This document shows, piece after piece, positions 1-64,000 of a stretch of 64,000 bases of DNA. Source of the stretch: Betaproteobacteria bacterium CG2_30_68_42 (lineage in GTDB: Bacteria > Pseudomonadota > Gammaproteobacteria > Burkholderiales > Rhodocyclaceae); NCBI GenBank assembly GCA_001872285.1, contig MNXU01000051.1:107-64106 (forward strand). The letters are read 5' to 3'. Every line of letters begins with the position of its first letter. The stretch's first letter is position 1. Made by a program: the position numbers and the translations under genes. The notes below the pieces were generated by a model. The model was not told where the DNA came from. It made no database searches and was given only the letters and a program-made list of their open reading frames with translations.

Positions 1-433
1 CCTTCTGCGGCTCGTGGCAGCCGAAGCAGGCCTTGGCGGCATTTCCCGCCACCGCCCGTTCCGTCTTCGAATCGCCCTTGAAGCCCTCGAAGCCCCAGCC
101 GCCGGTTTCGGCGTACTTCTTCGCATCCTTGTGCATCACGCCAAGCACCTTGCGTGCTCCCTCCTGCACGGTGTTGTCCGCGCTCTTCGCCTCGAGCAGG
201 TCGAACACGATGACCGAGCCGTCGGCGAACCTGCCGGACTTGTACCCGGCCAGCGCCTTCGGATTGGCGTACAGGTGATGGATGCCGCCGAAGGCCTCGT
301 ACAGGGCGTGACCCGGCGCGATCACCATGCTCTTGACATGGGTCCAGGCGCGGTAGCCCTGCGGATAGGGCACCGGGGCGGCGGCCAGCGCGGGCGCGGC
401 GAGCGCCGCGAGGAGGATCAGGGTCTTCTTCAT
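1..433 (-). CDS. cytochrome P460 family protein (3' end lies beyond the window edge)
   Basis: Manual minus-strand translation from ATG at 433-431: MKKTLILLAALAAPALAAAP (signal peptide)...HHLYANPKALAGYKSG...GWGFEGFKGD...ACFGCHEPQK. A CXXCH heme motif sits near the edge. It is missing from the ORF track because no stop codon lies in the window. Confidence 0.8.
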   Translation of the reverse strand, partial: MKKTLILLAALAAPALAAAPVPYPQGYRAWTHVKSMVIAPGHALYEAFGGIHHLYANPKALAGYKSGRFADGSVIVFDLLEAKSADNTVQEGARKVLGVMHKDAKKYAETGGWGFEGFKGDSKTERAVAGNAAKACFGCHEPQK

Positions 434-558
434 GCGGGTCTCCTTTCGTGCATAATCGTCGGGCAGGCGATCTGCCTGCCCGGTGTTTTTTACAGCAGCC
501 GCGAGCGCCGGAAAAGCGGGGACGAAACGGTGTCCCGGGCACATTCCGGTGTCCCTTC

Positions 559-969
559 ATGATTTCGCGCGAGAAGAAAATTTCGGCTCCGCCCCCCGTG
601 GCCCGCATGGTCGAGGAGATCGTCGGCTGCAAGTGGTCGCTCGCGGTGCTCGGCCTGGTACGAAACGGGGTGAACCGCCCCGGTGCGATGGAGCACGCCG
701 TCCCCGGCCTGTCGAAGAAGGTGCTCAACGAACGGCTGCGCAAGCTCGTCCGCTTCGGGATCCTGGAGCGGCAGGCCTACCCCGAATTGCCGCCGCGCGT
801 GGAGTACAGACTCACCGGCTTCGGCGAGAAATTCTCCGGGCTGATGGACGGGGTCGAGTCGCTGCAAGCCGAGATCGAGGCGGCGTCGCGGGCAGACGTG
901 GCGTCGGCTCCGCCCGTTCAGCCGAGGGCGATGCGGCGCGGCGCCGCGGATGCGGGTTCGGGATCTTGA
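559..969 (+). CDS. HxlR-family winged-helix transcriptional regulator
   Basis: Internal ATG at 559 of ORF 448..969. IVGCKWSLAVLGLVRNGVNRPGAMEHAVPGLSKKVLNERLRKLVRFGILERQAYPELPPRVEYRLTGFG is a typical HxlR core. Divergent from the P460 gene. Confidence 0.9.
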   Translation: MISREKKISAPPPVARMVEEIVGCKWSLAVLGLVRNGVNRPGAMEHAVPGLSKKVLNERLRKLVRFGILERQAYPELPPRVEYRLTGFGEKFSGLMDGVESLQAEIEAASRADVASAPPVQPRAMRRGAADAGSGS

Positions 970-983
970 CCGCGCAAGATGCG
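916..983. repeat. copy 1 of a 68-bp direct repeat (partner at 4888-4955)
   Basis: Hand alignment at an offset of 3972 nt gives 59/68 identical, including runs of 17 and 14 nt. The minus-strand reading gives ILRGQDPEPASAAPRRIALG*, mirroring the C-terminus of the gene at 4890. Confidence 0.85.
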
Positions 984-1057
984 GGACGAGGGTGGGCGCG
1001 GCAGGGCCGGATTGGCGCAGTGAAGCCGCGGTGCAAGGTGAGCCGGATGCAACGCCG

Positions 1058-4000
1058 ATGAGGTCGAGGCGCGCTTCGCTTGGAAAGACCACCCGTCCGA
1101 GTCTCCCGGGAATCCTGCCGCGACCGCGCCTGTTCGCATTGCTGGATGCGGCGCGCGAGCGGCCCGTGGTCTGGGTGAGCGGGCCGCCCGGTTGCGGAAA
1201 GACCACGGCGGTGGCGAGTTACCTCGAGCACGCCGGGCTGCGCGGGCTGTGGTACCAGCTCGACGAGGGCGACGCGGACGTCGCGACCTTCTTCTACTAT
1301 CTGAGGCTTGCGACGTCGGCGCTCGGCGACGAGCGCGACGAGCCGCTGCCGCTGCTGGCGCCCGAGTATCACGCCGGGCTGCCGGTGTTCGCGCGCCGCG
1401 TTTTCCAGTCCCTCTACGCGCGGATCGAGACGCCCTTCGCGATCGTCTTCGACGGCTACGAGGCAGTCTCGGCGTTCTCGCAGCTTCACGAGGTGATGAG
1501 AGATGCGCTCTGCGAGCTGCCGTGCGGCGGCTGCGTCATCCTAATCAGCCGCGGCGATCCGCCCGCGAGCTTCGCGCGCCTGCGCGCGAATCGTGCCATG
1601 GCGACCGTGGGCTGGGAGAGCCTGCGGCTGACGCGCGAGGAAACGGATTCCATCGTTCGCCGGCGCAGGCCGGGAGTGGAGCCCGATACGCTGGACGAAC
1701 TCTACGAGAAGACGCAGGGCTGGGCCGCGGGGCTGGTGCTGTTGCTCGAACAGTCGAGGGTGCTCGGCTCGATCGCCGAACCGCCGGACCCGGCAGCCGG
1801 CCAGCCGGTGTTCGACTATCTGGCGAGCGAGATCTTCGACAGACGCGATGCGCGCACCCAGGACTTCCTCATGCGCACCGCCTTCCTCCCGCAGATGACC
1901 GCGGCACGGCGCGCGAGGTGAGCGGCGAGGAGCGGGCGGAGGAGATTCTGGCCGGACTGTACCGCGACAACCATTTCGTCACGCTGCGCCGCACCCAGCC
2001 GCAGCCCGTGTACCAGTATCACCCGATGTTCCGCGAGTTCCTGCTCGCGCGGGTGCGGGAAACGCTGCATGAGGATCGCCGCCGTGCGGCTCTGAGGACC
2101 GCGGCCGCAGCCATGGAAGCGACGGGTCAGGGGGAAGAGGCGGTCGCGCTGTACCGCGAAAGCCGGGACTGGGACGAGATGGCGCGGCTGATCGGCGCCC
2201 ATGCGGAGGCGATGCTCGGCCAGGGCCGCGGGGAGACGCTCGCACACTGGGTGGAAGACCTGCCTCCCGAGGCGCGCGAGCGGCATCCCTGGGTCGAATT
2301 CTGGGCGGCGGCCAGCCGGGCGCAGATCGCGCCGCGCGAGGCGCGGGTGCGGTATGAAAAGGCCTTCGAGCGGTTTCGCGCCCTGCCGTCGCCCGACCGG
2401 ACCGGAATGGCGCTTGCCGCCTCGGGCGCGATGGATGCGATCCTCTACGAGCTCGACGACTTCTCCTTGCTCGACCGATGGATCGCGATCCTCGACGAAG
2501 CGGAGAGCCGCGGCGTGAGCTACCCCTCCGCGGCGGTGGAGGCGCGCGTCGCCTGCGGCATGGTGTTCTCGCTCACGCTGCGCCAGCCGCAGCGGCGCGA
2601 CATCGAACGGTGGATCGCTCGCGCGCTCGATCGTGCGCGCGAAGTGCCCGATCCCAACCTGAAGATGTTCGTCGGGCTCCTGTGCGCGCTGACGCTGATG
2701 TGGACCGGGCTCCATGCCAGGGCGCTCGAGCTGATCGAGGCGATGCGCGGGATCGCTGGATCGCCGGGCGTATCGCCGTTCTCGCGCATCACGCTGAAGA
2801 ACGTCGAAGCGATGTATTACATGCTGACGGCGGACGGGAAACGATGCATGGAAGCGGCGCGCGAGGGCCTGGAACTCGCGCGAACGGCCGGCGTGACGAC
2901 CTGGACCTTTCAGTTGCTGGTGCACGCGTACGGCGGGGCGCTGGGTGTGCAGGACCTGGCGACGGCGGCTGAATTTGCTGCGCAGCTCGACGCCCAGAGC
3001 GCACGCGCCGGCCGCCTCGACCAGTGCCTATATCACCACTTCCGGGCCTGGGAGGCGATGCTGCGCAAGGATCTGATGCGCGCGCTGCACTGCGAGCGCA
3101 CGGCGCTGCGGATGGCGATCGAGGCCGGCTGCCCCTACTTCGAGGTGCTGTGCCGGCTCGCGCTCGCGGAGGCTCTCGCCGAATGCAACGACGAGCGCAG
3201 ATGCATCGCACACCTGCAACAGTTGCGGCCGGTCGTGGAGGGCATCGGCAACCATCACCTCGAGTTCACCTGCCTCACGACGGCCGGCCGGATCGCGATC
3301 GAGCACGGCCGGGAACATCCCGGGCGCACCGCCCTGCGCCGCGGGCTGGCGCTCGCGCGCGAATACGGCTATGCGCATTTCCTGTGGTGGCGTCCCGAAG
3401 CGATGGCGCGCGCCTGTGCTCACGCGCTCGATGCGGGAATCGAAGTCGAAACCGTGCGCCACCTGATCGTGCGGCGAGGCCTGGTGCCCGCTCGGCCGCC
3501 CCTGCTGGTCGAGGCTTGGCCATGGATGTTCCGCGTCCGTTGCCTGGGCTCGTTCGAGCTGCTGCGGCACGACGCGCCGCTCGCCGCGGAAGGCAAGGCA
3601 CAGCGCCGCCCGCTGGAGATGCTCAAGCTGCTGATCGCGCAGGGTGGCAGCCGCGTCCCCGAGGAGGCCGTGACCGATGCGCTGTGGCCACGCGTGGAAG
3701 GCGACTCGGCACACCGCTCGTTCACGAGCACGCTGCACCGGCTGCGCAAGCTCCTCGGCGAAGATCGGGCCGTCGTGTTGCACGAGGGCAGGGTGACGCT
3801 GGAGCGCCGCTACTTCTGGGTGGATGTCTGGGCGTTCGACGAAGTCTTCGCACAGATCGAGACGGCGTTTCGCGGATCGCGGGGGGAACCCGGCGCGAGC
3901 CGCATCGAGATGCTGGCCGAGCGGCTGCGCGCGCTCTACCGCGGGCCGTTCATGGCCGGGGAACGGGACGAGGCCGGGTACGTCCAGCCGCGCGACCGCA

Positions 4001-4269
4001 TCCGCGCCCGCTTCGTCCGCGCGATCGGCGAGATCGGCCATCACTGGGAACGATCGGAGCAGTGGGAGCGGGCTCTCGCCTGCTACGAGAGCTGCCTGGA
4101 AGCCGATCCGGTGGTGGAGGCCTTCTACCGCAATCTCATGGTTTGCTACCGGCGCACGGGCCGGCGCGCAGAGGCGATCGAGACCTTCGACCGGCTGCGC
4201 AGGGCGCTTGCCGTGCTCGGCGTGAAACCTTCGTCCGAAACGCGCGCCCTGCTCGAGAAGCTGGCGTAG
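1058..4269 (+). pseudogene. MalT/AfsR(SARP)-like regulator (NTPase + TPR-like middle + OmpR-type wHTH/BTAD), disrupted by a frameshift near 1900-1915
   Basis: The N-terminal part is in ORF 950..1921 (Walker A VSGPPGCGKTT; ...QGWAAGLVLL...FLMRTAFLPQMTAA). It continues in ORF 1192..4269 from ...AREVSGEERAEEILAGLYRDNHFV. The C-terminus reads FRVRCLGSFELLRHDAP...RRPLEMLKLLIA...YFWVDVWAF...YRNLMVCYRRTGRRAEAIETFDRL. The two parts are offset by one nucleotide. Confidence 0.7.
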
Positions 4270-4382
4270 CCGGCACGCAGTGATGCAATCGGTAACCGGC
4301 GCGTAAGCGTAGCCCGCAGGGCCGTATCCGATCATGACCGTACGCGCAGGCCGTTCGCCTGCTGCGATGAAAGGAGAAGGTC

Positions 4383-4850
4383 ATGAACGCGAAAATCAGG
4401 ATCGCCGCGCTGCTGTCGGCCTCCGCGGCAGTGCTCTCCGGATGCTACATCGTCCCGGTCGTCGATGCCCAGGGGAACGTGCAGTATCAGCACTATCCGC
4501 TGGTGCCGCCGGCCGGCTACCCGGTTCCGCCGTCTGCCGGTCCGCAGCCGGTGGTGCTCCAGGCGCGCCTGTATCCCGCGAACGAACTCGCGTCGCGAAC
4601 CGGAGTGCTGAGCGGCACCGTCACCAACATGATGACCGGCAAGGGCCGCTTCCAGTTGCAGTACAACGGCGAGGTGCTGACCGGCGAGGCGACGCGCGTG
4701 TCCAACGACCAGCGCAGGGGCGTGGCGAGCGCCTATGGCTCGAGCGGGACGACCATGAGCTGCGAGTACCAGATGAGCGGCCCGCGCCAGGGCGCCGGCA
4801 CGTGCACGCTCTCGAACGGCGCGAAGTACCAGGTGCACATCGGCTCGTAG
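4383..4850 (+). CDS. hypothetical lipoprotein
   Basis: SD AAGGAGAAGG lies upstream. The N-terminus MNAKIRIAALLSASAAVLSGC carries a lipobox LSGC. I recognise no family. Confidence 0.6.
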   Translation: MNAKIRIAALLSASAAVLSGCYIVPVVDAQGNVQYQHYPLVPPAGYPVPPSAGPQPVVLQARLYPANELASRTGVLSGTVTNMMTGKGRFQLQYNGEVLTGEATRVSNDQRRGVASAYGSSGTTMSCEYQMSGPRQGAGTCTLSNGAKYQVHIGS

Positions 4851-4887
4851 CGCAACGGCCGGTCGGTGTCGGGAAGCGGGCCGCCGC

Positions 4888-4955
4888 GTTCAGCCGAGGG
4901 CGATCCGGCGCGGTGCCGCGCAAACGGGCTCGAGATCGGGACCGCGCAAGATGCG
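4888..4955. repeat. copy 2 of the 68-bp direct repeat (partner at 916-983)
   Basis: See the entry at 916-983. This copy encodes the real C-terminus (RILRGPDLEPVCAAPRRIALG*) of the minus-strand gene 4890..5948. Confidence 0.85.
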
Positions 4956-5948
4956 CTGCCAGTAGGACTCGTGCGCCGGCGTTCCGGCCGGCCAGTCGGC
5001 GAGGAAGGCGCGTTCCCATGCGGGCGCGTCGTATTCCACGGGGATCGCCTCGATGCGCACGGTCGAGAGTTCTGCGCCATAGACTGCGGCCACAGGCGCG
5101 CGCGAGGCCGCGATCCGGGTGATCAGCCCGTGGCGCGTGGCGGCGAAGTTCGGCATGCCGGCCGCGCCGTTGTTGATCACCGCGCGTTCGCCGCCGCGGG
5201 TGTCGAAGATCCGGAAGACGGGAGCGCAGGTGTGACTGCTCGCGAAGACATCCACGAGGGAGTCGCGGAACACTGCGCGCAGCCAGTCCGCCTGGCCGGG
5301 ATCGTCGAGCGCCTGCCGGTCGAAGCGCCAGCCGGCGAGATTGCCCGCGTCGCCATGCACCACGGCGATCCGGAGCCGGCCGACCTCGAACAGCGCGTGC
5401 ATCGGCAGCCGCGCGAGGCGCGCGAGCAGGGCCGGGAAGCGCAGCGCGGTCTGGCGCAATCGCGCATGGATGCGATTCGAGCGCTCCACCGTCTCCGGCG
5501 CGACTTCCGGCGGATAGGCGCAGCCGCAGCCGATGCCTTCGTCATCGCCGGCGAGCGCGACCTCAACGTTGCCCGCAAGCGCGCAGTGCGCTGCTACGCC
5601 GCGGTCGATGCGCTCGAAGCTCTCGTCGTCGATGTCGAACCAGTGGAAATCGCCGTTGAAGGCGATCGTCACCGGCTGCGTTTCGCGCGCGGCGAGCGCG
5701 CTGATCGCCTCAAGCGCATGGACGTTGCCATAGAGTCCGCCGGCGACATAGAGCACTTCGGCGCGCCGCACGGGGGCCGAGGCGAAGATCGTGGCGGGGT
5801 ACGACCAGCGCAGCGGGCAGGCGCGCCCGGGCGTCCGCAGCGACGCGATCGGTGCGGCGTTCAGCGGGCGAAGCGTGTCGCATCCCATGGCGCGCACCCG
5901 ATGCTTCACCGTCGCCCCGCCCTGGACGCGCGCCGGCGTCGCTCGCAA
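4890..5948 (-). CDS. metallophosphoesterase-like protein co-transcribed with arsS (start may be the ATG at 5888)
   Basis: ORF 4890..5948 begins 4 nt after the arsS stop. Translation contains VLYVAGGLYGNVHALEAI...IAFNGDFHWFDID...VVHGDAGN...ASSHTC, a calcineurin-like phosphoesterase pattern. Confidence 0.7.
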   Translation of the reverse strand: MRATPARVQGGATVKHRVRAMGCDTLRPLNAAPIASLRTPGRACPLRWSYPATIFASAPVRRAEVLYVAGGLYGNVHALEAISALAARETQPVTIAFNGDFHWFDIDDESFERIDRGVAAHCALAGNVEVALAGDDEGIGCGCAYPPEVAPETVERSNRIHARLRQTALRFPALLARLARLPMHALFEVGRLRIAVVHGDAGNLAGWRFDRQALDDPGQADWLRAVFRDSLVDVFASSHTCAPVFRIFDTRGGERAVINNGAAGMPNFAATRHGLITRIAASRAPVAAVYGAELSTVRIEAIPVEYDAPAWERAFLADWPAGTPAHESYWQRILRGPDLEPVCAAPRRIALG

Positions 5949-5952
5949 GCGC

Positions 5953-6918
5953 TCAGGCCGCGAGCGCGCCGCCGCAGCTCGACCCCTGCCCGGCCGTGCA
6001 GCCGTAGCAATGATTCATCACCGCGATCGGGTTTCCGGCGAGATCGCGGCCGACGAGGTCCGCGATCTTCACCCGCGCCCGCTCGGGCAGCCGCAGGGGC
6101 AGTCCCAGCATCTGGTTGAAGTCGCAGTCATACACCCAGCCCTGCCAGTCCACGCTCAGCAGGCTGCGGCACATCACGGCTTCGAGGTTCTCTTCGCGGT
6201 GCGCCTCGCGCAGCGTGCGCATGTAGGAACCGAACTGGCCCCTGGACACGAGCGTGCTGCCGAAGCGCTGGATCGGCATGTTGGCGAGCGTGAGCAGGCG
6301 GGTGAACTCGATGCCGTAGCCGGTCGCGAGCCGCTGCCGGTATTCCACCTCCAGCCGGTGCTGTTCCGGCGGCAGGCTGGGTCCCTGCGGGTTGTAGACG
6401 AGGCTGAGCTCGAGGTCCGAACCCGCGCGCCCGTAGCCGAGGCCGTTGAGCCGGCGCAGGACGGCGATGCTGCGCGCGAACACGCCTGCGCCGCGCTGGC
6501 GGTCGACGTTTTCCTCGAGGTAGCAGGGCAGCGAGGCGACGATCTCCACCCGGTGGGCGGCGAGGAATCCGGCCAGATCCTCCATCCCCGGCTCGAGCAG
6601 GATGGTGAGGTTGCAGCGGTCGATGACCTGCACGCCGAGCGCGTGCGCCTCTCGGACGAGATCGCGGAAGCCTTCGTTGAGCTCGGGCGCACCGCCGGTC
6701 AGATCGAGCCGTCCCACCCGCTGCTCGCGCACGAAGGCGAGCACGGCCGCCATGGTCTCGCGCGACATCGCCTCGGTGCGCTTCGGGCCGGCATTCACGT
6801 GGCAATGGAGGCAGGACTGGTTGCAGCGGTAGCCCAGGTTGGCCTGCACGGTCTCGATTCCGCGGCGGCGGATCGCGGGGAAGTCGGTGCTGCGCAGCAG
6901 GGCGACGGTGGCGTGCAT
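5953..6918 (-). CDS. arsS: radical SAM/Cys-rich protein of the ArsS (arsenosugar biosynthesis) family
   Basis: ATG at 6918-6916 inside ORF 5953..7566. Radical-SAM motif LGYRCNQSCLHCHV, and the family-typical C-terminal Cys-rich tail NHCYGCTAGQGSSCGGALAA. Confidence 0.8.
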   Translation of the reverse strand: MHATVALLRSTDFPAIRRRGIETVQANLGYRCNQSCLHCHVNAGPKRTEAMSRETMAAVLAFVREQRVGRLDLTGGAPELNEGFRDLVREAHALGVQVIDRCNLTILLEPGMEDLAGFLAAHRVEIVASLPCYLEENVDRQRGAGVFARSIAVLRRLNGLGYGRAGSDLELSLVYNPQGPSLPPEQHRLEVEYRQRLATGYGIEFTRLLTLANMPIQRFGSTLVSRGQFGSYMRTLREAHREENLEAVMCRSLLSVDWQGWVYDCDFNQMLGLPLRLPERARVKIADLVGRDLAGNPIAVMNHCYGCTAGQGSSCGGALAA

Positions 6919-7050
6919 GTTCGGCGTTCCGAAGGACGGCGGGCGAATTGTACCGACGCTCGCGACATCCGGCTTCTTACACCCGGTTTCCCGGCCGGAA
7001 CGCCACGGCCGCGTGCTATGCTGGAATGCGGCAAGGCGAGGGAGGAGGCC

Positions 7051-7524
7051 ATGGAACGCTTCACCATTTCGCTCGACGAGAATCTGGCGCGCGAGTTCGA
7101 CGCGCTGATCCCCAGCCGCGGCTACGAAAACCGCTCCGAGGCGGTGCGCGACATCCTGCGGGCCAGGATCGAAGAGAGCCGCCTCGAGCGCAGGCAGGCG
7201 CCCTACTGCATCGCGGCGCTCTCCTACATCTACAACCATCACGAGCGCGATCTGGCCGAGCGCCTGACCTCGGCCCAGCACGCGCATCACGATCTCACCG
7301 TATCGACCATGCACGCGCATCTCGATCACGACAACTGCATGGAGACCGTGATCCTGCGCGGGTCGACCGGCGCGGTGCGCAAGTTCGCCGATGCGATGAT
7401 GGCCGAGCGCGGGGTGCGCCACGGCGCGCTCAACCTGGTGCCGGCCGACCTCGATCCGGGGCGCCATCATCACCACCACGGTCCGGATCATCCCTACCAC
7501 ATGCACACCCGTCCGAAGTCCTGA
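7051..7524 (+). CDS. nikR: nickel-responsive transcriptional regulator NikR
   Basis: SD GGAGGAGG, then ATG at 7051. MERFTISLDENLAREFDALIPSRGYENRSEAVRDILR is a ribbon-helix-helix. This is followed by an ACT-like metal domain (HHERDL...HAHLDHDNCMETVILRG) and a His-rich tail GRHHHHHGPDHPYHMH. Confidence 0.9.
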   Translation: MERFTISLDENLAREFDALIPSRGYENRSEAVRDILRARIEESRLERRQAPYCIAALSYIYNHHERDLAERLTSAQHAHHDLTVSTMHAHLDHDNCMETVILRGSTGAVRKFADAMMAERGVRHGALNLVPADLDPGRHHHHHGPDHPYHMHTRPKS

Positions 7525-7526
7525 CC

Positions 7527-8912
7527 ATGGCGAGGCGGCGCGATCCGGAAGGCGGAGAGGGCGCACGCGTGGTTGCCCCCGTGCTGCCCGCGCACGTGCT
7601 CGATCGTCCGCCCGAGGGCGTGGGCGAGGACGTGTGGATCGAGGTCATCCGCAAGATGGACGAGGTCTACAGCGACCTGCTCCAGTACGAGGTCGCGCTC
7701 GAGGAGAAGAACGCGGCGCTGGAAGAGACCCAGAAATTCATCTTTAGCGTGCTCGGCTCGATGTCGGACATCCTCGTCGTATGCGATCGCCATGGCGACA
7801 TCCAGGAGGTCAACCACGCGCTGGCCGAACTCACCGGCCGGGACGAGGCCGGGCTGCGCGGCGCGCCGCTGCGCAGCCTGTTCGCCGACGAGGACTCGCG
7901 CGAGCGCGCCGAGCGCTTCCTGCGCGAGCTGCACGGGGAACGCATCCAGGACTGCGAGCTCCAATTCCGCTCCCGCGACGGGGCCGTGCCGGTCGCAGTG
8001 AACTGCACGCCGCGCCTGTCGCCGGTGGGGAAGTTCGTCGGCCTGGTGGTCACGGGCCGCCCGGTGGGCGAGCTGCGGCGCGCCTACGAGGCGCTGCGCC
8101 GGGCGCATGAAGAGCTCAAGCGCGCGCAGCAGCAGCTCATCCACTCCGAGAAGATGGCCTCGCTCGGGCGTCTGGTGGCGGGCGTCGCGCATGAACTCAA
8201 CAACCCGATCGGCTTCGTGCTGGGGAACGTCCATGCGCTCCAGCGCTATGGCCGGCGCATGCGCGAATACATCGACGCCATCCACGCCGGCAGACCCGCG
8301 GACGAGATCGCGGAGCTTCGCGTTCGGCTTCGCATCGATCGGCTGATCGAGGATATGCAGCCGCTCATCGATGGAACGATGGAAGGCGCGGAGCGCACGC
8401 GCGACATCGTCGCCGGACTGCGGCGCTTCTCCGCAGCCGACCGCGGCGCGGAGGAGGTCTTCGATCTCGCGGCGGTCGTCGATCGCAGCGTGCACTGGGT
8501 GGTGAAGGCATCCGGCTCGAAGATTCGGATCGATCTGGACCTGAGCGGCGAGCTTCCGGTATCGGGCTCACCGGGGCAGATGCAACAGGTGCTGGTCAAC
8601 CTGGTCCAGAACGCGATCGACAGCACCGAACAGCGGGAAGATGCGCGCCTCGCCATCCGCGGCGAGGCGGTCGGCGACCGCGTCGTCCTTCTCCTGCATG
8701 ACAACGGGCCGGGCTTCAGGCAGGAGAGCCTGGACAGGGCGTTCGACCCGTTCTTCACCACGAAGCCGGTCGGCAAGGGCACCGGGCTGGGGCTGTCGAT
8801 CAGCTACGGCATCGTGCAGCGTCACGGCGGAAGCCTCACCGCCGCCAACCACCCGGACGGCGGGGCGCTGATGTCCCTGAGCCTTCCGCTCGCGCGGCGC
8901 CCGGCGCCGTAG
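7527..8912 (+). CDS. cytoplasmic PAS-domain sensor histidine kinase
   Basis: The ATG at 7527 is 2 nt after the nikR stop. PAS region SMSDILVVCDRHGDIQEVNHALAELTG, H-box SEKMASLGRLVAGVAHELNNP, N/G boxes LVNLVQNAID...DNGPGF...GKGTGLGLSISYGIV. No transmembrane segment, and no response regulator adjacent. Confidence 0.9.
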   Translation: MARRRDPEGGEGARVVAPVLPAHVLDRPPEGVGEDVWIEVIRKMDEVYSDLLQYEVALEEKNAALEETQKFIFSVLGSMSDILVVCDRHGDIQEVNHALAELTGRDEAGLRGAPLRSLFADEDSRERAERFLRELHGERIQDCELQFRSRDGAVPVAVNCTPRLSPVGKFVGLVVTGRPVGELRRAYEALRRAHEELKRAQQQLIHSEKMASLGRLVAGVAHELNNPIGFVLGNVHALQRYGRRMREYIDAIHAGRPADEIAELRVRLRIDRLIEDMQPLIDGTMEGAERTRDIVAGLRRFSAADRGAEEVFDLAAVVDRSVHWVVKASGSKIRIDLDLSGELPVSGSPGQMQQVLVNLVQNAIDSTEQREDARLAIRGEAVGDRVVLLLHDNGPGFRQESLDRAFDPFFTTKPVGKGTGLGLSISYGIVQRHGGSLTAANHPDGGALMSLSLPLARRPAP

Positions 8913-8921
8913 GCCGGGCGC

Positions 8922-10196
8922 TCAACCCGACTGCCGGCAGTGCGTCTCGCGCGCGATCGAGATCGCGACGAGCGACACGAGCACCCAGGCGACCATCAGC
9001 GCGAATCCGGCCTGGTAGGCGGCGGCATCGTAGATGCGCACACCGCCCGCCGTGGCTCCGTGCCAGGTGCGGTCGAGCATCCAGCCCACCGCCGGCTGGA
9101 GCACCATCCCGCCGCTCATCGTCCCCATGTTGTTCACACCCGAGGAGGTACCCGCGAGCGCGAGCGGAACGGATTCCTTGGCGAAGGCGAATCCGATGAT
9201 GATGCAGCCCGAGACGAAACCCAGCAGCAGGAGCAGCGGCACGAGGACCGGCAGCGGAGCCGCAGGCACGAGCACGATCGTGCCCCAGCCCAGCGCCGCC
9301 GCGGCTGCGCAGCCGACGTAGAGCGGCTTGCGGGCCCCGATCCGCTCCGACCAGGTTCCGAGCACCGGCCCGCCCACGGCCCATGCGATCAGCATGGCGG
9401 AGGTGAGCGCCGCGGCCTCGCGCGCGCTCAGGCCATGGACCTGGCGCAGATAGGGCACGCCCCACAGGCCGGCGAACGTGAGCATGGCGCCGGCGATGCC
9501 GCCGGACGTGACGAGCAGCAGCCACGAGTTCCGGTAAGAGAGCACCTGCGTCAGGCCGCGCCAGATCGAGGGGCGGGCGCGGTCCTCGTGATGCCCGGCG
9601 AAGTGGCTTGCATAACCGAGCTCGGTCGGGTCGTCACGCACACGCAGCCAGATCGCAGCGCATAGAGCGGCAGTCACCACCGCCGAGGCACCCATCACTG
9701 CACGCCAGCCGAAGGCATCCACCAGCATGCGCAGGGGCACCCCGGCGACCACCCCGCCGATCACCCCGACCAGCAGCGCCATCCCGGAAGCCAGTGTGAA
9801 CTGGCTCGGCGTGAACCAGTGGGTCGCGAGCTTTAGCATCGAGACGAAGGCCACCGCGACCGAGCCGCCGATCAGCAGGCGGCCGGCGTTGGCCCAGGCG
9901 GGATCGGGTGCCGCCGCGAACAGCGCGCTGCCCAGCGCGGCCACTCCCGCGCCCAGGGTCAGCAGCCGGCGCGGACCCCAGCGGTCGGCGATGATCCCGG
10001 TCGGGATCTGCATCGCCACGTAGGAATAGAAGTAGAACGCCGACAGGTTGCCGAGGGCGGCGGCGCCGATCGAGAAGTCGGTCATCAGCTTGTCGGTGAT
10101 GACCGCCGGCGCGACGCGCTGGTAGAAGGCGATCAGGTAGAGCGCTGCGCCAAGGCCCCATACGGACCAGGACAGAACGATCGGCGGCGGCATCAA
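8922..10196 (-). CDS. MFS transporter
   Basis: 424 aa and polytopic. Contains MQIPTGIIADRWGPRRLLTLG (MFS signature loop 2-3). Confidence 0.9.
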   Translation of the reverse strand: MMPPPIVLSWSVWGLGAALYLIAFYQRVAPAVITDKLMTDFSIGAAALGNLSAFYFYSYVAMQIPTGIIADRWGPRRLLTLGAGVAALGSALFAAAPDPAWANAGRLLIGGSVAVAFVSMLKLATHWFTPSQFTLASGMALLVGVIGGVVAGVPLRMLVDAFGWRAVMGASAVVTAALCAAIWLRVRDDPTELGYASHFAGHHEDRARPSIWRGLTQVLSYRNSWLLLVTSGGIAGAMLTFAGLWGVPYLRQVHGLSAREAAALTSAMLIAWAVGGPVLGTWSERIGARKPLYVGCAAAAALGWGTIVLVPAAPLPVLVPLLLLLGFVSGCIIIGFAFAKESVPLALAGTSSGVNNMGTMSGGMVLQPAVGWMLDRTWHGATAGGVRIYDAAAYQAGFALMVAWVLVSLVAISIARETHCRQSG

Positions 10197-10242
10197 TGGC
10201 TTCGCGGCCGTGGCGGGATACGCAACTTGCGAACCGTGACAC

Positions 10243-10269
10243 GAGACCCGGAACCCGGAACCCGCAACG
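10243..10269 (-). repeat. one-armed heptad element (GGGTTCC x2 + GGGTCTC on the minus strand) between rhodanese and the MFS gene
   Basis: The plus strand reads GAGACCC GGAACCC GGAACCC GCAACG. On the minus (mRNA) strand it is CGTTGC-GGGTTCC-GGGTTCC-GGGTCTC...AAGTTGCG, the same heptad + GTTGCG grammar as the bzd intergenic elements. Confidence 0.5.
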
Positions 10270-10275
10270 ACGCAG

Positions 10276-10662
10276 TCAGCACTGCTCCCAGGGCAGCCCC
10301 TCGAAGCGCCAGCCGTTGAGGACGTTGCGGCGGTGGTCGTCGCTCAGGTCGCCTTCGAAGCCGTGCAGCACGTTGTAGACCTTGGTGAAACCGGCCTGCT
10401 CCAGGGCGTGCCCCGCTTCGCGCGAACGGTTGCCGCTGCGGCAGATCAGCACCACCGGCCGATCGACGCTGGTCGCCTTCTTCACATGCGCGATGAAGTC
10501 GGGATTGACGTCCCAGTTCGGACCGTCGTTCCACGGGATCATGATCGCGCCCACGGGATGCCCGACGAACAGGAATTCCATCTCGCTGCGCACGTCGATG
10601 AACACGGCGGTCGGACTCTGGTGCAGGAATTCGGAGGCTTCCTTGGGATTGAGATGCTTCAT
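10276..10662 (-). CDS. rhodanese-like domain protein
   Basis: ATG at 10662-10660 within ORF 10276..10851. MKHLNPKEASEFL...VVLICRSGNRSREAGHALEQAGF carries the active-site loop CRSGNRS. Confidence 0.85.
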   Translation of the reverse strand: MKHLNPKEASEFLHQSPTAVFIDVRSEMEFLFVGHPVGAIMIPWNDGPNWDVNPDFIAHVKKATSVDRPVVLICRSGNRSREAGHALEQAGFTKVYNVLHGFEGDLSDDHRRNVLNGWRFEGLPWEQC

Positions 10663-10794
10663 CGCAACAACCCGTGGTCTCGAAGTCGATCGACATGATA
10701 CACGGCGGACCGCGGGCGGCGGGGGACAGGGGACGGCAAGCGCCCGGGCGACCGCTGCGCGTCGGAGCGCCGGCGCCGGGCCCGCCTCCATGCC

Positions 10795-10869
10795 ATATAG
10801 TGCAGCGGAAGAAATATATTGCGTTCCGTGGAAACAGGGTTTATAGTGCATGCAACGAAATATAGTGCG
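10795..10869 (+). promoter_or_regulatory. candidate bzd promoter/operator region with three (A/T)TATAGTGC repeats and a TGCATGCA palindrome
   Basis: ATATAGTGCA at 10795-10804, TTATAGTGCATGCA at 10841-10854 and ATATAGTGCG at 10860-10869. This is an AT-rich island in a high-GC genome, 113-187 nt upstream of the bzdN ATG. Confidence 0.45.
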
Positions 10870-10981
10870 TGTCCGTGCGTGGAATCGCGCTGCATGGGGT
10901 CGAGCCGGCGCCGGATGCGAGGCTCGTCCCGATGCTCACCCCTTCACCCGTTCCGGCGCGGCCGGTCAAGGAGGCTCACAG

Positions 10982-12121
10982 ATGAATGACGGCTTGTTCG
11001 ATCCGTTCAAGACCTGGTATGAGAAGCGCCACGACTACGCGCGTGACTGGAAGGCGCGCACCGGCGGACAGGTGGTGGCCACGATGTGCACCTATACGCC
11101 GGAGGAGCTGCTGATCGCGGCGGGCATGCTGCCGGTGCGGGTGCTCGGTGCCCACGAGCCGCAGAACGTCACCGAGCCGCATGTGTTCGGGATGTTCTGT
11201 CCGTTCTGCCGCGACTCGCTGGCCCAGGGGCTGCTGAACCGTTTCGATTATGCCGAAGGGGTGACGCTCACCCAGTCGTGCATCCAGTACCGCCAGAGCT
11301 TCGCCTCGTGGCGCATGCATGTTCCCACCGTCAAGTGGGACTACTACGTGCCGATGCCCAACGAGGTGCAGAGCCGCCACGCGCGACTCGCGCACTACGG
11401 CGAGGTCAAGAAGTTCCGCGACTTCCTCGGCAAGCTCACCGGCCAGCCGCTCTCCGAAGAGGCACTCGCCGAGGCGGTGGAGGTCGTGAACGAGAACCGC
11501 CGCCTGCTGCGCCAGTTGTTCGACTACCGCAAGCAGCCCAACCCCAACGTGACCGGCCTCGAGGCGCTCTACGCATCGCTCAGCGCCCAGTTCGTCGACA
11601 AGCGCGAGCACAACGCGCTGCTCCGGAAGGTGCTGGCCGCGCTGCCCTCGCGCCGGCTGGAGCGCCCCGAGGGCGTGCGCGTGATGACGATCGGATCGGA
11701 GAATGACGACTGCGGTTTCATGGCGATGATCGAGTCGGTCGGCGCCACCATCGTCATCGACGACCAGTGCTCGGGGACGCGTTACTTCTGGAACGAGGCG
11801 AAGCCGAACGGCGATCCCATCAAGGCGATCGCCGACCGCTACATCGATCGTCCGGCCTGCCCGACCAAGGACTACCCGGCCCACACCCGCTTCGACCACG
11901 TGCTGGGGCTCGCCAAGGACTACAACGCGCGGGCCGCGATCTTCCTCCAGCAGAAGTTCTGCGATCCGCACGAGGGCGACTACCCGGATCTCAAGCGTCA
12001 CCTCGAGGCCAATGGCATTCCGACGCTGTTCCTCGAGTTCGACATCACCAATCCCCTGGGACCGTTCCGCATCCGGGTCGAGGCATTCCTGGAAACGCTG
12101 AGCGAAGAAGAACTGTTCTGA
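10982..12121 (+). CDS. bzdN: benzoyl-CoA reductase, bzd-type, subunit N (BcrC/BadD-like)
   Basis: SD AGGAGG, then ATG at 10982. 379 aa of the 2-hydroxyacyl-CoA dehydratase/BCR B-C family ([26 protein letters not shown]...[10 protein letters not shown]). First gene of an N-O-P-Q set. Confidence 0.9.
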
Positions 12122-12137
12122 GCGAAGGAGACAAGCG

Positions 12138-13448
12138 ATGAATGCACCGGCGAAATACCCGAGCGAGCCGCTGAAGCTCTGGAAGAAGGCCAAGGAACTG
12201 CGCGAGCAGTATTACCTCAACTACGCCAGGGCGAAGGAAAACGGCGGACTGCGCTGGTCGGGCTCGGCCTGGGCGCTGGATGCGATTCCCGCGGGTCTGG
12301 GCGACGACGTCTATTCGCTCACCGGTGAGCCCTATGCGGCTTCCATCGCGCATGATCGCAAGTTCGCCAAGTCCTGCATGGACGCGGCCGAATCCTACGG
12401 CTTCGCGCGCGACCTGTGCTCCTACATGCGCATCTACTGGGGCGGCCTGCATCTGAACAAGTACCTGTTCGGCGGCGAGTTCCCCAAGCCCGACTTCATC
12501 TTCCAGAGCCAGATCTGCTGCTCGCACTCGAAGTGGTACCAGCATGTGGCCAAGGTCGACAAGGTTCCGGATTTCTATCTCGACGTGGGGGTGGGACCGT
12601 ACAAGGATCTCGACGCCTCGCGCGTCGCCTATGTCACCAACCAGCTTCACGACGCGATCGAGTGGCTGGAGAAGGTCACCGGCAGGAAGTACGACGACGA
12701 GAAGATGATCGCGGCGGTGAAGAACGAGATGCGCTCGACCAGCCGCTGGGCCGACATCTGCGCGCTGAACAAGGCCATCCCCGCGCCGCTCGACGAGAAG
12801 ACGATGTACTCGCTGTACTGTCTCGCCACGCTCCAGAAGTCCGCGAAGTGGTGCGCAGATTTCTACGACGAGCTCTACGACGAGGTGAAGGATCGCGTCG
12901 CGCGCGGCATCGCGGCGGTGGCGAACGAGCGCTGCCGGGTGATCTCGGACACCCAGCCGCCGTGGGGCTTTCTCAAGGTGTTCCGCTACCTCGAGACCTA
13001 CGGCGCGGTATCGGTCGGATCGCTCTACACCTTCGGGCTGGAAGGCATCTGGGAAGACAAGCCGGACGGAAGCTGGGGCGGGCGCACGACGCCGATGGAA
13101 AAGGGCATCGAGATCCGCGACCGCGACACCGCGCTACGCCTGTACGCGGAATGGAACCTCTCCAAGCCGCAGTGGCAGCACTTCTACGATCCGCAGCTCA
13201 AGACCGACATGATGCTGCGCATCGTGAAGGAGTGGAAGTGCGACGGCGTCATGCTGCACCTGAACCGCGGCTGCGAGGGGCTGTCGCTGGGCATCATGGA
13301 GAACCGCCTCGGACTGTCGAAGGCGGGGGTGCCGGTGATGACCTTCGAGGGCAACATGGGGGACGAACGCGAGTTCGACGAGGTGCGCACCCAGGCGCGC
13401 GTTGACGGATTCATGGAACAGCTCGGCCTGCGCAAGCTGGCCGCCTGA
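12138..13448 (+). CDS. bzdO: benzoyl-CoA reductase, bzd-type, subunit O (BcrB/BadE-like)
   Basis: 436 aa. SD GAAGGAGA. Contains ...[14 protein letters not shown]...[17 protein letters not shown]. It is a paralogue of the previous gene, as expected for the BCR catalytic pair. Confidence 0.9.
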
Positions 13449-13467
13449 TGCGAAGGAGAATGAAGAG

Positions 13468-14277
13468 ATGATCACTGCCGGAATCGACATGGGTTCGCGC
13501 ACCATCAAGGTGGTGCTGCTCGAGGACCTCAAGGTGGAAGGCGCGCCGCAGCTCAATTACGCGGTGCGCAAGGCGCAGATCATGTTCCCGGGCGAGCTCG
13601 ATCAGGATCAGGCCGCCGAACGGGTCTATGACGACGTGCTGGCCGCGGCCGGCCTCAAGCGCGAGGATGTCGCCGCGGTGTATGCGACCGGGGCGGGCCG
13701 CAAGCAGGTGAAGTTCGCGGCCGATGCGGTGACCGAAATGACCGCGGGCGCGCGCGGTGCGGTGTTCTTCTTTCCGAGCGTGCGCACCGTCGTCGATGTG
13801 GGCGCCGAGGAGGGCCGCGGGATCAAGACCGACGAGGCCGGCAAGCCGACCGACTTCGCCGGCAACGAGAAATGCGCGGCAGGGGCGGGTTCGTTCGCCG
13901 AGGCGATGTCGCGCGCCCTGCAGCTCTCGCTGCAGGACTTCGGCGAGGCGAGCCTGAAGTCGGACAAGACCATTCCGATGAACGCGCAATGCACGGTGTT
14001 CGCCGAGTCCGAGGTGGTCTCGCTGATCCACGCCTCGACGCCGAAGGAGGACATCGCGAAGGCGGTGCTCGACGCGGTGGCGAGCCGGGTGTGCGCGATG
14101 GTGCGCCGGGTCGGCATCGAGAACGACGTCGCACTGATCGGGGGCATGGTGCATAACGCCGGCTTCGTCGCCTCGCTCAAGGCGGCGATGGGAGTCGACG
14201 AGCTGAAGCTTCCCGAGATGCCGGAATACGTGAGCGCGGTGGGCTGCGCGCTGCTCGCGGCCGAGACCCGCCACTGA
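13468..14277 (+). CDS. bzdP: benzoyl-CoA reductase, bzd-type, subunit P (BcrD/BadG-like ATPase)
   Basis: SD AAGGAGAA, then ATG at 13468. MITAGIDMGSRTIKVV...NEKCAAGAGSF...LIGGMVHNAGF places it in the BcrAD/BadFG/HgdC ATPase family. Confidence 0.85.
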   Translation: MITAGIDMGSRTIKVVLLEDLKVEGAPQLNYAVRKAQIMFPGELDQDQAAERVYDDVLAAAGLKREDVAAVYATGAGRKQVKFAADAVTEMTAGARGAVFFFPSVRTVVDVGAEEGRGIKTDEAGKPTDFAGNEKCAAGAGSFAEAMSRALQLSLQDFGEASLKSDKTIPMNAQCTVFAESEVVSLIHASTPKEDIAKAVLDAVASRVCAMVRRVGIENDVALIGGMVHNAGFVASLKAAMGVDELKLPEMPEYVSAVGCALLAAETRH

Positions 14278-14302
14278 ACCGATCAACGAGAGGACCACGA
14301 TC

Positions 14303-15232
14303 ATGACCGAGCTTTCCGCATTCAACGCCCCTTCGTCGGGCGAGAAAAAGGAGTTCTGGCGCTGGGACGAAACCGCCTGGGTGGATGAATCCAGGGACTG
14401 GCGCAGCGCCAAGGTGCTGACCTGCGGCATCGACGTCGGATCGGTGTCCTCGCAGTGCGTGATCTGCGCCGACGGCGAGCTGTATGCCTACAACTCGATG
14501 CGCACCGGCAGCAACAGCCCGGACTCGGCGACGAACGCCTTCGCCGGCGTCACCGCCAGGACCGGCCTCACCGTCCCTGACGTGCAGTTCGTCGTCGGCA
14601 CCGGCTACGGGCGGGTGAACGTGCCGTTCTCCCACAAGGCCATCACCGAGATCGCCTGCCACGCGCGCGGCGCCAACAAGATGGGCGGCAACAGCGTGCG
14701 CACCATCCTCGACATGGGCGGCCAGGACTGCAAGGCCATCCACTGCGACGAGAAGGGCAAGGTCACCAACTTCCTGATGAACGACAAGTGCGCGGCGGGC
14801 ACCGGCCGCGGCATGGAGGTGATCTCGGACCTGATGCAGATCCCGATCGCCGAGCTGGGGCAGCGCTCGTTCGAGGTCGATGTGGAGCCGGAGGCGGTGA
14901 GCTCGGTGTGCGTGGTGTTCGCCAAGTCGGAGGCCCTGGCGATGCTCAAGGCCGGCTACACGAAGAACAAGGTGGTCGCCGCCTACTGCCAGGCGATGGC
15001 CGAACGGGTGGTGTCGCTGCTCGGTCGCATCGGCGTCGAGGAGGGCTTCTTCATCACCGGCGGCATCGCCAAGAATCCCGGCGTGGTCAAGCGCATCGAG
15101 CGCCTGCTCGGCATCAAGGCGATGGAGACGAAGATCGACAGCCAGATCGCCGGGGCGTACGGCGCCGCGCTGTTTGCCCACACCCTGGTCCTCAAGCAGG
15201 GTGCCGCCAAGCCGCTCGCGGCCGCGGCCTGA
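14303..15232 (+). CDS. bzdQ: benzoyl-CoA reductase, bzd-type, subunit Q (BcrA/BadF-like ATPase)
   Basis: 309 aa. CGIDVGSVSSQCV...DMGGQDCKAI...NDKCAAGTGRGMEV...ITGGIAKNPGV. Second ATPase of the pair. Confidence 0.85.
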   Translation: MTELSAFNAPSSGEKKEFWRWDETAWVDESRDWRSAKVLTCGIDVGSVSSQCVICADGELYAYNSMRTGSNSPDSATNAFAGVTARTGLTVPDVQFVVGTGYGRVNVPFSHKAITEIACHARGANKMGGNSVRTILDMGGQDCKAIHCDEKGKVTNFLMNDKCAAGTGRGMEVISDLMQIPIAELGQRSFEVDVEPEAVSSVCVVFAKSEALAMLKAGYTKNKVVAAYCQAMAERVVSLLGRIGVEEGFFITGGIAKNPGVVKRIERLLGIKAMETKIDSQIAGAYGAALFAHTLVLKQGAAKPLAAAA

Positions 15233-15242
15233 GGACGAGGCG

Positions 15243-15527
15243 ATGATCGCCAACTACGGCTACAAGGACGGCTCCGGCGAGTATTACATCAGCATCGACA
15301 CGGACAAGTGCATCGAATGCCCAGTGGGCCGGGCCTGCCTCGCCGCCTGCCCCAAGGCGATGTTCGAGACCCTGGTCGATGACTACGACGACGAGGTGGT
15401 CTGCATCAAGGCGCAGTTCAGGAAGAGCCTGGCGTACGACTGCGTGCAGTGCAAGCCTGCAGGAGGCCACACGCGGCTGCCGTGCACGGATGCGTGTGCG
15501 CCGGGGGCGATCCGGCATTCGTGGTGA
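15243..15527 (+). CDS. bzdM: ferredoxin (position of bzdM)
   Basis: ATG at 15243. 94 aa with two Cys clusters, CIECPVGRACLAACP and CVQCKP...CTDACAPGAI. Starts 10 nt after bzdQ. Confidence 0.75.
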   Translation: MIANYGYKDGSGEYYISIDTDKCIECPVGRACLAACPKAMFETLVDDYDDEVVCIKAQFRKSLAYDCVQCKPAGGHTRLPCTDACAPGAIRHSW

Positions 15528-15544
15528 GCGCGGGAGCGGCGATC

Positions 15545-15823
15545 ATGGCCAGGGTGATACCGCTGCGGCCGCTGGGCGATGCGGGCGAGGAGGAGCTGAT
15601 CCGGGCCGGGTGGCGCAAGCAGAGCACGCTCTCGGAGCCGCGGCTCTCGGAAGTGGCCGAAGGCTACCGCAGCATGGGCTACGAGGTCCATCTCCAGCCG
15701 TATCGCGCGGGGCCCGGCTGCAACACCTGCTTCGATGCCGGCGAGGCGCTCGGCCAGAAGCATGCGACGGTGTGGATCCGCGGCGGGGGATCCGCGCGCG
15801 GCGACGACGAACTGTTCGACTGA
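15545..15823 (+). CDS. small hypothetical protein (position of bzdS)
   Basis: ATG at 15545 inside ORF 15449..15823. 92 aa, MARVIPLRPLGDAGEEELIRAGWRKQS...GCNTCFDAGEALG. Supported only by its operon position and tight spacing. Confidence 0.5.
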   Translation: MARVIPLRPLGDAGEEELIRAGWRKQSTLSEPRLSEVAEGYRSMGYEVHLQPYRAGPGCNTCFDAGEALGQKHATVWIRGGGSARGDDELFD

Positions 15824-15852
15824 CGGGCGCGGCCCGCGAAGAGGAGACGATC

Positions 15853-16302
15853 ATGGCTGAAGAACGGGTGATGCGGCTGATCCGGCGCGAGGATCTGGAT
15901 GCCATCGTGGCGATCGACGAACTGGCCTCGAAGCAGAACCGGCGCGACTACTACGAGCACAAGCTCGCCGGCATCCTGAGTCCGGGGCGCTCGATCAACA
16001 CCTCGCTCGTGTGCGAGATCGGCGGCAGGATCGCCGGCTTCATCATGGGCGACGTGTATTTCGGCGAGTTCGGCATCCCCGACACCACCGCGACCATCGA
16101 CACCATCGGCGTGCATCCGGACTGGCAGAACAAGGGCGTGGCGAGCGAGCTGCTCGACCAGTTCTTCATGAACATGAAGGTGGCCGGCGTGCGCAAGGTC
16201 TACACGCTGGTCAATTGGGACGACTTCGCGCTGGAGCGCTTCTTCTCCCACCACAAGTTCGTGCCCTCGAAGCGCATCAACCTCGAATATCAAGTTCAAT
16301 GA
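15853..16302 (+). CDS. GNAT-family N-acetyltransferase (position of bzdT)
   Basis: SD GAGGAGA, then ATG at 15853. 149 aa. IGVHPDWQNKGVASELL is the acetyl-CoA binding Q/R-x-x-G-x-A motif. Confidence 0.85.
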   Translation: MAEERVMRLIRREDLDAIVAIDELASKQNRRDYYEHKLAGILSPGRSINTSLVCEIGGRIAGFIMGDVYFGEFGIPDTTATIDTIGVHPDWQNKGVASELLDQFFMNMKVAGVRKVYTLVNWDDFALERFFSHHKFVPSKRINLEYQVQ

Positions 16303-16305
16303 AAC

Positions 16306-16380
16306 GGTTTCAGGTTTCACGTTGCGCGTCGCGGCGAGCGCTGCCAACGTCGCAAACCACTGGAACCTGAAACCTGAAAT
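16306..16380 (+). repeat. heptad-repeat hairpin element A (GGTTTCA x2 ... TGGAACC TGAAACC TGAAAT)
   Basis: Fills the 81-nt GNAT-PHP spacer. A 14-bp stem pairs 16306-16319 with 16361-16374, including one G-U pair. The inner GTTGCG/CGCAAAC pair flanks a GC-rich core. Confidence 0.8.
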
Positions 16381-16383
16381 GCA

Positions 16384-17031
16384 ATGTGGATCGACTGCCA
16401 TTGCCACACGCGGTACTCCTACGACAACTGGCTCGATCCCGTGGACCTGGTGAAGAGGGCGAGGGAGCTCGCGCTCGATGCGGTGTGCGTGACCGAACAC
16501 TACTCGTATGAAGCCTCGGCACCGGTCGAGCGCATCGGGCGCGAGGAGGGCGTGCTGGTGCTGCGCGGGGTGGAGATCGCGACCGACCGCGGCCACCTGC
16601 TCGCCTACGGCGTCGAGGACGACTCCTGGAACCGCTGGGGCCAGGACAACTACCTGCCGATCGCCGAAGTGATCGAGCGCATCGATGTGCTGGGCGGCAT
16701 CTGCGTGCCCGCACACCCGTATCGGGAGATCGGGGTCGCGAGCCTGCTCGATGCGCTGCTGGAACTCCAGGGCATCGCGGCGGTGGAGACCCACAACGGC
16801 GCCAACCTGGAATCCGACAACGAACTGGCGCTGCGTGCGGCCCGGCACCGCAAGTTGCCCGGGCTCGGCGGCAGCGACTGCCACAAGGCGTCCGCCGTCG
16901 GGCGCTGCGCGACCGAGTTCTCGACGCCGGTCGCCGACATGCGGGATTTCGTTGCGGCGGTGCGCGCGGGTGCCTGCCGTGGCGCCTACTATGCGCCGTA
17001 CGCGCATCGGCATGCGGAGAGCGGGAGATGA
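16384..17031 (+). CDS. PHP-domain metal-dependent phosphoesterase (position of bzdU)
   Basis: 215 aa. MWIDCHCHTRYSYD...AVCVTEHYS...GVEI...PAHPY...ETHNG...GGSDCH shows the PHP His/Asp motifs. Confidence 0.85.
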   Translation: MWIDCHCHTRYSYDNWLDPVDLVKRARELALDAVCVTEHYSYEASAPVERIGREEGVLVLRGVEIATDRGHLLAYGVEDDSWNRWGQDNYLPIAEVIERIDVLGGICVPAHPYREIGVASLLDALLELQGIAAVETHNGANLESDNELALRAARHRKLPGLGGSDCHKASAVGRCATEFSTPVADMRDFVAAVRAGACRGAYYAPYAHRHAESGR

Positions 17032-19574
17032 GTGCACAGGTTCAGGGAATCGGCTGGTGGAAGGCGAGCCGGGCGAAGGGGCTCGAAGCCTTCGGCAAGC
17101 CGGTGGCGATTTCGATCGACGGGCGCGAAGTGCTGGCGCCGGCCGGAGCCTCGGTGCTCAACGCGGCCACGGTGGCCGGGATCTACATCCCTGCGCTGTG
17201 CGCGCACCCCGACCTTCCGCCGGCGGCTGCCCGTGGCGCGGGCGATTCCGGCTGCAACCTGTGCCTGATCGAAGTGGAAGGCGAACCGGGGCTGCGCAAG
17301 GCCTGCGCGACGCCGGTCGCCGCGGGCCTCGCGCTGGTTACGGCCTCGCCCGCGATCGAGGCGGCGCGCAGTGCGAATCTCGCGCGCGTGCTCGGCAGTC
17401 ACCCGCACGTGTGCCTGACCTGCCCGCAGCGCGAGGGGTGCAGCCGCACCCAGTGCTCCTACGGCAACCCGCCCGAGGCCCGCTGCTGCTCCATCTTCAA
17501 CCATTGCGAGCTGCGCAAGATCTCCGACTACATCGGCATCCCGAACAACACGCCCGCCTACAAGCCCGCGCGACTGCCGGCGCACACCGACGATCCGTTC
17601 TTCGATCGCGACTACAACCTGTGCATCGACTGCCGCCGCTGCCTCGCCGCCTGCAACGACATCCGCGGCGTCGGCTGCCTCGAGGTGAAGGAAGTCGACA
17701 CCGCCCAGGGCAGGCGGACCTATGTGGGCACGATCCGGGAGAGCCTCGTCGATTCGGGCTGCAAGTTCTGCCAGGCGTGCGTTACGGTGTGTCCGACCGG
17801 AGCGCTCACCGACCGCACGCTCGATCCGGCGCGGCGCGAACAGTCCATGGTGCCGTGCAGGGCCGCCTGCCCGGCCGGCATCGACGTGCCGCGCTACGTC
17901 CAGCTCGCGGCGCTGGGGCGCTACGGGGAGGCGGTCGCGGTGGTGCGCGAGAAGCTGCCCTTTCCCGGCATCCTCGGGCGCGCCTGCTTCGCGATGTGCG
18001 AGAGCGCGTGCCGGCGCGGCCAGCTCGACGATCCGCTCTCGATCCGAACCCTCAAGCGTGTGGCCGACGACAACGACACCGGAGTGTGGCGGCAGTATTC
18101 GAGGCAGGCGCCGCCCACCGGCAGGAAGGTGGCGGTGATCGGAGCCGGGCCGGCCGGGCTGACCGTCGCCTACTACCTCGCCAAGAAGGGCCACGCGGTG
18201 ACGGTCTTCGATGCGCAGCCGGCTGCGGGCGGCATGGCGCGCTACGGCATTCCCTCCTACCGCGTGCCGATCGAGGTGATCGACCGCGAGGTGGCCGAGG
18301 TCGAGAAGCTCGGCGTGATGTTCCGCTTCGGGACCCGGGTGGAGGGCATCGATGATCTGTTCGCGCAGGGCCACGAGGCGGTATTCATCGGCATCGGCTG
18401 CCAGGGCGGCGACCGGCTCGGGATCCCCGGCGACGATTCTCCGGGGGTCATCGACAGTCCCGCCTATCTGCGTGCGGCGACCATGGGTCTCGTCAACGCA
18501 CCCGGCTCCGGCATCGCCACCGGGGAACGTGTTGCCGTCATCGGCGGCGGCAATGTCGCCACCGACAACGCGCGCTCCTCGCGCAGGGTGGGAGTGCAGG
18601 CGGTCGACATGGTGTATCGGCGCACACGCGACGAGATGCCCGCCCGCGAAGAGGAGGTCGAAGGCTGCATCGACGAGGGCGTCAAGCTCCGCTTCCTGCT
18701 CTCGCCCAAGCGCATCGAGCCGGCCGGCGCGCGTCTGAAGGTCACCTGGGCGAAGATGGAGCTCGGCGAGCCGGATGCCTCGGGCCGGCGGCGTCCGGTC
18801 GAGGTGCCCGGCGCGGAGATTCAGGAGGAGGTCGATCTGGTGATCGCGGCGGTCGGCCAGCACCCGGTGAGGCACGAAGGCTTCGGTGTCGTGACCGACG
18901 CCAGGGGGCGCATCACGGTGCGCGAGGACAGCATGCTCACCAGCCGCCCCGGCGTCTATGCGGGCGGCGACTGCGTGCTCGGCCCGTCCACGCTGATCGA
19001 GTCGGTGGCGCACGGGCGCATCGCCGCGGCCGCGATCGACCGCGAACTGGGCGGCGACGGCGACATCGAGGAGAAGCTCCTACCCGACTGGGACACCGAT
19101 CCGCGGATCGGCCGCGAGGAAGGCTTCAACCGGCGCCGGAAGATCCACCCGATCCTGCTCGCCCCGCAGCGGCGGCAGAACTGGGACGAGGTCGAGCGGG
19201 GATACGACGACGCGTCGGCGCGCGCGGAAGCTTCGCGCTGCCTGAAGTGCAACCTGGCGCCGAAGATCCTCGACGCGCCGCTGCCGCCCGAGTCGTGGCT
19301 CGACTTCGACGCGGATGCGATCGCCGGCGTGCCGGCTGCGCCGGGCGTGTTCCAGCTCCTCGATGCCGACCGGAACGTGCTCATGATCAAGGGCGTGGAG
19401 AACCTGCGCGCCGGCCTCAACGAACAGTTCGGCGGCGGCGGGGCGGCGAGGTTCTTCGTCTTCGAGGAAGCGGCGCTCTACACTTCGCGCGAGAGCCAGT
19501 TGATCCAGGCCTATCTCCAGCAGTACGGAAAGATGCCGGGCGGCGGCGCGGGCGAACTCGACGATCTGTTCTGA
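17028..19574 (+). CDS. bzdV: multidomain iron-sulfur flavoprotein, BzdV-like NADPH:ferredoxin oxidoreductase (NuoG-like 2Fe-2S/4Fe-4S N-terminus + GltD-like core + C-terminal GIY-YIG-like tail)
   Basis: 848 aa with an ATGA overlap onto the PHP gene. N-terminus ISIDGREVLAPAGASVL...HPHVCLTCPQREGC...CIDCRRCLAACN...CKFCQACVTVCPTGA. GltD-like core CRAACPAGIDVP...KVAVIGAGPAGLTVAYYL...GGMARYGIP. Confidence 0.85.
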   Translation: MSAQVQGIGWWKASRAKGLEAFGKPVAISIDGREVLAPAGASVLNAATVAGIYIPALCAHPDLPPAAARGAGDSGCNLCLIEVEGEPGLRKACATPVAAGLALVTASPAIEAARSANLARVLGSHPHVCLTCPQREGCSRTQCSYGNPPEARCCSIFNHCELRKISDYIGIPNNTPAYKPARLPAHTDDPFFDRDYNLCIDCRRCLAACNDIRGVGCLEVKEVDTAQGRRTYVGTIRESLVDSGCKFCQACVTVCPTGALTDRTLDPARREQSMVPCRAACPAGIDVPRYVQLAALGRYGEAVAVVREKLPFPGILGRACFAMCESACRRGQLDDPLSIRTLKRVADDNDTGVWRQYSRQAPPTGRKVAVIGAGPAGLTVAYYLAKKGHAVTVFDAQPAAGGMARYGIPSYRVPIEVIDREVAEVEKLGVMFRFGTRVEGIDDLFAQGHEAVFIGIGCQGGDRLGIPGDDSPGVIDSPAYLRAATMGLVNAPGSGIATGERVAVIGGGNVATDNARSSRRVGVQAVDMVYRRTRDEMPAREEEVEGCIDEGVKLRFLLSPKRIEPAGARLKVTWAKMELGEPDASGRRRPVEVPGAEIQEEVDLVIAAVGQHPVRHEGFGVVTDARGRITVREDSMLTSRPGVYAGGDCVLGPSTLIESVAHGRIAAAAIDRELGGDGDIEEKLLPDWDTDPRIGREEGFNRRRKIHPILLAPQRRQNWDEVERGYDDASARAEASRCLKCNLAPKILDAPLPPESWLDFDADAIAGVPAAPGVFQLLDADRNVLMIKGVENLRAGLNEQFGGGGAARFFVFEEAALYTSRESQLIQAYLQQYGKMPGGGAGELDDLF

Positions 19575-19591
19575 ACTACGAGGGAGGAATC

Positions 19592-20365
19592 GTGGCCGAA
19601 TCCGGAACCGTACGCTATGCGCTGTTCGACGCGCTGGTCACCGTGACCATCGATCGTCCGCCGCACAACGTGCTCGACATCGCGCTGATGCAAGAGCTGA
19701 ACGGGGCGCTGGATCGCGCCTCGCGCGAGAGTACCGCGAAAGTGCTGATGATCACCGCCGCGGGCGGCAAGGTGTTCTCGGCCGGAGTCGACGTGATGGA
19801 TCACACGCCCGACAAGGTGGTGCAGATGATCGAGGTGTTCCACGGCATCCTCAAGCGCCTGATGGTGTTCCCGCTGCCGACGGTGGCCGCGGTCAACGGC
19901 TCGGCCTTCGGCGGCGGCTGCGAGCTTGCGATCGCCTGCGACATGGTGGTGGCGGCGGAGGGCGCGAAGCTGGGCCAGCCCGAGATCAAGCTGGGCGTGT
20001 TCCCGCCGATCGCAGCGATCCTGATGCCCAGGATCCTGCCCCTGCCGCGCGTGATGGAGATGCTGCTCGGCGGCAACCCGATCGGGGCGCGCGAAGCCTT
20101 CGAGCTGGGGATGGTGAACCGCGTGTTCGCGCGCGAAGCCTTCGAGCGCGAGTGCCGCGAATTCGTTGCCCAGTTCCTGTCGCTGAGCCGCGTGGCGCTG
20201 CTCTACACCAAGAAGGCGATCCGCGAAGCCGCGGGCAAGCCCTTCTTCGAGGCGCTGTTCAACGTGGAGCAGATCTACCTCAAGGAACTCATGGCCACCC
20301 ACGACGCGGTCGAGGGACTCAATTCGTTCATGGAAAAACGCAAACCGGTCTGGCTCGACAGGTGA
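19592..20365 (+). CDS. bzdW: cyclohexa-1,5-diene-1-carbonyl-CoA hydratase (crotonase family)
   Basis: SD GGGAGGAA, then GTG at 19592. 257 aa. VFSAGVDV...AAVNGSAFGGGCELAIACDM is an enoyl-CoA hydratase fold in the bzdW position. Confidence 0.85.
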   Translation: MAESGTVRYALFDALVTVTIDRPPHNVLDIALMQELNGALDRASRESTAKVLMITAAGGKVFSAGVDVMDHTPDKVVQMIEVFHGILKRLMVFPLPTVAAVNGSAFGGGCELAIACDMVVAAEGAKLGQPEIKLGVFPPIAAILMPRILPLPRVMEMLLGGNPIGAREAFELGMVNRVFAREAFERECREFVAQFLSLSRVALLYTKKAIREAAGKPFFEALFNVEQIYLKELMATHDAVEGLNSFMEKRKPVWLDR

Positions 20366-20375
20366 CAGACCGTAC

Positions 20376-20402
20376 GGTGCAATGAGCGAAGCGCATTGCA
20401 CC
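20376..20402 (+). repeat. hairpin GGTGCAATG-AGCGAAGCG-CATTGCACC
   Basis: Perfect 9-bp stem whose loop contains GCGAAGC. The 14-mer ATGAGCGAAGCGCA (20382-20395) recurs at 22851-22864 in the next long bzd spacer. Confidence 0.7.
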
Positions 20403-20423
20403 AAGCATGACGGACAGGTATCC

Positions 20424-20514
20424 GGTTTCGGGTTTCGGGTTTCAAGTTGCGCCGCGCCGCCGGTCGCACCCATGCAACCTGGAGCGTGAAACTTGAAACT
20501 TGAAACTTGAAACT
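20424..20514 (+). repeat. heptad-repeat hairpin element B (GGTTTCG x2 + GGTTTCA ... TGAAACT x4)
   Basis: 25 consecutive pairs between 20424-20448 and 20490-20514 if G-U is allowed (5 G-U pairs, all in the plus-strand RNA). The inner GTTGC/GCAAC pair flanks a GC-rich core. Confidence 0.85.
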
Positions 20515-20531
20515 GCTCATCGAGAGGGGAA

Positions 20532-21602
20532 ATGCTGGTGGAATTCATCGATACGTGGCAGATGACGGAGCCGGGGCGGCTCGCGCGGACCCGGGTCCCG
20601 ATGCCGGAACTCGCGCCGGGCGAGGTGGTGGTGGAGATCCGGGGGTGCGGGGTCTGCCACACCGACCTTTCGTATTTCTACCTGGGCGTGCCCACGGTGC
20701 AGAAGCCGCCGCTCTCGCTCGGCCACGAGATCGCGGGCGTGGTGGTCGCGGGGGATGCGGCGCTGGCGGGGCGCGAGGTGATCGTCCCCGCGGTCATCCC
20801 CTGCGGCGAGTGCGAGATCTGCAAGGCGGGGCGCGGCAACCGCTGCCTCGCGCAGAAGATGCCGGGCAATTCCATGGGCATCCATGGCGGGTTTGCGAGC
20901 CACATCGTCGTGCCCGGGAGGTTCCTGTGCGTGGTGGGAGAACGGGGTGCGATCCCGCTCGAGCATCTCGCGGTGGTGGCCGACGCGGTCACCACACCCT
21001 ACCAGGCGGCGGTGCGCGCCGGGCTCGTGCCGGGCGACCGGGTGATCGTGATCGGCGCAGCCGGCGGGGTGGGCTCCTTCATGACCCAGACCGCCAAGGC
21101 GATGGGCGCGCGCGCGGTGATCGGCATCGACCTCAACGAGGCGAAGCTCAAGCGCATGGAGGGCTTCGGCGCCGACTTCACCATCAACCCGAAGGGACTC
21201 TCCACGAAGGACGTGAAGGAAGCGATCAAGGGCTTCTGCAAGGCGCACGGTCTGCCCGCGAACTTCGGCTGGAAGATCTTCGAGGTGACCGGCAGCCGCC
21301 CCGGCCAGGAGCTGGCGCTCGCGCTGCTGTCCTTCCTCGGCACCCTGGTGGTGGTGGGCTACGGCACCGAAGAGACGAGCTACATGCTCTCCAGGCTGAT
21401 GGCCTTCGACGCCCAGATCATCGGCACCTGGGGCTGCACGCCGGACAAGTATGCCGACGTGCTCGCGATGTGTCTGGACGGGCGCATCCGGCTCGAGCCC
21501 TTCGTGGAAGTGCAGCCGATGAGCCGCATCGCGCAGGTGTTCGACGATGCGCATCACGGACGCCTCGATCGGCGCGTGGTGCTGACCCCCGATTTCGACT
21601 GA
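20532..21602 (+). CDS. bzdX: 6-hydroxycyclohex-1-ene-1-carbonyl-CoA dehydrogenase (Zn-dependent MDR alcohol dehydrogenase family)
   Basis: 356 aa. GCGVCHTDLSYFY...GHEIAGVV...VIGAAGGVGSF. In the bzdX/had position. Confidence 0.85.
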   Translation: MLVEFIDTWQMTEPGRLARTRVPMPELAPGEVVVEIRGCGVCHTDLSYFYLGVPTVQKPPLSLGHEIAGVVVAGDAALAGREVIVPAVIPCGECEICKAGRGNRCLAQKMPGNSMGIHGGFASHIVVPGRFLCVVGERGAIPLEHLAVVADAVTTPYQAAVRAGLVPGDRVIVIGAAGGVGSFMTQTAKAMGARAVIGIDLNEAKLKRMEGFGADFTINPKGLSTKDVKEAIKGFCKAHGLPANFGWKIFEVTGSRPGQELALALLSFLGTLVVVGYGTEETSYMLSRLMAFDAQIIGTWGCTPDKYADVLAMCLDGRIRLEPFVEVQPMSRIAQVFDDAHHGRLDRRVVLTPDFD

Positions 21603-21623
21603 ACCCCGACCGGAGAGACGAAC

Positions 21624-22754
21624 ATGGCACTCGAATTCCTGCGCAGGGACGACGCGCTGAAGGACCACCAACTGATCGGCGAGGGCCACTTCGGCACCGA
21701 GGCGCCCTGCGTGATCTACGAGAAACGCCCGGTGCGCGATCCCTCGGGCGGCGCAGTCGAAGGGCTGTACTCGGCCTGGATCACGCTCAACAATCCGGCC
21801 CAGTACAACTCGTACACGACCGAGATGGTGAAGGGCGTGATCGCCGGCTTCCAGGCCGCTTCCTCCGATCGCAGCGTGGTCGCGGCGGTTTTCACCGGCG
21901 CCGGCGACAAGGCCTTCTGCACCGGCGGCAACACCGCGGAGTACGCTGCCTATTACTCGAAGCGGCCGAACGAATACGGCGAGTACATGGATCTGTTCAA
22001 TGCCATGGTGGATGGCATCCTCAACTGCAAGAAGCCGGTACTGTGCCGGGTGAACGGCATGCGGGTCGCAGGCGGCCAAGAGATCGGCATGGCGACCGAC
22101 CTCACCCTCTCCTCCGACCTCGCCATCTACGGCCAGGCCGGCCCGCGGCACGGCAGCGCCCCGGTGGGCGGGTCCACGGACTTCCTGCCGTGGTACCTGT
22201 CGATGGAGGACGCGCTCTACAACTGCGTGTCCTGCGAGATGTGGAGCGCCTACAAGATGAAGGCCAAGGGTGTGGTCACCAGGGTCGTGCCGGTGCTGAA
22301 GAAGGACGGCCGCTGGGTGCGCAATCCGCTGGTGCGCACCGACGCCTGGGTGGAAGACGGCGAGATCGTCTATGGCGAGCCGGTCGCCGCCGAGCGGGCG
22401 AAGGCGGCGAAGGCGCTGATCGCGGAATGCACGACGGATTTCGAACTGCTCGATGCCGAAGTCGATCGCCTGCTGTGGAAATTCACCAACCTCTTTCCCC
22501 ACTGCCTGATGAATTCCATCGACGGCATCCGCGCCAAGAAGAAGTTCTTCTGGGACCAGTCGAAGCTGCCCCAACGCCACTGGCTCGCCGCCAACATGAA
22601 CTTCGAGGCCTGGATGGGCTTCAACGCCTTCGATACCAAGAAGATCACCGGCACGGACACGATCGACTTCGTGAAGTACCGCCAGCTCACCGCGCAGGGG
22701 GCGCTCATCGACGAGGCGTTCGCCGCACGGGTGTTCGGAAGGCCGAAGGGTTGA
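21624..22754 (+). CDS. bzdY: 6-oxocyclohex-1-ene-1-carbonyl-CoA hydrolase (ring-opening; Oah/BamA family)
   Basis: 376 aa of the long crotonase-type. AWITLNNPAQYNSYT...AFCTGGNTAEY...VNGMRVAGGQEIGMATDL...FLPWYLS. Confidence 0.9.
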   Translation: MALEFLRRDDALKDHQLIGEGHFGTEAPCVIYEKRPVRDPSGGAVEGLYSAWITLNNPAQYNSYTTEMVKGVIAGFQAASSDRSVVAAVFTGAGDKAFCTGGNTAEYAAYYSKRPNEYGEYMDLFNAMVDGILNCKKPVLCRVNGMRVAGGQEIGMATDLTLSSDLAIYGQAGPRHGSAPVGGSTDFLPWYLSMEDALYNCVSCEMWSAYKMKAKGVVTRVVPVLKKDGRWVRNPLVRTDAWVEDGEIVYGEPVAAERAKAAKALIAECTTDFELLDAEVDRLLWKFTNLFPHCLMNSIDGIRAKKKFFWDQSKLPQRHWLAANMNFEAWMGFNAFDTKKITGTDTIDFVKYRQLTAQGALIDEAFAARVFGRPKG

Positions 22755-22759
22755 ATTGA

Positions 22760-22868
22760 GTTTCAGGTTCCAGGTTCCAGGTTTCGGGTCGTGCAGGTCG
22801 GGTCGGGCGCGATGCGGAGCCGATCCGGCGGGGCGGTGCTGCACGCTGCGATGAGCGAAGCGCAATCG
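22760..22868 (+). repeat. heptad element D (one-armed): GTTTCAG GTTCCAG GTTCCAG GTTTCGG + CGTGCAG/CTGCACG core + ATGAGCGAAGCGCA hairpin motif
   Basis: Heptads at 22760-22787. A 7-bp inverted repeat (22790-22796 / 22839-22845) flanks a GC-rich core. The shared 14-mer lies at 22851-22864. No inverse heptads follow. Confidence 0.65.
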
Positions 22869-22879
22869 GAGAGACGAGG

Positions 22880-24847
22880 GTGAAGCCAGGCGAAGCGAAG
22901 CTGAAGCACCTGTTCCAGCCGGGGCGGCTCGGCAGGTTCGAGACGAAGAACCGCATCAAGTACGGTGCCTGCTGCGTGTCGAACTACAACACGCGCGACG
23001 GCTTCATCACCGAGCGCGAGCTCGCCCGCATGCGCGTGATCGCTCGCACCGGCTGCGGCATGATCACCAACCAGGGCGCGTATCCCGACCCGCTCGGCGA
23101 GGGCAAGGCGTACTTCCGCCAGGTCGCGATCTACGACGACAAGTTCCTGCCCCAGTTCGAGGAGATCGCCCGCTACATCCACGACGCCGGCGCGGTCGCG
23201 ATCCAGCAGATTCTGCATGCCGGCCGCTACGGCGGCATCGATCTGGGCTACTGCGTCCAGCCCTCGGTGGTGCCCCAGACGCTGCCGCATTTCCGCCCGC
23301 CGCGCGAGATGACGAAGGAGCAGATCCGCGAGTGCGTTCGCCAGCATGCGGAGGCGGCGCGGCGCGCGGTGCACGCCGGCTTCGACGGCACCGAGGTCAC
23401 CAGCTTCATGGGCTACCTGCTGGCGAGCTTCAATTCGCGCTTCACCAACCGGCGCAGCGACGAGTACGGCGGCGGAATCGAGAACCGCGGCCGCTTCATG
23501 CGCGAGCTGATCGACGCGATCAAGCAAGCGACCCCCGACAATCCGCTGGTGGTGCGGCTGAACGGCGCCGAGCTGATGGACCGCTGGGGCGGCAACACCG
23601 AGGACGAATGCTTCGAGCTGATGGGGCAGGCGGTCGCGGCCGGCATCGACATGATCAGCGTCACGGTGGGCTGGCAGGAGGCGCCCGAATCCTCGATCGG
23701 CCGCGACATTCCGCCGGGATACTGGAACCATCTCTCGGAGCGCGCCAAGAAGACCTTCCCGGACACCCTCATCACCTTCGGCAACCGGCTGCCCGACCCG
23801 CGCATGGCGAACGACTGCATCCGCGACGGCGTGTTCGACTTCTGGGAAGTGTGCCGGCCGCTGCTCGCCGACCCCGACCTCGTGCACAAGGCGGCCGAGG
23901 ACCGGCTCGACGAGGTGCGCCGCTGCGTGGGCTCGCTCAACTGTCTCTCGCGCCTGTTCCGCGACCTGCCCTACACCTGCACCATGAATCCCGCGCTCGG
24001 CCACGAGGTCGAGCCCGAATACCACGTCACGCCGGCGGCGGTGAAGAAGAAGGTGATGGTGATCGGCGCCGGGCCGGCCGGAATGGAATGCGCGATCACG
24101 TGCGCGAAGCGCGGCCACCAGGTCACGGTGTTCGAGCGCTCGCAGCGCATCGGCGGGAACCTGCTGGCCTACGCCAACAACGATCTGGCGCGCCCCGACG
24201 ACCTGCTTTCGATCATCTCGCACTACGAGGTGATGGCGGGCAAGCTCGGCGTCGAGATCCGTCTGAACACCGAGGTCCATGCCAAGTTCATGCGCAGCAT
24301 CCTGCACCAGTACGATGCGGCGGTCATCGCGGGCGGGGCGCGCATCGACCACGAGTGCATGCAGGCGGTGGAGGGGCACGAGCGGCTGCTCGATGCGCTC
24401 GATGTGGCGCACGGGCGCGCTGTTCCGGGCAGGCGGGTGGTGGTGATCGGCGCGGGCAAGATCGGACTCACGTTGGCGGAGAAGCTGCGCTCGGGCGGCG
24501 CCGAGGTTACAGTGGTGGAGCGCGAGCGGCGCATCGCGGGAGACGTGAAGCCCTCGTTCAAGTGGCGCCATGCCTCGTGGGTCGAGGAGCTGGGGGTGCG
24601 CTGCCTGACCTCCAGCCGCATCACGCGCATCGCGGCGGAGGGGGCGAGCGTCGTCGATGACAAGGGGGTCGAAACCTTCGTGCCCGCGGACAGCGTCATC
24701 CTCGCCGCGCCGCGCAAGCCCAACCACGAGCTCTTCCACGAATTCGAGTGGATGATCGACGAGCTGCACGGAGCGGGCGATGCGCTCATTCCGCGCGGCC
24801 TGGAACAGGCGATCGCCGACGGCTTCCGGCTCGGAGTGAGGCTGTAA
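22880..24847 (+). CDS. Old-Yellow-Enzyme/2,4-dienoyl-CoA-reductase-family flavoenzyme (FMN TIM barrel + FAD/NAD(P) domain)
   Basis: GTG at 22880. 655 aa. ...QILHAGRYGG...RSDEYGGGIENRGRF... then VMVIGAGPAGMECAI and VVVIGAGKIGLTLA Rossmann motifs. Confidence 0.85.
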   Translation: MKPGEAKLKHLFQPGRLGRFETKNRIKYGACCVSNYNTRDGFITERELARMRVIARTGCGMITNQGAYPDPLGEGKAYFRQVAIYDDKFLPQFEEIARYIHDAGAVAIQQILHAGRYGGIDLGYCVQPSVVPQTLPHFRPPREMTKEQIRECVRQHAEAARRAVHAGFDGTEVTSFMGYLLASFNSRFTNRRSDEYGGGIENRGRFMRELIDAIKQATPDNPLVVRLNGAELMDRWGGNTEDECFELMGQAVAAGIDMISVTVGWQEAPESSIGRDIPPGYWNHLSERAKKTFPDTLITFGNRLPDPRMANDCIRDGVFDFWEVCRPLLADPDLVHKAAEDRLDEVRRCVGSLNCLSRLFRDLPYTCTMNPALGHEVEPEYHVTPAAVKKKVMVIGAGPAGMECAITCAKRGHQVTVFERSQRIGGNLLAYANNDLARPDDLLSIISHYEVMAGKLGVEIRLNTEVHAKFMRSILHQYDAAVIAGGARIDHECMQAVEGHERLLDALDVAHGRAVPGRRVVVIGAGKIGLTLAEKLRSGGAEVTVVERERRIAGDVKPSFKWRHASWVEELGVRCLTSSRITRIAAEGASVVDDKGVETFVPADSVILAAPRKPNHELFHEFEWMIDELHGAGDALIPRGLEQAIADGFRLGVRL

Positions 24848-24862
24848 GCGCGACGATGGGGT

Positions 24863-24890
24863 CAGGTCTTGACATTCATGTCAAGACCTG
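24863..24890 (+). terminator. perfect 13-bp/2-nt-loop palindrome CAGGTCTTGACAT-TC-ATGTCAAGACCTG after the last bzd gene
   Basis: Begins 16 nt after the TAA at 24845-24847. No U-tract follows, so it could be a protein site rather than an intrinsic terminator. Confidence 0.35.
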
Positions 24891-25076
24891 CCGTTCCCGG
24901 TTCGAGAACGCAAGGATCGACGTGACCGCAAACGCCGCGTGGCCGACCCCGAAGCTGCTCCCTGGCCGTTGCGCGATGTCGTGCGCGAAATAGGGGGCAG
25001 CCCACGGTTTCGTGGCGCATGACGCGCCGCTGGCAGGATTCCCATCGAAAAATGCGGTCTGTCCCCGATTTCCCCT

Positions 25077-25493
25077 TCAGCTCGGCGCCGACACCGGGGG
25101 CTTCAGGCCGAGGCGGCGCGCGGCCTTCGAGAGCCGCTTGTCGAAAGTTGCCAGGCCGGTGCATAGACCGGATTGAGCCAGATGCAGGGCGTCGGAGAAA
25201 TCGAGCCCTTGGCGATACCATGCGATGGCCTGAATGACCGCGGCAACGCGGTCAACCGTCAGATTCTCGACGGCGACCAGATCCTCGAACAGGGCAGCGA
25301 TTTCATCGGGCAACATCCCGTAGGCGCCCCGCAGCACCCATTCCAGTTCCTCGATCACCGTGATCGGTACAAAGAGCCGACGGCCCGACGACAACAGGGT
25401 CTGTGCTCGCTTTCGTTGCGCCGTCGTGGTTGCGTCGGCATCGGTCTCGGCCGCAATGGCGCGGGCGAGAACGTTGGTGTCGAGGGAGATCAT
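25077..25493 (-). CDS. vapC: PIN-domain toxin VapC
   Basis: ATG at 25493-25491. MISLDTNVLARAI...FVPITVIEELEWVL...DFSDALHLA carries the PIN acidic residues. ATGA overlap with the antitoxin gene. Confidence 0.85.
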   Translation of the reverse strand: MISLDTNVLARAIAAETDADATTTAQRKRAQTLLSSGRRLFVPITVIEELEWVLRGAYGMLPDEIAALFEDLVAVENLTVDRVAAVIQAIAWYRQGLDFSDALHLAQSGLCTGLATFDKRLSKAARRLGLKPPVSAPS

Positions 25494-25747
25494 GACCTGC
25501 CCTGCTTCTTCACTATCGCCAGCCCCTGCAACTCTTCGACAACAAGAGGTTTGCCGCGGTGGGCGATCCGGTCGAACAGCACGGAGGCCGGTTTCTTTTT
25601 TCCGGCAAGGTCCGAGCGCACCAGAATCCCGTCCCCATCCGGGGCCAGCTCGACGCGCACGCGGGTGCCCGGCGCAAGAGCAACCTGCCGGCAAAGCTCG
25701 GCGGGCAATACCACTTGCCGTTTGCCTGAAAGAATCACCGTGCTCAT
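25490..25747 (-). CDS. vapB: AbrB/SpoVT-type antitoxin VapB
   Basis: 85 aa with SD GGAGG. MSTVILSGKRQVVLPAELCRQVALAPGTRVRVEL is a swapped-hairpin AbrB-like N-terminus. Confidence 0.8.
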   Translation of the reverse strand: MSTVILSGKRQVVLPAELCRQVALAPGTRVRVELAPDGDGILVRSDLAGKKKPASVLFDRIAHRGKPLVVEELQGLAIVKKQGRS

Positions 25748-25798
25748 GGGGCACCTCCGGATGTTCGCGAGGCAACAGTATAGCCCGATTGCGATAGC

Positions 25799-25817
25799 CG
25801 TTCAACTGCGTTGAACG
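25799..25817. promoter_or_regulatory. candidate vapBC operator palindrome CGTTCAAC-TGC-GTTGAACG
   Basis: Perfect 8-bp inverted repeat, 52-70 nt upstream of the vapB ATG. Confidence 0.4.
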
Positions 25818-26195
25818 ATGTCTGTCGCGAGTTCGTGAGTAATTGCGAAGCAGCGGGATCGCGTCTTGCGTCGTAGTGTTGCCGTCGCCTCGAACGGACA
25901 GTATCGGGTCAGGTCTCAACACGGGTCGGTTCGATGTTTTTGTGCCATGGTTCAAGCCTCGTCCCGGCGGAGCAAGTCATGGCGCGGAGCAAGGCGGTGC
26001 CGGGTTGCGGGCTGCGGCTGAGCGACTGCCTCGGGATCAGCTTGCTGGCAATAGTGGGGATTGCTGGTCGTCCGCCATTGCCTGGCAACTTCCGTTCGCT
26101 CCGGAGTCGGACCGCCGGCCGGCCCGTCGCCCCGAATTCGCGCGAGCGAGACCGCGCCGGTCGCCCACGGATGCCATCCCGGGCCGAGACGTTCG

Positions 26196-27056
26196 TCAGG
26201 TACGGAAATTCACGAACAGCGGCTGGTGGTCGGAGGCCTGCGTATCGGAATTGACCCTGACCTCCTGCGCCTTTCGAGCCAGGCCGGCAGTGGCGAACAC
26301 GAAATCACAACAATAGGGCGCAGGCCATTGGCTGCGATCATGCACGCCGACCGTATTCGGGTGTGGTTCTTCAGGGTGACGCTTCACCCATACGTCGGCG
26401 AGGCGCGGTGTAGCGCGGGCGCCCACGAAAGGGGCCTGCAGCCTCGCGTGCAGCGGGTCATCCGGTCGGATGTTGAAATCACCGGTGAGAATCGCTGCAC
26501 GGGGTCGGGGAAACCAGCGATACGTGCCATCGCTCCTGTCGCGCGCACCGCCGGTCCGATCGCACTGGCAGGCTTCCGCGTGATGCGCGCGAATCGCCTC
26601 GACCTGGGACGCGCGCTGAAGCGCCGAGTAGTATTCGAGGTGCGTGGTCATGACGCGCACCGGCCCTCCGGGTGCGTCCAGCGTGGCCTCGATCAGCACA
26701 CGCGGCATGCTGCGTGTAGGCGACGGATCGCCCGGCCAGGGAAGTTGATGGCGAAGAACCTGCAACACCGGGTAGCGGCTGAGAATCATGTTGCCGAAAG
26801 CGCGGCGGCTGCCGTCCGGCGCGAGGGCATCGACCGCGGGGCAGGGAATCGGGGTGTAGTCGGGTAGCCACCGTGCAATTTCCTCGAACTGGTTCTCGCC
26901 GTGACTGCCGGGCAGGGACGGAAAATTCGCCGCCACCTCCTGCACGCACAGCACGTCGAAGTCGGCCGCACGCTTCGCGTGCTCGACGATGCGCTGGGGA
27001 TCGACGTGCCCGTCGCATCCGCGACACCATTGAATGTTCCAGGTGACGAGCTTCAT
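26196..27056 (-). CDS. endonuclease/exonuclease/phosphatase (EEP) family protein
   Basis: 286 aa. MKLVTWNIQWCRG...DVLCVQEV...GNMILSRYP...LTGDFN...SDHQPL shows the EEP catalytic motifs. Last gene of the ugp-like operon. Confidence 0.85.
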   Translation of the reverse strand: MKLVTWNIQWCRGCDGHVDPQRIVEHAKRAADFDVLCVQEVAANFPSLPGSHGENQFEEIARWLPDYTPIPCPAVDALAPDGSRRAFGNMILSRYPVLQVLRHQLPWPGDPSPTRSMPRVLIEATLDAPGGPVRVMTTHLEYYSALQRASQVEAIRAHHAEACQCDRTGGARDRSDGTYRWFPRPRAAILTGDFNIRPDDPLHARLQAPFVGARATPRLADVWVKRHPEEPHPNTVGVHDRSQWPAPYCCDFVFATAGLARKAQEVRVNSDTQASDHQPLFVNFRT

Positions 27057-27068
27057 GAGGCCGTTTCC

Positions 27069-27896
27069 TCAGCGAATGCCGGCACGCATGAAGGACTGCA
27101 CGAACTGCCGCTGGAACAGCAGAAAGCCGACCAGCAGCGGCGCGGAGGTCATCAGAGTGGCGGCCGTGATGATCGACCAATCGACGCCCTGGTCGGTGGA
27201 CGAAAACACTTGCAGGCCCACGGTCAGCGGCCGTGTTTCCACCGAGTTGGTAATAATGAGCGGCCACAGGAAGTTGTTCCAGTGGTGACTCACCGATACC
27301 AGTGCATAGGCCAGATACACGGGTCTGGCCAGGGGCACGTAGACCTTCATCAGCACCTGTAGCGCGCTTGCGCCCTCCACGCGGGCGGCTTCGTCGAGTT
27401 CCCTGGGCACCGTCTTGAAGGTCTGCCGCAGCAGAAAAATGCCGAAAGCCGATGCGAAGTAGGGCAGGCCGACGGCCACGATCGTGTCGCGCAAGCCGAG
27501 TGAATTCATCGTCGCGTAGTTTTCGACGATCAGCACGTCGGGCATGATCATGAGCTGAAGCAGCACCAGAAAAAACACGACATCGCGCCCGCGAAATTCG
27601 AAACGGGCGAAGGCGTACGCGGCCAGCGTGACCAGGATCAGCTGCGCGCACAGAATCATCGTCACCAGCAGGAAGGTATTGAGGAAGTAGCGTGCGAACG
27701 GCGCCGCATGCCAGGCATTGACGAAGTTCTGCAGCGTGAGCGGCGCCGAGAGCTCCAGCCGTGTCGAGAACTCCGGCGGATGAAAGGCCGTCCACGCCGC
27801 ATAGGCCAGCGGCAGCAGCCACAACAGGCCGAGCAGCCATGCGGCGAGCGGTTCGAGCATCCGCCCCGCGGTGTTCCGGCCGGCCTCCGTGCTCAT
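27069..27896 (-). CDS. ugpE: carbohydrate/glycerol-3-phosphate-type ABC transporter permease (UgpE-like)
   Basis: ATG at 27896-27894. 275 aa. EAARVEGASALQVLMKVYVPLARP is the EAA loop. Confidence 0.75.
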   Translation of the reverse strand: MSTEAGRNTAGRMLEPLAAWLLGLLWLLPLAYAAWTAFHPPEFSTRLELSAPLTLQNFVNAWHAAPFARYFLNTFLLVTMILCAQLILVTLAAYAFARFEFRGRDVVFFLVLLQLMIMPDVLIVENYATMNSLGLRDTIVAVGLPYFASAFGIFLLRQTFKTVPRELDEAARVEGASALQVLMKVYVPLARPVYLAYALVSVSHHWNNFLWPLIITNSVETRPLTVGLQVFSSTDQGVDWSIITAATLMTSAPLLVGFLLFQRQFVQSFMRAGIR

Positions 27897-28768
27897 TGGT
27901 AGTGTGTCCTGCGGTCCAGAAAGCGGAACTTGACGAAAGCGGTGAGCCCGAGAACGAAGAGCAGGACCACGGTCAGGGCGGCGGCGTAGGCGGAATCCCA
28001 GAACGCGAATCCGACCTGGTAGATGTAGTAGAGAAGCAGCGCGCTGGCGTTGTCCGGCCCGCCCCGGGTCATCACGACGATATGATCCACCATCCGGAAG
28101 GCGTCGATCAGCGCATTGATCAGCACGAAGAGCGTGGTCGGCATCAGGAGTGGAAACAGGACTTTCCAGAAGTACTGCCGGCGCGAGGCGCCCTCGAGTG
28201 CCGCGGCTTCGGCGAGCGAAGGCGACACTTGCTGCAAGGCGGCGAGATAGAAGATCATGAAGAATCCGGCTTCCTTCCAGATCGCGACGATCATCATCGC
28301 CCCGAGCACCGTCTGACGGTTGCCCAGCCAGTTGTGACTCGGCAGGCCCATCGCGCCGGTGATCTGTTCGAGCAGGCCGTATTGCGGCGTATAGAAGAAG
28401 AGCCAGATGTTGGCGACCGCGATCATCGGCAATACCGTGGGGGTGAAGTAGGCAAGGCGGAGGAAGCCGCGCCCGGCGATGCGGCCATTGACCCACAACG
28501 CCATCTGCAGGGCCAGCGCGATGGAGATCGGAATGGTGCCGAGCGCGAACCAGAGGTTGTTCCACAGTGCCTGCCAGAACACCGGATCGTCGATCATCAA
28601 CCGGTAGTTCTCCAGCCCGACGAACGACGCGGGGACGGCGCCCTTGGGGGTCGAGAAGAAACTGTGCCAGATCGTCGCCACCGCCGGGTAATGCGTAAAG
28701 GCGATCAGCAGGAGCAACGACGGCAACAGCAGCAGCCAGCCGGTGACCTGGGGCGATGTGCGTGACAT
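27893..28768 (-). CDS. ugpA: carbohydrate/glycerol-3-phosphate-type ABC transporter permease (UgpA-like)
   Basis: 291 aa. EAAALEGASRRQYFWKVLFPLLMP is the EAA loop. ATGA overlap with the next permease gene. Confidence 0.75.
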   Translation of the reverse strand: MSRTSPQVTGWLLLLPSLLLLIAFTHYPAVATIWHSFFSTPKGAVPASFVGLENYRLMIDDPVFWQALWNNLWFALGTIPISIALALQMALWVNGRIAGRGFLRLAYFTPTVLPMIAVANIWLFFYTPQYGLLEQITGAMGLPSHNWLGNRQTVLGAMMIVAIWKEAGFFMIFYLAALQQVSPSLAEAAALEGASRRQYFWKVLFPLLMPTTLFVLINALIDAFRMVDHIVVMTRGGPDNASALLLYYIYQVGFAFWDSAYAAALTVVLLFVLGLTAFVKFRFLDRRTHYQ

Positions 28769-28818
28769 GCTCGGCAGGAGCCGGCCCGGCGGAAGGGAAG
28801 CCGCCGGGCACGTGTCGC

Positions 28819-30111
28819 CTAACGCTTGTAGGCCCGCAGGATCCGCTGCGCTTCGCGCTGCGAATCCCTCATCGCCTGCTCGGGAGTCTTCGCGCCGGTC
28901 AGAGCTGCCTGCAGGCCGTCGTTGAGCGCCTTGGTGACGCGCTGGTTGTCATGCGTCGACAGCTCGGCGACCGAATACTGCAACTGGTCGCGGGCGACGG
29001 TCGCGGCGGGGACCTCCCGCGCATACTTCTTCATCTCGGGGGTGTCCCATGCCGCCGCACTCACCGCGACATATCCGGTGGCGATGCTCCACTGGGCGGC
29101 CCGGGCGGGCGCGGTGGCCCACTTGATGAATCGGAGCGCAGCCTTCTGTTCCTCGGGCGAGGTCTTCTTGAATACGTAGAAGTTGCCGCCGCCGGTCGGG
29201 CTGCCCCGGTGCTTCTTCGCCGGCAGCATCGTCACGCCGAAGGGAAAACGGGCGTTGGCGCGAATGTTGGTCAGATTGCCCGTGGTGGTCCAGATCATGG
29301 CCACTTTCTTCTCGAGGAAGTCCTTGGGCGTGGTTCCCCATTCGATGACGCCACCGGGCATGACCTTGTGCCGGGCAGACAGGTCGACCCAGAACTGCAA
29401 GGCTTCGACGACCGCAGGCTTGTCGAAATACGTCTCGGTGCCCGCCTCGTTCATCAGGACGACATCATTGGGCGTGGTCAGTCCCTGGAACAGCCAGTAG
29501 GGGAAACCCGAGGACGGAATCTTCAGCCCCCACTGGGCGACGTTGCCGCTGGCCTCGGTCTTGGTCAGCTTCCTGGCAAACGCGACCATCTCGTCCCAGT
29601 TGGCCGGCCCCTTTTCGGGATCGAGCCCCGCTTCCTTGAACAGGTTCTTGTTCCAGTACAGCACGATGGTCGAACGCTGGAAAGGCGCACCCCATGTCTT
29701 GTCGCCGATGCGGCTGTTGAGCATGAAGCTCTTGTAGAAGCCGTCGAGCCACTTCCTGTCGTCGGCGCTGTTCGCAAGGCTGCTGATCGGCACGATGGCA
29801 TCTTCATCGATCAGGGTGAACATGTCCGTCGACAGCAGCACCGCGAGATGCGGCGGCTGGCCGCTCTTGTACGCGGTCAGCGCCTTGACGATGCTGTCCT
29901 GATAAGTCCCCGAGTACACCGGTTTGATCCGGATTCCCGGGTTGTCCTTTTCGAAACTGGCCGCCATCTGGTCGATGGTCTTGGTGACCGGCCCGCCTAC
30001 GGCCACCGGATAATAAAGTGTCAGCTCGACGACCTTCTGTGCCAGCGCCGATGAGGCGCTCAGAATCAGGGCGACCGCGACCGCTGCCAAGGTGATCATA
30101 TTGCGTCTCAT
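28819..30111 (-). CDS. ugpB: ABC transporter periplasmic substrate-binding protein (UgpB-like)
   Basis: ATG at 30111-30109. [24 protein letters not shown] is a signal peptide. 430 aa, family-1 SBP. Confidence 0.75.
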   Translation of the reverse strand: MRRNMITLAAVAVALILSASSALAQKVVELTLYYPVAVGGPVTKTIDQMAASFEKDNPGIRIKPVYSGTYQDSIVKALTAYKSGQPPHLAVLLSTDMFTLIDEDAIVPISSLANSADDRKWLDGFYKSFMLNSRIGDKTWGAPFQRSTIVLYWNKNLFKEAGLDPEKGPANWDEMVAFARKLTKTEASGNVAQWGLKIPSSGFPYWLFQGLTTPNDVVLMNEAGTETYFDKPAVVEALQFWVDLSARHKVMPGGVIEWGTTPKDFLEKKVAMIWTTTGNLTNIRANARFPFGVTMLPAKKHRGSPTGGGNFYVFKKTSPEEQKAALRFIKWATAPARAAQWSIATGYVAVSAAAWDTPEMKKYAREVPAATVARDQLQYSVAELSTHDNQRVTKALNDGLQAALTGAKTPEQAMRDSQREAQRILRAYKR

Positions 30112-31211
30112 GCTCTCGTCTCCTCTGTTGTGGTTGGACTGCGCTGCAAAATCCGGCATGCCACTTCGTCCGTGCGTTTCCCGCTGATCGCATCGAAGTA
30201 ATGCTGGGCGGAAGTGTCCCAGGTCAGCGGAAGCTGCGTGCCCGCTGCGACCACGTGTTTCCCCGGAACGCGGGCGGCGATGCTGTTGGTGCCCAGGCTG
30301 CTCGTGATGACCGTATCCGCGCCGAAATACTCGACCGACCGGACCGTCGCGCGTATCCCGCTGTCGGGGTCGATGCGAATGTGTTCCGGACGAACTCCGA
30401 GCTTGATGTCCTGCGGAAGCCGCCCGCGATAAACCAATCTCTGGCTGCCTGCGATGACAAGGCCGTTCCCGCCCGGAGCGAGGTCGAGGATGTTCATCGG
30501 TGGCGTGCCGATGAAGCGGGCGACGAAAATGGATGCCGGCTCGGCATACAGGGTGCCAGGAGCGGCATCCTGCTCGACCGACCCGTCCCGCAGCAGGATG
30601 ACCTGATCTGCCATGCTCATCGCCTCGGTCTGGTCGTGGGTGACGTAGATCATGGTGATGCCGAGGCTCTGCTGGAGTCCGCGAATCTCGCGCCGCATCT
30701 CCTGGCGCAACTGGGCGTCGAGATTGGACAGCGGCTCGTCCATCAGGCACACCGGTTTTTCTGCAATGATCGCGCGGGCCAGGGCGACCCGCTGTTGCTG
30801 CCCGCCGGAGAGCTGGGAGGGCTTGCGGTCCAGCAGACCGGAAAGGCCGAGCAGTTCGGCTACGCGCGCCAGACGGCGCGGGCGATCGGCTTCAGGCTCC
30901 TTGCGCACCTTGATGCCGAACAGGATGTTCTCGCGCACGTCGAGATGGGGAAACAGCGCATAGGACTGGAACACCATCGAGAGGCGGCGGCTGGCCGGGG
31001 GAAGATCGGTGATGTCGTCTGCGCCGATCCGGATGCGGCCGGAACTGGGAGAATCCAGGCCGGCGATCATGCGCAGCGTGGTCGACTTGCCGCAGCCGGA
31101 TGGCCCCAGCAGCACGACGAACGAGCCCGCCGGCGCCGCGAAACTCAGCTCGTGCACCGCAAACTGCGCTCCCCATTTCTTGCTTACGTGTTCAAGCGCG
31201 ATGGCGGACAT
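30108..31211 (-). CDS. ugpC: ABC transporter ATP-binding protein (UgpC/MalK-like)
   Basis: 367 aa. Walker [10 protein letters not shown], signature [14 protein letters not shown], Walker [12 protein letters not shown], and a C-terminal regulatory domain. Confidence 0.9.
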
Positions 31212-31310
31212 CCCGCATCCTCCCGGTCCCGTTCTTCCCCGATTCCTTCACGAATCTATACAGACAATGTTGCGGCAACGTGACGACCGCCGGCCCGTCG
31301 CTCAAGGGAC

Positions 31311-31994
31311 TCATGTCGGCATGATCCTGAATTCCAGCACCGTGTCATTGAGACTCCACACCTGCGCGAGACGGCTGGCGTTGTCCCGGTCCTTCGACCG
31401 GATCACCATCCGGTACTCGAAGGTGTTGCCCTTCTTGTCGAGTCGATAGCTGAGATTGCTGACGCTGAAGCCCTGTCTGGAAATGATGTCCAGCACTGCG
31501 GTTTCCGGCAGCGTCTTGTCGCGGGGGAAGCGGACCATGTGATGTGCATAGTAGAAGGACGGAAAGATGTTCTCGATCCAGCGGAAGAAGGACAGAGTGC
31601 AGATCGTCAGAAGTGTCGAGACGATCAGCGGGAAATAGAAGCCGATGCCGGCGAGAATACCGATGCCCGCGGTGATCCAGATCGATGCCGCCGTGGTCAG
31701 GCCGCGCACCGACAGGCCCTCTTTCATGATCACGCCGGCACCCAGAAAGCCGATGCCGGTCATGATGCCCTGCGCCATGCGGGTCGGATCGACGCGCACG
31801 GTGTCGATGTTGCCGGGGAACCAGGTGCCCTGGTAGGTCGTGACCAGCATCAACAGCGCCGAAGACACGCAGACGAGCACATGCGTGCGGAATCCCGCCG
31901 GGCGCCCATGGTAGCTGCGCTCGATCCCGATCAGGCCGCCGGCGAAGGCCGCGAGCAGCAGATGCGCGAGAATGTCGATGTCGTCCGCCTTCAT
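31311..31994 (-). CDS. mgtC: MgtC/SapB family membrane protein
   Basis: ATG at 31994-31992 with an ATGA overlap onto the glpD stop. FAGGLIGIERSYHGRPAGFRTHVLVCVSSAL...GIMTGIGFLGAGVI, followed by a C-terminal ACT-like domain. Confidence 0.9.
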   Translation of the reverse strand: MKADDIDILAHLLLAAFAGGLIGIERSYHGRPAGFRTHVLVCVSSALLMLVTTYQGTWFPGNIDTVRVDPTRMAQGIMTGIGFLGAGVIMKEGLSVRGLTTAASIWITAGIGILAGIGFYFPLIVSTLLTICTLSFFRWIENIFPSFYYAHHMVRFPRDKTLPETAVLDIISRQGFSVSNLSYRLDKKGNTFEYRMVIRSKDRDNASRLAQVWSLNDTVLEFRIMPT

Positions 31995-33505
31995 GCCGCT
32001 GCCTCCAGGGTGCCGTCGAACCAGGCGGCGAAGCGTTCCCGCTGCGCTGGCGACATTCCCAGGCCGCACTTGGTACGGCGCCACAGGATGTCGTCCGCCG
32101 TCATCGCCCATTCGTGGGCGATGGCGTGCTCGGCTTCGCGCCGATACAGGCCGCCACCGAAATCCGTGCCCAGATCGTCGAGGCTCCGGGCATCGGCGAG
32201 CACGTCGGTGACGGACAGCCCGTATCTGCCGAACAGGCGGCGCACGAGCGCGTCCGGCAGCCCCGGATAGCGCGCGCACAGGCGCTGCGATGTGGCCTCG
32301 CGTGCGGCCGAATCGAATGCCCCGCCCGGCAGCGCTTCGTCGTGCGTCCATGGCCCGCGCCGATCGGCGAGCCAGGGCGACAGCCGGTCGAGGACCGTTT
32401 CGGCGAGCCTGCGATAGGTGGTCAGTTTTCCGCCGAACACGGCGAGCTGCACCGCGCCGTCGCGCTCGTCGGTGACCAGTGTGTAGTCGCGGGTGACGGC
32501 CGCAGGATCGGACTTGCCGTCGTCGTAGAGCGGGCGCACGCCGGTGTAGCTCCAGACCACGTCGCGACCGGACAGTGGTCTGAGCAGGTAGCGGTTGACG
32601 GCGTCCAGCAGATAACGCGTTTCCTCCTCGTCGATCGCCTGCGCCTCGGCGATGGTCCGGACGGTGACGTCCGTGGTGCCGATCAGCGTATAGGCCTCCT
32701 GCCAGGGGATCATGAACACCACCCTCCGGTCGGTGTTCTGGAGCAGGTAGGCATGCTCTCCGGGGTGAATCCGCGGTACGACGATATGACTGCCCTTGAC
32801 CAGGCGCAGGCCCGCCTTCTCGATCGGCCCGCCGGTACTCTCGATGACCTTCCTGACCCAGGGCCCTGCCGCGTTCACGAGCACCCGCGCGCCCAACTCG
32901 AAACGACGACCGTCGCGCACGGCCTCGAGCGTCGCGCGCCATCGCCCCTGCTCGCGCACGGCACGGACGAGACGTGTGCGCGGCATGACGGATGCGCCGT
33001 GCTCGACCGCCGATCTCAGGTTGAGAATCACCAGCCGGGCATCATCGACGCGGGCATCCGAATACAGGAAACCTCGGCTCAGTTCCGGCTTGAGGCCGGC
33101 GCCATAGCCGCCGGCGCGCAACGCGACACCGCGCGATCCCGGCAGGCTGCGCCCGCCTCCGATGTGGTCGTAGAGCCAGAGCCCGGCGCGAATCATCCAG
33201 GCCGGGCGGAGCGTGGAGACATGGGGCATGACGAAGGTCAGGGGCGAGACGATGTGCGGCGCGATGCGCAGAAGCACTTCGCGTTCGGCGAGCGATTCCG
33301 CGACCAGACGGTATGCGAAGTATTCGAGATAGCGCAGGCCGCCGTGGATGAGCTTGGTGCTCGCCGAGGAGGTCGCGCCGCCGAAGTCGCCCTGTTCGAC
33401 CAGCACCGTCCTGAGGCCGCGCCCGGCCGCGTCGCGGGCGATGCCGGCGCCGTTGATACCGCCGCCGATGACGAGCAGGTCGCAGTTCGTGTCGATGGCG
33501 GCCAT
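31991..33505 (-). CDS. glpD: FAD-dependent glycerol-3-phosphate dehydrogenase
   Basis: 504 aa. CDLLVIGGGINGAGIARDAAGRGL...SSASTKLIHGGLRYLE. Confidence 0.9.
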   Translation of the reverse strand: MAAIDTNCDLLVIGGGINGAGIARDAAGRGLRTVLVEQGDFGGATSSASTKLIHGGLRYLEYFAYRLVAESLAEREVLLRIAPHIVSPLTFVMPHVSTLRPAWMIRAGLWLYDHIGGGRSLPGSRGVALRAGGYGAGLKPELSRGFLYSDARVDDARLVILNLRSAVEHGASVMPRTRLVRAVREQGRWRATLEAVRDGRRFELGARVLVNAAGPWVRKVIESTGGPIEKAGLRLVKGSHIVVPRIHPGEHAYLLQNTDRRVVFMIPWQEAYTLIGTTDVTVRTIAEAQAIDEEETRYLLDAVNRYLLRPLSGRDVVWSYTGVRPLYDDGKSDPAAVTRDYTLVTDERDGAVQLAVFGGKLTTYRRLAETVLDRLSPWLADRRGPWTHDEALPGGAFDSAAREATSQRLCARYPGLPDALVRRLFGRYGLSVTDVLADARSLDDLGTDFGGGLYRREAEHAIAHEWAMTADDILWRRTKCGLGMSPAQRERFAAWFDGTLEAAA

Positions 33506-33508
33506 GGA

Positions 33509-34507
33509 TCAGCTCGCTCGCGCCCGCCGCGCAGCCGGTGCACCGTCCTCGATCAGCAGGCGGGCGGTGGGTTCGTCGAGGATCAGCTCGTTGATGTATC
33601 CGCCTCGCAACGCGGCGCGGATTCCGGGCACCTTGCCGGTGCCGGAGGCGACGCAGATCGAGTGGCGCGCGCGCCGCAGCAGGCGGAGCGACGGCCCGCT
33701 GGAGCGGGCATTGAGCGCCACATCTTCATAGCTGCCATCGGCGCGAAAGAACACGGTGGCGATATCACCCACCACGCCGTCGCGCTGGAGGCGGCGGATA
33801 TCGGCCTCGCCGAGGAAGCCGCCGCTGTGGACCTGGCTCGGCACCTGGCCGGAAAAGGCGCCGATGCTGAAGAGCATGATCCGGGCGCGGCGCTGAAGGC
33901 CGATCAGTTCTTTCACGCTGCGCTCCCGCCACAGCGCGGCCCGCGTCTCGGCGTAATCGAAGAACGCCGGAACGGGGAAGGAATGGGGCCGGGCGTTGTA
34001 GTTGGAGGCGAAGCGCAGCACGATGTCGGCTCCGATCGAGTTGTCGATGCTTCGCGCCGTGCCCGAGCCGTTGAGCTGAACGACATCGACATTGACGGTG
34101 TGCTTGGGGATGAGACGTTCCGCGATCGCGCGCAGGGTGTTTCCCCAGGCGATTCCGATCACGACATCGGCGGAGATGAGCGTGTTCAGATACCCGGCCG
34201 CATGGGTCGCGACGCGATCGAGCCATGCGCGCTCGCCCGCGGTCTCTGGAACGGACACCACTTTCGCGATCGGCAGGCCGAACCGCTCCCTGATCCGCGT
34301 CTCGATGCTTTCCGCGTGCGCCAGCGGGTCGTGAATATGGATCTCGACCAGGCCGTTCTCGCGGGCATAGGTCAGCAGGCGCGACACGGTGGAACGCGAG
34401 GTGCCGAGCTCGTCGGCGATGGCAGAGGTTGTCAGTCCCTGGTAATAGTAGAGCTGGGCCACCTGAAGGGCCTGTGTGTGCTGGGGGGCGGATGCGGCTG
34501 CGCGCAT
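33509..34507 (-). CDS. SorC/DeoR-type sugar-binding transcriptional regulator
   Basis: ATG at 34507-34505. VAQLYYYQGLTTSAIADELGTSRSTVSRLL is the HTH. The C-terminal sugar-phosphate binding domain includes GIAWGNTL. Confidence 0.85.
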   Translation of the reverse strand: MRAAASAPQHTQALQVAQLYYYQGLTTSAIADELGTSRSTVSRLLTYARENGLVEIHIHDPLAHAESIETRIRERFGLPIAKVVSVPETAGERAWLDRVATHAAGYLNTLISADVVIGIAWGNTLRAIAERLIPKHTVNVDVVQLNGSGTARSIDNSIGADIVLRFASNYNARPHSFPVPAFFDYAETRAALWRERSVKELIGLQRRARIMLFSIGAFSGQVPSQVHSGGFLGEADIRRLQRDGVVGDIATVFFRADGSYEDVALNARSSGPSLRLLRRARHSICVASGTGKVPGIRAALRGGYINELILDEPTARLLIEDGAPAARRARAS

Positions 34508-34831
34508 GCGGTGCGATGACCCGTGGGCAAATGTGCATGAGGCGTGCACGTTTGTAATCTATCAGCGCGCAGCCGCGATTGCAACTTCGCCGTGAAACTC
34601 CGCCGGAAGCATGGATAGCTTGAGGCGACCGGTGCGGCGCGTGCGCCCGGGCCGGAAATTCCGCGCTCCCCGCCCGCGTGCGCCGTGCGCGGGCGCGACG
34701 GCCCGCCTGGCGGCAGGCTAAAGTCTCTCTCGTCCATGGCCGTTACCGCGTGCATGAGGCGTCGCAGCCGGCCGGCCTGTACGGGCGGGCCGGAGCTCGG
34801 CGCCTGCGAATCATCGGACAGGAGACCACCC

Positions 34832-36487
34832 ATGACCTTGCGTGCCCGGCTCATCGCCGTGCTGGCGGTGCTGGCGATCGCGACCCTCGTCGCGAACGGC
34901 TACAGCCTCATCATGTTCTCGCGCCTCGGCAACAGCGCGGTCTCGAATCTGCAGGAGACCAAGACCTGGTCGCGGGCGATCTATGTCGCCGCAGGCATGA
35001 ACCGCCATCTGCTCCTGGAGGAGCGCACATGGAAGGATCTCCTGCTTCGCGGTGCCGAGCCCGCGGAGCGCCGCAGCTATCTGTCCGCGCTGGAAACGGA
35101 GAGCGCGGAAGTGCGCAAATACCTGGGCGAACTCGAGCAGCTCGCCCCGGTGCTCGGCCTCAACGCGGACGCCATCCGGTCGCTGATCCAGGGCCATGCG
35201 GCGCTCACCGAGCGCTACCGGAGCGCCTTGCGGCCCTACGAGGGCACGCGGCTCAACGCCCAGGCGATCGAGCACCTGGCCGGAGTCGGGGACGCGGAGG
35301 TCGGGGACGCGAGCGTGCAGGACTCCATGAACGCCCTGCGCAAGGCCATCACCGGGCAATCGCGGGAGCGCGCCGACGAGGCGATTGCGGCCACCGGGAA
35401 GAGCGAACGCACCGCCGGCTGGAGCATGCTCGCCATCGTCGCCGTGTCTGCGCTGGGCGGGCTGCTCGCCTTCGTCCTGTTCGCGCGCAACCTGTTGCGC
35501 ATGCTCGGGGGCGAACCGCAATACGCCCTCGAGGTGGTCAAGCGTGTGGCGACCGGCGATCTCGCCTTCGAAGTGAAGACGCGCGCCGGCGACAGCGAGA
35601 GTCTGCTCGGGGCCATCGCGGGAATGCAGGCGCGCCTGCGCGAGATGGTGACGCAGATCCGCGCCGCGGCCGCCCAGCTCAGCGGGAGCGCGGCGCAGTT
35701 CTCCAGCATGACTTCGTCCCTGAGCGCCGGCAGCGCCACGCAGAACGACGCCGCCGTGCATGCCGCGGCTGCGGTCGAGGGCATGTCGGCTGCCATCGAG
35801 AAGGTTTCGGAGAGCGCCGGCGAAGTCGACCGGCAGTCGGCCGCGAGCCTGGAGAAGACCCGCGAGGGCAACGAGAGCCTGTCCTCCATGATCGGAGAGC
35901 TCGACGAGGTGAAATCGGCGGTGGGTGACGTTGCAGTCGCGGCGGAAGCGTTCATCGGCAGCGCACAGGCGATCATGACGATGACGCGCCAGGTGCGCGA
36001 CATCGCGGACCAGACGAATCTGCTCGCACTCAACGCGGCGATCGAGGCCGCGCGCGCCGGCGAGCAGGGTCGCGGCTTCGCCGTGGTCGCCGACGAGGTG
36101 CGCAAGCTCGCGGAGAAGTCGGCGGTCGCGGCAGCCGAGATCGACAAGGTCACCCAGTCCCTGGCCGAGAAGTCCGAGAAGGTCGAGGGCGCGATCCAGC
36201 ACGGGAGGTCCGCGCTGGATTCCAGCGAGGCTTATTTGAACCGCATGGGCGAGGTGCTCGGAGCGGCGACCGGGGAAGTCTCGCACACACGCGCGGGAAT
36301 GGGCGAGATCGCCTCTTCGGTGCGCCAGCAGACGATCGCCAGCAACGACATCGCCCGCAATGTGGAGCGCTTCGCGCGCATGGTCGGCGAGAACAGCGCG
36401 GCGGTCGCGCAGGCCGCCGAGGAAGCCCGCCGGCTGGAAGAGCTTGCCGGAAATCTCAACCAGGTCGCGAACCGCTTCACCGTGTAA
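34832..36487 (+). CDS. methyl-accepting chemotaxis protein
   Basis: ATG at 34832. Two transmembrane segments, a HAMP domain, and the highly conserved signalling hairpin [38 protein letters not shown]. Confidence 0.9.
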
Positions 36488-36552
36488 TCGCGCTTCCCGG
36501 AAAGACTCGTCCGGGGGATAATCCGGCCATGCCGAAGCTCGCGGCGTGACCG

Positions 36553-37494
36553 ATGCGGTACAAGGACTATTACAAGGTGCTTGGCGTTGCGCGCGACGCC
36601 CGGCCCGAGGAAATCAAGAAGGCCTACCGGCTGCTGGCGCGCAAGTTTCATCCCGACGTATCCCGGGAGCCGAATGCCGAGGATCGCTTCAAGGAGGTCC
36701 AGGAGGCCTACGAAGTCCTCAAGGATCGCGAGAAGCGCGTCGCCTATGACCAGCTCGGGGCATGGCGGCCCGGCCAGGATTTCCGGCCGCCGCCCGAGTG
36801 GGGCGAGCGTTTCGGCCGGACCCGATCCGGATTCGGCCCCGAGGGGGCGGGTTTCAGCGACTTCTTCGCGGAGCTGTTCGGCGGCGGTCGCGGGCACGCA
36901 GGCGGCGGCTTCGCGATGCGTGGTCAGGACATCGACGCCACGGTGGAGCTTCCTCTCCGGCAGGCACTGACCGGGACGGAAGCGAGTTTCCGCCTGGCGA
37001 TCCCGGAATGGGACGCGAGCGGGCGCATGACTGCGGTCGAGCGGTCCGTCAAGGTGCGCATTCCGCGCGGCGTGACCGACGGCGAGAAGCTGCGCGTGCC
37101 CGGCAAGGGCGGGCACGGCGCGGGGGGAGGTCCCGCGGGAGACCTGTATCTGACGGTCGTGTTCCTCCCCGATCCGCTGTTCCGGACCAGCGGCCACGAT
37201 GCCTGGCTGGAAGTTCCGATCGCTCCCTGGGAAGCCGCGCTGGGCGCCGACATCGAGATCCCCACGCTCGAAGGCAAGGCGCGCCTCAAGATTCCGGCCG
37301 GCAGTCGTGCCGGGCAGAAGCTGCGCCTGGCCGGCAAGGGCCTGCCGCGGCCCGGCGGCAGGGGCCACGGGGATCTCTACGCGCTGATTCAGATCGCGGT
37401 GCCGCCGTCACCGAGCGAGCGCGAGCGTTCCCTGTTCGAGGAACTGGCGCGGAGCTCCAGTTTCGACCCGCGCCGCCATTTCCGCGGAGCCTGA
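36553..37494 (+). CDS. cbpA: DnaJ-class curved-DNA-binding co-chaperone CbpA
   Basis: J-domain [32 protein letters not shown]. No Zn-finger region. 313 aa. Confidence 0.85.
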
Positions 37495-37495
37495 G

Positions 37496-37819
37496 ATGCG
37501 AATCGAGGAAGAATTCGACGCCTGGATTGCGTCTTTCGAGGAGGGTCCGATCGGGCTGCCCGAGCTGATGGGTCTCTCGGGCCTGCCCAGGGACTCACTG
37601 CGTGTGCTGGTCGAATCCGGGCTGATCGAGCTTCGCCCCGAGGGGCGCGGCTGGCGGTGCAGCCTGCGCGCGATCGAGAAGGTGCGCAGGGCGGGCCGGC
37701 TTCGCTCAGATTTCGCGCTCAACGACGCGGGCATGCTGCTTGCGTTCACCCTGTTCGAGCGCATCGAGGCGCTGGAGGAGGAACTCAGGCGCTTGCGCTG
37801 CCAGTTGCCGCGAACGTGA
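37496..37819 (+). CDS. cbpM: chaperone-modulator CbpM (MerR-like)
   Basis: 107 aa, starting 1 nt after the cbpA stop. The position and the helix-rich sequence fit a CbpM partner. Confidence 0.7.
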   Translation: MRIEEEFDAWIASFEEGPIGLPELMGLSGLPRDSLRVLVESGLIELRPEGRGWRCSLRAIEKVRRAGRLRSDFALNDAGMLLAFTLFERIEALEEELRRLRCQLPRT

Positions 37820-37830
37820 AGCGGCGGCAT

Positions 37831-37844
37831 TTGATTCGCATCAA
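37831..37844 (+). promoter_or_regulatory. perfect FNR/CRP-family box TTGAT-TCGC-ATCAA
   Basis: Exact TTGAT-N4-ATCAA. A TAAAGT -10-like hexamer at 37866-37871 fits a class II (-41.5) arrangement. 131 nt upstream of the 37975 ATG. Confidence 0.55.
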
Positions 37845-37974
37845 GAGGTGTTATCCTCTCGTCGGTAAAGTTGATGGTGCAGTGCGGCGAGCGGAGAACG
37901 CGCCCGTCGCCATGAAAAAGAACCATTGAACGGACCGCGACCGGAACGGTCGCAAAAGCCGGAGGGAAGAGTCC

Positions 37975-39783
37975 ATGTCGGGCGCAGCCTTGCTCGGGCC
38001 GCCGCAGTCTGGCGCGCAGCCCACGGAGGCGCGGGAGGAGATCGTTTCGGTCGACCCGCGCGACATCGCCTGGGTACACCAGAACGTACCGTGCCAGAGC
38101 GCCTGTCCGGCCGGCACCAACGTCCCGGCCTACATCCGCCAGATCGTCGAGGAGCACTACGGCCGCTCCTACGAGACGAACCGCGAGGCCAATGTGCTGC
38201 CGGGCGTGCTCGGGCGCATCTGCTCGCGGCCGTGCGAGGCCGCGTGCCGGCACGGTTGGCCGGGCAACGGCGAGCCGGTCGCGATCTGCCACCTGAAGCG
38301 GGTGGCGGCCGACATGAAGGACTCAGGGCACCGCATCACCGAGAGGCTCTACGCCCCCACCGGCAAGCGGGTGGCGATCGTCGGCGCGGGACCGGCCGGG
38401 ATCGCCGCCGCGCATGACCTCTCGCTGCTCGGCCACGACGTGACGATCCTGGAACGCGAGGAGCGCGCGGGCGGCATGCTGCGCTACGGCATCCCGGAGT
38501 TCCGCCTGCCGCGCGGCGTCCTCGACGTCGAGCTTCACAACGCGCTGCGGCTGGGCGCGCAGATGCACACCGGCGTGGAAGTGGGCAAGGAACACGGGCA
38601 GACGCCGATCGCGCAGCTCCTCCGCGAATATGACGCGGTCCTGCTCGCGACCGGCTGCATGGCGGCCAGTCCGCTTCCGCTTCGCGGCCGCTGGGAGAAG
38701 GAGGATCTCGCGGGCGCCTGCGCAGACGTCGAATACGGTCTCGATTTTCTGATGGATCTGCACCGCGGTCGCAAGAAGCGGGTGGGCAAGCGCGTCGCGG
38801 TAGTCGGCGCGGGTTTCACCGCGCTCGACTGCGCGCGGATGGCGGTTCGCCTCGGGGGCAAGGAGGTCGTCATCCACATCCGCACCGCCGAGGAGTACAT
38901 TCCGGTCGCGAAGGAGGAGATCTTCGAGGCCAAGCGCGAAGGCATCCGCATCCGCGGCCTGCGCACGCCGGTGGGGCTCCAGGTCGACGAGACGGGACGG
39001 CTCACCGGCGTCGAGTTCGTCCAGAACCGGCTCGGCGGCTGGCGCGCCAAGGGCCGGCGGCAGGCGATTCCGATCGAGGGCTCGGAATTCGTCGAGCCCT
39101 GCGACACGATCATCGTCGCGATCGGCCAGCAGACCGTGAACGACCATCTCGACGTCAAGCTCGATCTCGACCGCTGGGGCAACGTCCGGATCGGCGAGAA
39201 CGGCATGACCTCGAACGCCGGATTGTTCGCGGCCGGCGACTATGTGCGCGGCGCTTCCACCGCGATCGAGGCGGTCGGGCACGGGCGCGAGCTCGCGCGG
39301 AAGATGGACGCCTGGCTGATGGGCCGCGAGCGGCGCAGGACGGTGGTGCGCATCACGCCGGTCGAGCGCCCGTTGCGCAGCCGCGCGTTCGATTTCATCG
39401 TCCGGCAGCACATGCCCACGGCGGCGCTCGCCGCACGCGATCAGCGGCGCGAGGTCGAACTCGGCTACGCGCCGACCGACGCGCTCGAAGAGGCCAAGCG
39501 CTGTTACCTCTGCAACCTGCGCTACGAGATCGACGTGGATCGCTGCATCTTCTGCCGCGCGTGCATCGATGTCGCGCCGCGCAACTGCATCAAGATGGTC
39601 GACGGCGTGGAGCGGGGCGAGGACGCATCGATCCGCAAGCTCACCGAGACGCGTGACTGGAGCCAGGTCGCGGCGATCTGGATCGACAACAACGAGTGCA
39701 TCCGCTGCGGGCAGTGCTATACCGCCTGCCCGGTGAAGTGCATCTCGATCTCACGCTGCGAACTGGTCGACGCGGACGTCTGA
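37975..39783 (+). CDS. GltD-like NAD(P)H-dependent oxidoreductase with C-terminal 2x[4Fe-4S] ferredoxin domain (KorC-like subunit of NADP-reducing 2-oxoglutarate oxidoreductase)
   Basis: 602 aa. CQSACPAGTNVP...CSRPCEAACRHG...RVAIVGAGPAGIAAAHDL...GGMLRYGIPEFR. The C-terminus carries CIFCRACIDVAP and CIRCGQCYTACP. Confidence 0.85.
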   Translation: MSGAALLGPPQSGAQPTEAREEIVSVDPRDIAWVHQNVPCQSACPAGTNVPAYIRQIVEEHYGRSYETNREANVLPGVLGRICSRPCEAACRHGWPGNGEPVAICHLKRVAADMKDSGHRITERLYAPTGKRVAIVGAGPAGIAAAHDLSLLGHDVTILEREERAGGMLRYGIPEFRLPRGVLDVELHNALRLGAQMHTGVEVGKEHGQTPIAQLLREYDAVLLATGCMAASPLPLRGRWEKEDLAGACADVEYGLDFLMDLHRGRKKRVGKRVAVVGAGFTALDCARMAVRLGGKEVVIHIRTAEEYIPVAKEEIFEAKREGIRIRGLRTPVGLQVDETGRLTGVEFVQNRLGGWRAKGRRQAIPIEGSEFVEPCDTIIVAIGQQTVNDHLDVKLDLDRWGNVRIGENGMTSNAGLFAAGDYVRGASTAIEAVGHGRELARKMDAWLMGRERRRTVVRITPVERPLRSRAFDFIVRQHMPTAALAARDQRREVELGYAPTDALEEAKRCYLCNLRYEIDVDRCIFCRACIDVAPRNCIKMVDGVERGEDASIRKLTETRDWSQVAAIWIDNNECIRCGQCYTACPVKCISISRCELVDADV

Positions 39784-39786
39784 ATC

Positions 39787-40830
39787 ATGGGAAACCCATC
39801 ACGCCATCACATCGTCATCGGCAGCGGAGTGGCGGGCAGCCAGGCCGCGGCCACCCTGCGCGAACGCGAACCCGACAGCCGAATCTCCATCCTGACGCTC
39901 TCCAGCCTGCTCTTCTACAACCGCTACGACCTGCCCAAGGTGTTCCGCGGGGTGCGCGACTGGCGCGAGTTCCTGGTGCAGCCGCCGGAGTATTACGAGA
40001 ACAACCGGATCGGCGTGCGGCGTCTGAACCGCGTCGCGGCCGTGGACTCCGCGCGGCGGGTGATCGTCCTCGACCACAAGGAGGAGGTTGCCTTCGACAC
40101 GCTGCTGGTGGCTTCCGGCGGGCGCGGCTACGTTCCCGAGGAGCTCACCGACTATCGTGCGCTGATGCATCCATTCTCCAGCTATACCGAGGCGCTGCGC
40201 ACGGCCAACGCGCTGCCCGAGGGCGGGCATGCGATCCTGCTGGGGGGAGACATGATCGGCCTGGACCTCGCCCGCACGCTGATCGACACCGGTCACCAGG
40301 TCACGCTCATCGCGGACGATCACGCCTTCTGGCCGCATGAGGTCGAGGACGCGGAGCGCGCCGGTTTCCTCGCCGCGCTCGACCACATGGGCATGCGTGT
40401 CATCGACGGGCGTGCGGCCGGCGGCATCGCGGCCGTCGAGGCCGGCGCGAAGGGACTTTCGGCGCGCCGCGTCGCGCTCGCAGACGGCAGCGAGGTTCGC
40501 GGCGATGTCGTCATGCCCTTTTTCGGGCTCACGCCCTCGGTGGAGTTCATGCTCGGATCGGGAGTTGACATCGAGCGCGGGCTGCTGGTCACGCCGGGGC
40601 TGCGCACCACCGACGAGGCGATCTGGGCCGCCGGCGACGTCTGCCAGATCTGGTCGGACGAGGTGCACCGCTACCGCTTCTTCTACGGGTGGAAGAATGT
40701 CCGTGCGATGGGCGAGCTGGCGGCGCGCAACATGACTGGCGCGGACGACCCCTGGGTGAGCGTGCAGGACGAGCATCTGCGCCTGACGCCCGAGGGCGCG
40801 ATCCATTCTCCGTTCTGGGAATACCAATGA
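39787..40830 (+). CDS. FAD-dependent pyridine-nucleotide-disulfide-oxidoreductase-family protein (short; degenerate second dinucleotide motif)
   Basis: 347 aa. HIVIGSGVAGSQAA is the FAD GxGxxG. The second motif reads AILLGGDMIGLDLA, with Asp where the middle Gly is expected. Starts 3 nt after the previous gene, and has an ATGA overlap with korA. Confidence 0.8.
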   Translation: MGNPSRHHIVIGSGVAGSQAAATLREREPDSRISILTLSSLLFYNRYDLPKVFRGVRDWREFLVQPPEYYENNRIGVRRLNRVAAVDSARRVIVLDHKEEVAFDTLLVASGGRGYVPEELTDYRALMHPFSSYTEALRTANALPEGGHAILLGGDMIGLDLARTLIDTGHQVTLIADDHAFWPHEVEDAERAGFLAALDHMGMRVIDGRAAGGIAAVEAGAKGLSARRVALADGSEVRGDVVMPFFGLTPSVEFMLGSGVDIERGLLVTPGLRTTDEAIWAAGDVCQIWSDEVHRYRFFYGWKNVRAMGELAARNMTGADDPWVSVQDEHLRLTPEGAIHSPFWEYQ

Positions 40831-42638
40831 AGGCCATGAGCACCGATATCCAGATTGCGATCTGCGGGAGCGCGGGAGACGGGACGATCGCCGCCGGCGA
40901 GATCCTGCGCAACGTGATGGCCGGTCTCGGCTACAAGGTCATCGCGTTCGACGTCTATCCGCCCGAGATTCGCGGCTTCGGCAAGTGCATCGCGCGCATG
41001 CGCGTCACCACCGAGCAGGCCTACTCGCTCAAGCCGCAATCGGACGTCCTGATCTCGCTCGACGACAGCCATGCGATTCCCCATGTCGGCGAAGTCCGCG
41101 ACTACGGCGCCGTGATCTACGAACGCGGCTCGATCGTGCAACTCGCCGAGGGCGGCCACATCAGCGCACATGTGCGCCCGGCCCAGTTGCCCTATGCGGT
41201 GCCGCTGCGCGAGCTGTCCGAGAAATCCACCAGCTCCAACCGCTCGCGCAACATCGTCGCTCTCGGTTTCCTGGCCGGTCTGTGCGGGCTGCAGGAAGAC
41301 ACCTTTCTGAACGCGCTTTCGCGCAAGTTCAAGAAGAAGCCGGAAGTCGCAGAGAGCGCGCAGAGCGCGTTCCGCGCAGGCTATGCGGAGAGCGCGGACA
41401 CGTTCAAGCTCGACGACGTGGTGTTCGGTCCGGTGCCGAAGGCCCCGGTTGCGGCCGGCTCGGCGGTGGAGATGATGAACGGCAACGCAGCGGTCGTACG
41501 CGGCTGCCTCGATGCCGGCATCGAGAACTACTTCGGCTACCCGATCACCCCCGCGACCTCGATCATGGAGCGACTCGCGCTGGAGATGCCGAAGCGCGGC
41601 GCGCGCCTGCTGCAGACCGAGGACGAGATCGCTGCGATCTCGGCCACCGTGGGCGCCGGCTTCGCGGGTGCACGCGCCGCCACCGCAACCTCCGGTCCGG
41701 GGTTCTCGCTGATGACCGAGATGCTCGGGCTCGGGGTCATCGCCGAGGTGCCCTGCGTGATCTTCGTCTCCCAGCGCGGGGGGCCCTCCACCGGCATGCC
41801 GACCAAGACCGAGCAGTCCGACCTGCACATCGCGGTGTACGGCGGCCATGGCGACGCCCAGCGGATCGTCATCGCGCCCACCAATGTCGAAGGCTGCTAC
41901 CGTTGCGCGGGCAAGGCGTTCGAGATGGCGGAGCGCTACCAGACGCCGGTCGTCGTGCTGCTCGATCTCTACCTCTCGAACCGTTACGAGACGGTCGTCT
42001 TCCCGGCGCGCCCGCCGTTCGCTCCCAACCAGTCGAAGGCGCCCGAGAAGGACCAGCTCGGCGACGCCTACCGCCGCTATGCCCTGACCGGCGACCTGAT
42101 CAGCCCCCGCACCGTGCCCGGCGACAAGGACGGCATGTACGTCGCCACCGGGCTCGAGCACAACGAGCTGGGCCGGCCGAATGATCAGCCGCAGAACCAC
42201 GAGGCGCAGAGCCGCAAGCGGCACGAGAAGCTCAAGGCCGCGCTCGCCCATCCCGACTTCACCCACTACAAGCGCTTCGGCGACGAGGGCGCGGTCGATG
42301 TCGGCATCATCGGCTGGGGCTCGAATTTCGGGGAGTGCCTGGAGGCGATGATCAAGGCGCGTGCCGAAGGCATCCGCTGCGCGGCGATGAAGGTCGTCAT
42401 GATCTCGCCCTTCCCGGTCGCGGGAGTGACCGGATTCATGGACCAGTGCCGCGAGGTGCTCGTGCCGGAGGTCAATTACGAGGGCCAGTTCGCCAATGTG
42501 CTCCAGGCCAATGTCGGCCGGCCGGTGGCGCGGCTCAACCGGGTGCCCGGCGCCCCGATGGCGGTCGGCGACATCCTCGAAGAAGTACGCCGGCTGGCTG
42601 CACGCGCGCGGCGCGGGCACGAGAAGGCGGCGGCGTGA
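40827..42638 (+). CDS. korA: 2-oxoglutarate:ferredoxin oxidoreductase subunit alpha (fused gamma-alpha, two-subunit type)
   Basis: ATG at 40827. 603 aa. IAICGSAGDGTIAAGEIL... then GYPITPATSIMERL...SGPGFSLMTE. Confidence 0.9.
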   Translation: MKAMSTDIQIAICGSAGDGTIAAGEILRNVMAGLGYKVIAFDVYPPEIRGFGKCIARMRVTTEQAYSLKPQSDVLISLDDSHAIPHVGEVRDYGAVIYERGSIVQLAEGGHISAHVRPAQLPYAVPLRELSEKSTSSNRSRNIVALGFLAGLCGLQEDTFLNALSRKFKKKPEVAESAQSAFRAGYAESADTFKLDDVVFGPVPKAPVAAGSAVEMMNGNAAVVRGCLDAGIENYFGYPITPATSIMERLALEMPKRGARLLQTEDEIAAISATVGAGFAGARAATATSGPGFSLMTEMLGLGVIAEVPCVIFVSQRGGPSTGMPTKTEQSDLHIAVYGGHGDAQRIVIAPTNVEGCYRCAGKAFEMAERYQTPVVVLLDLYLSNRYETVVFPARPPFAPNQSKAPEKDQLGDAYRRYALTGDLISPRTVPGDKDGMYVATGLEHNELGRPNDQPQNHEAQSRKRHEKLKAALAHPDFTHYKRFGDEGAVDVGIIGWGSNFGECLEAMIKARAEGIRCAAMKVVMISPFPVAGVTGFMDQCREVLVPEVNYEGQFANVLQANVGRPVARLNRVPGAPMAVGDILEEVRRLAARARRGHEKAAA

Positions 42639-42761
42639 GCAGGGAGCAGGGGCCCCGCGTAGCGGGGATGCGACCGCCCGCGAGCGCCGCCGAGCCGCCG
42701 ACGGTGCGCGGGTCGATCTGCGAAGTGGGTTCGGAGGCGGCAGCATGATGGAGGAATTGCG

Positions 42762-43661
42762 ATGAGTACCGTGATGAAGCCGATCTACGTCGAAGACAAG
42801 CTCAGGGAAGTGCGCGAGAGCGGGCGGCTCGCTTTCCGTTCGCGGACGCTGCCCACCTGGTGTCCGGGCTGCGGCTATTTCTCCATCGAGGAAGGGCTGA
42901 CCTGGGCGCTCAACGACCTGGGCGTCGCCAACAAGGACATCGTGGTGGTGTCGGGGATCGGCTGCGCTTCGCGTTTTCCCTTCTTCGTGAATGCGTACGG
43001 GTTTCACACCCTGCACGGGCGGGCGTTGCCCACCGCCACCGGGGTCAAGCTGGCCAACGAGGCGCTCACCGTCGTCGCCGTGGGCGGCGACGGGGACGGC
43101 TTCGCGATCGGCGGCGCGCATCTCTCGCATGCCGCGCGGCGCAACGTCGACATCACCTACCTGCTGATGGATAACGGCATCTACGGCCTGACCAAGGGGC
43201 AGACCTCGCCCACCTCCGTGGTCGGTTTCCGCACATCGACCTCGCCCTATGAAAACCTGGACCGCCCGCTCAACCCGCTGTTGATGATGTTGTCCTACGG
43301 TGCGAGCTGGGTCGGCAGGTCCTACGCGGGCGAGCCGAATCACCTGCGCGGCATGATCCGCGAGGCGCTCGCCCACCGCGGATTCTCCTATCTGCACATC
43401 CTTTCGCCGTGCGTGACCTTCGACAAGACCAGCAAGACCTACGTCAATCTGGGCATGCAGGTCGAGGCGCTGCCCGAGACGCACGATCCCGCCGATCTCG
43501 CCGGAGCGATGCGCATCGCGATGGACACCGAGCGGCTCGCGCTCGGCCTGTTTTATAGCGAGCTGCGCCCGACGCTCGGCGACAACATGGACGAGCTCGT
43601 GGCGCGGGCGAGCGGCCCGCCGGCGGCCAGGCCGAAGAAGGCCGCCGGCGGAAGGCGCTGA
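42762..43661 (+). CDS. korB: 2-oxoglutarate:ferredoxin oxidoreductase subunit beta (TPP-binding)
   Basis: SD GGAGGAA. 299 aa. WCPGCGYFSI...SGIGCASRFP...GGDGDGFAIGGAHLSHAARRNVDITYLLMDNGIYGLTKGQ. Confidence 0.9.
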   Translation: MSTVMKPIYVEDKLREVRESGRLAFRSRTLPTWCPGCGYFSIEEGLTWALNDLGVANKDIVVVSGIGCASRFPFFVNAYGFHTLHGRALPTATGVKLANEALTVVAVGGDGDGFAIGGAHLSHAARRNVDITYLLMDNGIYGLTKGQTSPTSVVGFRTSTSPYENLDRPLNPLLMMLSYGASWVGRSYAGEPNHLRGMIREALAHRGFSYLHILSPCVTFDKTSKTYVNLGMQVEALPETHDPADLAGAMRIAMDTERLALGLFYSELRPTLGDNMDELVARASGPPAARPKKAAGGRR

Positions 43662-43679
43662 GCGCAGGCGCCGCCCGCA

Positions 43680-45305
43680 TCAGATCTGCTCCGCGACCAT
43701 GCGGATCGCGCCGCACGGACACTCGGCGGCGCAGATCCCGCAACCCTTGCAGTAGTCGTAGTTGAAGCGGAAGCGCTTGCCCGGCCCGAGCTTGATCACC
43801 GCGTTGTCCGGGCACACGCCGTAGCAGTTGTCGCACTCGAAGCAGTTGCCGCAGGACAGGCAGCGGCGCGCCTCGAACAGCGCATTGCCCTCGTCCAGCC
43901 CGCCGACCACCTCGTCGAAGGTGGACTGGCGCCGCAGGATGTCGAGCACCGGGCGCACGGTCTTGGGCGCGTCCGAGTAGTACCAGGTGTTGAGCTTGTC
44001 GAAGCTCGCCAGTTCGTGTCGGGGCGCGAGCTGGCGGGCGGTGCCGCGCAGCCATGCGTCGATGTTGCGGGCCGCCTTTTTTCCGTGGCCGATCGCGACG
44101 GTGACGGTGCGCTCCGAAGGCACCATGTCGCCGCCTGCGAACACCCCCGGATAGCCGGTCATCAGGTGGGAGTCCACCTTGACGACGCCGTCCCGGATCT
44201 CGAGGTCCGGAACGCCCTGGAGCAGCGACAGGTCGACGTCCTGGCCGAGTGCCAGCACCAGCGAATCGGCCTCCAGGGTCTCGAATTCCCCGGTCGGCTG
44301 CGGGAATCCCTTGTCGTCGAGGCGCATCTTCTCGACCACGATGCGGCCCTCGTCGGCCTGCCGGATCGTCGACAGCCATTTCATCATCACGCCCTCCTGG
44401 AGCGCCTCCTCGACCTCGAAGTCGTGGGCCGGCATGCGCTCGCGGGTGCGGCGATAGACCAGGATCGCCTCCTCGGCGCCGAGCCGCCGTGCGGTGCGGG
44501 CGACGTCGATTGCGGTGTTGCCGCCGCCGTAGACCACGACCCGCCGCCCGAGCAGCGGCTGGTCCTCGCCCTCCATGCTGCGCAGGACCGAGACCGCGTC
44601 GAGGATGCGCGAGGAGTCGCCCGCCGGAATGTAGGCGCGCTTCGCGATGTGGGCGCCGACCGCGAGGAAGGCCGCGTCGAAGCGGCCCGCGCGCATCGTC
44701 TCCAGCAGGTCGTCCACCTTGGCGTTCAGTACGAGCTTCACGCCGAGGTCGAGAATGCGGGCGATCTCCGCGTCCAGCACCTCGCGCGGCAGCCGGTATT
44801 GCGGGATGCCGAAGCGCATCATGCCGCCGGCAAGCGGACCCGCCTCGTGGATCTCGACCGCGTGCCCGAGCGTGCGCAGGTGGTAGGCCGCGGAGAGCCC
44901 GGAAGGGCCCGCGCCCACCACGAGCACACGCCTGCCGCTCGTCGGCGCACCGTGTGCGAAGCGCCAGCCGCGCCGGATCGCCTCGTCGCCCAGGAATCTC
45001 TCCACCGCGTTGATGGCGACGGATTCGTCCAGCCGGCCGCGGTTGCAGGCGCCCTCGCAGGGGTGGTAGCAGACGCGGCCCATGATCGCGGGCAGGGGAT
45101 TGTTCTTCACCAGCTCGCGCCAGGCCGCCTCGTAGTCGCCGGACTCGGCGTGGTAGAGCCAGCCCTGGATGTTCTCTCCGGCGGGACAGGCGTGGTTGCA
45201 CGGCGGCAGCCGATCGACATATTCCGGCCGCGAGGTGCGCCACGACCCGGTGCGGTTGGCGAGCGAGGAACCGGGGTCCAGCGTGATCGCGAACGGTTTT
45301 TCCAT
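43680..45305 (-). CDS. fused PorD-like / GltD-like NAD(P)H oxidoreductase / 2x[4Fe-4S] subunit of a four-subunit-type 2-oxoacid oxidoreductase
   Basis: 541 aa. The N-terminus PGSSLANRTGSWRTSRPEY is delta-subunit-like. CNHACPAGENIQ...CYHPCEGACNRG...RVLVVGAGPSGLSAAYHL...GGMMRFGIPQYR. The C-terminus carries CLSCGNCFECDNCYGVCP and CKGCGICAAECP. Confidence 0.85.
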   Translation of the reverse strand: MEKPFAITLDPGSSLANRTGSWRTSRPEYVDRLPPCNHACPAGENIQGWLYHAESGDYEAAWRELVKNNPLPAIMGRVCYHPCEGACNRGRLDESVAINAVERFLGDEAIRRGWRFAHGAPTSGRRVLVVGAGPSGLSAAYHLRTLGHAVEIHEAGPLAGGMMRFGIPQYRLPREVLDAEIARILDLGVKLVLNAKVDDLLETMRAGRFDAAFLAVGAHIAKRAYIPAGDSSRILDAVSVLRSMEGEDQPLLGRRVVVYGGGNTAIDVARTARRLGAEEAILVYRRTRERMPAHDFEVEEALQEGVMMKWLSTIRQADEGRIVVEKMRLDDKGFPQPTGEFETLEADSLVLALGQDVDLSLLQGVPDLEIRDGVVKVDSHLMTGYPGVFAGGDMVPSERTVTVAIGHGKKAARNIDAWLRGTARQLAPRHELASFDKLNTWYYSDAPKTVRPVLDILRRQSTFDEVVGGLDEGNALFEARRCLSCGNCFECDNCYGVCPDNAVIKLGPGKRFRFNYDYCKGCGICAAECPCGAIRMVAEQI

Positions 45306-45322
45306 GGCTCGGGTTCCCGTGC

Positions 45323-46321
45323 TCAGTCGGTCGAATCGAGCAGGCCGTAGCGGCGGATGTTGCGATCGGCGATTTCCTGAAGCCCCGCGATGATGTCGAT
45401 GCGCGGGGGCCTGCCGAACAGATGGGCGAAGCGCTTCTGCGGCCGGAGGTACTCCTCCACCGGAACCGGCTTGCGGATTTTCGACACGCCGGTGACCTCC
45501 CCATCCTCGGCCTCGAACACCGGGAACAGGCCGGTTTCCCTGGCGAGCCGCGCGATGCGGATGGTCTCGTGCGAGCCATGGCCCCAGCCGACCGGGCAGG
45601 GCACCAGGATGTGCAGGTAGCGTGCGCCGTGGAAGCTCATGGCGCGCGCGACCTTGTATTCGAGATCGCGCAGGTCGGCCACCGTCGCGGTGGCGACATA
45701 GGGGATCCCGTGCGCCATCGCGATCCGGGGCAGATCCTTGCCCTGGCCGAAGCAGTTGCCCGGCTGCGGGCCGACCGCCATCGTGGTCGCGGTGCGCGCG
45801 CCGGGCGGGGTCGCCGAGGAGCGCTGCACGCCGGTGTTCATGTAGGCTTCGTTGTCGTAGCAGATGTACAGGACATCGTCATTGCGCTCGAACATCCCCG
45901 ACAGGCAGCCGAAGCCGATGTCGGTGGTGCCGCCGTCGCCGCCCTGCGCCACCACGCGGACCTCGGCATGGCCCTTCACCTTCAGCGCGGCGGCGATGCC
46001 GGTCGCGACCGCCGCGGCGTTTCCGAACACCGAGTGGATCCAGGGAATCTGCCACGAGGTCTCCGGATACGGCGTCGAGAACACCTCGAGGCAGCCGGTC
46101 GCGTTCGCAGCGATCAGGCGGTTGCCGGTCGAGCGCATCGCGGCGTCGATCGCGTAGCGCGCGCCGAGCGCCTCGCCGCAACCCTGGCAGGCGCGGTGTC
46201 CGGAGTTGAGCGAGTTGATCCGGGCCATGTCGGCCTGGACGCTGCGCTCCTCGGGCGCGAGCAGGCGATTGCCGACGGTGAAGGTGCCGGTCTGGTAGAA
46301 CTTGACGGGTTGAAACGCCAT
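45323..46321 (-). CDS. 2-oxoacid:ferredoxin oxidoreductase subunit beta (TPP-binding)
   Basis: 332 aa with SD GGAGG. GHRACQGCGEAL...GGDGGTTDIGFGCLSGMFERNDDVLYICYDNEAYMNTGVQ. Confidence 0.9.
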   Translation of the reverse strand: MAFQPVKFYQTGTFTVGNRLLAPEERSVQADMARINSLNSGHRACQGCGEALGARYAIDAAMRSTGNRLIAANATGCLEVFSTPYPETSWQIPWIHSVFGNAAAVATGIAAALKVKGHAEVRVVAQGGDGGTTDIGFGCLSGMFERNDDVLYICYDNEAYMNTGVQRSSATPPGARTATTMAVGPQPGNCFGQGKDLPRIAMAHGIPYVATATVADLRDLEYKVARAMSFHGARYLHILVPCPVGWGHGSHETIRIARLARETGLFPVFEAEDGEVTGVSKIRKPVPVEEYLRPQKRFAHLFGRPPRIDIIAGLQEIADRNIRRYGLLDSTD

Positions 46322-46339
46322 CCTCGCCTCCGAGAATTT

Positions 46340-46421
46340 GGGGTCAGTTCTTTACTTTATAGTTTTTCCGAAACCGGCATATGCTGAAGGCATCGAGACT
46401 ATAAAGTAAAGAACTGACCCC
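46340..46421. repeat. 82-bp AT-rich perfect hairpin / MITE-like element (24-bp perfect inverted repeat, 34-nt loop)
   Basis: GGGGTCAGTTCTTTACTTTATAGT (46340-46363) is the exact reverse complement of ACTATAAAGTAAAGAACTGACCCC (46398-46421). The arms are 9/24 G+C in a high-GC genome. It lies in the 113-nt spacer between the alpha and beta genes. Confidence 0.9.
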
Positions 46422-46434
46422 GCTGTCGGGCCGC

Positions 46435-47688
46435 CTACGCGATGCGCGCGGCGACCACGCCGATGTCGCGCAGCACGTTCTCTGCGATCGGGCCGCTGCG
46501 CCGGGTGCGCCGCTCGCGCTCGAGCGCGCGCTCGACCACGGCACGGTCCAGGTCGAGGAAGCCGAGGGCCGGCAGACTGCCGTCGACGCCCGCGCGCACC
46601 ATCGCGGCGAGCGAGCTGCGCGTGATCGCGCGCCCGCCCAGACCGGCGATCACGGCATGCACGGCGACGGCGAACCCGGCGAGCGCGGTGCGCACGTTGG
46701 TGGCCACGATGCCGCCGATGCCCACCGCGAGGCTCTTCTCCAGCACCACCACGCAGCGGGCGTCCCGCAATGCCTCGCGCACCGCTTCCATCGGCCACGG
46801 GCGGAAGCAGCAGATGCCGAGCACGCCGGCGCGAATTCCGGCCTCGCGCAGTTCGTCGATCACGTCCTTGATCGTGCCGAGCACGGAGCCGAGGGCCACC
46901 ACGACGATCTCCGCATCCTCGCTGCGATAGCCGCGCACGAGCCCGCCGGCATCGCGACCGAAGATCTCGCGGAACCCCAGCGCATACTCCGGGATGCGCT
47001 CCAGTGCCATCATCTGTTTCGCGTGGGCGAGGTAGCGCACTTCCATGAACGCCTCGGGGCCGACCATTGCGCCGATCGACACCGGCTCGTGCACGTCGAG
47101 CACCTGGCGCGGCTCGTAGGCGGGCAGATAGGCATCCACCTGCCGCGCCTCGGGGATGTCGACGCGCTCGAAAGCGTGGGTGAGGATGAAGCCGTCCATG
47201 CACACCATCACCGGAACCGAGAGTTCCTCGGCGAGCCGGAACGCCTGGATGTGGAGATCGAGCGCTTCCTGGTTGGTCTCCGCGAAGAGCTGGATCCAGC
47301 CGCAATCGCGCTGGCTCATCGCATCGCCATGGTCGTTCCAGATGTTGATCGGCGCGCCGATCGCCCGGTTTGCCACCGTCATGACGATCGGCAGGCCCAG
47401 GCCGGCGGCGTTGTACAGCGCCTCGACCATGAACAGCAGCCCCTGGCTCGCGGTGGCCGTGTAGGCGCGCGCCCCCGCGGCGCAGGCGCCGATCGCCACG
47501 CTCATCGCGGCGAATTCGCTCTCGACGTTGATGAACTCGCAGCCGCCCAGCCGGCCTGACTTCACCATCTCGCCGAGCGCCTCGACGATATGCGTCTGCG
47601 GGGAGATCGGATAGGCGCAGATCACCTGCGGCCGGCACAGGGCGACCGCTTCGGCGACCGCCCGGGAACCTTCCATCTGGTCAAGCAT
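46435..47688 (-). CDS. 2-oxoacid:ferredoxin oxidoreductase subunit alpha
   Basis: 417 aa. GSRAVAEAVALCRPQVICAYPISPQTHIVE...TATASQGLLFMVEAL. Confidence 0.9.
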   Translation of the reverse strand: MLDQMEGSRAVAEAVALCRPQVICAYPISPQTHIVEALGEMVKSGRLGGCEFINVESEFAAMSVAIGACAAGARAYTATASQGLLFMVEALYNAAGLGLPIVMTVANRAIGAPINIWNDHGDAMSQRDCGWIQLFAETNQEALDLHIQAFRLAEELSVPVMVCMDGFILTHAFERVDIPEARQVDAYLPAYEPRQVLDVHEPVSIGAMVGPEAFMEVRYLAHAKQMMALERIPEYALGFREIFGRDAGGLVRGYRSEDAEIVVVALGSVLGTIKDVIDELREAGIRAGVLGICCFRPWPMEAVREALRDARCVVVLEKSLAVGIGGIVATNVRTALAGFAVAVHAVIAGLGGRAITRSSLAAMVRAGVDGSLPALGFLDLDRAVVERALERERRTRRSGPIAENVLRDIGVVAARIA

Positions 47689-48265
47689 GAGCGCTCGCCT
47701 CCTTCATCTCGGCCTTGACGATGCCGTACGCCTCGCTGGCGGCGGCGACATTGCCCTCCGCGATCTTGCCCGAAAAGCGCCGGCGGATCGCGGCGATCAC
47801 CGACTCCAGGCCGAGGATGCCCGAGATCGCGGCGAAGCCTCCGAGCAGCGGCACGTTGGGCACCGCGCGCCCGACATGTTTCAGGGCGAGTTCGGTCGCC
47901 GCGACGGTGCACAGGTGCTCGGGATGCCAGCCCCGCAAGAGCTCGCCGATGCCCAGCTCGTCGAAGCTGCGGTTGGTGTTGATCAGGATGTAGCCGTCCC
48001 GCTTCACGCCCGCGAACACGTCGACCTGGTGCAGCAGCGTGGGGTCCTGGATGATGAGGGCATCCGGCTCGATGATCGGCTCGCGCAGGCGGATTTCCTT
48101 GCGGTCGATGCGGCAGAACGCCACCACCGGCGCCCCGGTGCGCTCCGAGCCGAAGCTCGGAAAGGCCTGCGCGTACTCTCCTTCGAGGAAGGCCGCGACC
48201 GAGAGCATCTCGGCGCCGGTCACCACGCCCTGGCCGCCGCGGCCATGGATTCTCACCTGGAACAT
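47681..48265 (-). CDS. 2-oxoacid:ferredoxin oxidoreductase subunit gamma
   Basis: ATG at 48265-48263 within ORF 47681..48304. MFQVRIHGRGGQGVVTGAEML is typical of a gamma subunit. 8-nt overlap with the alpha gene. Confidence 0.85.
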   Translation of the reverse strand: MFQVRIHGRGGQGVVTGAEMLSVAAFLEGEYAQAFPSFGSERTGAPVVAFCRIDRKEIRLREPIIEPDALIIQDPTLLHQVDVFAGVKRDGYILINTNRSFDELGIGELLRGWHPEHLCTVAATELALKHVGRAVPNVPLLGGFAAISGILGLESVIAAIRRRFSGKIAEGNVAAASEAYGIVKAEMKEASAHA

Positions 48266-48447
48266 GATCGATTCCCGAGTGCGCTGTGTCCGCGAAGATA
48301 CCACCGCCGCGGTGCTCCCGCGCGCATGCGACGGCGCGGGAGTCGCGCAGCCGTGCGTGACGAGTTCCGCGACGCGGGTCGCGGTTTGCCGTTAGCATTG
48401 CACGCCCATCCCGGCGCCTCGCCGGAGCGTGGTACGCGCATCCCGCG

Positions 48448-49362
48448 ATGAACGCAGCCCCCCACACCGATCTCGATCTCGATTCTCTCCGCGCTTTCGT
48501 GGCGGTGACGCAGACCCGTGGGCTCGCGGCCGCCGGGGCGCTCCTCGACCGCAGCGGGGCGGCGGTCGGGCTGCGGGTGAGAAAGCTCGAGGCCCGGCTG
48601 GGCCAGGCGCTGCTGCGGCGTTCCGGCCGCGCCCTGGTTCCGACCCGCCACGGCGAGGTCCTGCTCGAATATGCCAGACGTATCCTGTCGCTGAGCGAGG
48701 AGGGGGTACGTGCCCTGTGCGCTTCCGGACTCTCGGGAGAGGTCCGCCTCGGAGTCACGGAGCACTTCTTTCCCCAATGCCTGCCGGAAGTCATCGCGCG
48801 CTTCGCGCGTGGCCAGCCCGAACTGTCGATTTCCATACGCACCGGCCTGACGCTCGACCTGCTGCGGCTCCAGCGCGAGGGTAGGCTCGATCTGGTCATC
48901 GGCCTGCGCACGGCTCCCGCGCGCGAGGGCAGGACCATGTTCCGCGAGCCGCTGTGCTGGGTTGCCCAGCATGGCTTCGTCCTGGACCGCTGCGAGGTGG
49001 TCCCGCTGCTCGCGCTGCCCGATCCGTGCATCCACCGTGCGGCCGCCACCGATGCGCTGACGCGGGCGGGACGGGCCTGGCGGGTGTGCTATGCGGCCGG
49101 GAGCGTGCTCGCCCTGCAGGCGGCGGTGGCGTCCGGCCTGGGCGTCGCCTGCCTTCCGCTGTCCAGCGTGCAGGCGAGCATGCGCATTCTGGGGCGCCAG
49201 GAAGGGCTTCCGGCACTCGGCGACTGCGATGTCGCGGTCTATGCGCTCGCCCACGGCGCCGGGGATCGCTTCGGCCGGCTTCTGGAACTGATCCGGGTCG
49301 GCCTGCCCATCCTTTCCATCGAGGTGATGAGCGCTGGCGGCGGGCTGGCCGCGGCAGCCTAG
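48448..49362 (+). CDS. LysR-family transcriptional regulator
   Basis: 304 aa. LDSLRAFVAVTQTRGLAAAGALLDRSGAAVGLRVRKLEARLG is the HTH. Divergent from the four-subunit oxidoreductase operon. Confidence 0.9.
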   Translation: MNAAPHTDLDLDSLRAFVAVTQTRGLAAAGALLDRSGAAVGLRVRKLEARLGQALLRRSGRALVPTRHGEVLLEYARRILSLSEEGVRALCASGLSGEVRLGVTEHFFPQCLPEVIARFARGQPELSISIRTGLTLDLLRLQREGRLDLVIGLRTAPAREGRTMFREPLCWVAQHGFVLDRCEVVPLLALPDPCIHRAAATDALTRAGRAWRVCYAAGSVLALQAAVASGLGVACLPLSSVQASMRILGRQEGLPALGDCDVAVYALAHGAGDRFGRLLELIRVGLPILSIEVMSAGGGLAAAA

Positions 49363-49366
49363 AGCG

Positions 49367-50167
49367 CTACGCGAACCACCGCAGCCGCTCGCGCAGCCGC
49401 ACGACCTCGCCGATCACGATCAACGCCGGCGGGGTGATCCCGTGGCGCGCGGCGAGTTCTGGCAACGTGGCGAGCGTACCCGAGACCGTGAGCTGGCCGG
49501 GGCCGGTCGCCTCGCGCACCAGCGCCGCCGGCGTCTCCGCGCTCTGCCCGTGGGCGATGAGCCCTCGCGCGATGTCGGCGAGCGCGCTCACCCCCATGTA
49601 GATGACGACGGTCTGGCGCGGCCGGGCGAGCGCCGTCCAGTCGAGATCGCAGCCGCCGTCCTTGAGGTGGCCGGTGACGAACACGCAGGATTGCGCGAGA
49701 TCCCGGTGGGTGAGCGGGATGCCGGCATAGGCCGCCATTCCCGCCGCCGCGGTGATGCCAGGCACGACCTCGAACGGGATGCCGTGGCGTGCGAGTTCCT
49801 CGATCTCTTCGCCGCCGCGGCCGAAGATGAACGGATCGCCGCCCTTGAGCCGGACGGTGATCCTGCCGGCCCGTGCGAGCCGGACCAGAACGGCGTTGAT
49901 CTCGGACTGCGGCAGAGTGTGATGGCCGGACTCCTTGCCGACATAGATGCGTTTCGCGGCCGGGGAAACGAATTCGAGGATGCTTGCGCCGACCAGATGG
50001 TCATAGACGAGCGCATCGGCGCGCGCGAGGATCCGCGCCGCGCGCAGGGTGAGCAGTTCGGGGTCGCCCGGCCCCGCGCCGACCAGATAGACCGTGCCCG
50101 GGCGAACGCCGCGCCCCTGCCCGGCGTCGCCCGCACCGGCCCGCGCGTCGTCAGTTGCGCTCGTCAT
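49367..50167 (-). CDS. cobA: uroporphyrinogen-III C-methyltransferase
   Basis: 266 aa. VYLVGAGPGDPELLTLRAARIL...RLKGGDPFIFGRGGEE...VPGITAA. Confidence 0.9.
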   Translation of the reverse strand: MTSATDDARAGAGDAGQGRGVRPGTVYLVGAGPGDPELLTLRAARILARADALVYDHLVGASILEFVSPAAKRIYVGKESGHHTLPQSEINAVLVRLARAGRITVRLKGGDPFIFGRGGEEIEELARHGIPFEVVPGITAAAGMAAYAGIPLTHRDLAQSCVFVTGHLKDGGCDLDWTALARPRQTVVIYMGVSALADIARGLIAHGQSAETPAALVREATGPGQLTVSGTLATLPELAARHGITPPALIVIGEVVRLRERLRWFA

Positions 50168-50408
50168 CGGTCATGAATCTCCATGGGCACCGGTCGCGCG
50201 GCACCGTGCGCCGGCGCATTCTACCCGCCAGGCACCCGGTTTGAGCGCAACGTCCGGCAGTCCCTGCGGCGGGGTAGAATCCGCTCGCGTATCCGCGGCG
50301 GATCGGCCGAATTGGCCGGGCTTTCCTGCGCATTTGTTCCTGCGCCCGGGCCGCAGGTGCGGGTAGCATTAACCCTTGTGGTACGTTTTCTTCGGATCGG
50401 GAGGAGCG

Positions 50409-51032
50409 ATGCAGGCGAACAGTTCGAGGATGGTGAGAAGCGGCCGTGCGGTTCTGCTTGGGCTCTCGGCCCTGTTGGTCGGTGCCTGCGCGACCGAGTA
50501 CCCGGCGGCGCCGACGAGCGCGGCGACTCCGGATTACAACTACATCATCGGCCCCGGCGACAGCGTGAACATCATCGTCTGGCGCAACCCGGAGCTTTCG
50601 ATGACCGTGCCGGTACGCCCCGACGGCAAGATCACCACGCCGCTGGTGGAGGATCTGCCGGCAATGGGCAAGGATTCGTCGACGCTGGCGCGCGACATCG
50701 AGAAGGCGCTGGCTAAATTCATCCGCGATCCGGTCGTTACCGTGATCGTCGGCGGGTTCAGCGGCCCGTACTCCGAGCAGATCCGGGTGATCGGCGAGGC
50801 TGCGAAGCCGCAATTCCTGCCGTACAAACAGAAGATGACGCTGCTCGACGTGATGATCGCGGTGGGCGGGGTCACCGACTTCGCGGACGGCAACCGGGCC
50901 TCGATCCTGCGCACTTCGGAGGGCAAGCAGTACGGCGTGAGGCTCAAGGATCTGATCAAGAAGGGCGACGTGTCGGCGAATGTCGACGTGAAACCCGGCG
51001 ACATCCTGATCATTCCGCAGAGCTGGTTCTGA
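50409..51032 (+). CDS. XrtA/PEP-CTERM-system polysaccharide export lipoprotein (Wza-like periplasmic protein)
   Basis: SD GGGAGGAG, then ATG at 50409. Lipobox LLVGAC. YIIGPGDSVNIIVWRNPELS...VRPDGKITTPLV is a Poly_export domain. Confidence 0.85.
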   Translation: MQANSSRMVRSGRAVLLGLSALLVGACATEYPAAPTSAATPDYNYIIGPGDSVNIIVWRNPELSMTVPVRPDGKITTPLVEDLPAMGKDSSTLARDIEKALAKFIRDPVVTVIVGGFSGPYSEQIRVIGEAAKPQFLPYKQKMTLLDVMIAVGGVTDFADGNRASILRTSEGKQYGVRLKDLIKKGDVSANVDVKPGDILIIPQSWF

Positions 51033-51135
51033 GCGCCGGGCTGCGCGCTCGCAGGCCGGCGGCGGGCTTCCGCCCGGCTTCGGCCGGGCGATCACCGGGT
51101 GCGCGAGGGCGCGTCCGCAAAACGGGTTGCAAGCG

Positions 51136-52704
51136 ATGGATGATCTGATCCGCGAGCTATTCACCTACATCCGCGGGATGTGGAAGCACCGCTGGGCGGG
51201 GCTGGCCACTGCGTGGGGGGTCGGGCTGGTGGGCACCGGCGTGATCATGTCGATGCCGAACCAGTACGAAGCCACCGCGCGCATCTTCGTCGATACCCAG
51301 TCGGTGCTCAAGCCGCTGATGGCGGGCCTGGCGATCCAGCCCGATGTCAACCAGCAGGTCAGCATGCTGGCGCGCACCCTGCTGACCCGCCCGAACGTCG
51401 AGAAGGTGATCCGCATGTCCGATCTCGATCTCGGCGTCAAGGGGCAGAAGGACAAGGACCAGCTCGTCGATACGCTGATGGCGTCGATCAAGCTGATCGC
51501 GACGCGTGGCGACAACCTGTACAACATCGCCTATCGCGACACCAATCCGGACAAGGCCAAGAAGGTGGTGCAGGCGCTGGTCACGATGTTCGTGGAATCC
51601 GGCCTCGGCGACAAGCGCAAGGACACGGCCTCCGCGCGCAAGTTCATCGAGGAACAGATCAGGTCCTACGAACAGAAGCTGGTCGAGGGCGAGAACCGGC
51701 TCAAGGAGTTCAAGCTCAAGAATCTGGCGATCGACGAGGAGTTCGGCAAGGACTCACTGACCCGTCTGGCCGAGATGGGTACCCAGGTGCGCGAGGCCAG
51801 GCTGCAGCTCAACGAGGCCGAGCACTCGCGCGACGCGCTCAAGCGCCAGCTCGAGTCCGGCGAGGAGGAGCTGATGGTCGCGCAGAAGAGCGCGGACCCG
51901 ATCACCGATTTCTCGGTTCCCGAGATCGACAGCCGGCTGGACGCGCTCAGGCGCAACCTGGACGAGCTGTTGCGCAAGTACACCGAGAACCATCCCGATG
52001 TCATCGGGACCAAGCGCATCATCGTGCAGCTCGAGCAGGAGAAGCGCCGCGAGGTCGAGAAGCGCAAGGCGGCGGCTCCGAAATCGGCTGCCGGTGGGGT
52101 GGCCGCGCCCATGGCGAACCCGGTCACCCAGCAGCTCAAGGTCTCGCTCGCGGAGGCCGAGGCGAACGTGGCTTCGTTGCGCTCGCGGGTCGGAGAATAC
52201 GAAGGCCGGCTGGCCAAGCTGCGCAAGCGGCTGGAAATGCAGCCGCAGATCGAGGCCGAGTTCGAGCAGCTCAACCGCGACTACGGCATCAACAAGCGCA
52301 ATTACGATCAGCTCCTGTCGCGGCGCGAATCGGCCAGCCTTTCGAGCGAGCTCGACACCACCGCCACGCTCGCCGACTTCCGCCTGATCGAACCGCCGCG
52401 GGTCGCGCCCAAGCCGGTCGCCCCGAACCGGCCGCTGCTGCTCTCGGGACTGTTCGCGGCCGCTCTGGCGGCCGGGCTCGGGCTGACTTTCATCATGAGC
52501 CAGATCCGGCCGGCCTTCTTCGATCTGCGTGCGCTGCGTGAGGTGAGCGGGTTGCCGGTGCTCGGCGCGGTGAGCCTGCTGCCGAACGAGGCGTGGGTCA
52601 AGCAGACACGCCGTCGCGCGCTCGCGTTCCTTTCCGGGCTGGCGGGCCTGATCGCGGCCTATGGCGGGACGCTGGCCTTCCTCTGGCTGACCGCGCGGGG
52701 ATAG
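51136..52704 (+). CDS. polysaccharide chain-length determinant protein, PEP-CTERM-locus subfamily (the alternative TTG at 51127 is also possible)
   Basis: A Wzz-like N-terminal transmembrane segment, a long coiled coil (KLVEGENRLKEFKLKNLA...) and a C-terminal transmembrane segment. Confidence 0.85.
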   Translation: MDDLIRELFTYIRGMWKHRWAGLATAWGVGLVGTGVIMSMPNQYEATARIFVDTQSVLKPLMAGLAIQPDVNQQVSMLARTLLTRPNVEKVIRMSDLDLGVKGQKDKDQLVDTLMASIKLIATRGDNLYNIAYRDTNPDKAKKVVQALVTMFVESGLGDKRKDTASARKFIEEQIRSYEQKLVEGENRLKEFKLKNLAIDEEFGKDSLTRLAEMGTQVREARLQLNEAEHSRDALKRQLESGEEELMVAQKSADPITDFSVPEIDSRLDALRRNLDELLRKYTENHPDVIGTKRIIVQLEQEKRREVEKRKAAAPKSAAGGVAAPMANPVTQQLKVSLAEAEANVASLRSRVGEYEGRLAKLRKRLEMQPQIEAEFEQLNRDYGINKRNYDQLLSRRESASLSSELDTTATLADFRLIEPPRVAPKPVAPNRPLLLSGLFAAALAAGLGLTFIMSQIRPAFFDLRALREVSGLPVLGAVSLLPNEAWVKQTRRRALAFLSGLAGLIAAYGGTLAFLWLTARG

Positions 52705-52756
52705 GGTCCGAGACCATGCCAGCGAACGCGACTCGCGCCCGTGCCGGGAGAATGCA

Positions 52757-53758
52757 TTGAGCCTGATCGAAAAAGCCGTCCAGCGTCTGGAGGAACTGAA
52801 ACGCGTCGGGGCCGACCTGACCGACGAGAGCGGCCCGGCGCCCGCCGAACTCGAAGCGCTCCGGCGTGGCATCGGCATACGGGACGATGCCGTGGCGGCC
52901 GAACCCGACCACGAACCCGAGCATCGCGAACCTTCGCTTCGTCCCCCCGTGCTCCAGCGCTCCGCGACCCCTCCGGCGCACGACGGGGGCGACGGCGTGG
53001 AGGTATCGCGCCGTGTCGTCGTCGACCTGGCGCGCATGGCCTCGGGCGGGATGGTCACGCCCGACGCGCCGCGCTCGTTGATCGCGGACGAATACCGGGT
53101 GATCAAGCGCCCGCTGCTCATGAACGCGCAGGGCAAGGGCGCGGCCCCCGTGCACAACGGGAACCTGATCATGGTGACCAGCGCGATGCCGGGCGAGGGC
53201 AAGAGCTTCACCGCGATCAACCTGGCGATGAGCATGGCGATGGAGCTGGACAGCACGGTGTTGCTGGTCGATGCCGACCTCGCGCGCCAGTCGGTGCTCA
53301 ACGTGCTCGGGCTGCCGCCGGCCAAAGGCTTGATGGACGTGGTTGCGGGAGAGAACGTCGCGCTCAGCGACGTGCTGCTCAAGACCAATGTGGACCGGCT
53401 CTCGCTGCTGCCGGCCGGCACCGCGCATCCGCGCGCCACCGAGCTGCTGGCGAGCGACGGCATGCTCCGCCTGTTCGAGGAGATGGCCGCCCGCTATTCC
53501 GATCGCATCATCGTGTTCGATTCTCCGCCGCTGCTGGTGACCACCGAGGCGCGCACCCTGGCGGCGCACATGGGCCAGATCGTGATGGTGGTCGAGGCCG
53601 AGAAAACCACACATGCGACTGTCAAGCAGGCGCTCGCGACGATCGAGGCTTGTCCGGTCAAGCTGCTTATGCTAAACAAGAGCACGCGGAGCAAGGCCGG
53701 AAGCTACTACGGTTATTACGGTTACGGCTACGGTTACGGCTACGGCGACGGTGTCTGA
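52757..53758 (+). CDS. exopolysaccharide tyrosine autokinase (BY-kinase), PEP-CTERM-locus type
   Basis: TTG start with GGGAG 7 nt upstream. Walker A SAMPGEGKSFTAINLA and Walker A'/B VLLVDADL...IVFDSPP. C-terminal Tyr cluster SYYGYYGYGYGYGYGDGV. Confidence 0.85.
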   Translation: MSLIEKAVQRLEELKRVGADLTDESGPAPAELEALRRGIGIRDDAVAAEPDHEPEHREPSLRPPVLQRSATPPAHDGGDGVEVSRRVVVDLARMASGGMVTPDAPRSLIADEYRVIKRPLLMNAQGKGAAPVHNGNLIMVTSAMPGEGKSFTAINLAMSMAMELDSTVLLVDADLARQSVLNVLGLPPAKGLMDVVAGENVALSDVLLKTNVDRLSLLPAGTAHPRATELLASDGMLRLFEEMAARYSDRIIVFDSPPLLVTTEARTLAAHMGQIVMVVEAEKTTHATVKQALATIEACPVKLLMLNKSTRSKAGSYYGYYGYGYGYGYGDGV

Positions 53759-53798
53759 GCCGGCACTCCGCGCGAGACCGGATTTCGGGCGAGTGCCG

Positions 53799-55325
53799 AT
53801 GGCGAAGGCGAAGGCAGGAGCGGCAGGAAGGAACGTCATGGCGGGCGCGCTTGCGCTCGCGCTTGGCTGCGGCGCCGCCATGGCCGAGAGCTGGAAGACC
53901 GGTGCCTCGGTGTCGGTGCGCGAGACCTATACCGACAACGTCGCGCTTTCCTCCACCGGCTCCCGCCAGAGCGACTGGATCACCGAAATCGGCCCGCGCT
54001 TCACGCTGCGCGGCGCGGGTGCCAGGCTGAAGGCCGCGTTCAATTATTCGATCAGCGAAGTCATCCACGCGAACGATTCGAGCCGCAACTTCACCAACAA
54101 CACCCTCGGCGCGAACGCCAACGCCGAGCTGGTCGAGAAATTCCTGTTCCTGGATGCGCGCGCGAGTATCGCGCAGTCTTCGCTCTCGGCCTTCGGGCCG
54201 GTTTCGACGGATGTCGCGAACTCGACCTCGAACCGCAGCGAGGTCCGGAGCATTTCGCTCAGCCCGTATGTGAAGGGCGTGCTGCCCGCGGGCCTGTCCT
54301 ATGAGCTGCGCAACACCTTCACCACGACCAGCTCCGATTCGGCACAGCTCCAGACCACCCGCAGCAACCAGTGGAGCGGGAACCTCGCGCGCAGCAACGC
54401 CTTTGGACCCTTCGGCTGGGGCCTCGGTTACTCTTCCTCGAAACAGTCCTATACCGGGCGAGCGTCGAACGACTCGCAGCGCTACAACGCATCGCTCTTC
54501 TACAGCGTCGATCGCCAGATCAAGCTCTCGGCCTCCGTGGGGCGCGAGACCAACGATTTCTCCGGCACCGACCGGTCGACCTCGAACCACGGCTTCGGCA
54601 TCGACTGGCTGCCGAGCGACCGCACCTCGGTTTCCGCGAGCCGCGACCAGCGCTTCTTCGGCAACGGCTTCCGGGTCCAGGTGAGCCACCGCATGCCGCT
54701 CTCGCTGTTCAACGTGAACTATTCGCGCGACGTCACGACCACCAGCGAGGCGCTGCTCGCCGGGGTGCCCGTTCTGGTGATTCCTGCGGATGTCGCGGCG
54801 TTCCTGGCCGGGGTCACGGATCCGGCGGAGCGTGCGGCGTTGATCGACGCGCTTACCAGGGCGGGCATCATCGTGCCCGGCATCGACCAGCGCCTGTTCT
54901 CCACCGAGCGCGTCCTGGTGGTCCGGCGGCTCGCGGGGTCGTTCAGTCTGCGCGGGGCGAGGAACACGCTCACCGCCACCGCATCGCGTTCCGAGACCCA
55001 GTCCGCGACGAGCGGCATCGCTTTCGCCGACAGCCTCGCCGGTGCCAGCGTGCTGAATTCGAACACCCTGGGCCTGAACTGGTCCCATACGCTCTCGCCG
55101 CTGACTTCGTTGTCCGCCGGGCTCATCCGGACCCACACCAGCAGCGACGCCGCCGGTTCGCCGACCAGCAACCAGGCGAGTCTCAATCTCACCCTCTCGT
55201 CGAAGCTCGGCGTCAAGACCACCGGCACGCTCGGACTGCGCCACACGACCGCGAACGGCAGCGGCGGCGTGACCGGGTATCAGGAGAACGCCCTGGTCGG
55301 CACGCTCGCCTATACTTTCTTCTGA
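53799..55325 (+). CDS. PEP-CTERM-system-associated outer-membrane beta-barrel protein
   Basis: ATG at 53799. Signal peptide ...ALALGCGAAMAE. An alternating-hydrophobic, Ser/Thr/Asn-rich sequence ends in ...GTLAYTFF, the aromatic terminus typical of outer-membrane proteins. Confidence 0.75.
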   Translation: MAKAKAGAAGRNVMAGALALALGCGAAMAESWKTGASVSVRETYTDNVALSSTGSRQSDWITEIGPRFTLRGAGARLKAAFNYSISEVIHANDSSRNFTNNTLGANANAELVEKFLFLDARASIAQSSLSAFGPVSTDVANSTSNRSEVRSISLSPYVKGVLPAGLSYELRNTFTTTSSDSAQLQTTRSNQWSGNLARSNAFGPFGWGLGYSSSKQSYTGRASNDSQRYNASLFYSVDRQIKLSASVGRETNDFSGTDRSTSNHGFGIDWLPSDRTSVSASRDQRFFGNGFRVQVSHRMPLSLFNVNYSRDVTTTSEALLAGVPVLVIPADVAAFLAGVTDPAERAALIDALTRAGIIVPGIDQRLFSTERVLVVRRLAGSFSLRGARNTLTATASRSETQSATSGIAFADSLAGASVLNSNTLGLNWSHTLSPLTSLSAGLIRTHTSSDAAGSPTSNQASLNLTLSSKLGVKTTGTLGLRHTTANGSGGVTGYQENALVGTLAYTFF

Positions 55326-55439
55326 CCGGCACGGGTTGCGTGCGGCCGGAAATCCGGTCGCAAACGTTGCGAAGCGCACAGGTGCCGGCGCGCACAATCG
55401 CTTAAGATGGCCGGACGCACGCCGTAACCGGGCACAGCC

Positions 55440-56534
55440 ATGTACGAGACGTTCTACGGGCTCACGGCCAAGCCGTTCCAGCTCAATCCCGATCCGACGT
55501 TCTATTTCGACAGCCGCGGGCACCACCGCGCGCTGTCCTACCTGGAATACGGGCTGCACCAGAGCGAGGGCTTCATCGTCATCAGCGGCGAGGTCGGTGC
55601 GGGCAAGACCACGCTGGTGCGCCACCTGGTGCAGAAGCTCGATCCCCAGAAGGTCGTCGCGGCTCAGCTCGTCAGCACCCAGCTCGATGCCGAGGACATC
55701 CTGCGGCTGGTCTCCGCGGCCTTCGGCCTGCGCAGCAAGCGGCTGGAGAAGGCCGACATCCTGCTCGGCCTGGAGATGTTCCTGGTCTCGCTCACGGCGG
55801 TGGGCAAGCGGGCGCTGCTCATCGTCGACGAGGCCCAGAACCTCACCCACCGCGCCGTCGAGGAACTGCGGATGCTCTCGAACTTCCAGCTCGGCGAGCA
55901 TGCCCTGCTGCAGAGCTTCCTGGTCGGACAGCCCGAGTTCCGCGACATGATGCAGGGCGACGACATGCAGCAACTCCGGCAGCGCGTGATCGCCTCCTAT
56001 CACCTGGGTCCGATGGATGCCGAGGAGACCCGCGCCTACATCGAGCACCGTCTGTCCCTGGTCGGCTGGAAAGGCAACCCGCGCTTCGAGGGACCGGCGT
56101 TCGATGCGGTGTTCGGCTTCACGACCGGGGTTCCGCGACGCATCAACACGCTGTGCGACCGCCTGCTGCTGGCCGGATTCCTCGAAGGCAGGAAGGTGCT
56201 CTCGGCGGCCGATGTCGAGGCCGTGGTGGACGAGATGAAAGCCGAAGCCGGTCCGGAGGAAGTCCGCCCCGGCCAGGCACTGCCGGCGGGACCGCTCGGA
56301 GCGAATGTCATTCCGCTCAAGACCGGCTCCGCCGCTGAGGCGATCGACGCCGGCGCACTCGAGATGGAAGGCGGCGAGGAAGCCGCGCAGGCGCGCGAGC
56401 TGGCGGTGCGCTTCCAGGCCGCGCGCATGGAGGAACGCCTCGTGCGCCTGGAGAAGACCATGGGCGAGACCCTGGCACTGCTCCAGCGTGCGCTCGCGCG
56501 GCCGAAGAAGGCTGGCGCCAAGGAAGAGTCGTAG
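55440..56534 (+). CDS. XrtA/PEP-CTERM-system-associated AAA ATPase (ExeA/GspA-like)
   Basis: 364 aa. MYETFYGLTAKPFQLNPDPTFYF...ISGEVGAGKTTL...LLIVDEAQNL. Confidence 0.85.
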   Translation: MYETFYGLTAKPFQLNPDPTFYFDSRGHHRALSYLEYGLHQSEGFIVISGEVGAGKTTLVRHLVQKLDPQKVVAAQLVSTQLDAEDILRLVSAAFGLRSKRLEKADILLGLEMFLVSLTAVGKRALLIVDEAQNLTHRAVEELRMLSNFQLGEHALLQSFLVGQPEFRDMMQGDDMQQLRQRVIASYHLGPMDAEETRAYIEHRLSLVGWKGNPRFEGPAFDAVFGFTTGVPRRINTLCDRLLLAGFLEGRKVLSAADVEAVVDEMKAEAGPEEVRPGQALPAGPLGANVIPLKTGSAAEAIDAGALEMEGGEEAAQARELAVRFQAARMEERLVRLEKTMGETLALLQRALARPKKAGAKEES

Positions 56535-56570
56535 GCCACCGCATGCCGGAAGCATGATCGGGGCAAGCTC

Positions 56571-57749
56571 ATGATCGATCCGCGTCCGGTCGGACCCGTG
56601 GGGCCGGTCCTGTGCGTGGTCGGTGCGCGTCCCAACTACATGAAGATGGCGCCGATCGTGCGCGCCCTCGATCGCCATGTGCCGCCGCTCGCGCACCTGC
56701 TCGTGCACACCGGCCAGCACTACGACAAGGACATGAACGACCGGCTGTTCGAGGATCTCGATCTGCCGCGCCCGGACATCAACCTCGAGGTCGGCTCGGC
56801 CTCGCACGCGGTGCAGACCGCCGAGGTGATGCGCCGCTTCGAGCCGGTGATCGACGCGCACCGGCCCGCCTGCGTGCTGGTGGTGGGGGACGTGAATTCG
56901 ACTCTCGCCTGCGCACTCGTGGCGGCCAAGAAGGCGGTCCCGGTGGTGCATGTGGAAGCCGGGCTGCGCAGCTTCGACCGCACGATGCCCGAGGAGATCA
57001 ACCGGGTGCTCACCGATCAGATCTCGGACCTGCTATTTACGACCGAGCGCACGGCCCGCGACAATCTCGCCCGCGAGGGCGTCGATCCTGCGCGCGCGTG
57101 CTTCGTCGGCAACGTGATGATCGACTCGCTGCGCGCACATCTCGCGCATGCGGTTCCTGCCGCGCGCACGCTCGCGCGCTGCGGCGCGGACGCCGGGCTG
57201 ACGGAGGATGCGTTCGGCGTGGTCACCCTGCACCGGCCCTCCAACGTCGATTCCCCCGGCACGCTCGCTCCCCTGCTCGGCGTGCTGGCCGAAGCGAGCC
57301 GCCGCCTGCCGCTCGCGTTCGCGATGCATCCGCGCACGCGCCGCAACATCGAGGCCTTCGGCCTGCACGATGTGCTGGAGGATGCCCGGATTGCCGTCCT
57401 GCCGCCGCAGGGCTATCTCGAGATGCTCGGGCTGATGTCCTCGGCGCGGCTGGTGCTCACCGACTCCGGCGGGATCCAGGAGGAGACCACCGCGCTCGGC
57501 GTGCCCTGTCTCACCCTGCGCGAGAACACCGAGCGCCCGCTCACCGTCGAGCAGGGCACCAACACCATCGTCGGCTCGGACCGCGCGCTCATCCTGCGTA
57601 CCGTCGAGGAGATCCTCGGCGGCGGCGGAAAGCGCGGGCGGGTGCCCGAGCTCTGGGACGGCCACGCGGCCAGCCGCATCGCGGAGCGCCTGCACGACTG
57701 GCTCGCGGAGCGCGCCGGCGCGCGCGAGCTCGCCTGCGAAGTTGCCTGA
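56571..57749 (+). CDS. wecB: UDP-N-acetylglucosamine 2-epimerase (non-hydrolysing)
   Basis: 392 aa. GARPNYMKMAPI...HTGQHYD...VVGDVNSTLA...HVEAGLRSFDRTMPEEINR...TDSGGIQEE. Confidence 0.9.
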   Translation: MIDPRPVGPVGPVLCVVGARPNYMKMAPIVRALDRHVPPLAHLLVHTGQHYDKDMNDRLFEDLDLPRPDINLEVGSASHAVQTAEVMRRFEPVIDAHRPACVLVVGDVNSTLACALVAAKKAVPVVHVEAGLRSFDRTMPEEINRVLTDQISDLLFTTERTARDNLAREGVDPARACFVGNVMIDSLRAHLAHAVPAARTLARCGADAGLTEDAFGVVTLHRPSNVDSPGTLAPLLGVLAEASRRLPLAFAMHPRTRRNIEAFGLHDVLEDARIAVLPPQGYLEMLGLMSSARLVLTDSGGIQEETTALGVPCLTLRENTERPLTVEQGTNTIVGSDRALILRTVEEILGGGGKRGRVPELWDGHAASRIAERLHDWLAERAGARELACEVA

Positions 57750-57756
57750 AGCCGCG

Positions 57757-58617
57757 ATGGCTCGAAGCGCGCAAGCCGACCGGCCGATCGTCAATGCGCT
57801 GACGGTCGATGTCGAGGACTATTTCCAGGTCTCCGCGCTCGCACCCTACATCCGCCGCAGCGAATGGGACGGCATCGCCTGCCGGGTCGAGCGCAATGTC
57901 GAGCGCATCCTCGGAATGCTCGACGCCGCGGGAGCCAGGGCGACCTTCTTCACCCTGGGCTGGATCGCCGAGCGCCATCCGGCGGTGGTGCGCGCGATCG
58001 TCGCCGGCGGACACGAGCTGGCGAGCCACGGCTACGCCCACCAGCGCGCGAGCGAGCAGAGCCCGGCCGACTTTCTCTATGATATCCGCAAGGCCAAGAC
58101 CATCCTCGAAGACCTCGCGGGCGTCGAGGTGCGCGGCTACCGCGCGCCGAGCTTCTCGGTGGGCGCGGGCAACCTCTGGGCGATGGACTGCATGGGCGAG
58201 GCCGGCTACCGCTACAGCTCGAGCATCTATCCCATTCGTCATGACCACTACGGCATGCCCGCGGCGCCGCGGTTCGCCTTCCGCGCCGGCCGCGGCATGC
58301 TGGAGCTGCCGGTGACCACGGTGCGCCTGTTCGACAACAACTGGCCTGCGGGCGGCGGCGGCTATTTCCGGCTGCTGCCCTATCGGCTCTCGCGCTGGTC
58401 CATCCGCCGCGTCAATGAGGTCGACCGCCAGCCCGCCGTCTTCTATTTCCATCCGTGGGAACTCGACCCGGAGCAGCCGCGCGTGCGCGGGCTCGATGCG
58501 CGCACGCGCGTGCGTCACTACCTCAACCTCGAGCGCATGCAGGCGCGCATCGGGCGCCTGCTCCGCGATTTCCGCTGGGGCCGGGTAGACGCCGTGTTCC
58601 CGGACACGCGGCCATGA
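57757..58617 (+). CDS. XrtA-system polysaccharide deacetylase (CE4/NodB family)
   Basis: ATG at 57757. LTVDVEDYFQ...FFTLGWIAERHP...GHELASHGYAH. Confidence 0.85.
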   Translation: MARSAQADRPIVNALTVDVEDYFQVSALAPYIRRSEWDGIACRVERNVERILGMLDAAGARATFFTLGWIAERHPAVVRAIVAGGHELASHGYAHQRASEQSPADFLYDIRKAKTILEDLAGVEVRGYRAPSFSVGAGNLWAMDCMGEAGYRYSSSIYPIRHDHYGMPAAPRFAFRAGRGMLELPVTTVRLFDNNWPAGGGGYFRLLPYRLSRWSIRRVNEVDRQPAVFYFHPWELDPEQPRVRGLDARTRVRHYLNLERMQARIGRLLRDFRWGRVDAVFPDTRP

Positions 58618-59684
58618 ACGCCGCCGGGGCACGCTTCGCCATGGACGGAGCGGGCGCGATCGCGGTGCGCGAGCTCGCCGCGCGGGATGCGGCGCGCTGG
58701 GATGCCTTCGTCATGGACTGCGCGCAGGCGAGCTTCTTCCACCGCGCCGGCTGGAAGACGCTCCTCGAGGAGGTCTTCGGGCATCGCACCTTCTTCCTCT
58801 ACGCCGAACGTGCGGGAGAAATCGAGGGCGTGTTGCCGCTCGCGCGGGTCAAGAGCCGGCTGTTCGGCGATGCCCTGGTGTCGCTCCCGTTCTGCGTGTA
58901 TGGGGGAGTGGCCGCGGACAACGAGGAGGCCGCGGCCGCTCTGGAGCAGGCGGCCGATGCGACCGCGCGCCGGCTGGGCGTGGAGCATCTCGAGCTGCGC
59001 CATCGCGAGATGCGCCATCCCGACTGGCCGAGCCAGGATCTGTACGTCACCTTCCGCAAGTCGATCCTGCCGAAGGTCGAGGACAACCTCGCGGCCATCC
59101 CGCGCAAGCAGCGGGCGATGGTGCGCAAGGGCATCCGCAACGGCCTGCGCAGCGAGATCGACGCCGATTTCGGCCGCTTCTTCGATCTGTTCGCGGACAA
59201 CGTCCATCGCCACGGCACGCCGGCGCTGCCGCGCCGCTATTTCGAGCGCCTGCTCGAAGTGTTCGGCGAGGCGTGCGAAGTGCTCACCGTGACCGACAAG
59301 GACGGCCATCCGGTGAGCGCGGTGCTCAGCTTCCGCTTCCGCGACGAGATCCTTCCCTACTACGCCGGCGATGCGCCGGCGGCGCGCGAGCTGGCGGCGA
59401 ACGACTTCAAGTACTGGGAGCTGATGCGCCGTGCCTGCGAGCAGGGCTGCAAGGTGTTCGACTACGGGCGCAGCAAGCGCGGCACCGGCTCGTTCGACTT
59501 CAAGAAGAACTGGGGCTTCGAGCCGCAGCCGCTGCACTACGAGTTCCGGCTCTACCGGCGCGAGGCGATCCCGCAGAACAACCCGTCCAACCCGAAGTAC
59601 AAGGCCTTCATCGCGCTGTGGCGAAGGCTGCCGCGGGGGCTCGCCAACCGGCTCGGTCCCTACATCGTCCGCAACCTGGGGTGA
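58614..59684 (+). CDS. FemAB-family PEP-CTERM-system-associated protein
   Basis: ATG at 58614 with an ATGA overlap. 356 aa. ASFFHRAGWKTLLEEVFGH...YYAGDAPAARELAANDFKYWELM...FDYGRSKRGTGSFDFKKNWGF. Confidence 0.8.
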   Translation: MNAAGARFAMDGAGAIAVRELAARDAARWDAFVMDCAQASFFHRAGWKTLLEEVFGHRTFFLYAERAGEIEGVLPLARVKSRLFGDALVSLPFCVYGGVAADNEEAAAALEQAADATARRLGVEHLELRHREMRHPDWPSQDLYVTFRKSILPKVEDNLAAIPRKQRAMVRKGIRNGLRSEIDADFGRFFDLFADNVHRHGTPALPRRYFERLLEVFGEACEVLTVTDKDGHPVSAVLSFRFRDEILPYYAGDAPAARELAANDFKYWELMRRACEQGCKVFDYGRSKRGTGSFDFKKNWGFEPQPLHYEFRLYRREAIPQNNPSNPKYKAFIALWRRLPRGLANRLGPYIVRNLG

Positions 59685-59768
59685 GCACGCGCCGGCGCGC
59701 GAGCGTGACGGTTTCGAGCCTAGCGCGGCCGGGCCGCGGTTAAGATGCGGAGCTGGCGCCGACCCGAC

Positions 59769-61028
59769 ATGTCCGACCCCGTCCTCTTCCTCGCGCACCG
59801 CCTGCCTTTCCCTCCCAACAAGGGGGACAAGCTGCGCTCGTACCGGCTGCTGCGCCATCTCGCAGCGGGGCACGACGTGTTTCTCGGCACCTTCGTCGAC
59901 GACCCGGCCGACCGCATCCACCTCGACACGGTGCGCACCTGGTGTGCGGAAGCCTTCATCGCCGACCTGGTCCCCTGGCGCGCGAGGCTGCGCAGCCTGC
60001 GCGCGCTCGCCTCGGGCGATCCGCTGAGCCTGCCCTATTACCTCGATTCGGGCCTGCGCGCCTGGGTGCGGCGCGTGGTGGGCGGCCACGGCATCCGCCG
60101 CGCGTTCGTCTTCTCCTCGCCGATGGCGCAGTACGTGAGCGATCTGCCCGGGCTCGACTGCGTGGTGGATTTCGTCGACATCGACTCCGACAAGTGGCGC
60201 CAGTACGCGCAGGCGCGCCGCTGGCCGATGTCGTCGGTCTTCCGGCGCGAGGCTGCACGCCTGCTCGCCGCCGAGCGCGATGTGGCGGCCGCCTCGCGTG
60301 TGAGCCTGTTCGTGACCGAGGCCGAGGCCGAGCTGTTCCGCCGCCTCGCCCCGGAATCCGCGGCGCGGGTGTTCGCACTGAACAACGGGGTGGATGGGCG
60401 CTTCTTCCGGCCGGACGCCGGCATGCCTTCACCCTATGCGGCAGACGAAATCCCGATCGCCTTCACCGGCGCGATGGACTACTGGCCGAACGTGGACGCC
60501 GTGTGCTGGTTCGCGGACGAGGTCCTGCCCGCGATCCGCGCGCGCGAGCCGCACGCCCGTTTCCATGTCGTCGGGATGAATCCGGCGCCGCAGGTACAGG
60601 CGCTCGCGCAGCGTCCGGGCGTCGCGGTGAGCGGGCGGGTGCCCGACGTGCGCCCCTACCTCCAGCATGCGCGCGCGGTGGTCGCCCCGCTGCGCATCGC
60701 GCGGGGAATCCAGAACAAGGTGCTGGAGGCGATGGCGATGGCCCGCCCGGTGGTCGCCTCGCCGGGTTGCGCCGGGCCGCTGGGCGCGGCTCCGGGCCGG
60801 GAGATCGAGGTCGCGCGCAGTGCCGGCGAGTTCGCCGCCAGGACGCTCGCGGTGCTCGAACCGGCGCGCGCCGCCTCGCTCGGCGCGGCCGCACGCGCCC
60901 GGGTGCTGGCCGACTACGACTGGGAGGCACACCTGCGCCGTTTCGACCGCCTGCTCGATGGCTGGGGCGAGGCCGCCCCGCAGCGCGGCGCGCGCGCAGC
61001 GCGCGGCACCGTGGAGGCTCTCGCGTGA
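59769..61028 (+). CDS. PEP-CTERM/XrtA-system glycosyltransferase (GT4-like)
   Basis: ATG at 59769. VLFLAHRLPFPPNKGDKLRSYRLL...VVAPLRIARGIQNKVLEAMAMARPVV. Confidence 0.8.
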   Translation: MSDPVLFLAHRLPFPPNKGDKLRSYRLLRHLAAGHDVFLGTFVDDPADRIHLDTVRTWCAEAFIADLVPWRARLRSLRALASGDPLSLPYYLDSGLRAWVRRVVGGHGIRRAFVFSSPMAQYVSDLPGLDCVVDFVDIDSDKWRQYAQARRWPMSSVFRREAARLLAAERDVAAASRVSLFVTEAEAELFRRLAPESAARVFALNNGVDGRFFRPDAGMPSPYAADEIPIAFTGAMDYWPNVDAVCWFADEVLPAIRAREPHARFHVVGMNPAPQVQALAQRPGVAVSGRVPDVRPYLQHARAVVAPLRIARGIQNKVLEAMAMARPVVASPGCAGPLGAAPGREIEVARSAGEFAARTLAVLEPARAASLGAAARARVLADYDWEAHLRRFDRLLDGWGEAAPQRGARAARGTVEALA

Positions 61029-62590
61029 AAGTGGAGAGCGATCTCGTGCTGGCGGCTGCCGCGCAGGCCCCGGCGCGAGGCGCGCGGCAGGTGTGGAGGC
61101 TCGCCGGCGCGCTGATGCTGGCGCTCGGCTTCTGGCTGATCGCGTGGTATGGCGAGACCGCATCCTCGATCGTCGCGATCTGGGAGCGCTCCGAGACCTT
61201 CGCCCACGGCTATCTGGTGGTGCCGGTGTTCGCGTGGCTCGTCTGGCGCCATCGACCCTTCCTCGTGCAGGTCGACCCGCGGCCGGCCTGGCCGGGCCTC
61301 GCGGCGCTCGCGCTGATCGGCTCCGGCTGGCTCATCGCGCATCTCGCCCAGGTGCAGGTCGTGCAGCAGTTCGCGCTCGCGGCGATGATTCCTGCGCTGG
61401 TGTTCACGGTGCTGGGCGCGCGCGCCGCCTGGACGATCGCCTTTCCGCTCGCCTTCCTGTTCCTCGGCGTGCCCTTCGGCGAGGCCTTCATCCCGCCGCT
61501 GATGGACTTCACCGCGGACTTCACCGTCTGGATGCTGCGCCTCACGGGCATCCCGGTGCTGCGCGAGGGAACCTTCTTCACCATCCCGTCCGGCCAGTGG
61601 TCGGTGGTCGAGGGTTGCAGCGGGCTGCGCTACCTGATCGCCTCGATCTTCGCCGGCACGCTGTACGCCTACCTCAACTACACCAGCACCCGCAAGCGCG
61701 CGCTGTTCATCGCGGCCTCGGTGGTGGTGCCGATCTTCGCCAACGGCATGCGCGCCTACCTGATCGTGATGATCGCCCACCTGAGCGACATGCGGCTCGC
61801 GCTGGGCATTGACCACATCATCTATGGCTGGGTCTGGTTCGGAATCGTCATCCTCGCGATGTTCTGGATCGGCGCGCGCTGGCGCGATCCGGAGCCGCAG
61901 CCGGTCCCTGCCGCCACGCTGCGCGCGCCCGCTACGGCGAGGCTCGGCCCGGTGGCGATGGCAGCGGTGGCGTCGGCGCTCGTGCTGGGTGTCTGGCCGC
62001 TGTGGGCCGCCCGCCTCGATGCCGTGCGGATACCGCAGCAGGCGAAGCTCGAACTGCCGGCCGGACAGAACGGCTGGACGCCGGATGCGGCGCCGGCGAG
62101 CGAATGGAAGCCCCACTACCGCGGCGCTGATGCTTCGGCGATCGCGACCTACCGCAACGGCGAGCGCGCGGTGGTGCTCTACGCGTACTACTACCGCAAC
62201 CAGCGCCAGGACGCCGAGCTGGTCAATTCGCGGAACATCATGGTCGTGCAGAAGCATCCGGTGTGGCAGAACGTCGGCGAGACGCGCAAGTTGCAGGCGC
62301 TCGGCCCGCACGAGGTGGAACTGCGCGAGACGCGGCTGCGCTCGGCGGGTCAGCGGCTGCTCGTCTGGGACTGGTTCTTTCTCGACGGGCGGCGCACGAC
62401 CAATCCCTACCTCGCCAAGCTGATGCTCGCGCGCGACCGGCTGCTCGAGGATCGTGACGACGGCAGCGCGATCATCCTCGCCGCGCCCTACCAGAACCGG
62501 CCGGAGGATGCGGAGCAGGTGCTGCGCGCCTTCGCTGCCGACATGCTGCCCGCGATCGAGGAGACGATCCGGCGGGCAGAACGCCACTGA
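61025..62590 (+). CDS. xrtA: exosortase A (XrtA) fused to an EpsI-family domain
   Basis: GTG at 61025 with a GTGA overlap. The polytopic N-terminal half carries the catalytic region VVEGCSGLRYL...ANGMRAY...HIIYGW. The C-terminal ~200 aa (one transmembrane segment + ...VLYAYYYRNQRQDAELVNSRN...) is EpsI-like. Confidence 0.85.
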   Translation: MKVESDLVLAAAAQAPARGARQVWRLAGALMLALGFWLIAWYGETASSIVAIWERSETFAHGYLVVPVFAWLVWRHRPFLVQVDPRPAWPGLAALALIGSGWLIAHLAQVQVVQQFALAAMIPALVFTVLGARAAWTIAFPLAFLFLGVPFGEAFIPPLMDFTADFTVWMLRLTGIPVLREGTFFTIPSGQWSVVEGCSGLRYLIASIFAGTLYAYLNYTSTRKRALFIAASVVVPIFANGMRAYLIVMIAHLSDMRLALGIDHIIYGWVWFGIVILAMFWIGARWRDPEPQPVPAATLRAPATARLGPVAMAAVASALVLGVWPLWAARLDAVRIPQQAKLELPAGQNGWTPDAAPASEWKPHYRGADASAIATYRNGERAVVLYAYYYRNQRQDAELVNSRNIMVVQKHPVWQNVGETRKLQALGPHEVELRETRLRSAGQRLLVWDWFFLDGRRTTNPYLAKLMLARDRLLEDRDDGSAIILAAPYQNRPEDAEQVLRAFAADMLPAIEETIRRAERH

Positions 62591-62591
62591 C

Positions 62592-63785
62592 ATGCACCCG
62601 CGCGCAGCGCCGCCGCCCCTGATCGCGCATGTGGTGGCGCACTTCGGCACCGGCGGGCTGGAGAACGGCATGGTGAACCTGCTCGATCATCTGCCCGCGG
62701 GCGCCTATCGCCATGCCATCGTTTGTCTCGACGGCTACACCGGCTTCCGCGACCGCTTCGCGCGCACGGACATCGCCTTCCATGCGCTCGGCAAGAAGCC
62801 GGGCAAGGATCCCGCCGTGTGGGGACGGCTCTGGCGCCTGCTGCGGAGCCTGCGTCCCGACATCGTGCACACCCGGAACCTGTCCGCGCTCGAAGCGCAG
62901 TTCGTGGCGGCGGCCGCGGGCGTTCGCGCCCGCATCCACGGCGTGCACGGGCGCGACGTGTTCGATCTCGACGGCAGCCGCTACCGGCGGCTGCGCCGGC
63001 TCGCCAGAGCGCTCGTGCATCGCTACGTCGCGGTGAGCCGCGATCTCGCGCGCTGGCTCGAGACCGGGGTGGGCGTGCCGGCACAGCGCATCGTCCAGAT
63101 CTATAACGGCGTCGATGCCGCGCGCTTCCATCCGCGCGCGGGGGCGAGGCCTCGCATCGGCCCGGAGGGCTTCGCCGGCGAGGATCACATCGTCATCGGC
63201 TCGGTGGGGCGCATGGCCGAGGTCAAGGACTACCCGAGCCTGGTACGCGCCTTCGTCGAGCTGGTGAGCGCGCAGCCCGCGCTCAAGGAACGGCTCCGGC
63301 TTGCCGTCATCGGGGAGGGCGTCGCACGCGAGCGCTGCATCGCGCTCCTCAACGAGACCGGGTGCGCGCAGCTCGCCTGGCTTCCGGGCGAGCGCGACGA
63401 CATCCCGGAGCTGATGCGCGCATTCGACCTGTTCGTGCTGCCTTCGCTCGGGGAGGGGATCTCGAACACCATTCTGGAGGCGATGGCGAGCGGACTGGCG
63501 GTGGTGGCCACCCGTGTGGGCGGAAACCCCGAACTGGTGGAGGATGGCGTGACCGGCACCCTGGTACCCGCGAACGACCCGCAGGCGCTCGCCCGCGCCC
63601 TTGCCCGCTACCTGGCGGAACCGGAGCGGCTGCGCGAGCACGGGCGCGCGGCGCGAAAAATGGCGCAGGAATCGTTCAGCATCGAGGCGATGGCAGGAAG
63701 CTATCTGCGCACCTATGACGATGTCTCGCGCAGCCGCGGGGTCCGCGCACTCGGCGATGCGCGCGCGTGCGGCGAGGTGCGCTGA
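62592..63785 (+). CDS. glycosyltransferase, PEP-CTERM/exosortase-1-associated (GT4)
   Basis: ATG at 62592. HFGTGGLENGMVNL...LPSLGEGISNTILEAMASGLAVVATRVGGNPELV. Confidence 0.85.
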   Translation: MHPRAAPPPLIAHVVAHFGTGGLENGMVNLLDHLPAGAYRHAIVCLDGYTGFRDRFARTDIAFHALGKKPGKDPAVWGRLWRLLRSLRPDIVHTRNLSALEAQFVAAAAGVRARIHGVHGRDVFDLDGSRYRRLRRLARALVHRYVAVSRDLARWLETGVGVPAQRIVQIYNGVDAARFHPRAGARPRIGPEGFAGEDHIVIGSVGRMAEVKDYPSLVRAFVELVSAQPALKERLRLAVIGEGVARERCIALLNETGCAQLAWLPGERDDIPELMRAFDLFVLPSLGEGISNTILEAMASGLAVVATRVGGNPELVEDGVTGTLVPANDPQALARALARYLAEPERLREHGRAARKMAQESFSIEAMAGSYLRTYDDVSRSRGVRALGDARACGEVR

Positions 63786-63787
63786 GC

Positions 63788-64000
63788 ATGTGCGGGATCG
63801 TCGGCATCCTCGATACGCGCGGGCGGCGGGAGATCGACCGCGACGTGCTCGATCGCATGAACGAGAGCCAGCATCACCGCGGCCCCGACGAGGGCGGGCT
63901 GCACCTGGAGCCCGGTCTCGGCCTCGGCCACCGGAGGCTTTCGATCATCGACCTGTCGAGCGGGCAGCAGCCGCTCGCCAACGAGGACGGCAGCGTCGCC
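63788..64000 (+). CDS. asparagine synthase (glutamine-hydrolysing)-type amidotransferase, exosortase-A-associated (5' part only)
   Basis: MCGIVGILDTRG...HHRGPDEGG...GHRRLSIIDLSSGQQP is an Ntn class-II glutamine amidotransferase N-terminus. It runs off the window. Confidence 0.85.
   Translation, partial: MCGIVGILDTRGRREIDRDVLDRMNESQHHRGPDEGGLHLEPGLGLGHRRLSIIDLSSGQQPLANEDGSVA

Follow-up and report, generated by a model that had tools for sequence, protein, structure and literature searches.

Which 2-oxoacid does an oxidoreductase use, and where do its electrons go, when a flavoprotein is built into its ferredoxin-like delta subunit? This question is raised by a minus-strand operon in the window, the whole 64,000-nt stretch of DNA analysed here. 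On balance, the operon probably encodes a heterotetramer-type pyruvate oxidoreductase in which PorC, PorA and PorB are joined by a modified delta subunit, and electrons pass internally to NADP+ and not to free ferredoxin. We infer complex formation, along with the direction of catalysis, the specificities for pyridine nucleotide and 2-oxoacid and the physiological role. The fused design is common in bacteria, where it usually passes for a plain ferredoxin-linked enzyme, and the fusion family carries a generic annotation. No biochemical study of any family member was found in the searchable literature, and the family is absent from a 2026 PFOR review.

Layout and conservation of the operon

The operon and its borders comprise the following features.

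43617-43672, no strand: two GC-rich hairpins at the junction with korB (RNA folds, both strands)
43662-43679, no strand: 18-nt spacer between convergent stops
43680-45305, minus strand: fusion gene, 541 aa, split PorD and flavin module
45323-46321, minus strand: porB, beta subunit, 332 aa (TPP_enzyme_C domain)
46340-46421, no strand: REP-like element, 24-bp perfect inverted repeat with a 34-nt loop
46435-47688, minus strand: porA, alpha subunit, 417 aa (POR_N and PFOR_II domains)
47681-48265, minus strand: porC, gamma subunit, 194 aa (ATG at 48265 according to family models)
48266-48447, no strand: divergent porC-LysR intergenic region, 182 nt
48448-49362, plus strand: LysR-family regulator, 304 aa (HTH_1 and LysR_substrate domains)

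An earlier, sequence-only reading had described gamma, alpha and beta genes followed by a 541-aa fusion, and each of its features lies where it was placed, including the end at 48265, which is the porC start of the family models (the longest ORF, 47681-48304, opens with a GTG at 48304). The porA and porC genes overlap by 8 nt, the porA start overlapping the porC stop in ATGCTTGA, and GAAGGAGG precedes the porA start. The REP-like element sits inside the 113-nt spacer between porA and porB; its arm occurs in 50 copies over 16 contigs of the same genome. In relatives this spacer measures roughly 15-60 nt, and their contigs skip the element. A survey of ORFs and neighbours found no ferredoxin gene within the operon.

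The order porC-porA-porB-fusion recurs in 66 of the 68 genome loci that have enough upstream flank, and loci with the operon come from Beta-, Alpha- and Gammaproteobacteria and from Actinobacteria. As a separate observation, this order is unlike the canonical porC-porD-porA-porB (PMC13768988), which counts against the reading favoured here.

At its downstream end the operon meets korB of the neighbouring plus-strand operon. The korB stop (43659-43661) and the fusion stop (43680-43682) are separated by exactly the 18 nt first reported, and this convergent arrangement was seen in no other locus compared. The junction had been described as free of a terminator hairpin. A consensus scan indeed found no intrinsic terminator there, but hairpins as such are present: a perfect 12-bp GC stem (43617-43628/43640-43651) within the 3' end of korB, and a second of 6 bp (43654-43659/43667-43672) that spans the korB stop and the spacer. 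No U tract follows either, and their folding energies are not clearly better than those of shuffled sequence (z -1.96 and -0.91). Transcriptional interference between the facing operons, as first suggested, is a possibility on which a single metatranscriptome contig bears: identical, unstranded and of low depth, it crosses the junction (43414-43813). In-situ RNA support for the organism is sparse, consisting of identical contigs that are unstranded and of low depth, and this too counts against the main reading.

At the other end, the LysR gene does diverge from porC, as had been noted, whereas the substrate-specific induction drawn from it finds no backing in conservation: a homologue of this regulator lies upstream of porC in none of 66 syntenic loci. 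The regulator is a local neighbour with no conserved link to the operon. Among NCBIfam models it comes closest to LrhA, with 156 bits where the cut-off is 530, and its gene is transcribed in aquifer metatranscriptomes. RNA contigs end in the intergenic region at 48412 and 48418, one of them adjoining adapter, and a pattern scan of 48266-48447 found no FNR-type box.

A delta subunit with a flavin module inside

The fusion protein falls into four parts.

45207-45305, minus strand: PorD N-terminal arm, residues 1-33 (TGSWRTSRPEY; PorD_Arch match)
44031-45206, minus strand: NfnB/DsrL-like core, residues 34-425 (Fer4_20 and Pyr_redox_2; NfnB/NfnI alignment)
43863-44030, minus strand: linker, residues 426-481, a permuted 'FDEV...EARR' segment leading into C482/C485 (NfnB alignment)
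43683-43862, minus strand: C482xxC485 and PorD dicluster ferredoxin domain, residues 482-541 (TIGR02179, PorD_Arch)

That the protein starts like a delta subunit is borne out by its N-terminus, where the PGSSLANRTGSWRTSRPEY stretch alone matches PorD_Arch positions 4-30 (E 1.5e-5). The arm aligns to residues 3-30 of 9bt4_G, and 45 orthologues all keep its G20 and R23. At the other end, the two 4Fe-4S motifs that had been noticed (C488/491/494/498 and C519/522/525/529) belong to a PorD-type dicluster domain, with residues 482-540 scoring 67.6 bits against TIGR02179 (cut-off 60) and the domain aligning to 9bt4_G residues 32-84. When residues 34-477 are removed in silico, so that 1-33 join 478-541, the product aligns to residues 3-84 of the 85 in 9bt4_G (E 4.6e-21, 55% identity) and reaches 79 bits against TIGR02179 PorD_KorD (cut-off 60).

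What lies between was first called GltD-like. It is a flavin and pyridine-nucleotide module, as that label implies, but a circularly permuted NfnB/DsrL-like form describes it better. Over its full length the fusion belongs to NCBIfam NF009410/PRK12771 (772 bits, cut-off 516). Its Fer4_20 (residues 34-113) and Pyr_redox_2 (residues 126-408) domains hold cluster ligands C36, C40, C79, C83, C87 and E102, as well as FAD and NAD(P)H Rossmann domains with YRR at 284-286. Residues 459-486 align to the NfnB N-terminus (residues 16-43), so that C482 and C485 take the places of NfnB C39 and C42, and each of the eight cluster ligands of NfnB has its counterpart in the fusion. Because the first two of these come from the segment after the FAD domain, the module is circularly permuted. 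In a residue-by-residue alignment, YRR matches the NADP-phosphate site of NfnB 4ylf_B and NfnI 5jca_L, and the motif has been tied to NADP(H) use (PMC7596348). Across 45 por-linked orthologues neither YRR nor any of the 16 cluster ligands varies.

The AF2 model (pLDDT 83.9, low at residues 456-466) is matched by the NfnB-type subunits 9bov_A, 8oh5_C and 5jca_L, with a Foldseek rmsd of 2.7 over 431 columns for 5jca_L and an E of 2e-45 for 9bov_A. That these closest structural relatives belong to electron-bifurcating enzymes counts against the main reading and leaves room for a more complex redox role. Judged by its sequence, the fusion is a PorD delta subunit into which a module of the NfnB/DsrL type has been inserted, bringing predicted sites for two [4Fe-4S] clusters, FAD and NAD(P)H. 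The original proposal of a four-subunit-type enzyme whose delta subunit carries such a module is supported by the split PorD, the conserved ligands and NADP motif, the gene order in 66 of 68 loci, and single chains that unite PorC with the fusion (P0156, P0171, P0189). In other single chains an NfnB-like module is joined to an IOR-like unit (P0212, P0242, P0261).

Substrate and path of the electrons

The substrate had been considered unreadable from the sequence. This does not stand, since all four subunits are best matched by pyruvate-type models, alpha, beta and delta are 51-55% identical to the archaeal POR, PadEFGHI is found elsewhere in the genome, a KorAB-type enzyme adjoins, and a Competibacter homologue lies beside a NifJ PFOR. 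PorA scores 448 bits against PorA_Arch, ahead of VorA (288), PadG (264) and OOR (254), while PorB scores 326 bits against PorB NF008819, ahead of VOR-beta (283) and PadI (189). PorC matches Pfam POR PF01558 (130 bits) and TIGR02175 PorC_KorC (198 bits, cut-off 81), with POR gamma NF006321 as its best equivalog. Compared with 9bt4, PorA reaches 374 bits and 52% identity to chain 9bt4_B, with an identical MTVANRA..APINIWNDH.D loop, and PorB reaches 303 bits and 51% identity to 9bt4_C. The Competibacter flavoprotein, 61% identical to the fusion, is encoded 140 nt upstream of the NifJ PFOR (TIGR02176, 1767 bits, cut-off 911). Identity to 9bt4, the identical loop and this Competibacter pairing make pyruvate the likely substrate, as far as sequence can tell. 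In several Solirubrobacterales loci a PEP synthase gene lies directly upstream of the operon, and in the Accumulibacter genome searched the operon supplies the sole PorA homologue, an enzyme that the literature takes as the PFOR (PMC5148189).

An enzyme of the same NADP(H)-coupled architecture acting on other or broader 2-oxoacids (2-oxoisovalerate, other branched-chain acids, 2-oxobutyrate, glyoxylate-type) is rather improbable. In its favour, all catalytic subunits stay below the NCBIfam equivalog cut-offs (PorA 448 against 550, PorB 326 against 405, PorC 204 against 225), which marks a divergent clade that could take a different range of substrates. The VOR-type models score well too, PorB has an N-terminus about 36 residues longer than that of 9bt4_C, and characterised four-subunit PFORs commonly take 2-oxobutyrate and other acids (PMC13768988, Table 1). 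Against this, pyruvate models top the VOR, Pad and OOR models in all four subunits (on the VOR side the comparison is with models), and the alpha loop is that of a solved POR; the Competibacter, PEP synthase and Accumulibacter contexts point the same way. It is scarcely credible that the operon encodes a redundant KGOR or phenylglyoxylate oxidoreductase for the neighbouring benzoyl-CoA pathway. The operon does adjoin the KorAB-type operon, about 19 kb from a bzd-type cluster, and another locus (L054) also has both operons side by side. Yet the 2-oxoglutarate-specific models give 91 bits for alpha and 44 for beta, the PadG and PadI scores compare with cut-offs of 700, and the operon is present in many genomes with unrelated surroundings. 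Other operons of the same genome serve phenylglyoxylate and 2-oxoglutarate, with PadEFGHI above equivalog cut-offs on contig C11.

If pyruvate is the substrate and NADP+ the acceptor, the reaction would be pyruvate + CoA + NADP+ -> acetyl-CoA + CO2 + NADPH. As in ordinary four-subunit enzymes, PorA and PorB would be contacted by the PorD arm (1-33) and by the C-terminal ferredoxin domain, and the flavoprotein of about 450 residues would project where soluble ferredoxin normally binds. PorB is the site of TPP and proximal [4Fe-4S] cluster binding. From there electrons could move to the two [4Fe-4S] clusters of the PorD ferredoxin domain (fusion residues 488-529), then to a 'distal' NfnB-type cluster held by C482/C485, C36 and C87, to a 'proximal' NfnB-type cluster (C40, C79, C83, E102), to FAD and finally to NADP+ at YRR. 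A single CxxCxxCxxCxxCxxxCP run contains both C485 and C488, which lie just three residues from each other. With the module spliced into the ferredoxin subunit, electrons would pass straight to NADP+.

It is unlikely that the enzyme is mainly a ferredoxin- or flavodoxin-linked POR whose flavin module works in reverse or conditionally, with NADPH feeding the Fe-S chain (for example to aid pyruvate synthesis or keep clusters reduced) or with ferredoxin and NADP+ sharing the electrons. Ebenau-Jehle and co-workers reportedly found in 2003 that the Azoarcus evansii KGOR reduces both ferredoxin and NADP+. DsrL enzymes run in both directions in vitro (PMC7596348), and the Accumulibacter 'PFOR' has been tied to H2 production via ferredoxin (PMC5148189). 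The Competibacter PFOR has its own ferredoxin domain, so the flavoprotein can also be a separate partner of a complete PFOR and not an obligate subunit. In the window, however, the module would occupy the ferredoxin dock of PorD, in an operon that lacks a ferredoxin gene. Pyruvate synthesis driven by NADPH alone would moreover be strongly endergonic, the couples pyruvate/acetyl-CoA+CO2 and NADP+/NADPH lying at about -500 mV and about -320 mV. Less probable still is a bifurcating or confurcating flavin, as in NfnAB, NfnABC or StnABC, that links the POR chain and NADP(H) to a third redox partner. The top sequence and fold matches (9bov_A, 8oh5_C, 9n5u_A, 5jca_L, 4ylf_B) do come from bifurcating enzymes, but neither the operon nor its conserved vicinity encodes an NfnA-, NuoE- or NuoF-like partner, and a single Fe-S path leads out of the FAD. 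GltD and DPD have the same module without bifurcation. So does the related DsrL (PMC7596348).

Relation to known systems

The NADP+-linked pyruvate oxidoreductase proposed here has its closest catalytic relative in the archaeal pyruvate:ferredoxin oxidoreductase 9bt4, which from its subunit make-up we take to be the Methanosarcina acetivorans enzyme of Cossu et al. (2024). Both are built from gamma, alpha, beta and delta parts, with 52% identity in alpha, 51% in beta and 55% in the delta arm and ferredoxin domain, the same alpha substrate loop, and matching TPP and cluster motifs. They differ in that the window's delta is interrupted by a module of about 450 residues with FAD, NADP(H) and two [4Fe-4S] sites, in gene order (porC-porD-porA-porB against porC-porA-porB with the modified delta last), and in the acceptor, which is ferredoxin for 9bt4 and predicted to be NADP+ here.

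By family, the fusion stands beside DsrL, which serves dissimilatory sulfur metabolism as an NAD(P)H:acceptor oxidoreductase (Loffler et al., 2020, PMC7596348). DsrL also belongs to PRK12771 and has the same order of permuted NfnB-like core, linker and C-terminal dicluster ferredoxin, and the DsrL of the same genome is 40% identical to the fusion. Unlike the fusion, DsrL is encoded in a dsr cluster with DsrAB as its partner, and that of the same genome has a weakly similar GWSHKCPTY at the position of the PorD arm and lacks YRR. The por-linked homologues were explicitly left out of the DsrL analysis by its authors (PMC7596348).

Among enzymes that couple 2-oxoacid oxidation to pyridine nucleotides, the neighbouring plus-strand operon (37975-43661) looks like the A. 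evansii KGOR type. In that enzyme, according to what Ebenau-Jehle, Boll and Fuchs are said to have reported in 2003, a GltD-like Fe-S flavoprotein subunit couples the KGOR to NADP+. It shares with the window's enzyme an OFOR core and a GltD/NfnB-like Fe-S flavoprotein reducing NADP+, but has a two-subunit KorAB-type core, a separate flavoprotein lacking a PorD arm, and 2-oxoglutarate as substrate; a passage of PMC10134865 cites this 2-oxoglutarate:NADP+ oxidoreductase as KGOR-alpha. The 602-aa protein of the neighbouring operon is about 31% identical to the fusion and below the PRK12771 cut-off. The NADH-dependent phenylglyoxylate dehydrogenase PadEFGHI likewise adds a flavoprotein for pyridine nucleotide to a POR/VOR-type four-subunit core. 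Its PadH, however, is a separate flavoprotein of the ferredoxin-NAD reductase type, PadI has extra clusters, and the Pad cut-offs lie far above the scores of the window's proteins. Pyruvate:NADP+ oxidoreductase (PNO) consists of one NifJ-type PFOR chain with a C-terminal FMN/FAD domain like that of cytochrome P450 reductase. It resembles the enzyme proposed here in the predicted net reaction and in the fusion of a PFOR to an NADP+-reducing flavoprotein, and differs in flavoprotein family, fusion point and subunit structure; PNO is known from Euglena gracilis and Cryptosporidium (Rotte et al., 2001, as cited in a passage of PMC13768988). Finally, NfnB, StnC and the A subunit of NfnABC (4ylf_B, 5jca_L, 9bov_A, 8oh5_C) are the best matches to residues 31-492 in both sequence and fold. 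They have the cluster ligands, FAD and NADP(H) domains and YRR in common with the fusion, and 9bov_A and 8oh5_C also carry an 'RCxxC' segment after the FAD domain. Flavin-based bifurcation pairs these proteins with NfnA or NuoEF-like partners. The window's operon encodes no partner of this kind, and its module is embedded in a PorD.

Operon layout, junction and transcripts

The sequence-only reading described four co-directional genes on the minus strand, and the ORF map and translations bear this out, with the porC ATG at 48265 falling on the end coordinate that it gave. The last gene encodes a 541-aa protein, here called the fusion. The features are as follows.

48448-49362, divergent from porC with 182 nt between: LysR-family gene
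47681-48304, minus strand: porC-like gene (ORF map; the ATG at 48265 is where family models start)
46435-47688, minus strand: porA-like gene (ORF map and translation)
46340-46421, within the 113-nt porA-porB spacer: REP-like element, a 24-bp perfect inverted repeat with arm GGGGTCAGTTCTTTACTTTATAGT
45323-46321, minus strand: porB-like gene (ORF map and translation)
43680-45305, minus strand: gene of the 541-aa fusion (ORF map and translation)

porC and porA overlap within ATGCTTGA, with GAAGGAGG preceding the overlap, and 17 nt lie between porB and the fusion gene. The usual gene order of porC-porD-porA-porB (PMC13768988) is not found here; instead, the order is porC-porA-porB followed by the interrupted delta subunit. 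Allowing up to 2 mismatches, the arm of the REP-like element, GGGGTCAGTTCTTTACTTTATAGT, has 50 copies spread over 16 contigs, with many of the copies grouped on contig C48. The element is not present at the porA-porB position in relatives, and it may influence the stability of the mRNA or cause polarity between the two genes.

At the 3' end, the stops of korB (43659-43661) and of the fusion gene (43680-43682) are indeed separated by 18 nt. The claim that no terminator lies at this junction stands insofar as a scan found no consensus terminator, but folding gave two hairpins, one a perfect 12-bp GC stem within the korB 3' end and the other a stem of 6 bp that spans the korB stop. A U tract follows neither of them, and their stability is not clearly above that of shuffled sequence. 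Two aquifer metatranscriptomes contain Logan contigs identical to the window at 43414-43813 (which crosses the junction), 43836-43986 and 47020-47196; being unstranded and of a depth of about 3-6, these show only that RNA, or trace DNA, over the junction exists. Most of the LysR gene is covered in the same metatranscriptomes (48412-49308, almost end to end), with fragment ends at 48412 and 48418. Since the end at 48418 abuts adapter sequence, it suggests that the LysR transcript begins some 30 nt ahead of its ATG.

The LysR gene had been read as a sign of substrate-specific induction. Conservation does not support this, as a homologue upstream of porC is missing from all 66 syntenic loci. A Kor-type operon is found near the por operon in only one other locus (L054), where it is co-directional and not convergent. 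Thus, both the LysR neighbor and the convergent layout are local features. No FNR-type box was found upstream of porC, and the window has a single perfect TTGAT-N4-ATCAA box (37831-37844), which precedes the plus-strand neighbor operon. The products of this operon (37975-43661) are a GltD-like protein of 602 aa that carries a ferredoxin domain at its C-terminus, a Pyr_redox_2 protein of 347 aa, KorA and KorB. At L054, homologues of its first three genes are 59-70% identical, and the available sequence ends within the KorA match.

A delta subunit interrupted by an NfnB-like module

In terms of Pfam domains, the fusion consists of Fer4_20 (residues 34-113), Pyr_redox_2 (126-408) and a C-terminal dicluster domain. 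Over its full length it matches NF009410/PRK12771 'NAD(P)-binding protein' (772 bits, with a cut-off of 516; positions 20-565 of the 566-position model), a match that was recovered on scanning the whole genome. The nature of its two ends becomes apparent when the middle is taken out. The C-terminus of the whole protein already exceeds the cut-off of the PorD_KorD model TIGR02179 (67.6 bits against 60), and a chimera in which residues 1-33 are joined in silico to 478-541 reaches 79 bits. That the protein starts like a delta subunit was confirmed by aligning this chimera with chain G of the solved four-subunit archaeal pyruvate:ferredoxin oxidoreductase (9bt4), over residues 3-84 of 85 with an E-value of 4.6e-21 and 55% identity. 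The N-terminal piece (1-33) on its own matches positions 4-30 of the PorD profile. Because the chimera aligns end to end with the archaeal delta chain and passes TIGR02179, and because the N-terminal piece matches the PorD profile, the 541-aa protein is, judged by its sequence, a PorD with about 450 residues inserted at the junction of arm and ferredoxin domain. The N-terminal arm and the two CxxCxxCxxxCP motifs expected of a delta subunit (TIGR02179) are both present, though split by the insert, and G20 and R23 of the arm do not vary among 45 por-linked orthologues.

The insert is NfnB-like, and its ligands were mapped by aligning it with NfnB of T. maritima (4ylf_B) and NfnI-L of P. furiosus (5jca_L). 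C36, C40 and E102 of the fusion correspond to C47, C51 and E117 of NfnB, and C79, C83 and C87 to C90, C96 and C100. Residues 459-486 (FDEV...EARRCLSCG), which lie near the C-terminus of the fusion, align with the N-terminus of NfnB, so that C482 and C485 correspond to C39 and C42 and the module is circularly permuted with respect to NfnB and GltD. This gives two predicted [4Fe-4S] ligand sets, C482/C485/C36/C87 and C40/C79/C83/E102, all eight of which match NfnB ligands; alignment and fold match both support an NfnB/GltD-type module with these ligands and with FAD and NAD(P)H Rossmann folds. The permutation is shared with the NfnABC-A and StnC chains (9bov_A and 8oh5_C), and both chains also rank first among the PDB matches, in sequence as in fold (AF2 model of the fusion, pLDDT 83.9). 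Only three residues take the chain from C485, the last ligand of the distal NfnB-type cluster, to C488, the first ligand of the PorD domain, within one CxxCxxCxxCxxCxxxCP run. This closeness argues for a continuous electron wire.

With regard to the pyridine nucleotide, Y284-R285-R286 aligns with the YRR of both 4ylf_B and 5jca_L, which in NfnB is the motif binding the NADP phosphate. In the study of DsrL, this motif separates enzymes that use NADP(H) from those that use NAD(H) (PMC7596348). It is present in 45/45 por-linked orthologues, in which all 16 cluster ligands are likewise invariant, and is missing from this genome's own DsrL. The YRR motif would therefore mark a predicted NADP(H) site of the fusion.

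Substrate, acceptor and direction

The substrate had been considered unreadable from the sequence. This proved too cautious, as pyruvate-type models score best for every subunit, 9bt4 is the closest structure, a homologue of the fusion is linked to a NifJ-type enzyme in Competibacter, and the alternative substrates are covered elsewhere in the genome. The gamma subunit matches PF01558 (130 bits) and TIGR02175 (198 bits against 81). Pfam places POR_N and PFOR_II in alpha and TPP_enzyme_C in beta, which also has the proximal-cluster cysteines; the CxxC...C and GDG/NTG motifs are present in the alignments to chains 9bt4_B (alpha) and 9bt4_C (beta). In place of a phylogeny, alpha and beta were compared through profile scores and PDB chains, with VOR represented by profile models.

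NCBIfam and PDB scores of the subunits (bits)
Alpha, NCBIfam: PorA_Arch 448; VorA 288; PadG 264; OOR-alpha 254
Beta, NCBIfam: PorB 326; VOR-beta 283
Gamma, NCBIfam: PorC 204
Delta (chimera), NCBIfam: PorD 88 and 72; VOR-delta 55
Alpha, PDB: 9bt4 374; oxalate oxidoreductase 214; single-chain PFORs 113
Beta, PDB: 9bt4 303; oxalate oxidoreductase 209; single-chain PFORs 68

The alpha loop MTVANRA..APINIWNDH.D is identical to that of 9bt4 and in the printed alignment matches the Arg114/Ile123 region of D. africanus PFOR, residues which we take to be pyruvate-binding. The scores stay under the pyruvate synthase/POR equivalog cut-offs (448 of 550 for NF040682 PorA, 326 of 405 for NF008819 PorB, 204 of 225 for NF006321 PorC, and likewise for the delta chimera), so we infer pyruvate specificity rather than assign it by family. 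On these comparisons pyruvate is quite probably the main substrate.

Other 2-oxoacids fit less well. A phenylglyoxylate enzyme was rejected, with 264 of 700 bits for PadG, 189 of 700 for PadI and 135 of 300 for PadE, and with a dedicated PadEFGHI operon on contig C11. The latter (C11:14043-18726) is complete, of the NADH-dependent type, and above the equivalog cut-offs (PadI 829, PadG 721, PadH 575). The suggestion that the operon is a redundant KGOR isoenzyme, or an Azoarcus-type NADP+-dependent KGOR, was likewise rejected: the core is POR-type (OAFO_sf 108 of 483, KorA 91 of 579) and dedicated operons exist elsewhere. The features of the Azoarcus-type enzyme, a two-subunit KorAB-type core (a gamma-alpha fusion plus beta) with its own separate GltD-like subunit and a specificity for 2-oxoglutarate, define a family to which the neighboring plus-strand operon fits instead, and a second KorAB lies on contig C5.

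The genome (95 contigs totaling 3.1 Mb, with a completeness of 99.97%) comes from metagenomes of aquifers and groundwater and has Rhodocyclaceae MAGs as its closest named relatives. In it, no AceE-type pyruvate dehydrogenase E1 was found (best match 32 bits), but C81, C18 and C56 carry E1 and E2 genes of alpha/beta-type 2-oxoacid dehydrogenases. It also encodes a NifJ-like protein of 1648 aa (C3:1451-6397). The PFOR model matches it only over the first ~830 residues (388 bits against 911), and the protein carries long insertions as well as an additional ferredoxin-like tail at its C-terminus; it is therefore an atypical single-chain 2-oxoacid:acceptor oxidoreductase (OFOR).

On balance, we favor the reading that the operon encodes a pyruvate:NADP+ oxidoreductase. 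Pyruvate would be decarboxylated on TPP in PorA/PorB, and electrons would pass from the PorB cluster to the two clusters of the PorD domain, then through the two NfnB-type clusters to FAD, where NADP+ would be reduced. While the anatomy of the operon and its conservation are directly observed, the reaction, its direction and its specificity are what we infer. Pyruvate oxidation with NADP+ as acceptor is strongly exergonic by textbook potentials, and the oxidative direction is therefore expected. Alternatively, the flavin in the delta subunit could be a bifurcating or confurcating center with an unseen partner, making the POR reversible on NADPH, with pyruvate made from acetyl-CoA and CO2 in a bacterium that breaks aromatics down to acetyl-CoA. 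The enzyme would then not be a simple one-way pyruvate:NADP+ oxidoreductase. The flavin module has its nearest structural relatives among bifurcating enzymes, but the neighborhood contains no gene, conserved or otherwise, for a partner subunit, and we consider this arrangement highly improbable.

Conservation and comparison with known systems

A scan of species-representative genomes yielded 80 loci with homologues of the fusion that are 60-81% identical. The carriers are betaproteobacterial (Gallionella, Rhodocyclaceae, Accumulibacter, Sulfurisoma, Rubrivivax, Aquabacterium, Rhodoferax and Sutterella relatives), alphaproteobacterial (Azospirillum, Magnetovibrio, Dongia), gammaproteobacterial (Competibacter) and actinobacterial (Solirubrobacterales, Gaiellaceae, Gleimia, Varibaculum). 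Of the 68 loci whose upstream flank reaches 3.1 kb or more, 66 have porC, porA and porB immediately before the homologue, co-directional with it and in unchanged order. In an even sample of the phylum, a close homologue occurs in 59 of 401 genomes and 20 of 212 genera. A free-standing porD is absent from the operon, making the fusion the sole source of medial and distal clusters. No conserved flanking gene reveals the pathway, the commonest neighbor being PEP synthase (8 loci). In several Solirubrobacterales loci, porC is immediately preceded by a co-directional PEP synthase/pyruvate, water dikinase-like gene, which at one locus (L088) overlaps porC by 7 nt.

The two exceptions to synteny are both from Competibacter (L087:6824-13469 and L089), where the homologue is 60-61% identical and not beside porCAB. 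Here, 140 nt separate the homologue (61%) from the gene downstream of it, which encodes a bona fide NifJ-type PFOR (TIGR02176, 1767 bits against 911), and therefore the flavoprotein seems able to partner a PFOR already having its own ferredoxin domain. A dihydroorotate-dehydrogenase-like gene (PRK07565) follows the PFOR gene. In a library of 50%-identity representatives, single chains join PorC to the N-terminus of a fusion-type protein (P0156, P0171, P0189) or an IOR-like POR_N/TPP unit to an NfnB-like module (P0212, P0242, P0261); together with P0267, they show the module naturally fused to PorC, IOR-like POR_N/TPP or a DHO_dh domain. Such fusions point to repeated recruitment of the NfnB-like module as an NAD(P)H adaptor.

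If a pyruvate:NADP+ oxidoreductase is indeed encoded, many bacteria would oxidize pyruvate to acetyl-CoA and make NADPH directly, without free ferredoxin. These include Accumulibacter and Competibacter (wastewater phosphate and glycogen accumulators), iron and sulfur oxidizers, Azospirillum, gut Sutterella relatives and Actinomycetaceae. In Accumulibacter, the operon has been treated as a three-gene, ferredoxin-linked 'PFOR' feeding hydrogenase (PMC5148189), and in the one genome searched its only PorA homologue is that of this operon; the redox balances of metabolic models that treat it as ferredoxin-linked (PMC5148189) would change. A permuted flavoprotein inserted inside a delta subunit would be a new OFOR wiring, an arrangement not in the PFOR diversity review of November 2026, which makes no mention of a delta subunit that binds flavin or NADP (PMC13768988). 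The architecture is widespread, its function is a prediction, and the literature searched, with incomplete coverage, contained no biochemical characterization of a por-linked PRK12771 protein. As the family is conserved across phyla (60-80% identity) and present in cultured strains, among them Sulfurisoma sediminicola, Aquabacterium humicola, Rubrivivax sp. A210 and Azospirillum formosense (L026, L039, L030 and L063), the hypothesis is directly testable.

Database names of the family are generic ('NAD(P)-binding protein', '2-oxoacid:acceptor oxidoreductase delta subunit', 'GltD-like'), and by the description of Loffler et al. (2020) the fusion would even pass for a DsrL, having the DsrL domain order and occurring in a dsrAB organism with dsr genes on contig C81. 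This was rejected: the fusion gene is the last of a porCAB operon and the dsr-linked copy is a different gene. In the DsrL study, por-linked homologues were noticed and deliberately excluded (PMC7596348). The second PRK12771 member of the genome (666 aa, C81:46000-62000) lies in a cluster of dsrM/dsrK/dsrL/dsrO/dsrP/dsrN-like genes (dsrMK-L-OP-N) and is the true DsrL. From this cluster it follows that the bacterium combines Dsr-type sulfur metabolism with anaerobic aromatic degradation. The DsrL is 40% identical to the fusion, with the same C-terminal CxxCxxCxxCxxCxxxCP run in both, and its N-terminus weakly resembles the PorD arm (GWSHKCPTY versus GSWRTSRPEY in the fusion), which hints that DsrL may have arisen from a PorD-flavoprotein fusion of this kind.

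NADP+-linked OFORs reportedly have a precedent in the KGOR of A. evansii. This enzyme, PadEFGHI and the eukaryotic pyruvate:NADP+ oxidoreductase (PNO) are all NAD(P)-linked OFORs, but each has a different flavoprotein or attachment than the fusion, and the operon, if correctly read, would be a bacterial, independently evolved counterpart of the eukaryotic enzyme.
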